A stretch of DNA of 33,575 bases, from positions 9,147 through 42,721 of the forward strand of contig CAZXUD010000001.1 in assembly GCA_964643805.1 (NCBI GenBank), given 5' to 3'. Positions 1 to 33,575 of this stretch are shown in pieces. Source of the stretch: an uncultured Candidatus Peribacteria bacterium (lineage in GTDB: Bacteria; Patescibacteriota; Gracilibacteria; Peribacterales; Peribacteraceae). How positions within the stretch are numbered: position 1 is the stretch's first letter; each line of letters starts with the position of its first letter. The notes below the pieces were generated by a model. It saw only the letters and a program-made list of their open reading frames with translations, was not told where the DNA came from and searched no databases. The position numbers and the translations under genes are program-made.

Positions 1-1311
1 TTGATGGCCGTCGCGACGACCGCGGCCCTTCAATTCGAAGCAGATGAATTAACGAAATTTGAAAGTCCCGAAGCAATGGAAACAGAATCGTACGCGAGTG
101 TGGTAGAAAGACTTGGTGACTTGCGCGCTTCGAATGAGGACATTAAGTACGCGTACTTAATGCGCCGCACGATGGATCCGAATACTGTGGAATTTATTGC
201 CGATGCCGACTCGCTCGCCAGCCCAGAGGAAGTGGATGAAGACGGTGATGGCGTTCTCCAAGACTATGAAATTCCACCAGCTCTGGGGGACCCGTACGAC
301 GTCACTGAGTACCCTGTGCTGCGTGATGAAGCGTTCTACCACCCAGCCGTGGACCGTGAGCTACAACCTGACCAATGGGGCCTGTTGATGGCTGCTTATT
401 CGCCTATTAAGAACGACAACGGTGACACTGTGGCGATTATCGGCTTAGATGTGATTGTGGACGACTTCTTAGAGCGCACACGGGCAACCCTGTTGCCGTT
501 CCTGCTCTTCATCGTCTTCTTGATCACACTCTTGACCCTCGTGTCGTTGATCTTGGTGCGTGTGAACGAAGGCCGTGTGGAAGCCATGCGCGAACTGGAT
601 CGTCAGAAGGACGAACTGTTGAGCATCGTCAGTCACCAGCTAGCGACACCAGTCACGTCGATTAAATGGTCGCTGGAAATGATGCGCGACGGTGACATTG
701 GTGAATTCACGCCTCAACAGATTGAACAGATTGGAACCTTGCAGCGCACGACTGCAAACCTTACGGACTTAGTGTCGATGATCTTGGATGTGTCGCGCTT
801 GCAGTTAGGTCGTATGCAAGTGAGCCGTGCACCGCTGAACGTTGAACAGTTCTTCAGTGACATCATTGATGAAATGCAACCAAAGGTGAAAGAGAAAGGC
901 GTGCACTTCAACGTGAAACGTCCTAAGGAACCGCTGCCACAAGCCATGCTTGATGCACGCTTGTGCCGTATGACACTGGAAAACTTGTTGAGCAATGCTA
1001 TTAAGTACACACCAAAAGATGGCGATGTAAACTTCACCATTGAGTACGACGAGAAGAAGAAAATTCTCACGTACGTCATTCAAGATACTGGTGTCGGTAT
1101 TCCGAAAAAGGACCAAGATAAGTTATTCACCAAGCTCTTCCGCGCCAGTAACGTGCGCAACAAGATTGACGGGAACGGCTTCGGTCTATTCGTTGCAAAA
1201 GGCGCGTTAGAAGCTCAAGGCGGTACGCTCGATTTTGAAAGCGAAGAAGACCACGGCACCATGTTTAAAGCTACGTTGCCGATTACGTTTGCTGAAGAGA
1301 AAAAGGCTTAA
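1..1311 (+). CDS. Sensor histidine kinase (HisKA + HATPase_c), probably 5'-truncated by the window edge
   Basis: The frame is open from nt 1 (first codon TTG), and no N-terminal TM or signal is seen before the extracytoplasmic Cache/PDC-like region. One TM helix: LLPFLLFIVFLITLLTLVSLILV. H-box SIVSHQLATPVTSI, N-box ENLLSNAIKYT, G1 DTGVGIP, G2 GNGFGLF. No response regulator gene is adjacent. Confidence 0.85.
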   Translation: MMAVATTAALQFEADELTKFESPEAMETESYASVVERLGDLRASNEDIKYAYLMRRTMDPNTVEFIADADSLASPEEVDEDGDGVLQDYEIPPALGDPYDVTEYPVLRDEAFYHPAVDRELQPDQWGLLMAAYSPIKNDNGDTVAIIGLDVIVDDFLERTRATLLPFLLFIVFLITLLTLVSLILVRVNEGRVEAMRELDRQKDELLSIVSHQLATPVTSIKWSLEMMRDGDIGEFTPQQIEQIGTLQRTTANLTDLVSMILDVSRLQLGRMQVSRAPLNVEQFFSDIIDEMQPKVKEKGVHFNVKRPKEPLPQAMLDARLCRMTLENLLSNAIKYTPKDGDVNFTIEYDEKKKILTYVIQDTGVGIPKKDQDKLFTKLFRASNVRNKIDGNGFGLFVAKGALEAQGGTLDFESEEDHGTMFKATLPITFAEEKKA

Positions 1312-2198
1312 GTAATCAGGACGATTCCTACAACCATACCGACGACGAGCGCAAATTTGGTAGGGAGCTGTTTTGCGGTGCGTTTGTCGTACATTACCGG
1401 TATTAAGGCGCCAGCTATCAACGAGAGGAGAAACGCATGCGCTGGAATAGTTGATTCGACCGCTGACACAAACGAAGGAATTCCCAGGGAGACAGCGCGT
1501 TGCGAGAATGCCAATGCCACAAGGTTGATCAATTCGATACCAAAGAAGAGGTACCGCGCTTTGAAGAGCTTAGTGCCTCCTTTCATAACAAAACGGAAAC
1601 AGGCTGGCACTGCCAGTGGTGATAAGCCCGCAATGATTAAGCCAATCGTAATTACCATGAAGCCGAACAGATACGGCATGTTGTTGAACACAATCGCTTC
1701 TAATAGGAACATGATCGCCTGAAGTGCCGAAGCGGCACCCATGAGCAAAATAGTTCGCATGCGCCCATCTACATTTTCGTCGATAAGACAGAAGCCAACC
1801 GATGAACCAATGATGACGGCAATGCCAACGTAGTGGTACCACGCCAGAACCTCACGAAAGAAAATATAGCTGAGAACTAAGACGAAGAGCGGGACAAGGT
1901 TCCAGTACGCTGCCACAATGCCAGATTCACTGTGGGAGAGCGCCTGGAAGTACAAGAACTGACTGGCCTGAATGAGGATACCGGCAAGCAGGGCGATGCC
2001 GACAATAGGTAACGGAGGCAGTGGCCACTGTGCCCACCACCAATAGAAAAGGAGCGGAATAAGCGCCACAAACGAGGACATGGCACTGGTAATGCCACCT
2101 ATCCAGGGTCGATCGAAAATGTCATCGACACAGTACGAGTCGAGCACGTGCACCGCTGCAAAAAACATGGCGGCCAGCAACGAATACAGTACCCACAT
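1308..2198 (-). CDS. DMT/EamA-like 10-TM transporter
   Basis: 296 aa with about 10 hydrophobic helices in two 5-TM halves, the typical EamA/drug-metabolite-transporter layout. Its stop codon overlaps the kinase stop convergently (1308-1311). Confidence 0.65.
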   Translation of the reverse strand: MWVLYSLLAAMFFAAVHVLDSYCVDDIFDRPWIGGITSAMSSFVALIPLLFYWWWAQWPLPPLPIVGIALLAGILIQASQFLYFQALSHSESGIVAAYWNLVPLFVLVLSYIFFREVLAWYHYVGIAVIIGSSVGFCLIDENVDGRMRTILLMGAASALQAIMFLLEAIVFNNMPYLFGFMVITIGLIIAGLSPLAVPACFRFVMKGGTKLFKARYLFFGIELINLVALAFSQRAVSLGIPSFVSAVESTIPAHAFLLSLIAGALIPVMYDKRTAKQLPTKFALVVGMVVGIVLIT

Positions 2199-2241
2199 GC
2201 TGCAAGTCTACGGATGCAGGGTGACCACTGGCAATGAGTCT

Positions 2242-3057
2242 TTAGGCGGAGCGCTTACTGTTCCCCAAAACGGCGTACCCTAACTGTACAAAGAAACAGA
2301 TAACCAAGCCGTTAAAGAGATTCTGAATAAAACCCCCTAGGTAAATGTAGACCCAGTCCACACTTTCTCCCAAAGGCTCCAAGAGACTGGCAAGCACACC
2401 CAGGATGAACCCGATGCCAAACGAGATGAGCCAGATGCAGAGCATGAGGAGCAGATAGTTTCCGACGATCTTTCCCCAGTGTCCTTCGGTCTCTTTCAAG
2501 CTGGCTTGAACGCTGGCGCGAGGCGAGAGCTTTCGTTTTACAAGAATGATTGGGGCAAATGCCAACCGAGGTCCGCGGACAAATAACAAGATAACCGAAG
2601 CCGCTGCAACAATGAGCCCGACCAAACGAAGTAAAGGATTATCGATGGCGGCCAAAAGTCCGCCGACAATCAGTAACCATCCGTAGGAATAAATAAGAAT
2701 CCAAAAGTATGTGACGATAAATGGCACGAATAATTGGCTGGTCCGCTTTAAGAGAAAGCCGACATCGTCTTTTTCTTCTAGCGCAGCCACCATCATGTAC
2801 AAAGCGCCGACGAAAGCGAGCAAGATTGCAACCGGCAACACACCAAGTGCTGCACCACCTAAATCTGCTAGCGTTGCGCCCGCTGGAATTTGTTTCTCTG
2901 CCCACTTGGCTGGCAAGTTAACAACTGCTGCCAACAGGAGTGCAGGCACCAAGAAGGTTGTGAAATGTGTTTGGAACACATCGGTGCTGCGCTTGAGGAT
3001 TTTTGAGAAGGGATCGACCATAAGAAGGCGGGAGATTGTTGAGTACTGTACCCGCAT
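2242..3057 (-). CDS. Polytopic membrane protein of unknown function
   Basis: Long ORF with at least 6 hydrophobic helices. The ORF-track start at 3126 is a TTG that would overlap dprA by 50 nt. The ATG at 3057 (MRVQYST...) or at 3021 is more plausible. No family recognised by eye. Confidence 0.6.
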   Translation of the reverse strand: MRVQYSTISRLLMVDPFSKILKRSTDVFQTHFTTFLVPALLLAAVVNLPAKWAEKQIPAGATLADLGGAALGVLPVAILLAFVGALYMMVAALEEKDDVGFLLKRTSQLFVPFIVTYFWILIYSYGWLLIVGGLLAAIDNPLLRLVGLIVAAASVILLFVRGPRLAFAPIILVKRKLSPRASVQASLKETEGHWGKIVGNYLLLMLCIWLISFGIGFILGVLASLLEPLGESVDWVYIYLGGFIQNLFNGLVICFFVQLGYAVLGNSKRSA

Positions 3058-3076
3058 TCTGAAGAGTTTGACAACC

Positions 3077-4174
3077 TCAGGATCGCACCCACATACCATT
3101 ACCCACGTTTCTTGCCCCTCCGGCAAGTTCCATCATTGTAAGGGCAGCATTGAGGTCCCCAGCCTTCAAACCCGAGCGTTCGACTAAATCGGTAACAGAT
3201 TGGGGCATGCTTGTGAGTGCTTTGTACACGGTGGATTCCTTTTCATCGACGGGTGCATAGGCACTGCTTGAGGCAACAGGCGCACCAATGTTGAAGACCT
3301 TGAGTACATCAGCCGCACTGGTGACCAGTTGCGCGTGTCCTTGCGCAAGCAAGCGGTGACACCCGGCATAGTGTTCGTCGAACACTTGGCCCGGCACCGC
3401 AAACACTTCGCGTCCATAATCGAGCGCGAGATCAGCGGTGATGAGCGCGCCACTCCCCTCGCCTGCTTCTATCACCACTGTTCCGAGTGATAGACCGGCG
3501 ATGATGCGGTTACGCGCAGGGAAGGTGTAGATGTCGGGCACGGTATCGAGCGGGTACTCACTGAGAAGTAAGCCGCCTTTCGCGACAATCTCTTCGGCGA
3601 GGCGCGCATTGCCGACCGGATGAATGGAACCTAACCCATGACCGAGCACCGCGACCGTCTTTCCACCCGTCGCCAGTGTTGATCGCGCGCACTCCGCATC
3701 GATGCCTGCCGCTAATCCGCTGACAGTCACAATACCTGCGCGCACAAGGTCGCCCGCCATCGCTTCGGTCACGCGCTTACCGTAACTACTCATCTCGCGC
3801 GTACCCACGAGTGCGATGCAGGGCTGGTCGAGAATTTCCAGATCACCCTTCGCATATAAAAAGACTGGTGCATCGGGAATTTCACGGAGACGTTTTGGGT
3901 ACGCATCCTCTTCAATAGTGATGAGTTGCAACTCTCGCTTCTCTAAAACTTTTTCGTACGCAGCTACATCAAACTCCTCGTACCGATTGAGTGTTTTCAT
4001 CACGGTGTCATCGCGACACCCCAGTCCTTTGAGGACTGGCTCACTGAGTGCCGCTAAAGCGGCATCCAGGTTGCCGTAGGCCTCTACAAGCGCCTTATAG
4101 CGCTTGCTCGTAAGCACATTGAGCCAAGACCAGATGAGAGCGGTGTCGCGTTGCATGAGCCCGTATTGTAGCAA
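3077..4174 (-). CDS. dprA: DNA processing protein DprA (Smf)
   Basis: Rossmann-like DprA core: GTREMSSYGKRVTEAMAGDLVRAGIVTVSGLAAGIDAECARS...ARNRIIAGLSLGTVVIEAGEGSGALITADLALDYGREVFAVPG, plus a C-terminal winged-helix-like tail. The start is either TTG at 4174 or ATG at 4156. Confidence 0.9.
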   Translation of the reverse strand: MLQYGLMQRDTALIWSWLNVLTSKRYKALVEAYGNLDAALAALSEPVLKGLGCRDDTVMKTLNRYEEFDVAAYEKVLEKRELQLITIEEDAYPKRLREIPDAPVFLYAKGDLEILDQPCIALVGTREMSSYGKRVTEAMAGDLVRAGIVTVSGLAAGIDAECARSTLATGGKTVAVLGHGLGSIHPVGNARLAEEIVAKGGLLLSEYPLDTVPDIYTFPARNRIIAGLSLGTVVIEAGEGSGALITADLALDYGREVFAVPGQVFDEHYAGCHRLLAQGHAQLVTSAADVLKVFNIGAPVASSSAYAPVDEKESTVYKALTSMPQSVTDLVERSGLKAGDLNAALTMMELAGGARNVGNGMWVRS

Positions 4175-4311
4175 TGACTTCTAATAAGGCGTCTGAATCG
4201 GGCCCTGTGGAGTGGGTGTTCCCTCGAGTTCTGGAACGGGACTTTTGGCTTGGAAAAGACTTCCGCCTACCCTCGAGGATTCCTATACTGGCGCAGCCCT
4301 TAAGAAACCAA

Positions 4312-4387
4312 GCCACCCTAGCTCAGCTGGTAGAGCATCGGTATCGTAAACCGAGGGTCACCGGTTCGAATCCGGTGGGTGGCTCCA
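4312..4387 (+). tRNA. tRNA-Thr (anticodon CGU), CCA encoded
   Basis: Cloverleaf folded by hand. Acceptor GCCACCC/GGGTGGC, D-arm GCTC-AGCTGGTA-GAGC, anticodon arm TCGGT-ATCGTAA-ACCGA (anticodon CGT), variable loop GGGTC, T-arm ACCGG-TTCGAAT-CCGGT, discriminator T, then CCA at 4385-4387. Confidence 0.93.
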
Positions 4388-4441
4388 TTTGAGGTGCCCT
4401 AAATTTGAGGATTAAGCCTATTTCTAGAGCTCAATTGAGCA

Positions 4442-4470
4442 TTGAAGAAAAACCCGAAAACTGCTATACT
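4442..4470 (+). promoter_or_regulatory. Sigma70-type promoter candidate for the 4516 ORF
   Basis: -35 TTGAAG (4442-4447), 17-nt spacer, -10 TATACT (4465-4470), lying 45 nt upstream of the ATG. A second TATACT sits at 4284-4289, 22 nt upstream of tRNA-Thr. Confidence 0.45.
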
Positions 4471-4477
4471 ATTTAGA

Positions 4478-4494
4478 TTTCTGGACTCCAGAAA
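4478..4494. promoter_or_regulatory. 17-bp perfect palindrome (candidate operator)
   Basis: TTTCTGGA-C-TCCAGAAA, located immediately downstream of the candidate -10 and so overlapping the predicted transcription start. Confidence 0.4.
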
Positions 4495-4515
4495 CACAAA
4501 CACCCAAACCAACCC

Positions 4516-4875
4516 ATGACTCTCGACGCTTGCATTGCTCACGCTATCCACAGTGACCTCGACATTCTCGAGGCCCTGCCGGAAGTACACGACTTGGCTG
4601 TCGAAGAGTTAGAGGTGTATGTAGAACGCTACGTTCACACGATTCACAAATCGATCTACCAGGCGATTCAGAACCAGGGCGAGGCATTCTTGCGTTGCAA
4701 AGACTCCGCTGGCCTTTGCGCCACCTTGCTTCAAGCAGGTGTCGGCATTCCAGCTCATATGTTGCTACGGATGTGTCAGACCATTGTGCAGCTCTCTGAA
4801 TTAGATGCGCGTTTCATTCTGGATACAGATGAAGGCGCTAGCTTGTACTACGTCAAAGTAGACATCGCTGCGTAA
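4516..4875 (+). CDS. Hypothetical protein (119 aa)
   Basis: ATG-initiated ORF in an otherwise empty gap, preceded by a good promoter candidate. No motif recognised. Confidence 0.55.
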   Translation: MTLDACIAHAIHSDLDILEALPEVHDLAVEELEVYVERYVHTIHKSIYQAIQNQGEAFLRCKDSAGLCATLLQAGVGIPAHMLLRMCQTIVQLSELDARFILDTDEGASLYYVKVDIAA

Positions 4876-4903
4876 GCAAAGTGATAGACGATAGGATGCA
4901 AAC

Positions 4904-5311
4904 TTAACGTTTGCTGAATTGAGGTGCGCGGCGAGCACGGCGTAGACCTGGCTTTTTGCGTTCTTTAATACGCGCATCACGGCGGAGGAAGCCCTCACGC
5001 TTTAGGGATGGGCGCAATTCTGGGTCTAAGAGCAATAGGGCACGGCTGATGCCTAAGCGAATAGCATCGCTTTGGGCAGACTTACCGCCGCCTTCCACAA
5101 TTGCCTCAATATCGAAGGTGGATTTGTTGTTCGTAAGGACGAGTGGAGCAAGAGCGTTCTCAATTTGGATAGGCGTGAAGTACTCCTTTGCCTTCGCACC
5201 ATTGACCGAGAGATCACCTTTACCGGCATCTAACAAACGGACGCGGGCGATAGCGGACTTACGCTTACCTGCGCTGTAGAAGTACTGCCGATTAGAAGTG
5301 GCTGCGGTCAT
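4904..5311 (-). CDS. rpsI: 30S ribosomal protein S9
   Basis: GKRKSAIARVRL...GGGKSAQSDAIRLGISRAL...RRDARIKERKKPGLRRARRAPQFSKR. Confidence 0.97.
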   Translation of the reverse strand: MTAATSNRQYFYSAGKRKSAIARVRLLDAGKGDLSVNGAKAKEYFTPIQIENALAPLVLTNNKSTFDIEAIVEGGGKSAQSDAIRLGISRALLLLDPELRPSLKREGFLRRDARIKERKKPGLRRARRAPQFSKR

Positions 5312-5739
5312 TATTTAGCGAGAGAAAGAGGTTTAGGCTGTTGAGCTTCGTGGTTGTGCTCTGCACCGGTGTATAGGTGGAGACGCTTAAGCATTTGGGC
5401 GCGGAGGCGATTCTTTGGCAACATGCCCTTCACCGCCAACTCTACAACGCGTTCTGGCTTCTTCGCGAAGAGTGTGCTCATGCGTTGGAACTTCATGTGA
5501 CCGAAGTACTTGGTGTGCGTAATGAATTCTTTCTGGAGCATTTTGCGAGCACCAATGCTGAGCTTGCTGACGTTGATAACAACGATCTGGTCGCCACAGA
5601 GTTGGTGAGGTGAGAACGTTACCTTGTGCTTGCCACGCAAAACGTGAGCAACCTTGGTTGCCACGTTACCAACTGTTTGGCCGTCGGCATCAATAATGAA
5701 CCACTCTGGAGCCTGTGTAGGAATCGTGGTGGTCTTCAT
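5311..5739 (-). CDS. rplM: 50S ribosomal protein L13
   Basis: EWFIIDADGQTVGNVATKVAHVLRGKHK...GMLPKNRL...LHLYTGAEHNH. Shares a 1-nt overlap with rpsI. Confidence 0.97.
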   Translation of the reverse strand: MKTTTIPTQAPEWFIIDADGQTVGNVATKVAHVLRGKHKVTFSPHQLCGDQIVVINVSKLSIGARKMLQKEFITHTKYFGHMKFQRMSTLFAKKPERVVELAVKGMLPKNRLRAQMLKRLHLYTGAEHNHEAQQPKPLSLAK

Positions 5740-6185
5740 GATGCTTTCTTGGCAGTGGCTTTCTTTTTAGGAGCTTTCGTTACATCCTTCTTTTCAGCCT
5801 TTGGGGCTGGCTTGCTGGCGGTTGGATCGTAATCAACCAACGTGAAGTCGACCAAGTGAGCGTTATCACCTAAGCGAGCACCGGCTGGCTTAATACGAGT
5901 GAAGCCCGAGGTGCGGTCTGCAAAGCGTGTGACAAACACTTCCATAATCTTGCGGCTCGCGTTTTTATCCGTCACGAAACGATTGATCGTGCGGATAGCA
6001 ACGTGTGGTGGGTTCTTCTTAGCAACGGTAATCATACGGTCCACCAATGGAGCGACAGCCTTGGCACGCGACTTTGTAGTCCGTACTGCCTCGTAGAGGA
6101 GTATGGACGTTAGCAGATTGCGCTTGATCATTCTGGCGTGGCCAGGTTTCTGCTTAAGCCGGTGGCGGGCGTCGCGGTGGCGCAT
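5736..6185 (-). CDS. rplQ: 50S ribosomal protein L17
   Basis: MRHRDARHRLKQKPGHARMIKRNLLTSILLYEAVRTTKSRAK, with a Lys-rich C-terminal tail. ATGA overlap with rplM. Confidence 0.96.
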   Translation of the reverse strand: MRHRDARHRLKQKPGHARMIKRNLLTSILLYEAVRTTKSRAKAVAPLVDRMITVAKKNPPHVAIRTINRFVTDKNASRKIMEVFVTRFADRTSGFTRIKPAGARLGDNAHLVDFTLVDYDPTASKPAPKAEKKDVTKAPKKKATAKKAS

Positions 6186-6209
6186 GGTTACAAGGGCTTG
6201 ATTCTAGGG

Positions 6210-6228
6210 AAAAACGGCCTCTGGCCGC
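6210..6228 (-). terminator. Short GC hairpin plus T5 between rpoA and rplQ (possible attenuator)
   Basis: On the minus strand: G-CGGCC-AGA-GGCCG followed by TTTTT. The stem is only 5-6 bp, so this would be weak or partial. Confidence 0.3.
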
Positions 6229-6250
6229 AAAGGAAAGGTCGAGAAAATGG

Positions 6251-7255
6251 CTAATCCATCATCATATCCTCATTCTCGTTGGCGAGGGCTAGGCCACGCT
6301 CACCGAGGGTCTGCTTCACTTCGTCCAACGCCTTCGCACCGAACCCACGGAAGTTGCTCAAGGCAGACTCCGTGCACTTGGTGAGTTGCTCAATACTACC
6401 CACACCAGCGTTGATGAGGGCGTTGAGCGTGCGTGGCGAGAAGTTGAGGATTTCGATTGGCGTGTAGCTCTCTTTGATAGGCGTCTCTTCAGACATGCCA
6501 CGCATGTGTGCACCTGCACGAGTGAAGTCGGCGATGAAGTCGCCTTCCACTACCTTCTCTGCACTTGCGAAGTAATCGAAGTAACTCTTCAAAAGTTGAG
6601 CGGCAAATTGGAGGGCCTCTTCAGCCTTCAAGGAACCGTTCGTCTTTACATCTAAGACCAACTTTTCAAGGTTAGTCAGCTGACCAACACGAGCGGACTC
6701 AACATTGAAGCGCACGCGGTCAACCGGACCGAAGGCGGAGTCGATGTAGATGAGACCAGGCTCGTTCTGTTTCGCATTGCGCTCGGCAGCTGGTACGTAA
6801 CCAACGCCCTTTTCAATGGTGATTTCCATGTCGATTTCGCCGCCTTTTTCGAGCGTAGCGATTTCGACATCGGGATCCAGAATTTCAATGTCGGAAGAAA
6901 CTTTTAAGTCCTTGGCGGTGAGGGTCTTTGGACCTTTACCAACCAAAGAAATAATCTCCGCATCTTTGCTGAACTTGCGGACCTTGAGCTGCTTTAAGTT
7001 CAAGGTGAGATCCATCACGGTCTCACGCAAGCCCTTAATAGTGGTGTATTCGTGCTGAACACCTTTAATGCGTACCGACGTAGCGGCTGCACCAGGCAAG
7101 CTGGAGAGCAACACACGGCGCAACGCGTTTCCAAGGGTCATACCAAAACCCGGAGGCAATGGCCCAATGGCAAACACCACATGCGAATCATCGCCTTCCT
7201 TGGCAGGAGTGGCGCTGAGCAATGGCAGACCGATTTCTTCCTGGATGATATGCAT
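6251..7255 (-). CDS. rpoA: DNA-directed RNA polymerase subunit alpha
   Basis: N-terminal domain FAIGPLPPGFGMTLGNALRRVLLSSLPGAA and C-terminal domain IEILNFSPRTLNALINAGVGSIEQL. Sits in the canonical rpsD-rpoA-rplQ context. Confidence 0.97.
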   Translation of the reverse strand: MHIIQEEIGLPLLSATPAKEGDDSHVVFAIGPLPPGFGMTLGNALRRVLLSSLPGAAATSVRIKGVQHEYTTIKGLRETVMDLTLNLKQLKVRKFSKDAEIISLVGKGPKTLTAKDLKVSSDIEILDPDVEIATLEKGGEIDMEITIEKGVGYVPAAERNAKQNEPGLIYIDSAFGPVDRVRFNVESARVGQLTNLEKLVLDVKTNGSLKAEEALQFAAQLLKSYFDYFASAEKVVEGDFIADFTRAGAHMRGMSEETPIKESYTPIEILNFSPRTLNALINAGVGSIEQLTKCTESALSNFRGFGAKALDEVKQTLGERGLALANENEDMMMD

Positions 7256-7294
7256 AACGAAGAGTGGAAAAGGGGGCGGCGGGTGACAAAACGA

Positions 7295-7912
7295 CTAATT
7301 GCGTGAGTAGTACTCAACGACTTGGCGGACATCGACAGCCTGTTCGACGTCCTTAGTTTCTGGCAGGGTCACCACCTCTGCAGAAATTTTGTTGCTATCC
7401 ACTTTCAGCCATGCCGGTGGCATGTATTTTTCGTGGGTAGCAAGAATGCTGGCAAAAATTGGCGATTGTTTGGCCTTCTCGCGCACCGTAATCACCTCCC
7501 CTGGTTTCACTTGGTACGAAGGAGTCGTGACGCGCACACCGTTCACCATAAAGAGTCCGTGGCTAGCGAATTGGCGGGCTTGCAAACGTGTGACTGCAAA
7601 GCCTGCGCGGTAAATAGCATTGTCGAGGCGGCGCTCTAAGAGTTGCTTCATCATTTCGCCGGTCTTACCGAGCGAGCCCGTTGCCTTGTCGTAAATGCGG
7701 CGGAATTGGCGCTCAGACAAACCGTAGATGTCGCGCATCTTCTGCTTCTCTTTTAACTGCGAAGAATATTCAGAAGGACGGCTGGCACGGTCACGTGGTC
7801 CTTTGCCTGGCAAGTGAGGACGACGCTGCATAATTTTGTCGTACTTTTCGACACCGTACAGGTTGATTCCCTGTCGTCGGCAGCGCTTTGTTTTAGGACC
7901 TGTGTACTTCAT
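7295..7912 (-). CDS. rpsD: 30S ribosomal protein S4
   Basis: MKYTGPKTKRCRRQGINLYG...RLDNAIYRAGFAVTRLQARQFASHGLFMVNG. The ORF-track N-terminal extension (to 7999) overlaps rpsK. The ATG at 7912 gives the canonical N-terminus. Confidence 0.95.
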   Translation of the reverse strand: MKYTGPKTKRCRRQGINLYGVEKYDKIMQRRPHLPGKGPRDRASRPSEYSSQLKEKQKMRDIYGLSERQFRRIYDKATGSLGKTGEMMKQLLERRLDNAIYRAGFAVTRLQARQFASHGLFMVNGVRVTTPSYQVKPGEVITVREKAKQSPIFASILATHEKYMPPAWLKVDSNKISAEVVTLPETKDVEQAVDVRQVVEYYSRN

Positions 7913-7937
7913 GAGTTCAAAAGAGTGAGAGGAATAA

Positions 7938-8360
7938 TTACACGCGGCGTCGGCGTCGAGCGCGGACTCCACCGTGTGGGATAGGCGTGGTATCAACAAT
8001 GGATTCTAAGTTAATGCCCGCCCCCTGAATACCACGAATCGCTTGCTCACGTCCGGGCCCGAGGCCTTTGACTTCCACGTGGACACTTTCAACACCATAA
8101 GGCTGAGCTTGTTCAGCGGCTTGTTCAGCCGCGACTTTCGCAGCGTATGGGGTCGATTTGCGTGTACCGGCGAAACCAGCACGGCCACAGCTACAACCGG
8201 CAATCTTGTTACCAGTAAGATCGGTGAACGTGACGATGGTGTTATTTTCACCTGCGTAAATGCATACGCGAGCCACTGGGACTTTCAGTTTCACCTTCTT
8301 CTTGCGAACCTTAGGAGCTGCAGCAGTTGTTGCCTCTGGAATTTCAGGAATATTAGCCAT
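7938..8360 (-). CDS. rpsK: 30S ribosomal protein S11
   Basis: NNTIVTFTDLTGNKIAGCSCGRAGFAGTRKSTPYAAKVAAEQAA...GPGREQAIRGIQGAGINLESIVDTTPIPHGG. Confidence 0.97.
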   Translation of the reverse strand: MANIPEIPEATTAAAPKVRKKKVKLKVPVARVCIYAGENNTIVTFTDLTGNKIAGCSCGRAGFAGTRKSTPYAAKVAAEQAAEQAQPYGVESVHVEVKGLGPGREQAIRGIQGAGINLESIVDTTPIPHGGVRARRRRRV

Positions 8361-8362
8361 GA

Positions 8363-8743
8363 CTATGTCTTGGTAAGGGTAGTACGACCGGAGAGTCCTG
8401 TCTTCTTCTTACCACGCTTCGTGCGCGCATTGCGACGAGAGGTTTGACCACGGACTGGCATCTTGCGGCGGTGGCGGTAGCCACGCCAGGTACCAATGTC
8501 CTGAAGACGTTTAACATCCATAGAAACTTTGCGAGTTAAGTCCCCTTCTACAACTTCTTGCTCCACGCGTGCACGCAAACGAGTTGCATCTGCTTCGCTC
8601 AATGCATCTGCTTTTACATTGATGTCGAGCTTGAGTTCTTTAAGCATGCGGCGCGCGAGTGGTTGCCCCACGCCTTTGATGGCCGTGAGAGCAACGAAGA
8701 TATTTTTATTGCCGGGGATTGCGACACCTGCGATACGAAGCAT
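8363..8743 (-). CDS. rpsM: 30S ribosomal protein S13
   Basis: MLRIAGVAIPGNKNIFVALTAIKGVG...GTWRGYRHRRKMPVRGQTSRRNARTKRG. The canonical start is the ATG at 8743. The ORF-track start at 8791 would run into rpmJ. Confidence 0.95.
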   Translation of the reverse strand: MLRIAGVAIPGNKNIFVALTAIKGVGQPLARRMLKELKLDINVKADALSEADATRLRARVEQEVVEGDLTRKVSMDVKRLQDIGTWRGYRHRRKMPVRGQTSRRNARTKRGKKKTGLSGRTTLTKT

Positions 8744-8754
8744 AGAGAGAAGGA

Positions 8755-8883
8755 TTAACCTTGGCGTTGTTTGTGCTTGGGATTGGTACAAACGATGCGG
8801 CGCACTTTTTTGCCCAGCCCGTTACGGCGGATAATTAAGCGGCAGTTCTTGCACATTGCTTTAACAGAAGCGCGGACTTTCAT
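8755..8883 (-). CDS. rpmJ: 50S ribosomal protein L36 (42 aa; below the ORF-track length cutoff)
   Basis: Hand translation: [42 protein letters not shown]. It has the CxxC...C...H zinc-type pattern and the conserved NPKHKQRQG end. It carries about 4-5 extra residues (GLGKK) relative to typical 37-38-aa L36. Confidence 0.9.
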
Positions 8884-8892
8884 GGGGAGAGT

Positions 8893-9180
8893 TTACTGAG
8901 GGGGAGAATCTTCGCTGGGCGTTTTGCCTTCCATGTCGGCCATCGACTGGTCGCTGCGGAAGCGGTATGTGATGCGGCCCTTTTTTAAGTCGTAGGGCGT
9001 CATCTCAACCTTCACGCGATCACCAGGGAGAATACGCACGCGATTGACGCGCATACGGCCCGCGAGGTGACAGAGAAGTTTGTGGTCCTTGGCCTGATCA
9101 CTCAGGATTCGGACTTGGAACATGGCGTTTGGAAATGTCTCTTCCACCACGCCGATGAGTTCAAAAACGTCCTTTGGCAC
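8893..9180 (-). CDS. infA: Translation initiation factor IF-1
   Basis: [16 protein letters not shown]...[40 protein letters not shown] start. About 20-aa acidic/Pro C-terminal extension. Confidence 0.93.
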
Positions 9181-9333
9181 AAAGAAAGGCGTACGCGCAA
9201 AGCCGTGGCATCCTACTTAGCAATCTTGGCAGCTTCAAGCGAAAAGTCCTGAAAATCCTGCAAGGAAGGAAAAATCCATTGACTAAACCATCGTATTATT
9301 TTTTGTCTAAATTTCGACGTGCTTTTTAGGCAT

Positions 9334-10080
9334 TTACGAGATGATTTCTGCCCCGTTTCTTGTGATGAGAACGGTGTGCTCAAAATGCGCTGAAAGTGCC
9401 TTATCTCTGGTAGAAAGTGTCCATCCGTCGGCTGCTTGGGTCACGTCATCGCTTCCGACGGACACTATTGGCTCTATGGCGACCACGGTATTTGCCGGCA
9501 AATGAGCACCGGTCCCTGCCTTGCCGACATTCGGGATGTCGGGGAACTGATGGAGTGACTTACCAAGCCCATGACCGGTGAGAGATTTCACGGCTTTGAA
9601 TCCCCTCTCTTCAGCATAGTTCTGAATCGTCTCCGAAATATCCCCAACTTGTATACCAGCCTTCACTATTTTTATGGCTTCAGATAGGGCTTCCTGAGTA
9701 GTTCTCAATAAAAGCGCCGCCTCATCTGAAATAGTTCCCACTGGCACAGTGATGCAGGCATCGGTATTGAGGCCATCGAGACGGACTCCGCAATCGAGTG
9801 AGATGATGTCGCCATCTTCCAGTACCCGATTACCGGGCATGCCGTGGACACACTCCTCATTTATAGATGTGCATAACGTTGATGGGTAGCCCATGTACCC
9901 CTGGAATGCCGGCTCGCCCCCGCGCGCGCGGATGAATTCTTCTGCAGCTGCGTCCAGCTCTGCCGTGGTAACGCCCGGCTTTACTAAGCCCGCGACGTGT
10001 TTGAGGCAGTCATGCAAGATGCGCCCCGCTTTTCGGAAGCTGGCAATTTCCTGCTCATTGAAAATTTGGCACTGGGACAT
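9334..10080 (-). CDS. map: Methionine aminopeptidase, type I
   Basis: Pita-bread fold motifs: FQGYMGYPSTLCTSINEECVHGMP, DIISLDCG, LTGHGLG, VVAIEP, HFEHTVLIT. The ATG at 10080 is preferred over the TTG at 10086. Confidence 0.95.
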   Translation of the reverse strand: MSQCQIFNEQEIASFRKAGRILHDCLKHVAGLVKPGVTTAELDAAAEEFIRARGGEPAFQGYMGYPSTLCTSINEECVHGMPGNRVLEDGDIISLDCGVRLDGLNTDACITVPVGTISDEAALLLRTTQEALSEAIKIVKAGIQVGDISETIQNYAEERGFKAVKSLTGHGLGKSLHQFPDIPNVGKAGTGAHLPANTVVAIEPIVSVGSDDVTQAADGWTLSTRDKALSAHFEHTVLITRNGAEIIS

Positions 10081-10116
10081 GACCAAAGTGTACGCGAAGA
10101 AAATGGAAAAAGGAGG

Positions 10117-10719
10117 CTAGTTCGAGATATTTTCGGCGTATTCAATGGCTTCCTTCAATTGAGCGTAGACCTCTTCTTCCGACTGAGAACCGTCAATTTC
10201 GACGACCAGCCCAGCCTCTTTGTATCGTTCAATGACGGGCATCGTCTTCTCTTCAAAGGTATCCATGCGACGATTCACCTTTTCCATATCGGCATCATCG
10301 GCTCGACCCTCTATCTTTGCTCGGCCCTTGATGCGCTCCACTGCTTCATCACGATCTAATACAATGTGAATGCAACGAAAATCACGACCGGCTTCTTCCA
10401 TAATAGAATCGAACTCGACCATTTGGTCTTCGTCTCGTGGCATACCATCGAACAGGATTGGCTGTCCATTGAGTTGAGCCATCACTGCCTTTCGTACCAT
10501 TTGCATCGTGATTTCGAATGGCACTAAACGGCCACTCTCCACATATTCCTTCACAGTGTTACCAAGCTCAGAACCACTGGCCGCAACTTTGCGAAGCTCA
10601 CCACCTGTTTCAAAAATATAATAATCACTGTCCTCAGCGAGACGCTTAGCTTGAGTACCTTTGCCGGAGCCTTGGATTCCGAAGAAAACGAGATCCATGT
10701 CTTGAGTATCGGGAGACAT
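10117..10719 (-). CDS. adk: Adenylate kinase (short-LID form)
   Basis: P-loop FGIQGSGKGTQAKRLA, then FDGMPRDEDQ, and a LID region reduced to IKGRAKIEGRADDADMEKVNRR with no Cys4/long insert. An alternative start at ATG 10698 (MDLVFFG...) gives the more usual N-terminus. Confidence 0.9.
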   Translation of the reverse strand: MSPDTQDMDLVFFGIQGSGKGTQAKRLAEDSDYYIFETGGELRKVAASGSELGNTVKEYVESGRLVPFEITMQMVRKAVMAQLNGQPILFDGMPRDEDQMVEFDSIMEEAGRDFRCIHIVLDRDEAVERIKGRAKIEGRADDADMEKVNRRMDTFEEKTMPVIERYKEAGLVVEIDGSQSEEEVYAQLKEAIEYAENISN

Positions 10720-10751
10720 AATTATTACATTAAAAATTAAGAGTGCACACT

Positions 10752-11042
10752 CTACAAATCTGAGGGCGCCGGGTCAAAGGAAATTTCTGTAGAAAAGTGA
10801 AGTATTCCATACGCACCGTTTATGGCTTCCTCAAGGCCAAAATTAGCATCAGAAAACCACGGTACGCACACGAAGAGTCTTTCCCATAAATGTGTGCGTA
10901 ACTCATCTATTTTTTGCTGCGCCATAATATTGAGACCGTGGTGCTCCAGTTCAACAATTTCTTTTGTCAGGCTCCAGGCAACTTCTGAATCGGTTAATTC
11001 ATGAGCTACGCGCGTGAATTCATCCTGCGTATCAATCTGCAT
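10752..11042 (-). CDS. Hypothetical small acidic protein (96 aa) embedded between secY and adk
   Basis: The ATG at 11042 lies 1 nt after the secY stop codon (11044-11046), which suggests translational coupling. No recognisable motif. Confidence 0.6.
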   Translation of the reverse strand: MQIDTQDEFTRVAHELTDSEVAWSLTKEIVELEHHGLNIMAQQKIDELRTHLWERLFVCVPWFSDANFGLEEAINGAYGILHFSTEISFDPAPSDL

Positions 11043-11043
11043 A

Positions 11044-12327
11044 CTAGATCAATTTGTCATAATCATGCGCCAATAATTGCGCATTGATCTGACGAATGAG
11101 TTCCATCACCACACCCACCACGATGATTAATCCTGAGCCAGAGATGATGAGGTCTTGCGAGGTAAGGTCAGAGAACATAGTGAAGAGCAGCGGCACAATT
11201 GCCACGACACCGAGGAAAAGACCTCCCCATAGGTTCATGCGGCTACTCACTTTAGCAAGGAGTTCCGCTGTCTGTTTGCCTGGACGAATACCAGGGACGA
11301 ATCCACCGCGCTTCTGAATGTTCTCGGCGACTTCATCAGGACGGAACGTGACGGATACGTAGAAATACGTAAATACCATCACTAATGCAAAGTAGAGGAC
11401 GATGTACAAGTAGGTAGGCTCCTGTGGATTCATGTACGTGGTGATGAATTGAGACACCACATCGAACCGAGCGGACGTCTGGAGGAACTGACCAATAATG
11501 GCTGGCAGCGTAATGAGGGAGATAGCGAAGATGATTGGAATCATGCCTGCCTGATTGAGACGAATTGGAATGTTACCCTGCACGCCGCGGCCAGAACCTT
11601 GGTTAGCGTAGGTCAATGGAATAAGACGGTGTGCGTCGGTGAAGAGCACAACCGCTACCAACATGGCCATGGAAACAATGCAGAAGAGGTAGAAGGCCAT
11701 CAGCTTTCCTTCACCTGCGTAGAACATGGAGCTAAGAGTGGCTGGAATTCCTGAGACGATACCAATGAAAATGATGAGCGAAGTGCCGTTACCGATCCCC
11801 TTCTCGGTCAGTAATTCACCGAGCCACATTAAGAAGAGTGAACCGGCCGTTACGTACATCATTGGGACAAGGACATTTGGGAACGAGACATCTACAAAGT
11901 TACCGATGCCGCCTTGCTGCAAGAGAAGGAGAAAGCCGTAACTCTGAATGAACGCGAGTGGCAAGGTAAGCCAGCGTGTGTAACGGTTGATGATCAATTG
12001 TCCGTGCTGACCTTCTTTGGATAACGCTTCCAATTTTGGGAAAATAACCGTGCACAATTGAACAATGATGGATGCGTTGATGTATGGGGAAAGACCCAAC
12101 ATCACCACGGAGAAGTTATCCAACGCGCCGCCTGTTAAGGCTGCAAAAACGCCCAGGACACCTAGTCCACTAGCACCGGAATCAAGCAACGTTCGTAATT
12201 CAAAAACGTCTGCTCCTGGCACTGGAATGTGCGCCACAATGCGGTACACCACTAACAGGGCAATCGTAATAATAATTCGCTTACGCAACTCTCGTGAGTG
12301 CCAAAGCTGTAGAAGGTACGTAAACAT
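11044..12327 (-). CDS. secY: Preprotein translocase subunit SecY
   Basis: 427 aa with 10 TM helices. Motifs: RELRKRIIITIALLVVYRIVAHIPVPG, LGLSPYINASIIVQL, IQKRGGFVPGIRPGKQT. Canonical position after rplO. Confidence 0.97.
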   Translation of the reverse strand: MFTYLLQLWHSRELRKRIIITIALLVVYRIVAHIPVPGADVFELRTLLDSGASGLGVLGVFAALTGGALDNFSVVMLGLSPYINASIIVQLCTVIFPKLEALSKEGQHGQLIINRYTRWLTLPLAFIQSYGFLLLLQQGGIGNFVDVSFPNVLVPMMYVTAGSLFLMWLGELLTEKGIGNGTSLIIFIGIVSGIPATLSSMFYAGEGKLMAFYLFCIVSMAMLVAVVLFTDAHRLIPLTYANQGSGRGVQGNIPIRLNQAGMIPIIFAISLITLPAIIGQFLQTSARFDVVSQFITTYMNPQEPTYLYIVLYFALVMVFTYFYVSVTFRPDEVAENIQKRGGFVPGIRPGKQTAELLAKVSSRMNLWGGLFLGVVAIVPLLFTMFSDLTSQDLIISGSGLIIVVGVVMELIRQINAQLLAHDYDKLI

Positions 12328-12336
12328 GGCTTATTT

Positions 12337-12774
12337 TTAAGCAATCTGCACCGATCCGCCGGCTTTCTCTATGGCTGCTTTTGCAGTTGGGGAAGCGGCA
12401 TGAACAGTGAGGCTGAATTTCTTCTTTACGGCGCCGCGTCCCAGTAACTTCACCGGCTTCTTGGAGCGCACTAAACGGGCAGCGCGGAGAGCAGCGACAT
12501 CGTAGCTACCGGCCTCAAGTTTTTCTTCCAAAGAATCAAGGTTGACCACCTCGTACTCAATGCGGGAAGGATTGCGGAAACCACCCAATTTTGGTTGGCG
12601 ACGCAACAATGGTGTCTGACCGCCTTCAAAGCCCAAACGGTAACCTTTACCGGTACGAGCGTGTTGGCCTTTGGTACCACGACCTGCGGTTGTACCGCCG
12701 CCGGCACTGCTGCCGCGGGCAACGCGCTTGCGTGGCCGCTTGGAACCCGGTGCTGGTTTCAATGTGAAGAGCAT
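12337..12774 (-). CDS. rplO: 50S ribosomal protein L15
   Basis: MLFTLKPAPGSKRPRKRVARGSSAGGGTTAGRGTKGQHARTG. The ATG at 12774 gives the canonical N-terminus, whereas the ORF-track start at 12792 is a GTG. Confidence 0.95.
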   Translation of the reverse strand: MLFTLKPAPGSKRPRKRVARGSSAGGGTTAGRGTKGQHARTGKGYRLGFEGGQTPLLRRQPKLGGFRNPSRIEYEVVNLDSLEEKLEAGSYDVAALRAARLVRSKKPVKLLGRGAVKKKFSLTVHAASPTAKAAIEKAGGSVQIA

Positions 12775-12904
12775 GGCAATCAAATCACCCACCAGAGGCG
12801 GATGTCTGGCCTATGGTAGTGATGACCCCCTGATCTCTCAAGTAATTTTGCGTCAAATTCGCCAAATAAAATAGCAAGCCTATGTTCCGTTCAGGGGTGC
12901 TAAA

Positions 12905-14002
12905 ATGCCTCTGATGCGACGGTTGATTCTAACCATAACCGCCTTTCTGGTGGTTCCTACACTTGCGCTGGCCGAACAGCCAGCCACCCACGTGACCCGG
13001 GCCGAAGCGGCCATGCTTCTTTTGAGTACCCTAGGTGAGCCCATCCCAGAGCGACAAAGTACGTATGTGGATGTCATCACGAAGCAGTGGTACACGCCCT
13101 ATGTCTTGGAGGCGGTGCATCGCCGTATTTTCGAACCGAATAAAATGAACGGGTTGATTCAGCCGCACCGTGCCGTGACGCGCGCCGAATTACTGAAGAT
13201 GATGTCGGTGGCGTTTGGCCTACAGACCAATCTGCCCTCACACTACAGTGACGTTGCAACGGGCGCCTGGTTTGCTCCGTATGCGGGCATTGCAGAAAAG
13301 CACACGCTCTTCCCGGGAACAACGAATGGCCAGCTGCAACCGAATGCGTCAGTAACGCATGCCGATGCAGCAGCTGCCTTGATTACCATTTTGAATAACT
13401 ACCCAAACTTACGCGGCTCTGCGACAGCCATGGAACGGCGCGCTGCGCGTATGGCCAGTAAACATGGAGCTGCTCCTACGCAGGGACAATCGAGTTCATC
13501 GTTTGCGACAACGAATATGGTGAAGCGTTCCACAGTGCGCGCTACGACAAGATCCACCGACGTCGCTTCCGAGAGTAAAGGGCAGCTGCTCAACTTGATT
13601 AATGAGGAACGAAAAAATGCTGGCCAGGCACCACTCGTGGAAAATATTTTCCTGAGCAAAGCCGCCCTCGGTCATGCCCGCGACATGTGGGACCGTGGCT
13701 ACTTTAGTCACATTAGCCCCGAAGGTGAAACCTTCGCTGACCGCATTACAGAGAGTGGCTATCTAGAAGTTTCCGATGCCGAATGTGGTTGCACCACCAA
13801 CTGCATCTGCCAACCGGAATACGCGATTGGGGAAAATATTGCTCAAGGACAAATGACCCCCGATCAAGCCGTGGCAGACTGGATGAATTCAGGACCCCAC
13901 AAACAAAATATTCTGAGCGCCAATTACAACGAAACGGGTATTGGCATCTTTGGGAATGTTTGGGTCCAAACCTTTGGCAAGAGGACGGTAAAACGGCATT
14001 AG
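12905..14002 (+). CDS. Secreted protein: signal peptide, two SLH-like repeats and a C-terminal CAP/SCP (PR-1, YkwD-like) domain
   Basis: Signal peptide MPLMRRLILTITAFLVVPTLALA. SLH-like repeats YVDVITKQWYTPYVLEAV...AVTRAELLKMM and YSDVATGAWFAPYAGIAEK...SVTHADAAAALITIL. CAP motifs LLNLINEERKNAG, GHARDMWDRGYFSHISPEG, GENIAQG, DWMNSGPHKQNILSANYNETGIGI. It is the only plus-strand gene inside the r-protein cluster. Confidence 0.8.
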   Translation: MPLMRRLILTITAFLVVPTLALAEQPATHVTRAEAAMLLLSTLGEPIPERQSTYVDVITKQWYTPYVLEAVHRRIFEPNKMNGLIQPHRAVTRAELLKMMSVAFGLQTNLPSHYSDVATGAWFAPYAGIAEKHTLFPGTTNGQLQPNASVTHADAAAALITILNNYPNLRGSATAMERRAARMASKHGAAPTQGQSSSSFATTNMVKRSTVRATTRSTDVASESKGQLLNLINEERKNAGQAPLVENIFLSKAALGHARDMWDRGYFSHISPEGETFADRITESGYLEVSDAECGCTTNCICQPEYAIGENIAQGQMTPDQAVADWMNSGPHKQNILSANYNETGIGIFGNVWVQTFGKRTVKRH

Positions 14003-14511
14003 GAAGCCATTTTCGCCAGGGTCACACCAAACTCTTCTGCCGCCTTTGGTCCATTGCCGGTAACAATTTTGCCATCGACGGTGACAGAATCACCCGTGTA
14101 AAGCGCACCGTATTCTTTGAGAGTGGCGATAGCTTCGTCTGATTCGAACACCGTCGCATGCTTGCCTTCGAGCAAGCGTGCCTTTGCAAGAATAGTTGGT
14201 GCAATACAAATTGCTCCGACAATCTTGTCGGCACGAACGGCATCGTTCGCTAATTGAAGCGCGTCACCATCATTGGCATACGCACCCGCTCCGGGGCCAC
14301 CGATGAAGGCGATGCAATCGAAGTCCATGACGTGTACATCGCGCATGGCAATGTCCGCCGTTTCTCTTCCATCATATTTACCCACGCACTCCCCTGCTTC
14401 CTTACTCGTGAGTGTTATGGAGAAGCCCGCGGTTTCGAGACCATCACGGGTGCCCTTCAGTTCCACATCTTGGTACCCCTGTTGAGCGATAAAAATGAGA
14501 GCGCGTGGCAT
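13999..14511 (-). CDS. DJ-1/PfpI family protein
   Basis: 170 aa with a nucleophile-elbow Cys in VGAICIAPTILAKARLL, plus FDCIAFIGGPGA and GKIVTGNGP. Its stop codon overlaps the CAP gene stop convergently (13999-14002). Confidence 0.85.
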   Translation of the reverse strand: MPRALIFIAQQGYQDVELKGTRDGLETAGFSITLTSKEAGECVGKYDGRETADIAMRDVHVMDFDCIAFIGGPGAGAYANDGDALQLANDAVRADKIVGAICIAPTILAKARLLEGKHATVFESDEAIATLKEYGALYTGDSVTVDGKIVTGNGPKAAEEFGVTLAKMAS

Positions 14512-14568
14512 AGGAAAGAATCATATCACTAAAAAGACACAACTGATGACATTCGCACTGCCCGAGTA

Positions 14569-15177
14569 TTACGCCTTGAGGGTGCCTTCTTCAGAAATGT
14601 CTGCCCGGCTGACTTGCTTCACTTGAATATTCTCGTCACCGTTATCAATGGCATCACCTTCTTTCTTCACGACCTTTTCAGGTTCGTCTGCAATTTTACC
14701 ACGCAGTCTGGTGAGTGCTTTCATCACTGCCTGCGCGTTGACCAATTTGTTGCTGGTACCGTAACGCTTGGAGAGAACGTTCTTCACACCAGCGTGGTCC
14801 AACACAACACGAAGGGCACCACCCGCGATAATACCGGTGCCTTCCGCAGCAGGGATTAAGCGGATAATGGCTGCCTTGTGTTTGAAGTCGACTTCGTGCG
14901 GAATAGTTCCATTTACGAGGGGAATGCGGATCATGTTGCGCTTGGCAGCTTTGGTTGCCTTCTCTACGGCAGCGCGAACTTCGTTTGCCTTACCTGTTCC
15001 CAAACCAACTTTGCCTTTCTTGTTACCAACAACCACCACAGCACGGAAACGCATACGACGACCTCCGGCTACCACACGCGTGACACGGTCTACGGAGAGC
15101 GTTGCTTCTTCGTATTCCCCAGGCTCGCGACGAGCGCGGTCCTTTTGGCGGCGGTCTGGCTTGGAAGTCTTAGGCAT
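14569..15177 (-). CDS. rpsE: 30S ribosomal protein S5
   Basis: VDRVTRVVAGGRRMRFRAVVVVGNKKGKVGLGTGKANEVRAAVEKA...GTGIIAGGALRVVLDHAGVKNVLSKRYGTSN. About 45-aa acidic C-terminal tail. The ATG at 15177 avoids the 32-nt overlap with rplR that the 15216 start would imply. Confidence 0.94.
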   Translation of the reverse strand: MPKTSKPDRRQKDRARREPGEYEEATLSVDRVTRVVAGGRRMRFRAVVVVGNKKGKVGLGTGKANEVRAAVEKATKAAKRNMIRIPLVNGTIPHEVDFKHKAAIIRLIPAAEGTGIIAGGALRVVLDHAGVKNVLSKRYGTSNKLVNAQAVMKALTRLRGKIADEPEKVVKKEGDAIDNGDENIQVKQVSRADISEEGTLKA

Positions 15178-15184
15178 AGAGAGG

Positions 15185-15529
15185 TTAGAAAGTGAGGCCA
15201 CCTTCGCGCGCGGCATCTGCCAACGCTTTTATGCGGCCATGGTACTTGTAAGCATTGCGATCGAAGACGACTGCATTCACCTTAGCATCTTTCGCCTTTT
15301 TAGCGATAAGAGTGCCCAAGGCTTTTGCACCGTCGGTGTTTGGCTTCTTCTTCAACTCCTTCGTGTTAGCGGCTGCCAACGTCTTGCCCGTAGTATCGTC
15401 GATAATCTGCACCGAAATGCGGGTCATAGAACGGTACACGCTGAGGCGTGGACGAGCAGCATCACCTTTTACGCGGCTGCGAATGCGTCTCTTTCTTGCC
15501 AATCGACTGTGAGATTTAGAGTTAGCCAT
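15185..15529 (-). CDS. rplR: 50S ribosomal protein L18
   Basis: RKRRIRSRVKGDAARPRLSVYRSMTRISVQIIDD...VVFDRNAYKYHGRIKALADAAREGGLTF. Confidence 0.96.
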   Translation of the reverse strand: MANSKSHSRLARKRRIRSRVKGDAARPRLSVYRSMTRISVQIIDDTTGKTLAAANTKELKKKPNTDGAKALGTLIAKKAKDAKVNAVVFDRNAYKYHGRIKALADAAREGGLTF

Positions 15530-15534
15530 AAGAA

Positions 15535-16092
15535 TTAAGCGGCAGTTTTAGCGGCCGCAGCTTTACCAGCTTTGCGGCGGACGAATTCATCGGTGTAGCG
15601 CACACCTTTGCCTTTGTAAGGTTCTGGTGGGCGGTAACCACGGATCACGGCAGCCGTTTGGCCGACGAGTTGTTTATCAACACCACTAATCACCAGCACG
15701 TTCTTATTTTCTGCATCCGGCGCAACTTCAATACCTTCTGGTACTGGGAAGTTGATAGGGTGCGAGTGACCTAAGTTAAGAACGAGTGTCTTTCCTTTCA
15801 CTTGTGCTTTGTAACCCACTCCAATGATCTCCAGCTTCTTCTGGAAACCCTTTTCAACGCCGAACACCATGTTGGCGATGAGTTGGCGGATGAGGCCATG
15901 GCGCTCACGAGACTGAAGATTATCAGTCTTCGTGGTAATGAGCACTTGGTTACCTTCCACGGCCACGTTTACTTCCGGCAACATTGGAATCGACAACTTC
16001 CCTTTTGGTCCCTCCACTTTTATAGAGTTACCCGCCACCTGAACGGTGACGCCGGAGGGAATAGCCACTGGTTTGCGACCAATACGTGACAT
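15535..16092 (-). CDS. rplF: 50S ribosomal protein L6
   Basis: MSRIGRKPVAIPSGVTVQV...GHSHPINFPVPEGI...IRGYRPPEPYKGKGVRY. Confidence 0.97.
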   Translation of the reverse strand: MSRIGRKPVAIPSGVTVQVAGNSIKVEGPKGKLSIPMLPEVNVAVEGNQVLITTKTDNLQSRERHGLIRQLIANMVFGVEKGFQKKLEIIGVGYKAQVKGKTLVLNLGHSHPINFPVPEGIEVAPDAENKNVLVISGVDKQLVGQTAAVIRGYRPPEPYKGKGVRYTDEFVRRKAGKAAAAKTAA

Positions 16093-16094
16093 GA

Positions 16095-16487
16095 TTAGGA
16101 AATGGTACAGAGAACTTCTCCGCCCAGCTTTTGAGCGCGGGCTTCTTTATCGGTCATGAGACCTTGGCTGGTGGTGAGTACAGCCGTGCCGAACCCCCGA
16201 AGGATTGGTTTGAGGTCGTTGTAGCCTTTGTACACACGACGACCAGGCTTACTCACACGTTTAATTTCGAGCGAAGGACGATCTTCAGCAAACTCCACCA
16301 CAATGCTCTGACGTGGCGCTTCGCCTTCCGTCTGCACTTCTTTCAACCAGCCTTCTTTTTTTAGAAGTTCACAGAGCTGCAGCTTCAACTTCGAAAGTGG
16401 AATGCGGCAGGTCTGGTGCCGAACGCTTTGTGCGTTCCGCATGCGGGTGAGCATATCGCCGATAGGATCATTAACGTAGGAAGACAT
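16095..16487 (-). CDS. rpsH: 30S ribosomal protein S8
   Basis: DPIGDMLTRMRNAQSVRHQ...GFGTAVLTTSQGLMTDKEARAQKLGGEVLCTI. Confidence 0.97.
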   Translation of the reverse strand: MSSYVNDPIGDMLTRMRNAQSVRHQTCRIPLSKLKLQLCELLKKEGWLKEVQTEGEAPRQSIVVEFAEDRPSLEIKRVSKPGRRVYKGYNDLKPILRGFGTAVLTTSQGLMTDKEARAQKLGGEVLCTIS

Positions 16488-16490
16488 GGT

Positions 16491-16715
16491 TTACCAGGAA
16501 GATTTAGTGACTCCAGGAATCTCACCAATGTTGGCAAGTTCACGGAAACAAATGCGGCAGATGCCGAAGAAACGCATGAAGCCGTGACGACGGCCACACT
16601 TGTGACAGCGGTTGTAAATGCGCGTTGGGAACTTTGGCTTACGACCTTCGGCGATAGCTTTCATGTAAGCTTCCATATGAGCGCGCTGCTTGTTGGTGAG
16701 GGCGAGTCTTGCCAT
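16491..16715 (-). CDS. rpsN: 30S ribosomal protein S14 (zinc-binding type, 74 aa)
   Basis: [13 protein letters not shown]...[39 protein letters not shown] (CxxC...CxxC). The ATG at 16715 is preferred. The ORF-track extension to 16760 overlaps rplE. Confidence 0.93.
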
Positions 16716-16719
16716 AAAG

Positions 16720-17328
16720 TTATGAACGGGAAGTATTGGAGTTCTCAGCTTTTGATTCAACTGATTGCGTGGCTTTCTTTTGGTCGCGTTTGAAAGGGAC
16801 TCCCATCTGCTTCAAGAGTGCCCGACCTTCCTCATCATTCTTTGCAGTCGTAGCAATCAGAATTTGCATACCGAAGATCTGTTTAGGATCTGGCAATGGC
16901 ACTTCTGGGAAAATAGAGTGGTCACGCAGACCAATGCTGTAGTTACCGTGGCCGTCTAATTTTGTAGGAAGTCCGCGGAAGTCGCGGATGCGTGGTAACA
17001 CGTAACTGATGAGGCGATCGAGGAACCATTCCATTTGCGCACCGCGCAAGGTGACCATAGCACCCACCACCATGTTCTCTCGAATTTTAAAGTTGGAGAT
17101 AGCTTTACCAGAGCGGGTGAAGACGGGCTTCTGACCCGTGATCTTTGCGAGGTTTTCACCAATGTATTCACGCATTTCTTTGCCTTCCATTTTGGCACGG
17201 TTGATACCCACGTTGACGATCACTTTGTCGACACGTGGCAAGGCGTGACCATTTTTGATCTTCAGCTCTTCGTGAAGAGCTTTCTTAATGGAACCATTGA
17301 GCCGTTTGTGGAGAGATTCGTAGGCCAT
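16720..17328 (-). CDS. rplE: 50S ribosomal protein L5
   Basis: [13 protein letters not shown]...[23 protein letters not shown]...[15 protein letters not shown]. Confidence 0.97.
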
Positions 17329-17333
17329 AGAGT

Positions 17334-17909
17334 TTAGTCGCCGCGACCGTGGGTAAAGGTGCTCGGTTCGCGAGTTTGGTCAGGAACAGATTTATCAGTC
17401 TTCATGTGGCTTGGTTCACGGACTTCGGCTTGGTCCTTCACGTCTTCACCGAAGCTTAGGACTTTCTTCCAGAAAGGCCCCTTGGCTGGTGGTGCACTAA
17501 CCACCGTCGTTTCCTTGTCTTCAGATTTCTTGGTGCTCTTTCCTTTTGCGCCTGTCTTAGCGCCTTCTACTTTTGTTCCCGTCTTGGCACCAGCCTTACG
17601 GTCTGGCAACGCTTCGCCGCTGCGGAGTGCGACACGAGCCTTGTGGCCTTTGTCGTTCACCTTCATAGCAATACGCGTGCGCTTCTTCGTTTTAGGATCC
17701 AACAACATCACATTGCTAGCAGCAATGCCGGCTTCGTATTCTACGATAGAACCTGCACGCTGAGGGGTGGCTGGCAGGTGACGCTTGCGCATGTTGATGC
17801 CACTCACCACGAGGCGGTTCTTAGCGTGGAGGACGCGCAGGACCGTACCGGTCTTGCCTTTGTCCTTGCCGCTGATGATGACGACGGAATCGCCGCTACG
17901 GAGTTTCAT
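17334..17909 (-). CDS. rplX: 50S ribosomal protein L24 with an ~85-aa C-terminal extension
   Basis: The KOW core [26 protein letters not shown]...[15 protein letters not shown] ends near residue 105. A Lys/Ala/Thr-rich and then acidic tail follows, to residue 191. Confidence 0.93.
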
Positions 17910-18274
17910 AAGACGTCGGGAGCGAGAGAAACAATTTTTTGGTAACCAGCGTAACGCACTTCACGAGCAACCGGACCGAAGACGCGGGTGCCTTTTGGCA
18001 GACCGTCTTTACCGATAATCACACAAGCATTGTCATCGAAGCGAATAGCAGTGCCATCTTTGCGACGCGTGGTATCACGCGTGCGGACGATGACAGCGCG
18101 CTCCACAGCTTTCTTAGCAACAGTGCCACGTGGCGCAGCGGTCTTCACCGCGACAATAATCACATCGCCTATGCGGGCGTACCGGCGGCGTGAGCCACCG
18201 AGCACTTTGATGCACATAACGCTTTTGGCGCCTGTGTTATCGGCCACGAGGAGGATAGATTGAGCTTGGATCAT
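17906..18274 (-). CDS. rplN: 50S ribosomal protein L14
   Basis: [44 protein letters not shown]...[10 protein letters not shown]. Confidence 0.98.
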
Positions 18275-18606
18275 GAGTCAGATTTGGGAGTAGCGTCCTT
18301 CTCCTCTTGGCTCTTCTCTTGCTTCGTGAGGGTACCAAGGCCCGCTTCTTCTTGAATTTCGCTGACACGCGGTGCGTGCTGAACGATTTCCGTTACTTTG
18401 AATCGCTTGTTCTTACTGAGCGGTCGGCATTCACTAATGATCACTAGATCGCCTTCGTATACGTCTTGTCCGTTCGTGTCCGCCATGAATTTTTTGCTGC
18501 GGCGGAACCGTTTGCCGTACACCGGGTGGTTCATGTATGCGTGCACCGTCACAACAACAGTGTTCTGCATTTTGGCCGATGTGATGACACCTTTCTTGGT
18601 TCTCAT
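18271..18606 (-). CDS. rpsQ: 30S ribosomal protein S17
   Basis: [41 protein letters not shown]...[20 protein letters not shown]. Confidence 0.96.
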
Positions 18607-18839
18607 GAGGCTTTTTGGGAAACGGTTTTCTTTTCGGAACTCAATTTTTGGGTCAGGACAGTGAGGATGCGAGCGAGCTGTTTCTTTTCGCGTTGGTAGT
18701 CAGCACTGTTCTTTTCTTTACCCAGCTTCACGCCCATGCGGAGTTTGACGACGGCATCACGTTGCGTGCGTGCTTCCTTGCTTAGGTCTTGCACGGTCAT
18801 CTTATTCAGTTCGCCGACAGTCGTGAGGTTGTGAGCCAT
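18603..18839 (-). CDS. rpmC: 50S ribosomal protein L29
   Basis: The position between rplP and rpsQ, the helical Lys/Gln-rich 78-aa product (ELNKMTVQDLSKEARTQRDAVVKLRM) and the ATGA overlaps all fit L29. Confidence 0.9.
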   Translation of the reverse strand: MAHNLTTVGELNKMTVQDLSKEARTQRDAVVKLRMGVKLGKEKNSADYQREKKQLARILTVLTQKLSSEKKTVSQKAS

Positions 18840-19258
18840 TATCGGATGATGCTGGTAACAATCTTGGTCTTAATCGGTAGCTTGTAACTGGCCAGACGCA
18901 ACGCGCTGCGCGCTGCTTCTTCGGTCAAGCCACCCATTTCGAAGATGACGGTCCCCTGCTTCACCACAACCGCAAACAATTCAGGGTTACCTTTTCCCGA
19001 GCCCATCGGTACCTCAGCGGCTTTCTTCGTAATTGGGCGATCAGGGTAAATGCGAATCCACACCTTTCCGCCACGAGCGACTGCGTGCGTCATAGCGCGG
19101 CGAGCCGCTTCTATTTGGCGTGCGGTAAGCTCACCCGTCGTCGCAGCTTTGAGGCCAACGGAGCCAAACGCGAGCGTGTGCCCACGGTAGGCCTTGCCTT
19201 TAAAGCTACCGCGCAGGCGGTGATGCTTTCGGTGTTTTAATTTCTTAGGTTCTAACAT
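18839..19258 (-). CDS. rplP: 50S ribosomal protein L16
   Basis: MLEPKKLKHRKHHRLRGSFKGKAYRGHTLAFGSVGLKA...QIEAARRAMTHAVARGGKVWIRIYPD. Confidence 0.97.
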   Translation of the reverse strand: MLEPKKLKHRKHHRLRGSFKGKAYRGHTLAFGSVGLKAATTGELTARQIEAARRAMTHAVARGGKVWIRIYPDRPITKKAAEVPMGSGKGNPELFAVVVKQGTVIFEMGGLTEEAARSALRLASYKLPIKTKIVTSIIR

Positions 19259-19260
19259 GA

Positions 19261-19929
19261 TTAGGAATCCTTACGGAGGGAAGCGGACTGAATGTCCTTC
19301 AAGTTTTTAAACACCATTCCTTTGTAGACCCACACCTGAACCCCAATGGTTCCGAAGGTGGTAACAGCGTGACGGACGGCGAATTGCACGTCGGCACGTA
19401 AGGTCTGCAAGGGGACGTTGCCTTCTTTAAAGGAGTCTCTGCGTGCAATTTCTGCACCATTCAAACGACCAGAGAGGCGGATTTTGACCCCCTTCGCACC
19501 AGCTTGCATGGCTTTCTCCATCGCCATTTTAGCGGCGCGTCGGTATGGCATGCGGCGCTGAATTTGACCTTGGATATTTTCGGCAATGACTTCTGCGTCA
19601 GCGTCTGGGTTACGAACTTCTTGAATGTTGACTTCGAAGTTGCCACCGAACTTACGTTCTAATTCTTTGCGAAGTTCTTCGATAGCGGCACCTTGTTTAC
19701 CGATGATAACGCCAGGCTTGCTGGTATGGATGGTAATGTTGGTGCGCTTATCGCGAACAAGTGTGACGCTGCTGATACCTGCATCACCAAGTTTCTCTTT
19801 AAGGAATAAGCGAATTTCAATGTCTTGCTTCAACAAGTCACGGTACTTATGACCCTTTGCAAACCACGTGCTAGGCCACGTGCGAATGACGCCGAGTCGA
19901 AAGCCGATGGGATTCACTTTTTGACCCAT
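19261..19929 (-). CDS. rpsC: 30S ribosomal protein S3
   Basis: MGQKVNPIGFRLGVIRTWPSTWFA...KPGVIIGKQGAAIEELRKEL...GRLNGAEIAR. Confidence 0.98.
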   Translation of the reverse strand: MGQKVNPIGFRLGVIRTWPSTWFAKGHKYRDLLKQDIEIRLFLKEKLGDAGISSVTLVRDKRTNITIHTSKPGVIIGKQGAAIEELRKELERKFGGNFEVNIQEVRNPDADAEVIAENIQGQIQRRMPYRRAAKMAMEKAMQAGAKGVKIRLSGRLNGAEIARRDSFKEGNVPLQTLRADVQFAVRHAVTTFGTIGVQVWVYKGMVFKNLKDIQSASLRKDS

Positions 19930-19931
19930 AG

Positions 19932-20447
19932 TTATTTAGAAGAGGAAGACTTTTTTCCTTTGGAACCAGTGGAAGGCTTGCTGGCCTTTGCTTTGCTACG
20001 CAAAGCTGAGGCGGAGGCGGAGGTATCTTTCGACCCACCGCGTGCGCTCTTCATAGCTTTTATAGCAGAGTGAGCGGCTGCCTTGGAAGCAGTTTCCTGT
20101 TGTTTTTCTGAATCTGCTGCGCCGGCGACGCCGAGTGTGAGTTCAATGTGACTCAAGAATTTACGCATTGGACGAACACGACCACGCGCCATTGGCACAC
20201 CACGGTGATACGTCTGTGCCTTATTCACCATGAGCGTTTTGATGACCAGGTCTCCCCTGCTCTGCTTCTCGTTGAATTCAGCATTCGCCACGGCACTCAT
20301 AAGAAGTTTGAGGATGATGCGAGCAGCCGTCTTGTTCGTGCGCTCCAAGGTTTGAATCGCCTCGGGCACGGTCTGACCGCGCACCATACCTGCAACCAGG
20401 TTGGCTTTCTTAGGGGCGATGCGGACAGCGCGGAGATAGGCTTTCAT
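19932..20447 (-). CDS. rplV: 50S ribosomal protein L22 with a Ser/Lys/Ala-rich C-terminal extension
   Basis: MKAYLRAVRIAPKKANLVAGMVRGQTVPEAIQTLERTNKTAARIILKLLMSAVANAE...RGRVRPMRKFLSHIELTL, followed by an ~55-aa tail. Confidence 0.95.
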   Translation of the reverse strand: MKAYLRAVRIAPKKANLVAGMVRGQTVPEAIQTLERTNKTAARIILKLLMSAVANAEFNEKQSRGDLVIKTLMVNKAQTYHRGVPMARGRVRPMRKFLSHIELTLGVAGAADSEKQQETASKAAAHSAIKAMKSARGGSKDTSASASALRSKAKASKPSTGSKGKKSSSSK

Positions 20448-20468
20448 GGCTTAGGAGTAAAAAGAGAA

Positions 20469-20819
20469 TTAAGCGGCTGGTTTGGGAGCAGGTGCTGCAC
20501 CACCGGGAGCTCCACCTGGAGCACCTGGTGCGCCACCGGGGCCTTTGACTGGTTCAGCCAATTTGCCACCGTGACCCTTAAATTTCGTTGTCCAAGAGAA
20601 TTCACCTAACTTGTGACCCACCATCTGTTCCGTTACGTAGACCGGTAGGAATTCTTTACCGTTGTGAACAGCGAAGGTGAAGCCCACAAATTCAGGTGGA
20701 ATATCGCAGTCACGCTCCCAGGTCTTTATGATCTGCTTATTGCCTGACTCCACCATCTTCATCACTTTTTTCAGAAGACGAGGGTCAATGTGGGGGCCTT
20801 TGCGGAGTGAGCGAGACAG
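20469..20819 (-). CDS. rpsS: 30S ribosomal protein S19. The conserved N-terminus lies upstream of any ATG/GTG/TTG, so the proposed start is CTG at 20819
   Basis: The ORF track starts at GTG 20765 ([16 protein letters not shown]...). The same frame upstream encodes (L)[17 protein letters not shown], the canonical S19 N-terminus. The only codon at the expected Met position is CTG (20819-20817). An in-frame ATT (20834-20832) overlaps the rplB TAA by 1 nt. The core ...[26 protein letters not shown] is unambiguous. Confidence 0.85.
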
Positions 20820-20833
20820 AAGAAGGAAAGGAA

Positions 20834-21682
20834 TTAACGCTTACGGCGTTTACGAATACGAGCGCGAATAATGAGCGTGCTAGATTTACGCTTGCGGCGT
20901 GTCTTCACGCCGAGTGCCTTTTTACCCCAAGGCGTCTTTGGACTCTTAAGACCAATTGGTGAGTGACCTTCTCCTCCTCCGTGTGGGTGGTCCACCGCGT
21001 TCATAGACTTACCAAGCACTTGTGGGCGACGACCCAGCCAACGCTGACGACCAGCCTTACCAATTTTAATCAAACTGTGGTCGGTGTTACTCAAGCTACC
21101 GATGGATGCGTAACACTGCTTGCGAATCTTGCGCACTTCGCCGCTTGGCATTTGGATGATGGCGTAGACGTCATCGAAACCAACCAACGTAGCGAATGTA
21201 CCAGCGCTGCGAACAAGTGCACCGCCTTTTCCAACAGTGAGTTCCACGTTGTGGATTTTGTAACCCGTTGGAATGTACTGCAATTGCATGCGGTTACCGG
21301 TGCGCACTTTGGTGCGTTCGGCACAGACAACACCATCGCCTGCTTTCAAACCTTCTGGTGCAAGCACGTAGCGCTTTTCACCATCAACGTATTGCACTAA
21401 AGCAATACGAGTGGTGCGGTTTGGATCGTACTCAATGCCGACAATCTTGCCTGGTACACCAGCTTTATCGGTCTGTTTGAAATCGATGATGCGGTAGCGA
21501 CGCTTGTGTCCGCCGCCACGGTGGCGCACGGTCACACGTCCGCTGCTTGCGCTGCGGCCAGCCATACTCTTTTTGCCTTCGGTCAGACTCTTCACCGGCT
21601 TCGCCTTCGTGAGGTCAGAGAAGTCGGCGATCGTCATGCGACGTCGTCCGGGAGTCGTTGGTCGTGGCTTCTTAATTGGCAT
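20834..21682 (-). CDS. rplB: 50S ribosomal protein L2
   Basis: [17 protein letters not shown]...[16 protein letters not shown]...[18 protein letters not shown]. Confidence 0.98.
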
Positions 21683-21684
21683 GA

Positions 21685-21984
21685 TTAGCGGTTCTTAAAG
21701 GAAGTTAAGTCAACGTTCTTAGCTTTGTCGGTTAAGGTCACAATCGCCTTCTTCGCGCGGTGGCGCTTCTCCATCGTTTTATTCTGTCCGAAGGAACGCA
21801 CTTTGGCGCGTGTCCAAATAATGCGTACCGAACGGACATCAACATCGTAGAATTTCTTGAAGGCGTTCTTCACATCTACTTTTGTCGCCTCCGGTGCCAC
21901 CGTCACGGTGTACACCTTGGCATTCTTCAGCGCTTCCGCCTTTTCCGTAACGACGGGGCCGATGATAACGCGAGAGATTTCCAT
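21685..21984 (-). CDS. rplW: 50S ribosomal protein L23
   Basis: VIIGPVVTEKAEALKNAKVYTVTVAPEATKVDVKNAFKKFYDVDVRSVRI. Canonical position. Confidence 0.95.
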   Translation of the reverse strand: MEISRVIIGPVVTEKAEALKNAKVYTVTVAPEATKVDVKNAFKKFYDVDVRSVRIIWTRAKVRSFGQNKTMEKRHRAKKAIVTLTDKAKNVDLTSFKNR

Positions 21985-22739
21985 TATTTAGAGGCTTTAG
22001 AAGTTTTCTTAACTTTGGCTTTGGTAGCAGTTTTTGGCTTCTTAGCGGCTTTTGGAGCGGCACCTTCTGCCTTCACTTCTTCAGGTTTTACACGCTCCTT
22101 CTTCTGCTTTTTCTTACCGAAGACTTCTTCTGCTTTCTTAATTGCATCAACGAGGAACACGATGTGTTTTGCGCCGAGCACATCAATTGGATTGAGGTAC
22201 GGTGCCGTAATAGTTTTCACATTGTGAATGTTGCGAGCCGAGAGACTAACACCTTGGTGCTTGTCCGCCGTGACGATGAGAATGCGGCGACCAAGTTCGA
22301 CTGGCAACTTTGTAAGCAGTGCATTCATCTGCTTTGTTTTCACATCGGTTGGATAATTTTCCAAAGCAATAATTGCGCCCTGCTTCGCTTGCAAAGAGAG
22401 ACAAGCGACAAGCGCAGCACGACGCATTTGCTGTGGCATATCTAATTCGTAGTTTCGAACGCTGCGTGGACCGAAGGCTTTTCCACCGCCGCGCATGAGT
22501 GGCGAACGGATGGAGCCACGGCGAGCGCGGCCAGTCCCCTTCTGTTGGAACAACTTACGAGTAGAGCCACTCACTTCAGCACGCGTCTTCGCGTGTGAGA
22601 TTGGGTGGCGCGCATTCGCCTGTTGGCGAATCACTGCCTGGTGCATGAGACCTTGATTAATAACGCCTTCGAACAGCGCTGCAGGCAACGTTGCCGTGCC
22701 TTTCTTAGTGCCAGTGGCGGTAAACAGGTCGATATTCAT
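21984..22739 (-). CDS. rplD: 50S ribosomal protein L4 with a Lys-rich C-terminal extension
   Basis: QKGTGRARRGSIRSPLMRGGGKAFGPRS..., then an ~45-aa tail KKKQKKERVKPEEVKAEGAAPKAAKKPKTATKAKVKKTSKASK. Confidence 0.96.
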   Translation of the reverse strand: MNIDLFTATGTKKGTATLPAALFEGVINQGLMHQAVIRQQANARHPISHAKTRAEVSGSTRKLFQQKGTGRARRGSIRSPLMRGGGKAFGPRSVRNYELDMPQQMRRAALVACLSLQAKQGAIIALENYPTDVKTKQMNALLTKLPVELGRRILIVTADKHQGVSLSARNIHNVKTITAPYLNPIDVLGAKHIVFLVDAIKKAEEVFGKKKQKKERVKPEEVKAEGAAPKAAKKPKTATKAKVKKTSKASK

Positions 22740-22741
22740 GG

Positions 22742-23470
22742 TTAGGCTTGTGGAGCGGTAGATTCAGGAGCGGCTTCTTCTTTTGGAGCTTCGACTACAG
22801 GTGTTTCAACAGGGGCTTCTGCAGCTGGTGCTTCTACTGCACCACCAAAGAGGCTGTTTACATCAAATCCTTCTGGCCACGTTTCTACAGTTACGTAGAC
22901 CGTGGCACCGTTTGGTCCTGGGACTGGTCCTTTAATAGCAATTACACCAGCAGCCACATCACTCACCAAAACAGCACAACCACGCTTGGTGATTGTGTCC
23001 TTACCCATGTGCCCTGGCATGCGCTTACCTGGAACAATGCGTCCTGGATGTTCACGCATACCTACGGAACCTGGTTCACGATGGAAGTGGGAACCGTGGC
23101 TTCCGGGACCGCCCGCCATGTGGTGACGCTTTATAACACCTTGGAAACCTTTTCCTTTGCTAGTTCCGGTGATGGTAACCACGCTGTCCTTTGGCACAAG
23201 AGCGCAGGTCAGCTGACTACCAGTTGGGACGTTGATATTTTCCACGCGCCACTCCTTTTGAGTGCGGTAGCGGAGGTGCTCCTTCCCTTTGCGTGTCTTT
23301 AAGACATTCGACTTGGTACCAAGCACGAGGGCGTTGTAACCGTCCTTCTCCGTCGTCTTTGCGCGGACCACCGTATTTGGCTCTACCCTTAAATAGGTCA
23401 CAGGCACGCTATCCCCATTTGCAAGGAATACACGCGACATGCCGACTTTGGTAGCAATAAGACCGTTCAT
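22742..23470 (-). CDS. rplC: 50S ribosomal protein L3
   Basis: MNGLIATKVGMSRVF...GTSKGKGFQGVIKRHHMAGGPGSHGSHFHREPGSVG. The ATG at 23470 is the canonical start, so the ORF-track 33-aa upstream extension is leader sequence. Confidence 0.96.
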   Translation of the reverse strand: MNGLIATKVGMSRVFLANGDSVPVTYLRVEPNTVVRAKTTEKDGYNALVLGTKSNVLKTRKGKEHLRYRTQKEWRVENINVPTGSQLTCALVPKDSVVTITGTSKGKGFQGVIKRHHMAGGPGSHGSHFHREPGSVGMREHPGRIVPGKRMPGHMGKDTITKRGCAVLVSDVAAGVIAIKGPVPGPNGATVYVTVETWPEGFDVNSLFGGAVEAPAAEAPVETPVVEAPKEEAAPESTAPQA

Positions 23471-23611
23471 AGAATGCGAGGGCTTTTGGCCCAAATAAGC
23501 CTGGAGGTTCCTCTGGCACGCTTGTTTACCAAGGTAAAGGCGCGCTAGAACACAAGCCTCAGTCCACAACTATCCCGCTTATCGGGAGAAATGGAGTGAA
23601 GAAGTGCGGCG

Positions 23612-23640
23612 ACTTTAAGGATGAAGCCGCGATGCGTCAA
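23612..23640 (-). promoter_or_regulatory. Candidate promoter of the rplC-led ribosomal operon
   Basis: On the minus strand: TTGACG (23640-23635), 17 nt, TAAAGT (23617-23612). This implies an ~135-nt 5' leader before the rplC ATG. Confidence 0.35.
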
Positions 23641-23906
23641 TAATTTTGTCAGTAATTCCAGATCCGAACCAACTGACCGATAGTTGAGCACTCAATGATT
23701 CTCAGTTCTATGATATTAGGAATATGAAAAAAATGTTGTTGGTGTTTGTTTGACCGGGAATAAAGAGCAATTTTGCGAAGGCCGAACCTTCGCGACAATA
23801 CTTACGACGAGATCCCTTTCAGTTTCTTACGTCAAAATGACCAATAGAGTTGATGTAATTGGAAGCTATTGCTTAGTGCTAATTCGAGGGGTATACCTAA
23901 CACAAG

Positions 23907-24326
23907 TTGAGTATCGCATATCCGACTCAGGGAGTACTTCGTAAACCGCCAAGCCGTCAGCTAAGCATTGCCCAAGAGCGCATTGCCAATGAGCAATTGC
24001 TTTTAATTAAGCTAGAGAACGAACAACGTTTTCGGGATATTTTTAATAAAATCGCCCAAGCTGCGGAACAGTTGGATTCGGTGCCAAATTTATCCTCTGA
24101 GAAAAGACTCGAAGGCGAGCGCCTTTCCGGTTTGGTGTTAAAAGCCGCACAGGAAAAGGACACACCAACCCTCGATAATCTGTATGCGGAGTATCAACAC
24201 TTGATAAAAACCGCGACTCCACAAGAGGCTGCGGTTGCAACCGCAATCCTGAATGACCGACGTTCTGCATTCCAAAAACTAAAACAGTTTTTTATGGGTA
24301 CGCCTACCGCGAACGGTACAACGTAA
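23907..24326 (+). CDS. Hypothetical protein (139 aa, helical Q/E/L-rich); uncertain gene
   Basis: The only available start is TTG. The 3' end overlaps the convergent 24304 gene by 23 nt. There is a weak promoter-like TTGCTT-17-TATACC at 23869-23897. Confidence 0.35.
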   Translation: MSIAYPTQGVLRKPPSRQLSIAQERIANEQLLLIKLENEQRFRDIFNKIAQAAEQLDSVPNLSSEKRLEGERLSGLVLKAAQEKDTPTLDNLYAEYQHLIKTATPQEAAVATAILNDRRSAFQKLKQFFMGTPTANGTT

Positions 24327-24711
24327 AGCTCGACATTAAATTTTTATCGTAATAGATGTACATGGCGTTGTGTTTTAACTGTAAATCAGTCAGTGAACGT
24401 CTCACTTCTCTTTTATCGTTATCGCGAGAAGTAACTTTCCATTCGGCATCGTGTGATGCACTTTGCGAATGAAACAGTGCACTCTTCAATGTGTAACCAT
24501 AATCATAATTAGAGTCGTATCCATTGTTATAACCATAATAACGACCGTTTCCGTAATTCAATCGTGCTGAATATTCATAATAAGGATGTGCTCCGGATGT
24601 ACGAGAATAATCTCCGTAGCGATAATGACCGTAATTATAAGAAGCAACTGCCACCGGAACAGCAGCGGAAAATAATGCAGCAGCGGTGATAGCTAAAAGT
24701 AATTTTTTCAT
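24304..24711 (-). CDS. Small secreted Tyr/Gly/Asn-rich protein
   Basis: Signal peptide MKKLLLAITAAALFSAAVPVAVA. Mature part: SYNYGHYRYGDYSRTSGAHPYYEYSARLNYGNGRYYGYNNGYDSNYDYGY..., then a charged C-terminal half. The start at ATG 24711 is fixed by the promoter position. The ORF-track start at 24750 lies inside the -35 box. Confidence 0.75.
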   Translation of the reverse strand: MKKLLLAITAAALFSAAVPVAVASYNYGHYRYGDYSRTSGAHPYYEYSARLNYGNGRYYGYNNGYDSNYDYGYTLKSALFHSQSASHDAEWKVTSRDNDKREVRRSLTDLQLKHNAMYIYYDKNLMSSFTLYRSR

Positions 24712-24721
24712 AAAGGAACGG

Positions 24722-24750
24722 ATTCTAAGCAGGGTTTTAGGGTATGTCAA
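24722..24750 (-). promoter_or_regulatory. Near-consensus sigma70 promoter
   Basis: On the minus strand: TTGACA (24750-24745), 17 nt, TAGAAT (24727-24722). Only 10 nt separate the -10 from the ATG at 24711, so the mRNA would be leaderless or nearly so. Confidence 0.6.
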
Positions 24751-24780
24751 TTATTCATTACATGAGTTGGAACGGCATAC

Positions 24781-24814
24781 AAAAACGTAGCTGCGGGTTC
24801 CGTCCACAGCTACG
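24781..24814 (-). terminator. Rho-independent terminator after the 24836-25084 gene
   Basis: On the minus strand: CGTAGCTG-(TGGA CGG AAC CCG)-CAGCTACG followed by TTTTTG. This is an 8-bp outer stem plus a 3-bp inner stem, then a T5 run, 21 nt after the stop codon. Confidence 0.6.
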
Positions 24815-24835
24815 TAAGAGGAAGTATGTCTCGGA

Positions 24836-25084
24836 TTAATGCTGATTTACGACGATTGTCGTTGTGGCACTATTTGATGAAGAAACAGTACCGGTAGCAG
24901 AAGAGGAGGAATTCACATTTTTACCGCCAATGATTAAAACAAAATTAGTCACAATCGAAGTGATGCTCGACTGGGCAGAATTTCGTACGCGAATATTCGC
25001 GCTGTTATTTTTTTGAGCTGCAAAGGCTGTAGGAGCCAGGCTCATTAAAAGTGTGGTCGCGGTTGCTAAAGCTATCTTTTTCAT
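24836..25084 (-). CDS. Small secreted Ser/Thr/Asn-rich protein
   Basis: Signal peptide MKKIALATATTLLMSLAPTAFA with an AxA cleavage site. The ~60-aa mature peptide is QKNNSANIRVRNSAQSSITSIVTNFVLIIGGKNVNSSSSATGTVSSSNSATTTIVVNQH. The ATG at 25084 is preferred over 25117. Confidence 0.7.
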   Translation of the reverse strand: MKKIALATATTLLMSLAPTAFAAQKNNSANIRVRNSAQSSITSIVTNFVLIIGGKNVNSSSSATGTVSSSNSATTTIVVNQH

Positions 25085-25247
25085 AAACGCAGGGGCTAAA
25101 GAAATAAAAGGGCGCATTCAGGAGACGCAAGCCTGCTGTTTCCCTTACTGCAATGTGCTAGCTAAAAAGCCATTTCATCGAAGAACTATATTTCAAAGTA
25201 GGCATGGAGCTCTACCGAAGACGTTCTAAGCCCGGTAGTCTGTAGAT

Positions 25248-26837
25248 ATGATGTGGGTCGATCATCTCCTGGAAGAAATTGAAGAGCGTTTCAAAACGCA
25301 GATTGGTAAGAAGGAACCGCTCTTAATTCGTGATGAAAAGACACTTTCGGGACGGGTTCACGTGGGGTCATTGCGAGGTATTGTCATCCATGGACTTATC
25401 GCCCAGGTACTCGACCAAAAAAACATTAAGAATGAATTTAAATTCGAGTTGAATGATTTTGATCCGATGGATGGCTTACCTGTTGATATGGATAAGTCGT
25501 ATCAAAGTCATATGGGAAAATCTTTGTATGAGGTACCCGCTCATCAGTCGGGCGCAGAAAATTATCCGATGGTCTTTGGTAATGAATTAAAGGAAGTTGT
25601 TGCTGATCTTGGATTACCTATCGATTTCTACGCTTTAAGACCGTTATATACGTCTGGAAAATTTAACGACACCATTCGCGACGCGCTCGACAACGCAGTC
25701 CATATTCGAAAAATATATTTGGAAGTGAGTGGTGGCGGTAAACCCGACGACTGGTTCCCCTTTAGTGTTATCTGTGAAAACTGTCGCAAGATTGGCACCA
25801 CACAAGTAACAAGTTGGGACGGAGAAAAGGTGCAATACACGTGCCGAAAAGACATGGTGAAATGGGCTGAAGGATGCGGCCATACTGGCTCTATTAACCC
25901 TTACGATGGCAATGGTAAGTTGCCTTGGAAGGTAGAATGGGCCGCAAAATGGAAAGTCTTAGGCGTCCATATTGAAGTGGCCGGCAAAGACCATAACGCT
26001 GCCGGTGGATCGCGCGAAATTAGTAAGCGAATCTCGGAGGAAATATTTAAGTATCCGGAACCGTTTAATATTCCGTACGAATTTTTCAATATTGGCGGCA
26101 AAAAAATGAGCGCTAGTAAAGGCTTGGGATCTTCTGCAAAAGAGGTGGCAGATTTGCTGCCGCCGACTCTCCTTAAATTATTGATGATTCGAAAACAACC
26201 GAATCAACCGATCGATTTTGATCCACAAGGAAATACCATTCCTACACTTTTTGACGAATACGATCGACTCTCAGACCACTATTTCCGTCGTCACGATGAA
26301 CCCAGTGAAGCATTTGCACGTGTTTTTGAATTAGCGCATATAGATATGTCAAAACAACCAGAAGATTTATGGCAAATGCGCTTTAGTGTCCTCAGTTTTG
26401 TGGTGCAAATGCCACATTTAAATTTGGAAGAAGAGGCAGAAAAGTTGAAAGGTTCCAAACTGACAAAACCAGAAAAGGCAGCGCTCGCCGAGCGTGCTGA
26501 CTACGTCCGTCGTTGGTTAGATGCATATGCAGCACCAGAGTATAAATACGAAATTCTGAAATCAGTTCCATCAGATTTTTCTATTAATGATGTTCAACGC
26601 AAGGCGCTGATTCAATTGAAAGATGCTCTCGAAGAACCAAGCTTAAAATGGGAGGGTCCTGAAATTCACGCCATTATTCACCAAGTAAAAGCTGAGACCG
26701 GTGTGGAGCCTAAAGAACTTTTCCAGCCGCTGTATCGCATGTTTCTTAACCGAACAAGCGGACCTCAAGTTGGTTGGTTCTTGAGTACCTTTGACAGGCA
26801 ATTAGTTCTGGAACGACTGCAAGCTTCTGTTTCATAA
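25248..26837 (+). CDS. lysK: Lysyl-tRNA synthetase, class I
   Basis: Class I LysRS signature: SGRVHVGSLRG (HIGH-equivalent) near the N-terminus, KMSASKG (KMSKS) and a Cys cluster CENCRK...C...CGH. 529 aa, the typical LysRS-1 size. Confidence 0.9.
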   Translation: MMWVDHLLEEIEERFKTQIGKKEPLLIRDEKTLSGRVHVGSLRGIVIHGLIAQVLDQKNIKNEFKFELNDFDPMDGLPVDMDKSYQSHMGKSLYEVPAHQSGAENYPMVFGNELKEVVADLGLPIDFYALRPLYTSGKFNDTIRDALDNAVHIRKIYLEVSGGGKPDDWFPFSVICENCRKIGTTQVTSWDGEKVQYTCRKDMVKWAEGCGHTGSINPYDGNGKLPWKVEWAAKWKVLGVHIEVAGKDHNAAGGSREISKRISEEIFKYPEPFNIPYEFFNIGGKKMSASKGLGSSAKEVADLLPPTLLKLLMIRKQPNQPIDFDPQGNTIPTLFDEYDRLSDHYFRRHDEPSEAFARVFELAHIDMSKQPEDLWQMRFSVLSFVVQMPHLNLEEEAEKLKGSKLTKPEKAALAERADYVRRWLDAYAAPEYKYEILKSVPSDFSINDVQRKALIQLKDALEEPSLKWEGPEIHAIIHQVKAETGVEPKELFQPLYRMFLNRTSGPQVGWFLSTFDRQLVLERLQASVS

Positions 26838-26838
26838 G

Positions 26839-27438
26839 ATGAATACCACTCCTCTCCTCCAACACGCTGAGTATGGTCATCTCTTACCGGCTGCCCATGG
26901 CTTATTAGAAGCTCATGCAGATCAAACCAAGGCTCATTTAATCGCCACTGGAGCCGCGATGGAGGCCTTAGCCAAGCGGTTTAATGGACATTCCGAAACA
27001 TGGAAAGTGGCTGGCATGCTGCACGATTTAGACTGGGATAAATTAGATAAAGATGCCGAAGCTCACTGCGGTAAAACATTGGAAGAGCTGCTGGCATCTG
27101 TGGAAGCTCCTGATGAATTGCTCGCTGATATTCGTGCCCACTATCAGGCAAAATACGGCGCTGAGTATCCGTTAGATACCATGCTCCGTAAGTGCCTTTA
27201 CTGTGTAGATGAATTAACAGGCTTCATTGTTGCTGTAGCACTCGTGCGACCAAGTAAAAAACTATTTGATTTGGAAGTAAAAAGCGTCACAAAGAAATTA
27301 AAAGACAAAAGTTTTGCTGCTCAAGTTGATCGCACGCAAATTCAGCAATGTGAAACAATGCTGGGTATTCCGCTCAATGAATTTATTGAATTGACGTTGG
27401 GCGCTATGAAACCAGTTGCAGCAGAAATGGGACTATAG
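26839..27438 (+). CDS. HD-domain metal-dependent phosphohydrolase
   Basis: H...HD motif (AGMLHDLDWDK) with downstream H/D residues (IRAHY, CVDELTG). Starts 1 nt after the lysK stop. Confidence 0.7.
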   Translation: MNTTPLLQHAEYGHLLPAAHGLLEAHADQTKAHLIATGAAMEALAKRFNGHSETWKVAGMLHDLDWDKLDKDAEAHCGKTLEELLASVEAPDELLADIRAHYQAKYGAEYPLDTMLRKCLYCVDELTGFIVAVALVRPSKKLFDLEVKSVTKKLKDKSFAAQVDRTQIQQCETMLGIPLNEFIELTLGAMKPVAAEMGL

Positions 27439-27442
27439 AGCT

Positions 27443-30427
27443 TTAACTCTTCCTCTTCTTCCGTCTCATTAATCCGAAGCCTGCAGCTGCGCCAGCTGCG
27501 CCAAAGACAATGATTTCTGGTCCAGTACTGCTGAGCGGACTGCCTGATGGTTGATTGAAGGCGCCAACAGGAACGTTGCCACCTGGACCTCCAGCATTGT
27601 TGCCGAAGATAAAGCCGCCATTAGTGCCTTGTAACCATGAAGAAGCGGCACCATGTCCATCGGCTGCGCTGCCTGAAACATAACGACCATTCACCATAAC
27701 TTCTCGTTGGCACAGCCGCGTGCAACCGTCGCCATTAATGTAGTTATGGTCGTCGCATTGCTCACCAGGATCCAACACGCCATCGCCACAGGCACCACGA
27801 GAACAATCTAGCCGACAAGCAGCACCCGGAGCATTGGAATTCCATTCGCCTAAGTCACAGTGCTCCCCAGGATTTTGTAGGCCGTCGCCACAATTCGGCA
27901 GGATGTATCGACCTTGTTCCGAACAAGCGTACGGAGCATTTGTGTTGTTTGCAGCTGGGTCACATTGCTCACCCAAAGCTCGTTGTACAACGCCATCTCC
28001 TAAACTCCCCTGCTCAAAGAAACACGTGGCAGCGCAGCCATCTTGGTCAAAGAAGTTACCGTCGTCACATTCTTCGCCTGCGTTCGTTTGGCCATTGCCG
28101 CAAGTGAAGACACCCAGAACAAGTGACGTTTCTATACGACAGTTATGTGCGCAACCGTCACCAAACAATTGGTTACCGTCGTCGCACTGTTCACCAAAGG
28201 TAAGAATGCGATCACCACAGTACGGTTCTCTACCCGCTTCCAAAATACAAGATGTGCTGCAGCCGTCGTTATTGTTAGCATTTCCGTCGTCACATTGTTC
28301 AATGGCAGAAAGCACGCGGTTGCCACAGTAACCACCGGCACCACCATACCCACCCTGGCCACCTACTCCGCCAATACCACCAATTCCGCCTTGGCCGCCT
28401 ATATTTCCAATGCCTCCTATACCGCCTTGGCCGCCAATTCCTCCTTGGGTACCAGCAACCGTACCACCAGCATTTGTTCCCCCGATTGTTCCTCCAGCAA
28501 GAGTTCCACCATTGGTTCCACTATTGCCACCGCTTTGACCCGCCGTACCACCAACTCCTCCCACCCCACCCTGACCACCCATACCTGCAGTTCCGCCAGT
28601 TGTTCCACTAATACCACCACCAGTATTCCCCGATACACCTCCCCCTTGGCCACTAATTCCGCCTTGGCCGCCCACTCCGCCGATGCCACCTTGGCCGCCG
28701 ATACCTCCACCAGTATCTGGGCTACCAAAACCTTCGATAGTGCATGATGCATTACAACCATCACCCGAGAGTGTGTTGTTGTCGTCACATTGTTCCGGAA
28801 TATCGACAATTCCATCGCCACAGAAAGCAAATCCACCAGGACCACCGGGCCCGCCGCCAATACCACCGATGCCACCTTGCCCACCGATTGCACCAGAAAT
28901 TCCTGCTCCACCGATACCAGCGACACCGCCTTGCGTTCCCCCGATAGTACCAGCCACGGTTCCTCCACCAATGGTTCCACCTGCAAGGGTGCCACCATTT
29001 GTCCCACTGATACCACCAGCTTGACCTGCATTACCACCAATACCGGACGTGCCGCCCTGGGTCCCACCTAGTGTTCCAGAAAACGTACCTCCGATTGTTC
29101 CTCCGATAGTTGTTCCACCATTCGTTCCAGTGTTGCTTCCACCCGTAGTTCCTGAAATAGATCCTCCACCAGTGGTGCCTGCAGTACCTCCATTTGTTCC
29201 GCTGACACTTCCACCAGTTGTGCCAGAAACAGAACCGCCATTTGTACCAGACGTTGAACCCCCCGTTGTTCCAACAGTTCCCCCATTCGTTCCACTCACA
29301 CCTCCACCAGTGGTACCAGAAACAGAACCTCCTCCAGTTGTACCTGCAATAGCGCCAGCGGTTCCCCCGCCAGTATTAGCAGCAGGGTGTGAATCGCCGG
29401 TAGTACCGGCAACACCACCTTGTGTTCCACCAGTTGTAGAGCCTCCTAATTCAGACAAACAATTTGCAGAACAGCCATCACCCGAAGCGCTATTACCATC
29501 ATCACACTGTTCTCCTACCTGCTTAATACCATCTCCGCATATATATAAGGTAGGGCCGCCTCCAGACAATGTCCCTCCACCTCCTGTCGTATTGGTAGAT
29601 CCCGGTTGTTCACTGACACACGTGCTAGAACAACCATCTCCAGATTGATTGTCACCGTCATCACATTGCTCCCCTGGTTGAAGAATGCCATTACCACAAA
29701 TAGTGGCCCCACCACCTCCCGTCGTTCCTCCTGTCGTTCCAGCCGTACCACCGGTAGTACCCGCTGTTGAGCCACCAGTAGTTCCACCCGTTGTACCCGC
29801 CGTACCCCCTGTCGTTCCTCCCGTAGTTCCCCCGGTTGTTCCTGCTATACCTCCGGCTGTTCCGCCTGTTGTGCCTCCCGTTGTACCTGCTGTACCACCT
29901 GTCGTTCCTCCTGTCGTATTTCCACCGGGTGATGAACTTTGACCACCGGGGTTTTGGTTTTGGCAGGTGTTAGAACAATTGTCATTGTTATTGGAGTTAC
30001 CGTCATCACATTGTTCTCCATCTTGTACTATGGCGTTGCCACAACGTGGTCCCATGACACAGGTTTCACAAGCCACCGGCGATCCACAGAAGTTCGTCCA
30101 CCCATTCTGTTGATGCAACGTGCTTTGGTACGATGATTCAAAGAAAGCTAAACCCTGATCGGTCGACATTTGTTCCGTGGCAAACATTGCCTGCAAAAAT
30201 GTATTGAGTTCGGTATGCAAGCCAGCCTCGTCAAATGCGTAGACCTCGTCTAAGCAACAATACACAGATTTTTGGCCAGTTACTGGGTCCGGCGTGACTT
30301 GGTCACACATGCCGACATCCAAACCAATAACGTCACCGCTGAGCACATCACTCTGTAGTAAACCGACAATAACAGCCAGAGCCAGAACTACGAGAACAAC
30401 ACCGGCGTGACGTTTGGCAAAAGCCAT
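27443..30427 (-). CDS. Giant secreted cysteine-rich-repeat protein (10 DUF4215-like repeats, about 420 aa of GGx glycine-rich tracts, C-terminal sorting-signal-like tail)
   Basis: Start at ATG 30427 (MAFAKRHAGVVLVVLALAVIVGLLQS, a signal peptide or anchor). The ORF-track start at 30547 overlaps the upstream gene. Ten repeats of the form CG(D/N)G-x5-(G)E(Q/E)CDDGN-x3-(G)DGC-x3-C. The tail is LSSTGPEIIVFGAAGAAAGFGLMRRKKRKS. Confidence 0.85.
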   Translation of the reverse strand: MAFAKRHAGVVLVVLALAVIVGLLQSDVLSGDVIGLDVGMCDQVTPDPVTGQKSVYCCLDEVYAFDEAGLHTELNTFLQAMFATEQMSTDQGLAFFESSYQSTLHQQNGWTNFCGSPVACETCVMGPRCGNAIVQDGEQCDDGNSNNNDNCSNTCQNQNPGGQSSSPGGNTTGGTTGGTAGTTGGTTGGTAGGIAGTTGGTTGGTTGGTAGTTGGTTGGSTAGTTGGTAGTTGGTTGGGGATICGNGILQPGEQCDDGDNQSGDGCSSTCVSEQPGSTNTTGGGGTLSGGGPTLYICGDGIKQVGEQCDDGNSASGDGCSANCLSELGGSTTGGTQGGVAGTTGDSHPAANTGGGTAGAIAGTTGGGSVSGTTGGGVSGTNGGTVGTTGGSTSGTNGGSVSGTTGGSVSGTNGGTAGTTGGGSISGTTGGSNTGTNGGTTIGGTIGGTFSGTLGGTQGGTSGIGGNAGQAGGISGTNGGTLAGGTIGGGTVAGTIGGTQGGVAGIGGAGISGAIGGQGGIGGIGGGPGGPGGFAFCGDGIVDIPEQCDDNNTLSGDGCNASCTIEGFGSPDTGGGIGGQGGIGGVGGQGGISGQGGGVSGNTGGGISGTTGGTAGMGGQGGVGGVGGTAGQSGGNSGTNGGTLAGGTIGGTNAGGTVAGTQGGIGGQGGIGGIGNIGGQGGIGGIGGVGGQGGYGGAGGYCGNRVLSAIEQCDDGNANNNDGCSTSCILEAGREPYCGDRILTFGEQCDDGNQLFGDGCAHNCRIETSLVLGVFTCGNGQTNAGEECDDGNFFDQDGCAATCFFEQGSLGDGVVQRALGEQCDPAANNTNAPYACSEQGRYILPNCGDGLQNPGEHCDLGEWNSNAPGAACRLDCSRGACGDGVLDPGEQCDDHNYINGDGCTRLCQREVMVNGRYVSGSAADGHGAASSWLQGTNGGFIFGNNAGGPGGNVPVGAFNQPSGSPLSSTGPEIIVFGAAGAAAGFGLMRRKKRKS
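28328..29950 (-). repeat. Degenerate in-frame GGx (Gly/Thr/Ile/Gln/Ser) low-complexity coding tracts
   Basis: Three main tracts: about 29699-29950 (GGTTGGTAGTT...), 28823-29449 (GTTGGSVSGTNGG...GGQGGIGGIGGGPGGPGG) and 28328-28732 (GGIGGQGGIGGVGGQGG...GGYGGAGGY). They are separated by single Cys-rich repeats. The plus strand here is strongly C-rich and G-poor. Confidence 0.9.
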
Positions 30428-30482
30428 GATGGGAATAGTGTACAAAAAGGAATTGGCATTGGATATAGGTTCTTGTGAGAGC

Positions 30483-33400
30483 CTATTTCCTGCGCTTGCG
30501 TCGCATCCAGGCGAAGCCTGCGGCAGCACCGCTTGCCATAATTGCAACTGCTACTGGACCCGTGTCTCCGACTGGTGCACGACCAGCGTTCGTTCCCGTC
30601 AGTTGTGCCAATGGCAAGTTGTATGGCAGCGGCTGTGTATTCGGACCGCCAGGAATTTGGCCGTAAATGCCGGAGACATCCTGAGGCCAGACTGGGTAAC
30701 CATTCACCGTGCCACCTGGTTGTACGGCAGCACCTTGTTCAACCGAACAGATGCGGCTGCAACCGTCGCCTGGCACCAAGTTGCCATCGTCGCATTGCTC
30801 GCCACTGTCCAAGATTGAATCGCCACATCTTGTTCTGGAACAGTCGGTGCGGCAGAGCGAATTTGGCTGGTCAGAATTATCGTTTCCAAGATCACATTCT
30901 TCACCTTCATCCATGCGACCGTTGCCACAGAAGTTAAGGATGTAGCGACAATCATCATTACATTGCAACGGAGCGTTAGGATCCGTTGCTGATGGTTCAC
31001 ATTGCTCACCGAGAGCGTGTTGCACGACGCCATCGCCACAAATACCACGTTCAAGGAAGCAGGTTGCGCCACAGCCATCAAAGTCACGGCGATTGCCGTC
31101 GTCACATTCCTCGCCAGCATCCACGCTACCGTTACCACAGAGTGCGCCGCCAGCAACAATACGCGACTCAATGCGGCAAGAAACACTGCAACCGTCGCCC
31201 GAAACATTGTTACGGTCATCGCACTGTTCGCCCAACGTAATAATACCGTCGCCGCAACGAACAGCAGTGCCCGGCTCTAACACGCAGCTCGCGCTACAGC
31301 CATCGCTTGGCGAAAGATTACCATCGTCACATTGCTCATTAACGTTGAGGACACGGTCGCCACATCGGCCCACACCGTTACCACCTTCTAAGGTACAAGC
31401 GAGGGAACAACCATCGCCTGGCACTTGGTTAGCATCGTCACACTGTTCTGGGCTTTGGAGCAGACCATCGCTGCACAGAGCATTGCGTGTTTCCAATCTG
31501 CAAGCGTTGGTGCAGCCGTCGTTATTTTGATTATTGTGGTCATCACATTGTTCAGCTGCATCCAAACGACCATCACCACAGAAGCGGACTTGGCCACTCG
31601 TTTCACCGCCGGCTCCGCTAATGCTACCGGAAGGTCCGCCAGTTGTTCCCGCATTGGTTCCACCAGGACCACCGGCTGTTGTTCCACCTGTGTCACCATT
31701 CGTACAACCGCTTATTTGGCGGTGTGAACAAGCGCCAGTGGTACAGACATCTTCTGTACATGAGTTATTGTCGTTACAAGAACTATTACTTGTACATGCG
31801 GAGGCTGTCTGACACTGATCGCTGCAACTGACACTTTGTGCACGATCGTACGAACAGGTGTACGTGACACCATTACACTGTGCATCGCTGGTACACAGAA
31901 TGCCGTTTGGATCCGCACCACAGCGGTTGACCGCTGTGCCTGGAATGCGCTCACACTTGCGACAATCGGCATCGGTGCGACAATCCTTATTTGGAAGGTG
32001 GCTGCAAGAACTACCGTTATCGCAAAGCTCTTTCAAGCTTGCACTTGGAGCACCATTTCTGCCAACGCGCACGGCGAGTGTCTTGTCTGTTTTCCCATCG
32101 CCGCAGTACTCAAATAGACACGTCTTGGAGCAGCCATCAAAGTCAGCGCTATTACTGTCATCGCACTCTTCCACCCCTTCTACAACACCGTTGCCACAAA
32201 CGCTATTTTGAGCAGTGCAGTTATTGGAACAGTTGACGTCATCTTGGGTGTTGTAAGCACAAGCGTAAGTGGTCGTGGCACAGTCTGCATTGGTTGTGCA
32301 GGAGATTCCGTTTGGATCACCAGCACACCTCTTTATATTATTGCTAACATTTCCAGAATTGTTAGCCATTGGTAAGCACACGCGACAATCAGCATTCGTG
32401 CGGCAATCAAAGTTCTGTTTGAGTTGGCCTCCAATCACACAAACGCTGCCGTTATCACAAGCTTCGCTCCGTGTGACTTGAATAGCACCATCACCACAGA
32501 ATTCATTTTGGCAGCCTTTTGTACAGCCATCACCATCGGCACTATTACTGTCATCACATTCCTCTGGACCCTCCTGCAGACCGTCGCCACAAACTGGGTT
32601 ACACGTGGTGTCGGTTGGATTACAAGGTGCAGCGCCATGCAAACAGTTCACACATGTTGCATCTTGTGCCTGGTCGTACACACAGCTGTAGGACTCATTT
32701 GTACACTCGGTATCTGCCGTACAAAGTTTGCCATTGGGGTCACCGCCACAGCGGCTGGTGCTTGTGCCCGAAATGCGCGTGCACTTGCGGCAATCGGCAT
32801 TGTCACGGCAGCTCAAGTTTGCATTCTGACTACAGACGTTACCGTTATCACAGACCTCACCATTCAAGGTCGATTGAATGACGGCATCACCACAGAATTC
32901 ATTGAGACACGTCTTGGAACAACCATCGCCATCAGCATTATTACCATCATCGCATTTCTCCAGACCATCAATAATGTTGTTACCACAGAGTGAACTACCA
33001 CCCAGCTGGAGACAGCCACTCGTACACTGAGTGCTTGCCTGAACATTGTATTCACACGTGTAGGTTGTATCGGTGCAGTCCGCTGCGGTGCTACATAACT
33101 TACCATTTGGATCACCCGCGCAACGTTTTGCGCTGGTGCCACTAATTGCTATACAAGTACGGCAGTCGGCATTCGTGCGGCAGTCAAAGTTCTGGTTTAG
33201 TTGCCCACCAATGCGACAGACGCTGCCGTTATCACACTGTTCCGTGAGAGCAGCTTGAATAGAACCATCACCACAGAATTCATTCTTACAAGTCTTGCTG
33301 CAGCCATCTTGGTCGGCACTGTTGTTGTCGTCACATTCTTCCGTGGCTTCCTGAATACCATTTCCACAGAGGTTAACGCACAGACCATCATTGCCACAGA

Positions 33401-33575
33401 CTCCACTTGGACAATCGCTGTCTTCTTCACATTCAATGACACACTGGTTGCTGCAGCCATCACCAGAGGCGGTATTACCGTCATCACATCCTTCTGTACC
33501 CTCGCGCGTGCCGTTGCCACAGAGTGGGTTACAGCTAGCTTCGGTTGGGTCACATGGTGCTACCTCGCGATGACA
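30483..33575 (-). CDS. Giant cysteine-rich-repeat surface protein, paralogue of the downstream gene; 5' end beyond the window (at least 1030 aa)
   Basis: The ORF-track start at 32867 is an internal TTG (Leu). Hand translation of the same frame stays open with the same Cys-rich repeat pattern from 32868 to 33575 (...[38 protein letters not shown]...). The tail is [29 protein letters not shown]. Confidence 0.85.
   Translation of the reverse strand, partial: [1030 protein letters not shown]
31581..33368 (-). repeat. Four tandem ~127-132-aa (~390 nt) composite Cys-rich coding repeats
   Basis: Units start at 33368, 32987, 32591 and 32198. Each unit comprises a DUF4215-like repeat, EFCGD(G)xxQ, CDNGSxC, DCRT(N/D)ADCRxC, RC(A/G)GDPNGxxC and (T/S)YxCxY. 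They are diverged at the DNA level. Confidence 0.8.

Follow-up and report, generated by a model that had tools for sequence, protein, structure and literature searches.

Four cysteine-free, glycine-rich tracts in a cell-surface protein of Peribacteraceae (Peregrinibacteria, CPR) are probably real, lineage-specific and greatly expanded spacers between disulfide-bonded modules. The protein (994 aa) is the product of a wall-anchor-type, Cys-rich surface protein gene on the minus strand (27443-30427) of the window, i.e. the whole stretch of 33,575 nucleotides that was analysed. This reading starts from what was observed directly, namely the anatomy of the protein, the placement of the tracts at module junctions, their absence in orthologues, the non-repetitive DNA, purifying selection and the presence of sortases. 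The open reading frame (27443-30547, minus strand) remains open back to a TTG at 30547, and the start codon of the 994-aa protein is most plausibly the ATG at 30427. An earlier sequence-only reading had described 28328-29950, which corresponds to aa 160-700 of this protein, as about 420 aa of low-complexity Gly-rich tracts interleaved with single DUF4215 repeats; mapping by sequence and profiles upheld this and resolved four tracts (T1-T4) in the following layout.

27443..30427, minus strand: whole gene of the Cys-rich-repeat surface protein, stop codon (27443-27445) included; DUF4215 7e-50, TIGR02232 2e-86
30353..30427, minus strand: predicted signal peptide or signal-anchor, aa 1-25, MAFAKRH then VVLVVLALAVIVGLL; from sequence, an AF2 helix at 4-25 and a position kept in orthologues
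30044..30337, minus strand: N-terminal head domain, aa 31-128; from alignments and AF2 (pLDDT 87, pTM 0.74)
29963..30043, minus strand: DUF4215 repeat 1, C129-C155; from Pfam/TIGRFAM profiles, sequence and orthologue alignment
29699..29962, minus strand: tract T1, aa 156-243 (88 aa); from composition, periodicity and orthologue alignment
29618..29698, minus strand: DUF4215 repeat 2, C244-C270; from profile, sequence and orthologue alignment
29540..29617, minus strand: tract T2, a short G/T/S linker, aa 271-296 (26 aa); from composition and orthologue alignment
29459..29539, minus strand: DUF4215 repeat 3, C297-C323; from profile, sequence and orthologue alignment
28823..29458, minus strand: tract T3, aa 324-535 (212 aa); from composition, periodicity and orthologue alignment
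28856..29020, minus strand: block of 55 aa within T3 (aa 470-524); its paralogue in T4 is identical at 41/55 residues
28742..28822, minus strand: DUF4215 repeat 4, C536-C562; from profile, sequence and orthologue alignment
28328..28741, minus strand: tract T4, aa 563-700 (138 aa); from composition and periodicity
28370..28534, minus strand: block of 55 aa within T4 (aa 632-686); its paralogue in T3 is identical at 41/55 residues
27710..28327, minus strand: uninterrupted C-terminal DUF4215-type repeat array (aa 701-906); from profiles, kept in L015, L025 and the neighbouring gene
27536..27709, minus strand: pre-anchor linker, aa 907-964; from sequence and orthologue alignment
27446..27535, minus strand: putative LPXTG-like sorting signal, aa 965-994; from orthologue alignment and TIGR01167 score
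30483..33575, minus strand: upstream paralogue that shares the sorting tail and is truncated by the contig end; from ORF and profiles

The modules belong to the DUF4215/TIGR02232 repeat family, which is defined by repeat copies of ~38-47 aa (C-x10-C-x10-C-x3-C, CGDG...E.CDDGN...GDGC) scoring above the curated cut-off. PF13948 (DUF4215) reached 167.5 bits over eight stretches (cut-off 27) and TIGR02232 283.4 bits, also over eight stretches (cut-off 20.8), with a Cys spacing of 11/11/4 in the repeats; the Pfam scan of the protein (E <= 0.01) detected no family besides DUF4215. DsbA-like oxidoreductases are encoded in the genome. The head domain contains PDPxTG and YCCLDE motifs and seven Cys that are invariant in the orthologue alignments, and its fold search against the PDB returned no structural neighbour. 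Promoter and terminator scans around the gene yielded nothing above shuffle expectation.

T1-T4 total 464 aa, or 47% of the protein, with a strictly Gly-rich share of ~420 aa. Their pooled composition is G 45%, T 19%, S 7%, A 6% and I 6%; C, K, R and W are absent, and only five residues are charged. Among the long ORFs of the genome, which average 7.1% Gly, at least 40% Gly in any 40-aa segment was found only in this ORF and in a 36-aa G/T tract of the upstream paralogue (31590-31697), so chance falls far short of explaining the tracts. T1 (G 42%, T 34%) has a period of 4 (TTGG/TAG), T3 (G 43%, T 19%) contains SGT(T/N)GG-type units, and T4 (G 53%, T 9%, I 9%, Q 7%) follows a GGX period of 3 with X being I, Q or V; periods of 3, 4 and 8 are mixed across the tracts. 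The previously noted shift from Thr-rich to Ile/Gln-rich composition along the chain is evident from these values, and the GGYGGAGGY ending was located at the C-terminal end of T4, directly before C701. The longest GGX run of T4 extends up to eight triplets (aa 677-700), and runs of at least three triplets cover only 84 of the 464 tract residues.

The relatives surveyed comprised 120 family genomes, none of the same genus, and an alignment of 13 sequences was made from this protein and 12 Peribacteraceae orthologues. Every tract fits precisely into a junction, starting after the final Cys of one repeat and stopping before the opening Cys of the following one. At most of these junctions, 10 of the 12 orthologues have 0-3 residues, and the two closest ones (L015 and L025) have S/A/P/E linkers of 40-70 aa at some of them. 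The T1 junction holds no residues in the orthologues except for a 40-aa S/A/V/P linker in L015, and T3 is missing from all 12, which have 2-3 residues there. The Cys-free low-complexity share is 54% here versus 17-34% in the orthologues, where it is S-rich and found at the N- and C-ends. This junction pattern argues that the tracts are lineage-specific, greatly expanded inter-module linkers. The exact protein is not on record in public assemblies, and a metagenome scan for relatives of the head domain returned DUF4215-repeat matches only, with no close orthologue among them.

Among the known extracellular proteins of Peribacteria are large, Cys-rich ones with a probable role in attachment, and a sortase is encoded as well (PMC4736985). 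The present protein shares the repeat family and the bacterial lineage with these proteins (Anantharaman et al. [quoted passage not shown] However, the linkers here are rich in Gly/Thr and Gly/Ile/Gln, not in Ser/Ala/Pro or GGS; they separate single repeats and account for 47-54% of the protein, well above the orthologue range. Upstream paralogues in relatives contain Cys-rich modules mixed with (GGS)n and SSSK linkers, and no DNA similarity pointing to gene conversion was found between the tracts of the two neighbouring genes. TTGG/GGDTSGTT tracts also link domains of prepilin N-methylation motif proteins in 3 of the 120 family genomes (L064-L066), the motif scoring above the Pfam cut-off in one of the three pilin-like proteins. 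These proteins come from the same family, are extracellular and have tracts that join N-terminal to C-terminal domains through GTTGG units with 57-65% identity to T3 over 66-137 aa. On the other hand, the prepilin-type host protein is unrelated, the tracts, with ~60-110 aa, are shorter and include Asp or Glu, and a recent near-exact DNA tandem repeat (72-nt unit, 3.7 copies, 96% identity) underlies at least one of them.

In the tract DNA of this gene (1.6 kb), exact repeats reach 18 nt at most, and the top internal match by blastn spans 58 nt (84%); neither a homopolymer nor an exact microsatellite is present. TRF found only degenerate periods of 9-45 nt in short arrays (62-92% matches). Each of the 18 GTTGG copies has a 15-mer of its own, and their pairwise DNA identity of 0.773 (random synonymous codons would give 0.765 +/- 0.008) indicates fully randomised synonymous sites. 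The repeats are thus degenerate at the DNA level instead of exact, as the sequence-only reading had it, and several of its other statements on the DNA did not hold. The supposedly "extremely G-rich" coding strand has 37.5% G (the DNA being ~54% GC), distributed as 55%, 48% and 12% over codon positions 1, 2 and 3, which is typical of coding sequence. The proposed G-quadruplex propensity came down to one canonical motif (28560-28580) against a mean of 0.71 in mononucleotide shuffles, i.e. without enrichment. Assembly collapse and replication slippage, both considered plausible before, are unlikely because no exact repeat exceeds 18 nt and the synonymous sites are randomised.

These properties also bear on whether the tract lengths and sequences could be assembly artefacts, produced as low-complexity reads were collapsed, expanded or joined into chimeras. 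The lengths come from one short-read-type, MAG-like assembly in 120 contigs; the contig breaks off 3 kb further on, within the repeat-rich neighbouring gene, and the TTGG tract of a relative includes a run of N. However, since exact repeats are so short, ordinary k-mers cross the tracts unambiguously, and the codon-position bias of G is that of a coding sequence. The frame is open across 994 codons, and beyond every one of the four tracts the conserved Cys repeats are picked up again in frame. An artefact is therefore very improbable. Slippage in the Gly-codon repeats could alternatively alter tract length or frame often, varying or switching the surface protein as a contingency locus does. 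Strain variation in large extracellular proteins of Peribacteria (PMC4736985) and the 72-nt tandem repeat in the pilin-like gene of a relative are in line with such a role, but a simple-sequence contingency locus carries near-exact tandem DNA repeats able to slip, and the DNA here is maximally de-repeated by TRF, synonymous positions and exact-repeat length alike, which makes this possibility scarcely credible.

The 55-aa blocks of T3 and T4, in which shuffles give at most 26 identical residues, differ with a pS of 0.73 and a pN of 0.20; dS is saturated, dN/dS is ~0.09, and the block is better conserved than the adjoining Cys repeat (dN 0.48). Therefore, the peptide sequence of the tracts, beyond mere composition, is under purifying selection. 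The earlier suggestion of "selection on composition" was too weak a claim, because the peptide sequence itself has been kept in this old internal duplication. Such strong purifying selection on the duplicated block exceeds the needs of a purely entropic spacer and hints at a specific structure or interaction.

One such structure would be an ordered fold, in which the tracts, or at least T4 and the end of T3, form polyglycine-II (PGII) helix bundles or sandwiches, or 'glycine loops' held by spaced Ile/Val/Gln/Tyr, and are rigid or elastomeric. PGII bundles have been proposed for PGRS domains and are seen in springtail antifreeze proteins. The period-3 GGX of T4 fits this picture, as aliphatic/Gln residues at X would line one PGII face, and so does the conservation of the block relative to the adjacent Cys repeat. 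PGRS glycine triplets are predicted as PGII sandwiches, and PGRS domains are reported to be confidently predicted (PMC9436101), whereas AF2 of the whole protein left the tracts here without secondary structure (pLDDT 25-43). This low confidence was obtained with a shallow alignment of 13 sequences and is not specific to the tracts, the DUF4215 repeats being poorly predicted as well. The small share of GGX runs and the period of 4 in T1 also speak against order, as does the lack of tract homologues in the searches made. When aa 297-727 were compared by phmmer with 1.84 billion representatives, all 8107 hits arose via Cys repeats, and the four hits with long alignments that were inspected had no Gly tracts; a word-indexed search with aa 324-700 over 5.8 billion clusters gave seven hits, only via the repeat; and T4 gave zero hits against PDB sequences. 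Moreover, at these junctions the orthologues lack tracts or carry S/A/P linkers instead. Ordered tracts are thus unlikely. It is likewise doubtful that the tracts are a selected, sequence-specific structural element and not passive linkers, e.g. an elastomeric PGII/'glycine-loop' spring setting the distance and mechanical compliance between an episymbiotic CPR cell and its host, with the TTGG linker as a Peribacteraceae-specific and possibly glycosylated tether block; if true, they would be a wall-anchored bacterial counterpart to the glycine structures of silk or PGRS type, with an independent origin. For the preferred reading as expanded spacers, the AF2 models suggest that the tracts may be disordered or flexible.

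The resemblance to PE_PGRS or silk that had been proposed proved to be compositional only. PE_PGRS proteins have an N-terminal PE domain and a linker with a GRPLI motif (PMC9436101). In this protein the Pfam scan found only DUF4215, the GRPLI string is absent, a type VII secretion context is missing, and the tracts show no PGII sandwich by AF2. What is common to both is surface exposure, hundreds of residues of Gly-rich triplets and, in T4, GGX units whose X is hydrophobic, with a terminal Tyr. The tracts here are Thr-rich, not Ala/Asn-rich, with periods of 3, 4 and 8, and their DNA is non-repetitive at ~54% GC. In spider-silk GGX spacers, plant glycine-rich cell-wall proteins and the 'glycine loops' of keratin/loricrin, GGX quasi-repeats are thought to give elasticity. 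Flagelliform and other silks, like these plant and keratin/loricrin proteins, are generally known for GGX-type quasi-repeats with scattered aliphatic/aromatic residues, as present here; in contrast, this protein is bacterial and probably wall-anchored, its tracts are broken up by disulfide modules, and no sequence homology is detectable. Identity as a flagelliform-type spidroin was rejected, as Pfam (E <= 0.01) found no terminal domains and T4 had no PDB hit.

The C-terminal tail consists of LSSTGP, an 18-aa Gly/Ala-rich hydrophobic helix and RRKKRKS, and among the 13 sequences G969 and P970 never vary and T968 hardly does. TIGR01167 scored 16.2 bits on the isolated tail (cut-off 15.9), where motif position 2 is Ser, not Pro, and 14.9 on the neighbour's tail, below the cut-off. 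Three sortases (PF04203, 75-82 bits) are encoded in the same genome, and of the competing sorting enzymes searched for in it, Exosortase_EpsH and Rhomboid, neither was found. This suggests that the protein may be anchored to the wall by a sortase; to our knowledge, sortase anchoring has been tested experimentally in no CPR organism. Gram-positive LPXTG adhesins, which contain wall-spanning or stalk regions of low complexity, have a similar tripartite C-terminal signal (LxxTG motif, hydrophobic helix and basic tail), genome-encoded sortases and an N-terminal functional head kept off the wall by repeats and low-complexity sequence. However, the motif here is L-S-S-T-G-P (family consensus xxTGP) instead of LPXTG, and the spacers are internal and Gly-rich, whereas theirs are Pro/Ser/Thr-rich and next to the anchor.

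A life attached to other cells is assumed for CPR/Patescibacteria, and for this contact their large Cys-rich surface proteins are leading candidates. The protein could act in adhesion, with the tracts as tethers. The N-terminal signal would direct export and a sortase may recognise LSSTG|P at the C-terminus and fix the protein to the wall, so that the head would sit at the outer tip of a chain of some ten small DUF4215 modules with four cysteines each. Between the modules, the uncharged tracts, from Gly/Thr (distal) to Gly/Ile/Gln (proximal), would be long flexible or elastic tethers that extend the reach of the head and allow the modules to move independently; by our own estimate (~0.35 nm per residue), the contour of the 464 residues would be ~160 nm. 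O-glycans may be carried on the Ser and Thr of the tracts (28-39%). The tracts probably originated through tandem duplication of short units at module junctions, comparable to the near-exact DNA repeats in the pilin-like gene of a relative, after which synonymous sites would have decayed while the peptide was held by purifying selection.

Because the orthologue comparison places the tracts as expanded inter-module linkers of a sortase-type surface protein, their functional category is an ordinary one: low-complexity linkers in anchored adhesins are well known, and the Gly-rich tracts are an unusual but explicable form. The gene provides a clear domain map of head, disulfide modules, spacers and sortase-type anchor, as well as a conserved TGP sorting motif for the family. 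It is also an extreme case in which spacer length and chemistry change between genera and the folded modules stay constant, and purifying selection on a Gly-rich tract offers a small, testable hint of sequence-specific roles for low-complexity spacers. The tracts additionally account for the spurious long ORFs that had been pointed out in other frames and on the opposite strand, at 28145-28747, 28683-29024 and 29049-29648 on the plus strand and 28417-29067 on the minus strand, all of which are mirror artefacts of the tracts.

The minus-strand ORF at 27443-30547 most plausibly starts at ATG 30427, and its 994-aa product has a single kind of Pfam and NCBIfam match, the DUF4215/TIGR02232 cysteine-rich acidic repeat (8 scored copies). 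From the N-terminus, the protein is composed as follows:

aa 1-25: basic and hydrophobic N-terminus
aa 31-128 (window 30044-30337, minus strand): head domain
repeat 1, then tract T1 (88 aa)
repeat 2, then tract T2 (26 aa)
repeat 3, then tract T3 (212 aa)
repeat 4, then tract T4 (138 aa)
aa 701-906: contiguous repeat array
58-aa linker between the repeat array and the tail
window 27446-27535, minus strand: C-terminal tail, LSSTGP-EIIVFGAAGAAAGFGLM-RRKKRKS

The Gly-rich tracts interleaved with Cys-rich repeats that the sequence-only reading had described are real and were correctly described. Together T1-T4 comprise 464 aa (G 45%, T 19%, S 7%, A 6%, I 6%) with only five charged residues and no Cys, Lys, Arg or Trp. 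The shift in composition reported along the protein was also recovered, Thr falling from 34% in T1 to 9% in T4 as Ile and Gln increase, and the Gly-Gly spacing passes from period 4 in T1 (TTGG) through a mixture in T3 to period 3 in T4 (GGX). Gly makes up 7.1% of residues across the genome, where 40-aa windows with at least 40% Gly were found only in this ORF and in a 36-aa tract of the adjacent paralogue. The long spurious ORFs noticed in other frames and on the opposite (plus) strand mirror the GGN and ACN codons.

Assembly collapse and replication slippage had been considered plausible for these tracts; however, the sequence argues against either. Exact DNA repeats in the tracts (1.6 kb) reach at most 18 nt, internal blastn matches are at best 58 nt at 84%, and all 994 codons are open, with the frame re-entering the conserved Cys repeats in register following every tract. 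The codon-position composition looks coding (G at 55%, 48% and 12% of positions 1, 2 and 3), and all four Gly codons are in use, GGG being the rarest. The repeats are indeed degenerate at the DNA level, as had been proposed: TRF returned nothing but short degenerate arrays, the 18 copies of GTTGG are encoded by 18 different 15-mers, and motif copies are no more alike in DNA than random draws of synonymous codons would make them (pairwise identity; z between -1 and 1.2 for seven motifs). The extreme G-richness and G-quadruplex propensity also suggested for the coding strand were not borne out, since it is 37.5% G and carries one canonical G4 motif, equal to the yield of shuffled sequences.

Head-domain searches of relatives retrieved 12 orthologues in Peribacteraceae genomes, which have in common the head domain with its PDPxTG and YCCLDE motifs and seven invariant Cys, the array of repeats and the tail at the C-terminus. 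When the 13 sequences are aligned, each tract fills precisely the junction from the last Cys of a repeat to the first Cys of its successor. The comparison of tract length called for by the sequence-only reading gave 0-3 residues at the tract junctions in 10 of the 12 orthologues and 40-70-aa Ser/Ala/Val/Pro/Glu-rich linkers at some shared junctions in the two closest (L025 and L015); none of the 12 has a counterpart of T3 in this alignment, and none contains a 40-aa window above 28% Gly. Cys-free low-complexity sequence accounts for 17-34% of every orthologue, mostly Ser-rich and adjoining the N-terminal signal and the C-terminal anchor, versus 54% of the protein studied. The tandem pair is conserved, as several orthologues have upstream of them a Cys-rich protein of 1400-1540 aa that shares their tail and carries linkers of the (GGS)n and SSSK types; the order, large Cys-rich protein and then head-domain protein, holds across genera. 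This protein family thus consistently carries low-complexity spacers, free to vary in position, length and chemistry, with their extreme Gly/Thr form in the genome studied. In three of the upstream proteins (L017, L019 and L022; fetched portions of 1437-1541 aa), Cys-rich modules of several kinds alternate with (GGS)n, SSSK and SSRSS low-complexity linkers. At loci L014 and L016-L024, a TPM_phosphatase-family protein (minus-strand ORFs of ~300 aa) adjoins the orthologues; the very Gly-rich C-terminal tail of this protein (...GGFGGFGGGSFGGGGAGGKW) shows cross-genus conservation and is Gly-rich sequence of another kind in these genomes.

When T3 was searched against 120 genomes of the family, three further tracts in this idiom were recovered, (GGDTSGTT)n, (TTGG)n and (D/E)TGGTTGG, in proteins of other Peribacteraceae (L064, G080:C14; L065, G119:C47; L066, G085:C7). 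All three hosts carry the prepilin N-terminal methylation motif (above the Pfam cut-off in one, below it in two), and the tract bridges the pilin-like N-domain and the large C-terminal domains. The TTGG-type linker therefore recurs as a building block among the extracellular proteins of Peribacteraceae. The L064 tract consists of 3.7 copies of a 72-nt unit at 96% identity; it is a recent expansion and shows how tracts of this kind arise. The L066 tract is interrupted by a run of N.

The likeness to PE_PGRS proteins and silk put forward earlier is compositional only. PE_PGRS proteins require a PE domain, a GRPLI linker and glycine triplets predicted as PGII sandwiches (PMC9436101), none of which the surface protein has; the terminal domains of spidroins are likewise absent, and no tract homologues were found among 1.84 billion representatives, the word-indexed 5.8 billion clusters or PDB sequences. 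In function, the analogy is with the linkers or stalks of modular adhesins that are anchored to the cell, and with the mucin-like alternation of Cys-rich with low-complexity segments. The tracts are real, lineage-specific, and unusual in composition and size.

Their function is most likely the ordinary one of a spacer or tether. The less likely rival, that they are a structured element rather than a mere linker, is kept alive mainly because the tract peptide sequence is conserved. The C-terminal 55-residue blocks at aa 470-524 in T3 and aa 632-686 in T4 are paralogues of each other, with 41/55 residues identical, including a 15-residue identical run (shuffled tracts, ≤26/55). Their synonymous differences are saturated (Nei-Gojobori pS = 0.73) with pN = 0.20 (dN/dS ~0.09), and divergence is greater in the Cys repeats behind the two blocks (48% identity, dN 0.48), so the duplication is old and the tract peptide has been kept since. 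The earlier idea of selection on composition was too weak, as the peptide sequence itself is kept. This hint of sequence-level constraint is modestly interesting. AF2, run on the 13-sequence alignment, modelled the tracts at pLDDT 25-43 without secondary structure, weak evidence that they may be disordered because the Cys repeats were also poorly modelled. The head, by contrast, was modelled with confidence, as a helical domain of small size, with pLDDT 77-92 when the whole protein was run and 87 (pTM 0.74) when the head was run alone. Thirteen Peribacteraceae proteins conserve this domain (C-x-x-V-x-PDPxTG-x-K-x-VYCCLDE, F, H, W, C-G, CxxC), and it has no match in Pfam or NCBIfam and no structural neighbour in the PDB (best Foldseek E = 7.5).

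As a spacer or tether, the tracts would separate disulfide-bonded beads as uncharged Gly-rich segments of a chain whose C-terminus would be fixed to the wall, displaying the conserved head domain at the distal end. The isolated tail marginally matches the LPXTG anchor model (16.2 bits; cut-off 15.9), and the TGP core of the tail ranges from nearly invariant to invariant among the 13 orthologues. The family-wide C-terminal sorting signal, made up of an (L)xx[TS]GP core, an AAxGAAAGxxW(M/A) helix and an RRKRR tail, appears to be a non-canonical LPXTG variant; it lies at 27446-27535 and 30486-30575 (minus strand) in the window and occurs in the 13 orthologues, their upstream paralogues and two further ORFs of this genome with similar C-terminal ends (contigs C11 and C116). 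The genome encodes three sortases, three DsbA-like thioredoxins and one PMT_2-type glycosyltransferase, and no exosortase or rhomboid was found in it. Peribacteria are known to encode large Cys-rich extracellular proteins, possibly for attachment, and a sortase (PMC4736985).

The upstream paralogue (30483-33575, minus strand), with ~42% identity to the C-terminal third of the gene studied and its G/T tract at 31590-31697, reaches beyond the window, which covers 9147-42721 of contig C1 and ends where this contig does, at base 42721; the assembly (0.92 Mb, 120 contigs, 98% complete) therefore broke inside this repeat-rich gene. On the other side, at 25248-27438 (plus strand), a class I (archaeal-type) lysyl-tRNA synthetase (PF01921, 4e-89) is directly followed by a 199-aa ORF, convergent with the surface-protein gene and ending 4 nt from its stop codon. 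The rest of the window, this synthetase included, consists of core genes of an ordinary kind (RpoA, S4, SecY, Map, DprA, class I LysRS and one tRNA-Thr). Amid the ribosomal/SecY cluster, a protein with two SLH (S-layer homology) domains and a CAP/SCP domain (12905-14002, plus strand) is another wall-associated secreted protein.

Follow-up and report, generated by a model that had tools for sequence, protein, structure and literature searches.

A family-wide C-terminal tail of Peribacteraceae proteins is probably a degenerate sortase-type sorting signal

Proteins across the family Peribacteraceae share a C-terminal tail that is probably a sortase (LPXTG)-type cell-wall sorting signal, degenerated in this one family of candidate phyla radiation (CPR) bacteria. 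The tail was identified on two adjacent genes in the window, a 33,575-nucleotide stretch of DNA (G000:C1:9147-42721, G000 being the genome described here). Both genes are on the minus strand, and the 5' end of gene 2 is lost at the end of contig C1, which has 42721 bases (Table 1). Profile searches indicate that both proteins have a TIGR02232/PF13948 (DUF4215) Cys-rich repeat build. Gene 1 encodes nine DUF4215/TIGR02232 repeats and long Gly-rich tracts (29% Gly), and gene 2 encodes 13–16 repeats. The N-terminus of gene 1 is a signal-peptide-like segment (MAFAKRHAGVVLVVLALAVIVGLLQ), and the product is predicted to be a secreted protein. The initial annotation described a shared tail consisting of x-(S/D)-T-G-P, an 18-residue helix, and a basic end, and its coordinates and sequences were correct. 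It also stated that the window lacks a gene for a processing enzyme, in agreement with the neighbors of the two genes, which are a class I LysRS and ribosomal proteins.

Table 1. Coordinates of the two tailed genes in the window and of the sortase genes found elsewhere in the genome
Feature	Location	Strand	Description	Basis
Gene 1	27443..30427	(-)	994 aa from ATG 30427	translation, profile matches
Gene 1 tail	27443..27538	(-)	PLSSTGP + 18-residue Ala/Gly helix EIIVFGAAGAAAGFGLM + RRKKRKS + stop; C-terminal sequence PLSSTGPEIIVFGAAGAAAGFGLMRRKKRKS	translation
Gene 2	30483..33575	(-)	>1030 aa	translation, profile matches
Gene 2 tail	30483..30575	(-)	PVGDTGP + 18-residue helix VAVAIMASGAAAGFAWM + RRKRRK + stop; C-terminal sequence PVGDTGPVAVAIMASGAAAGFAWMRRKRRK	translation
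Sortase	C32:5148-5978		small clade	PF04203
Sortase	G000:C36:1867-3084		class-wide clade	PF04203
Sortase	G000:C14:10657-11940		family-restricted clade, secreted, SLH-fused	PF04203

Counted from (S/D)TGP on, the two tails are identical at 16 of 27 positions. A tail HMM was constructed from 40 tails, all from other genomes, and compared with the 11,666 six-frame ORFs of this genome. Both genes were matched at the exact C-terminus, gene 1 with 47.5 bits (E 5e-13) and gene 2 with 57.5 bits (E 4e-16). The next match was on contig C116 (E 0.011), and all remaining ORFs had E > 1. The likeness of the two genes to the tail exceeds chance.

The main sample consisted of 41 genomes, 25 from the same family (one per genus) and 16 from sister families, and the family was named by its relatives (Peribacteraceae/Peregrinibacteria). 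Scanning relatives with a tail HMM, as the initial annotation had advised, yielded further carriers. The tail is present in 24 of the 25 family genomes vs none of the 16 sister-family genomes (E < 1e-3), with 1–6 carriers in each family genome that has it. A phylum-wide sample gave a similar picture, with the tail in 11 of 12 family genomes, one marginal match in the class, and none in 376 genomes elsewhere. The tail is thus family-wide and not private to two paralogues. A search with the last 155 residues of gene 1 was dominated by DUF4215 repeat matches from Myxococcota, and only 6 of its 120 matches have the tail, including one named Candidatus Peribacteraceae.

All 49 tails follow one tripartite plan, in which the motif is followed by a hydrophobic segment and then by a basic tail at the very end of the protein, consistent with the sorting-type signal originally proposed. 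The 18-residue spacing also holds throughout, with 18 positions and never another number between G-P and RR. The residue before the invariant G-P is Thr in 39 tails and Ser in seven (94% Thr/Ser), and the Gly is found in 49/49. The position of the LPXTG Leu is occupied by V, A, L, T, or Q and that of the Pro mostly by G or T, and no Cys occurs in the motif of any of the 49. Conservation is concentrated in the helix, where G+10 is present in 49/49 tails, G+14 in 48/49, and A+8, A+11, and A+12 in ~90%. The result is a near-invariant A-x-G-A-A-A-G-[WYF]-[AG]-W pattern that includes G-x3-G (GxxxG) and a Trp before RR. Such an unusually conserved helix, with its invariant G-x3-G and Trp, suggests that the membrane segment itself may also be recognized.

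Among curated models, the nearest to the tail is LPXTG_anchor (TIGR01167), with marginal scores. Against a cut-off of 15.9 bits, the gene 1 tail scores 15.5 bits as a 59-aa tail and 16.5 bits as a 40-aa tail, the gene 2 tail scores 13.9–15.3 bits, and the whole proteins have no match. At E ≤ 1 the model matches 24 of 42 tails, several of which pass the cut-off (16.5–17.4 bits). The genome-wide TIGR01167 scan was noisy, as each of the 14 control genomes also gave matches at E ≤ 1, and served only to point out C-termini that were afterwards inspected directly. Neither gene has the pentapeptide L-P-x-T-G (LSSTG in gene 1, VGDTG in gene 2), and the tails have no PEP or PGF motif and no Cys; the initial annotation rightly stated that the motif is not canonical LPXTG, PEP, PGF, GlyGly, or MYXO-CTERM. 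Its reservation that a clean match to an existing model might be found does not apply cleanly, as TIGR01167 is matched only around its cut-off.

No CTERM model other than TIGR01167 attains its own cut-off on the tails. PEP_CTERM reaches at most 15.4 bits (cut-off 16), GC_trans_RRR (TIGR03382) gives 14.1–15.7 bits on some tails (cut-off 15.85), TIGR03901 is likewise below its cut-off, and Rumino_NPXTG has weak matches on 6 of 42 tails (15–16 bits vs a cut-off of 23.5). GVDTG_CTERM (NF058571) was considered as an existing model of the tail and rejected, its best scores being ~15–18 bits vs a cut-off of 29. Scanned singly, the window genes and the tails of nine relatives matched only its helix part (model positions 24–43, 15 bits) or not at all. 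Across the 41 genomes nothing exceeded the NF058571 cut-off, and this genome had no match. We found no description of the tail in the literature on GVDTG, on sortase signals in CPR, or on LPXTG in Patescibacteria, and it is described by neither a curated model nor a paper that we found.

The motif grades into LPXTG-type signals. This genome encodes a third carrier, C116:731-1984 (417 aa), which is not a DUF4215 protein and ends in LTSSGP. Its orthologues occur in 23 of the 25 family genomes and in outgroups, with the endings LPQTG, LPESG, LPDTG, LPHTG, LPNSG, LTQTGP, LTDSGP, LSSSG, LSTTG, LAQTG, and LAQSG. Proteins from other families of the same class have LPKTGP, LPATGP, LPKSGP, LPSSGP, LPETGP, or LAETGP ahead of a helix and basic tail. 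From this gradation in the C116 orthologues and sister families, T-G-P therefore appears to be the half that has been kept of an LPX(T/S)G-P signal found across the class.

Following the initial annotation, we searched for sorting enzymes; three PF04203 sortases were found in this genome, while exosortase/archaeosortase and rhomboid were not. The sortases score 74.8–81.6 bits against PF04203, each has the His (GHSS), Cys (TC), and Arg, and they are predicted to be intact, with the catalytic residues in place. All three exceed the cut-off of the generic sortase_fam model TIGR01076 (42–55 bits vs 39.35). None belongs to sortase classes A–F (NCBIfam NF033745-NF033748 and related models), where scores are 16–55 bits vs cut-offs of 140–166; assignment to class E fails at 42–49 bits vs 160. 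PF04203 sortases occur in 41/41 genomes, with at least two in every family genome vs one in most other families. The class-wide (C36-type) and SLH-fused (C14-type) clades are each present in 24–25 of the 25 family genomes and are the candidate enzymes for the tail. The SLH-fused clade is found in 25/25 family genomes vs 1/16 others. The small clade (C32 type) was rejected as the required enzyme, occurring in only ~8 of 25 family genomes vs 24 with the tail.

Enzymes of other sorting systems were also rejected as the cognate enzyme. Exosortase/archaeosortase (TIGR04178) is absent from this genome and from 21 of the 25 family genomes (present in 4), rhombosortase from this genome and 23 of 25 as judged by rhomboid PF01694 (present in 2), and CPBP/myxosortase (PF02517) from this genome and 16 of 25.

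Gene neighborhoods were examined around both partners. In 80 named genomes, the ±10 kb surrounding the SLH-sortase (1.28 Mb covered) contain no tails and no other tripartite C-termini, and the apparent tail-to-SLH-sortase distances of 11–25 kb in four genomes are about the chance expectation for 1.2-Mb genomes. One adjacency was observed, a small sortase directly adjoining two carriers (G014:C37). All-against-all ORF clustering of 20 carrier loci revealed a protein O-mannosyltransferase recurring in three genomes and no conserved neighbor of carriers, membrane proteins included, other than further carriers.

We propose that the protein would be exported by Sec via its N-terminal signal peptide and kept in the membrane by its C-terminal helix together with a stop-transfer patch of Arg/Lys. 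A sortase would then cut between the Thr (at times Ser) and the Gly of x-x-x-T-G-P and move the protein onto peptidoglycan, and the Cys-rich repeat protein would therefore be on show at the cell surface. We infer the cleavage, its site, the acceptor, and the identity of the acting sortase. Several observations favor a sortase signal: the C-terminal (T/S)-G is followed by an 18-residue hydrophobic segment and a basic tail, gene 1 has a signal peptide, TIGR01167 is the nearest curated model, the motif grades into LPX(T/S)G-P, all carrier genomes have sortases, one of which directly adjoins two carriers in G014:C37, and this genome has none of the other known sorting enzymes. The SLH-fused clade also nearly matches the family-restricted distribution of the tail. 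This phyletic match counts as one coincidence and not as independent evidence, because it reflects one evolutionary event and any family-specific gene would therefore correlate as well. Against a sortase signal are the unconserved L and P of LPXTG in 49 tails, a helix far better conserved than in ordinary LPXTG signals, the lack of gene-neighborhood support near the SLH-sortase or at the carrier loci, and the marginal scores from a noisy TIGR01167 model. One family genome (G002) has both family sortases yet no strong tail. The SLH-sortase has a cleavable-looking signal peptide only and apparently no membrane anchor. We know of no characterized sortase that requires only T-G.

A more specific version of the sortase interpretation is offered tentatively. 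The tail and the secreted SLH-fused sortase might form a new sortase/substrate pair, with the enzyme on a wall polymer instead of the membrane. It would read (T/S)-G-P and a sequence-specific GxxxG helix in place of L-P-x-T-G, and its sole task would be the display of the giant, adhesin-like Cys-rich proteins of Peribacteraceae.

The tail could instead be an uncleaved C-terminal membrane anchor, making the carriers type I membrane proteins, with T-G-P as merely a helix cap and the GxxxG helix packing for oligomerization or docking to a membrane partner. GxxxG is a classic helix-packing motif, and the strongly conserved helix with its fixed spacing and invariant GAAAG, the unconserved upstream "LP" positions, and the absence of an enzyme gene linked to carriers would all fit an anchor. 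However, G-P, which is invariant, and the residue before it, Thr/Ser in 94% of tails, lie outside the helix, placed exactly as in the LPX(T/S)G-P of sister families and C116 orthologues. As is usual for sorting signals, little more than a few Arg/Lys residues would reach the cytoplasm, and every carrier genome has sortases; we regard a simple anchor as unlikely.

The initial annotation suggested that the tail may define a sorting class of its own, and the data do not favor this as the leading interpretation. In such a class the tail would be read by a family-specific intramembrane enzyme, as in the exosortase, archaeosortase, rhombosortase, and myxosortase systems. A strongly conserved helix is more characteristic of signals on which intramembrane enzymes act, and the tail resembles PEP-, PGF-, and GlyGly-CTERM in combining a short motif with such a helix and RR. 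Many tails also have near-threshold matches to PEP_CTERM and MYXO-CTERM models, and the distribution is confined to one family. These points are outweighed by the three intact sortases, the absence of known enzyme families of this kind from this genome and most carrier genomes, the lack of a conserved membrane-protein neighbor in 20 carrier loci, and a motif that is continuous with LPXTG-type signals. A new class is quite unlikely, and on sequence grounds the tail is best read as a putative variant of a known sortase signal type rather than a new sorting system. The accompanying concern, that the tail might be limited to two paralogues with no candidate enzyme, is removed by its family-wide occurrence and the candidate sortases. 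In Myxococcota, TIGR02232 repeats usually come with MYXO-CTERM, a signal processed by a myxosortase of the CPBP type. A Cys-less offshoot of MYXO-CTERM is very improbable: the repeat family is the same, TIGR03382 comes close to its cut-off on some tails, and myxobacterial homologues end in ...GGGCS..LLGLLALRRRKR, but all scores are under the cut-offs and this reading is largely refuted because the motif Cys (0 of 49 tails) and the enzyme (absent from this genome and 16 of 25 family genomes) are lacking.

As a sortase-type signal, the tail ties the Cys-rich surface proteins of Peribacteraceae to the sortases of CPR, which are found in more than half of CPR genomes (PMC6744442). These uncultured, ultra-small bacteria are thought to be attached to other cells, and their large Cys-rich surface proteins are the prime candidates for mediating this attachment (PMC4736985). 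One recognizable anchoring tag permits a simple listing of the surface proteome of the lineage, at 1–6 proteins per genome. For sortase biology, the lineage would offer a natural example of LPXTG signals that have lost their LP half and in which conservation has shifted to the membrane helix. Curated models are right at threshold for the tail, and carrier proteins are therefore labeled inconsistently, which a dedicated tail model would cure.

The same organism group and protein type were described in Candidatus Peribacter riflensis, for which Anantharaman et al. (2016, PMC4736985) reported large cysteine-rich extracellular proteins that weakly resemble Cys-rich repeat proteins of Myxococcus, as well as "a sortase A". 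The terms "LPXTG" and "cell wall anchor" do not occur in the main text of that paper, and its sortase passages there make no link to the Cys-rich proteins. GVDTG_CTERM (NF058571) has a name close to VGDTG, a common version of the motif; its helix part aligns, and the motif falls outside the match. MYXO-CTERM (TIGR03382, TIGR03901) shares the Cys-rich acidic repeat cargo, the tripartite tail, and the RRR end, but differs in its motif Cys, in its CPBP-type proteases, which are absent from this genome, and in the sub-cut-off scores. The LPXTG/sortase system (TIGR01167; PF00746, PF04203) has in common with the tail its place at the C-terminus, the T-G of the scissile site, and a hydrophobic stretch that leads into a basic end, along with a signal peptide at the N-terminus and a sortase in each carrier genome; TIGR01167 scores lie around the cut-off. 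The tail differs in lacking the Leu and Pro of the pentapeptide (LSSTG, VGDTG; often P-[AV]-G-x-T-G), in the invariant Pro after the Gly, and in a helix of fixed length and almost invariant sequence, and the sortases of this genome fall outside all NCBIfam classes A–F. Variant sortase signals with dedicated enzymes include LAXTG (class E, Actinobacteria) and NPXTG (ruminococci, NF033846), which set a precedent for relaxed first and second motif positions in particular lineages. A likeness to LAXTG is seen in LAQTG and LAQSG among the C116 orthologues and in LAETGP in a sister family. LAXTG and NPXTG keep a defined five-residue motif, whereas the Peribacteraceae tail keeps only (T/S)-G-P.

Two giant Cys-rich proteins are encoded in a window (G000:C1:9147-42721) that reaches the end of a 42.7-kb contig of the Peribacteria genome G000 (918 kb, 120 contigs, 98% complete, 48% G+C). 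Both are built from acidic TIGR02232/PF13948 (DUF4215) repeats, with long Gly-rich tracts additionally in gene 1. Reading both C-terminal ends (PLSSTGPEIIVFGAAGAAAGFGLMRRKKRKS and PVGDTGPVAVAIMASGAAAGFAWMRRKRRK) confirmed the tails described in the initial annotation, which are identical at 16 of 27 positions from (S/D)TGP on. A lysyl-tRNA synthetase gene and a further ORF face gene 1.

A profile built from nine tails was searched against 41 genomes, comprising 25 genera of the same GTDB family and 16 other families of the class. The tail was identified in 24 of the 25 genera, with 1–6 strong matches per genome (best E 1e-16), and every strong match that was read out lies at the exact C-terminus. 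Frames bearing it are mostly 200–7015 aa long; a few short ones are truncated by contig ends. The 16 other families yielded only marginal matches (E 0.005–0.06). Across a phylum-wide sample of 401 genomes from 320 genera, the tail is present in 11 of 12 family members, with a single marginal match within the class and none in the remaining 376 genomes. Judged by named relatives, the family belongs to Peribacteraceae/Peregrinibacteria. A profile built without G000 sequences recovered both genes at their C-termini, gene 2 at E 4e-16 and gene 1 at E 5e-13; its sole further match in G000 is a marginal third protein. The tail is a family-wide signal and not, as the initial annotation had allowed, a private feature of two paralogues. 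Some relatives contain tandem arrays of three to five tail-bearing genes with near-identical tails, such as TQTQTGPGLVILIATGAAAGIGYVRRR five times, which points to duplication or gene conversion of 3' ends in the recent past.

Coordinates of the features discussed (C, contig; L, stretch of a relative's DNA; window positions refer to G000)
Feature	Location	Strand	Description
Gene 1	window 27443-30427	minus	994 aa from ATG 30427; N-terminus resembling a signal peptide
Gene 2	window 30483-33575	minus	5' end missing, cut by contig end
Class I lysyl-tRNA synthetase (PF01921)	window 25248-27438, including next ORF	plus	convergent with gene 1
ORF after lysyl-tRNA synthetase	window 26839-27438	plus	199 aa; no Pfam match; ends 4 bases from gene 1 stop codon
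Third carrier	G000:C116:731-1984		417 aa, secreted, no DUF4215 repeats; ends PLTSSGPGAIMLAITALGGSLGWLKTRKAF
SLH-fused sortase	G000:C14:10657-11940		outside window; cleavable-looking signal peptide, two SLH domains, C-terminal sortase domain, no obvious membrane anchor
More canonical signal	G000:C11:5279-6187		QPQTGP
More canonical signal	G000:C56:197-1105		LPHSG
More canonical signal	G000:C80:2996-3571		LPESG
Exosortase/archaeosortase	G001:C1:405062-405334		TIGR04178, above cut-off
Exosortase/archaeosortase	G002:C16:233-511		TIGR04178, above cut-off
Exosortase/archaeosortase	G008:C105:1368-1649		TIGR04178, above cut-off
Exosortase/archaeosortase	G023:C5:40528-40803		TIGR04178, above cut-off
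Tandem array	G004:C22:160991-174501 (L024)		
Tandem array	G010:C2:48529-68397		
Tandem array	G013:C5:41010-48641		
O-mannosyltransferase (PF02366 + PF16192)	L038:8288-9847 (G005)		homologues in L042 (G007) and L031 (G023)

A position profile was constructed from 49 distinct tails, numbered from the invariant Gly (position 0, 49/49). Pro follows at +1 in all 49, and Thr (39) or Ser (7) occupies -1; P-[AV]-G-x before T-G is common but not general. Positions +1 to +18 form a segment of fixed length, with Ala at +8 (43), Gly at +10 (49/49), Ala at +11 and +12 (45 and 44), Gly at +14 (48/49) and Trp at +17 (35), and Arg follows at +19 and +20 (47 and 45). The majority of carriers are Cys-rich with DUF4215-type repeats, and a few have none. 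In three genomes a protein O-mannosyltransferase gene sits no more than a few kb from Cys-rich proteins bearing the tail, a hint of O-glycosylation on these surface proteins.

Orthologues of the third G000 carrier exist in outgroups as well as in 23 of the 25 family genomes. Their motifs include an LP type (LPQTG, LPESG, LPDTG, LPHTG, LPNSG, LPGSG) and others (LTQTGP, LTSSGP, LTDSGP, LSSSG, LSTTG, LSRTG, LAQTG, LAQSG, LNSSGP). Many of their helices finish ...AG-W-R-[KR]-M-[RK], recalling the Cys-rich carriers, and the Cys-rich-carrier profile gives several of them significant scores of up to 28 bits. Seven of the 16 sister families were sampled for motifs (L128, L129, L138, L254-L258), giving LPKTGP, LPATGP, LPKSGP, LPSSGP, LPETGP, LAETGP, and TPDSGP; in every case a helix comes next, then a basic tail. 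Because these families carry (T/S)G-P, Pro directly after Gly seems to extend the LPXTG motif throughout the class and, given this graded series, T-G-P is probably a remnant of LPX(T/S)G-P. The family also retains canonical LPxTG substrates with ordinary helices. Three small G000 proteins have such helices and more canonical signals which, beside the tail carriers, makes at least six candidate substrates for three sortases.

Sortase (PF04203) was identified in all 41 genomes, with at least two copies in every family genome versus one in most other families. Each of the three G000 sortases has His, Cys, and Arg present; they pass the generic sortase model but none of the class A–F models, and sortases of classes C, D, and E with solved structures are distant relatives. 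Rhomboids (2 of 25 family genomes), CPBP proteases (9 of 25), and exosortases/archaeosortases (4 of 25) are absent from G000, and the last therefore represent a second, sporadic sorting system in the family.

The nearest curated model is LPXTG_anchor (TIGR01167, cut-off 15.9 bits), with scores of 15.5–16.5 bits for gene 1 and 13.9–15.3 bits for gene 2. It matched 24 of 42 family tails, a few above cut-off. As the initial annotation had anticipated for existing CTERM models, PEP-CTERM and MYXO-CTERM scores fall below their cut-offs, as do those for IPTL, NPXTG, and GVDTG. GVDTG_CTERM aligned only to the helix in tails scanned singly and had no matches above cut-off across the 41 genomes. Since curated models, the graded series, and the enzyme census converge, the tail is probably a degenerate LPX(T/S)G-P sortase signal, its processing being predicted from sequence. 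A plain uncleaved membrane anchor with a GxxxG helix for packing is a less likely reading, favoured by a helix whose conservation greatly exceeds that of ordinary LPXTG signals. Recognition by an unidentified intramembrane enzyme is more doubtful still; 20 carrier neighbourhoods gave no candidate. MYXO-CTERM was rejected because the tail lacks Cys and G000 lacks a CPBP protease.

A tree of 84 sortase domains resolved four clades. Clade 1 is class-wide (24/25 family genomes, 15/16 others; G000 member on C36, with a long N-terminal extension). Clade 2, in which a signal peptide and SLH domains are fused to the sortase domain, occurs in 25/25 family genomes and one genome outside. Clade 3 is small (about eight family genomes; G000 member on C32), and clade 4 is sporadic, divergent, small, and class F-like by motif alone. 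Searching named genome records gave 172 stretches with relatives of clade 2 (L089-L123 and L144-L223), and almost all of the best 80 of these carry the label Peribacteria or Peregrinibacteria. The distribution of this clade mirrors that of the tail, and the SLH-fused sortase is a candidate dedicated enzyme, though only as a lead. The correlation is not independent because each trait arose once. G002 has the SLH-fused sortase and no strong tail, and in 80 named genomes the 10 kb on either side of this gene contain no tail. The sole physical linkage seen is a clade 3 sortase directly adjoining two carriers (G014:C37). Two sortases could plausibly divide the canonical and the tail-bearing substrates between them.

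We found no description of the tail in the literature or in curated models. In the Peribacter genome paper, the giant Cys-rich proteins are described, as is 'a sortase A', and the passages on the sortase draw no link between the two; neither 'LPXTG' nor 'cell wall anchor' occurs in the main text (PMC4736985). On this point the CPR protein-family paper states only that sortases are common (PMC6744442). Compared with known sorting signals, the finding is real, lineage-wide, and incremental: a predicted sortase-signal variant with an unusual conserved helix.
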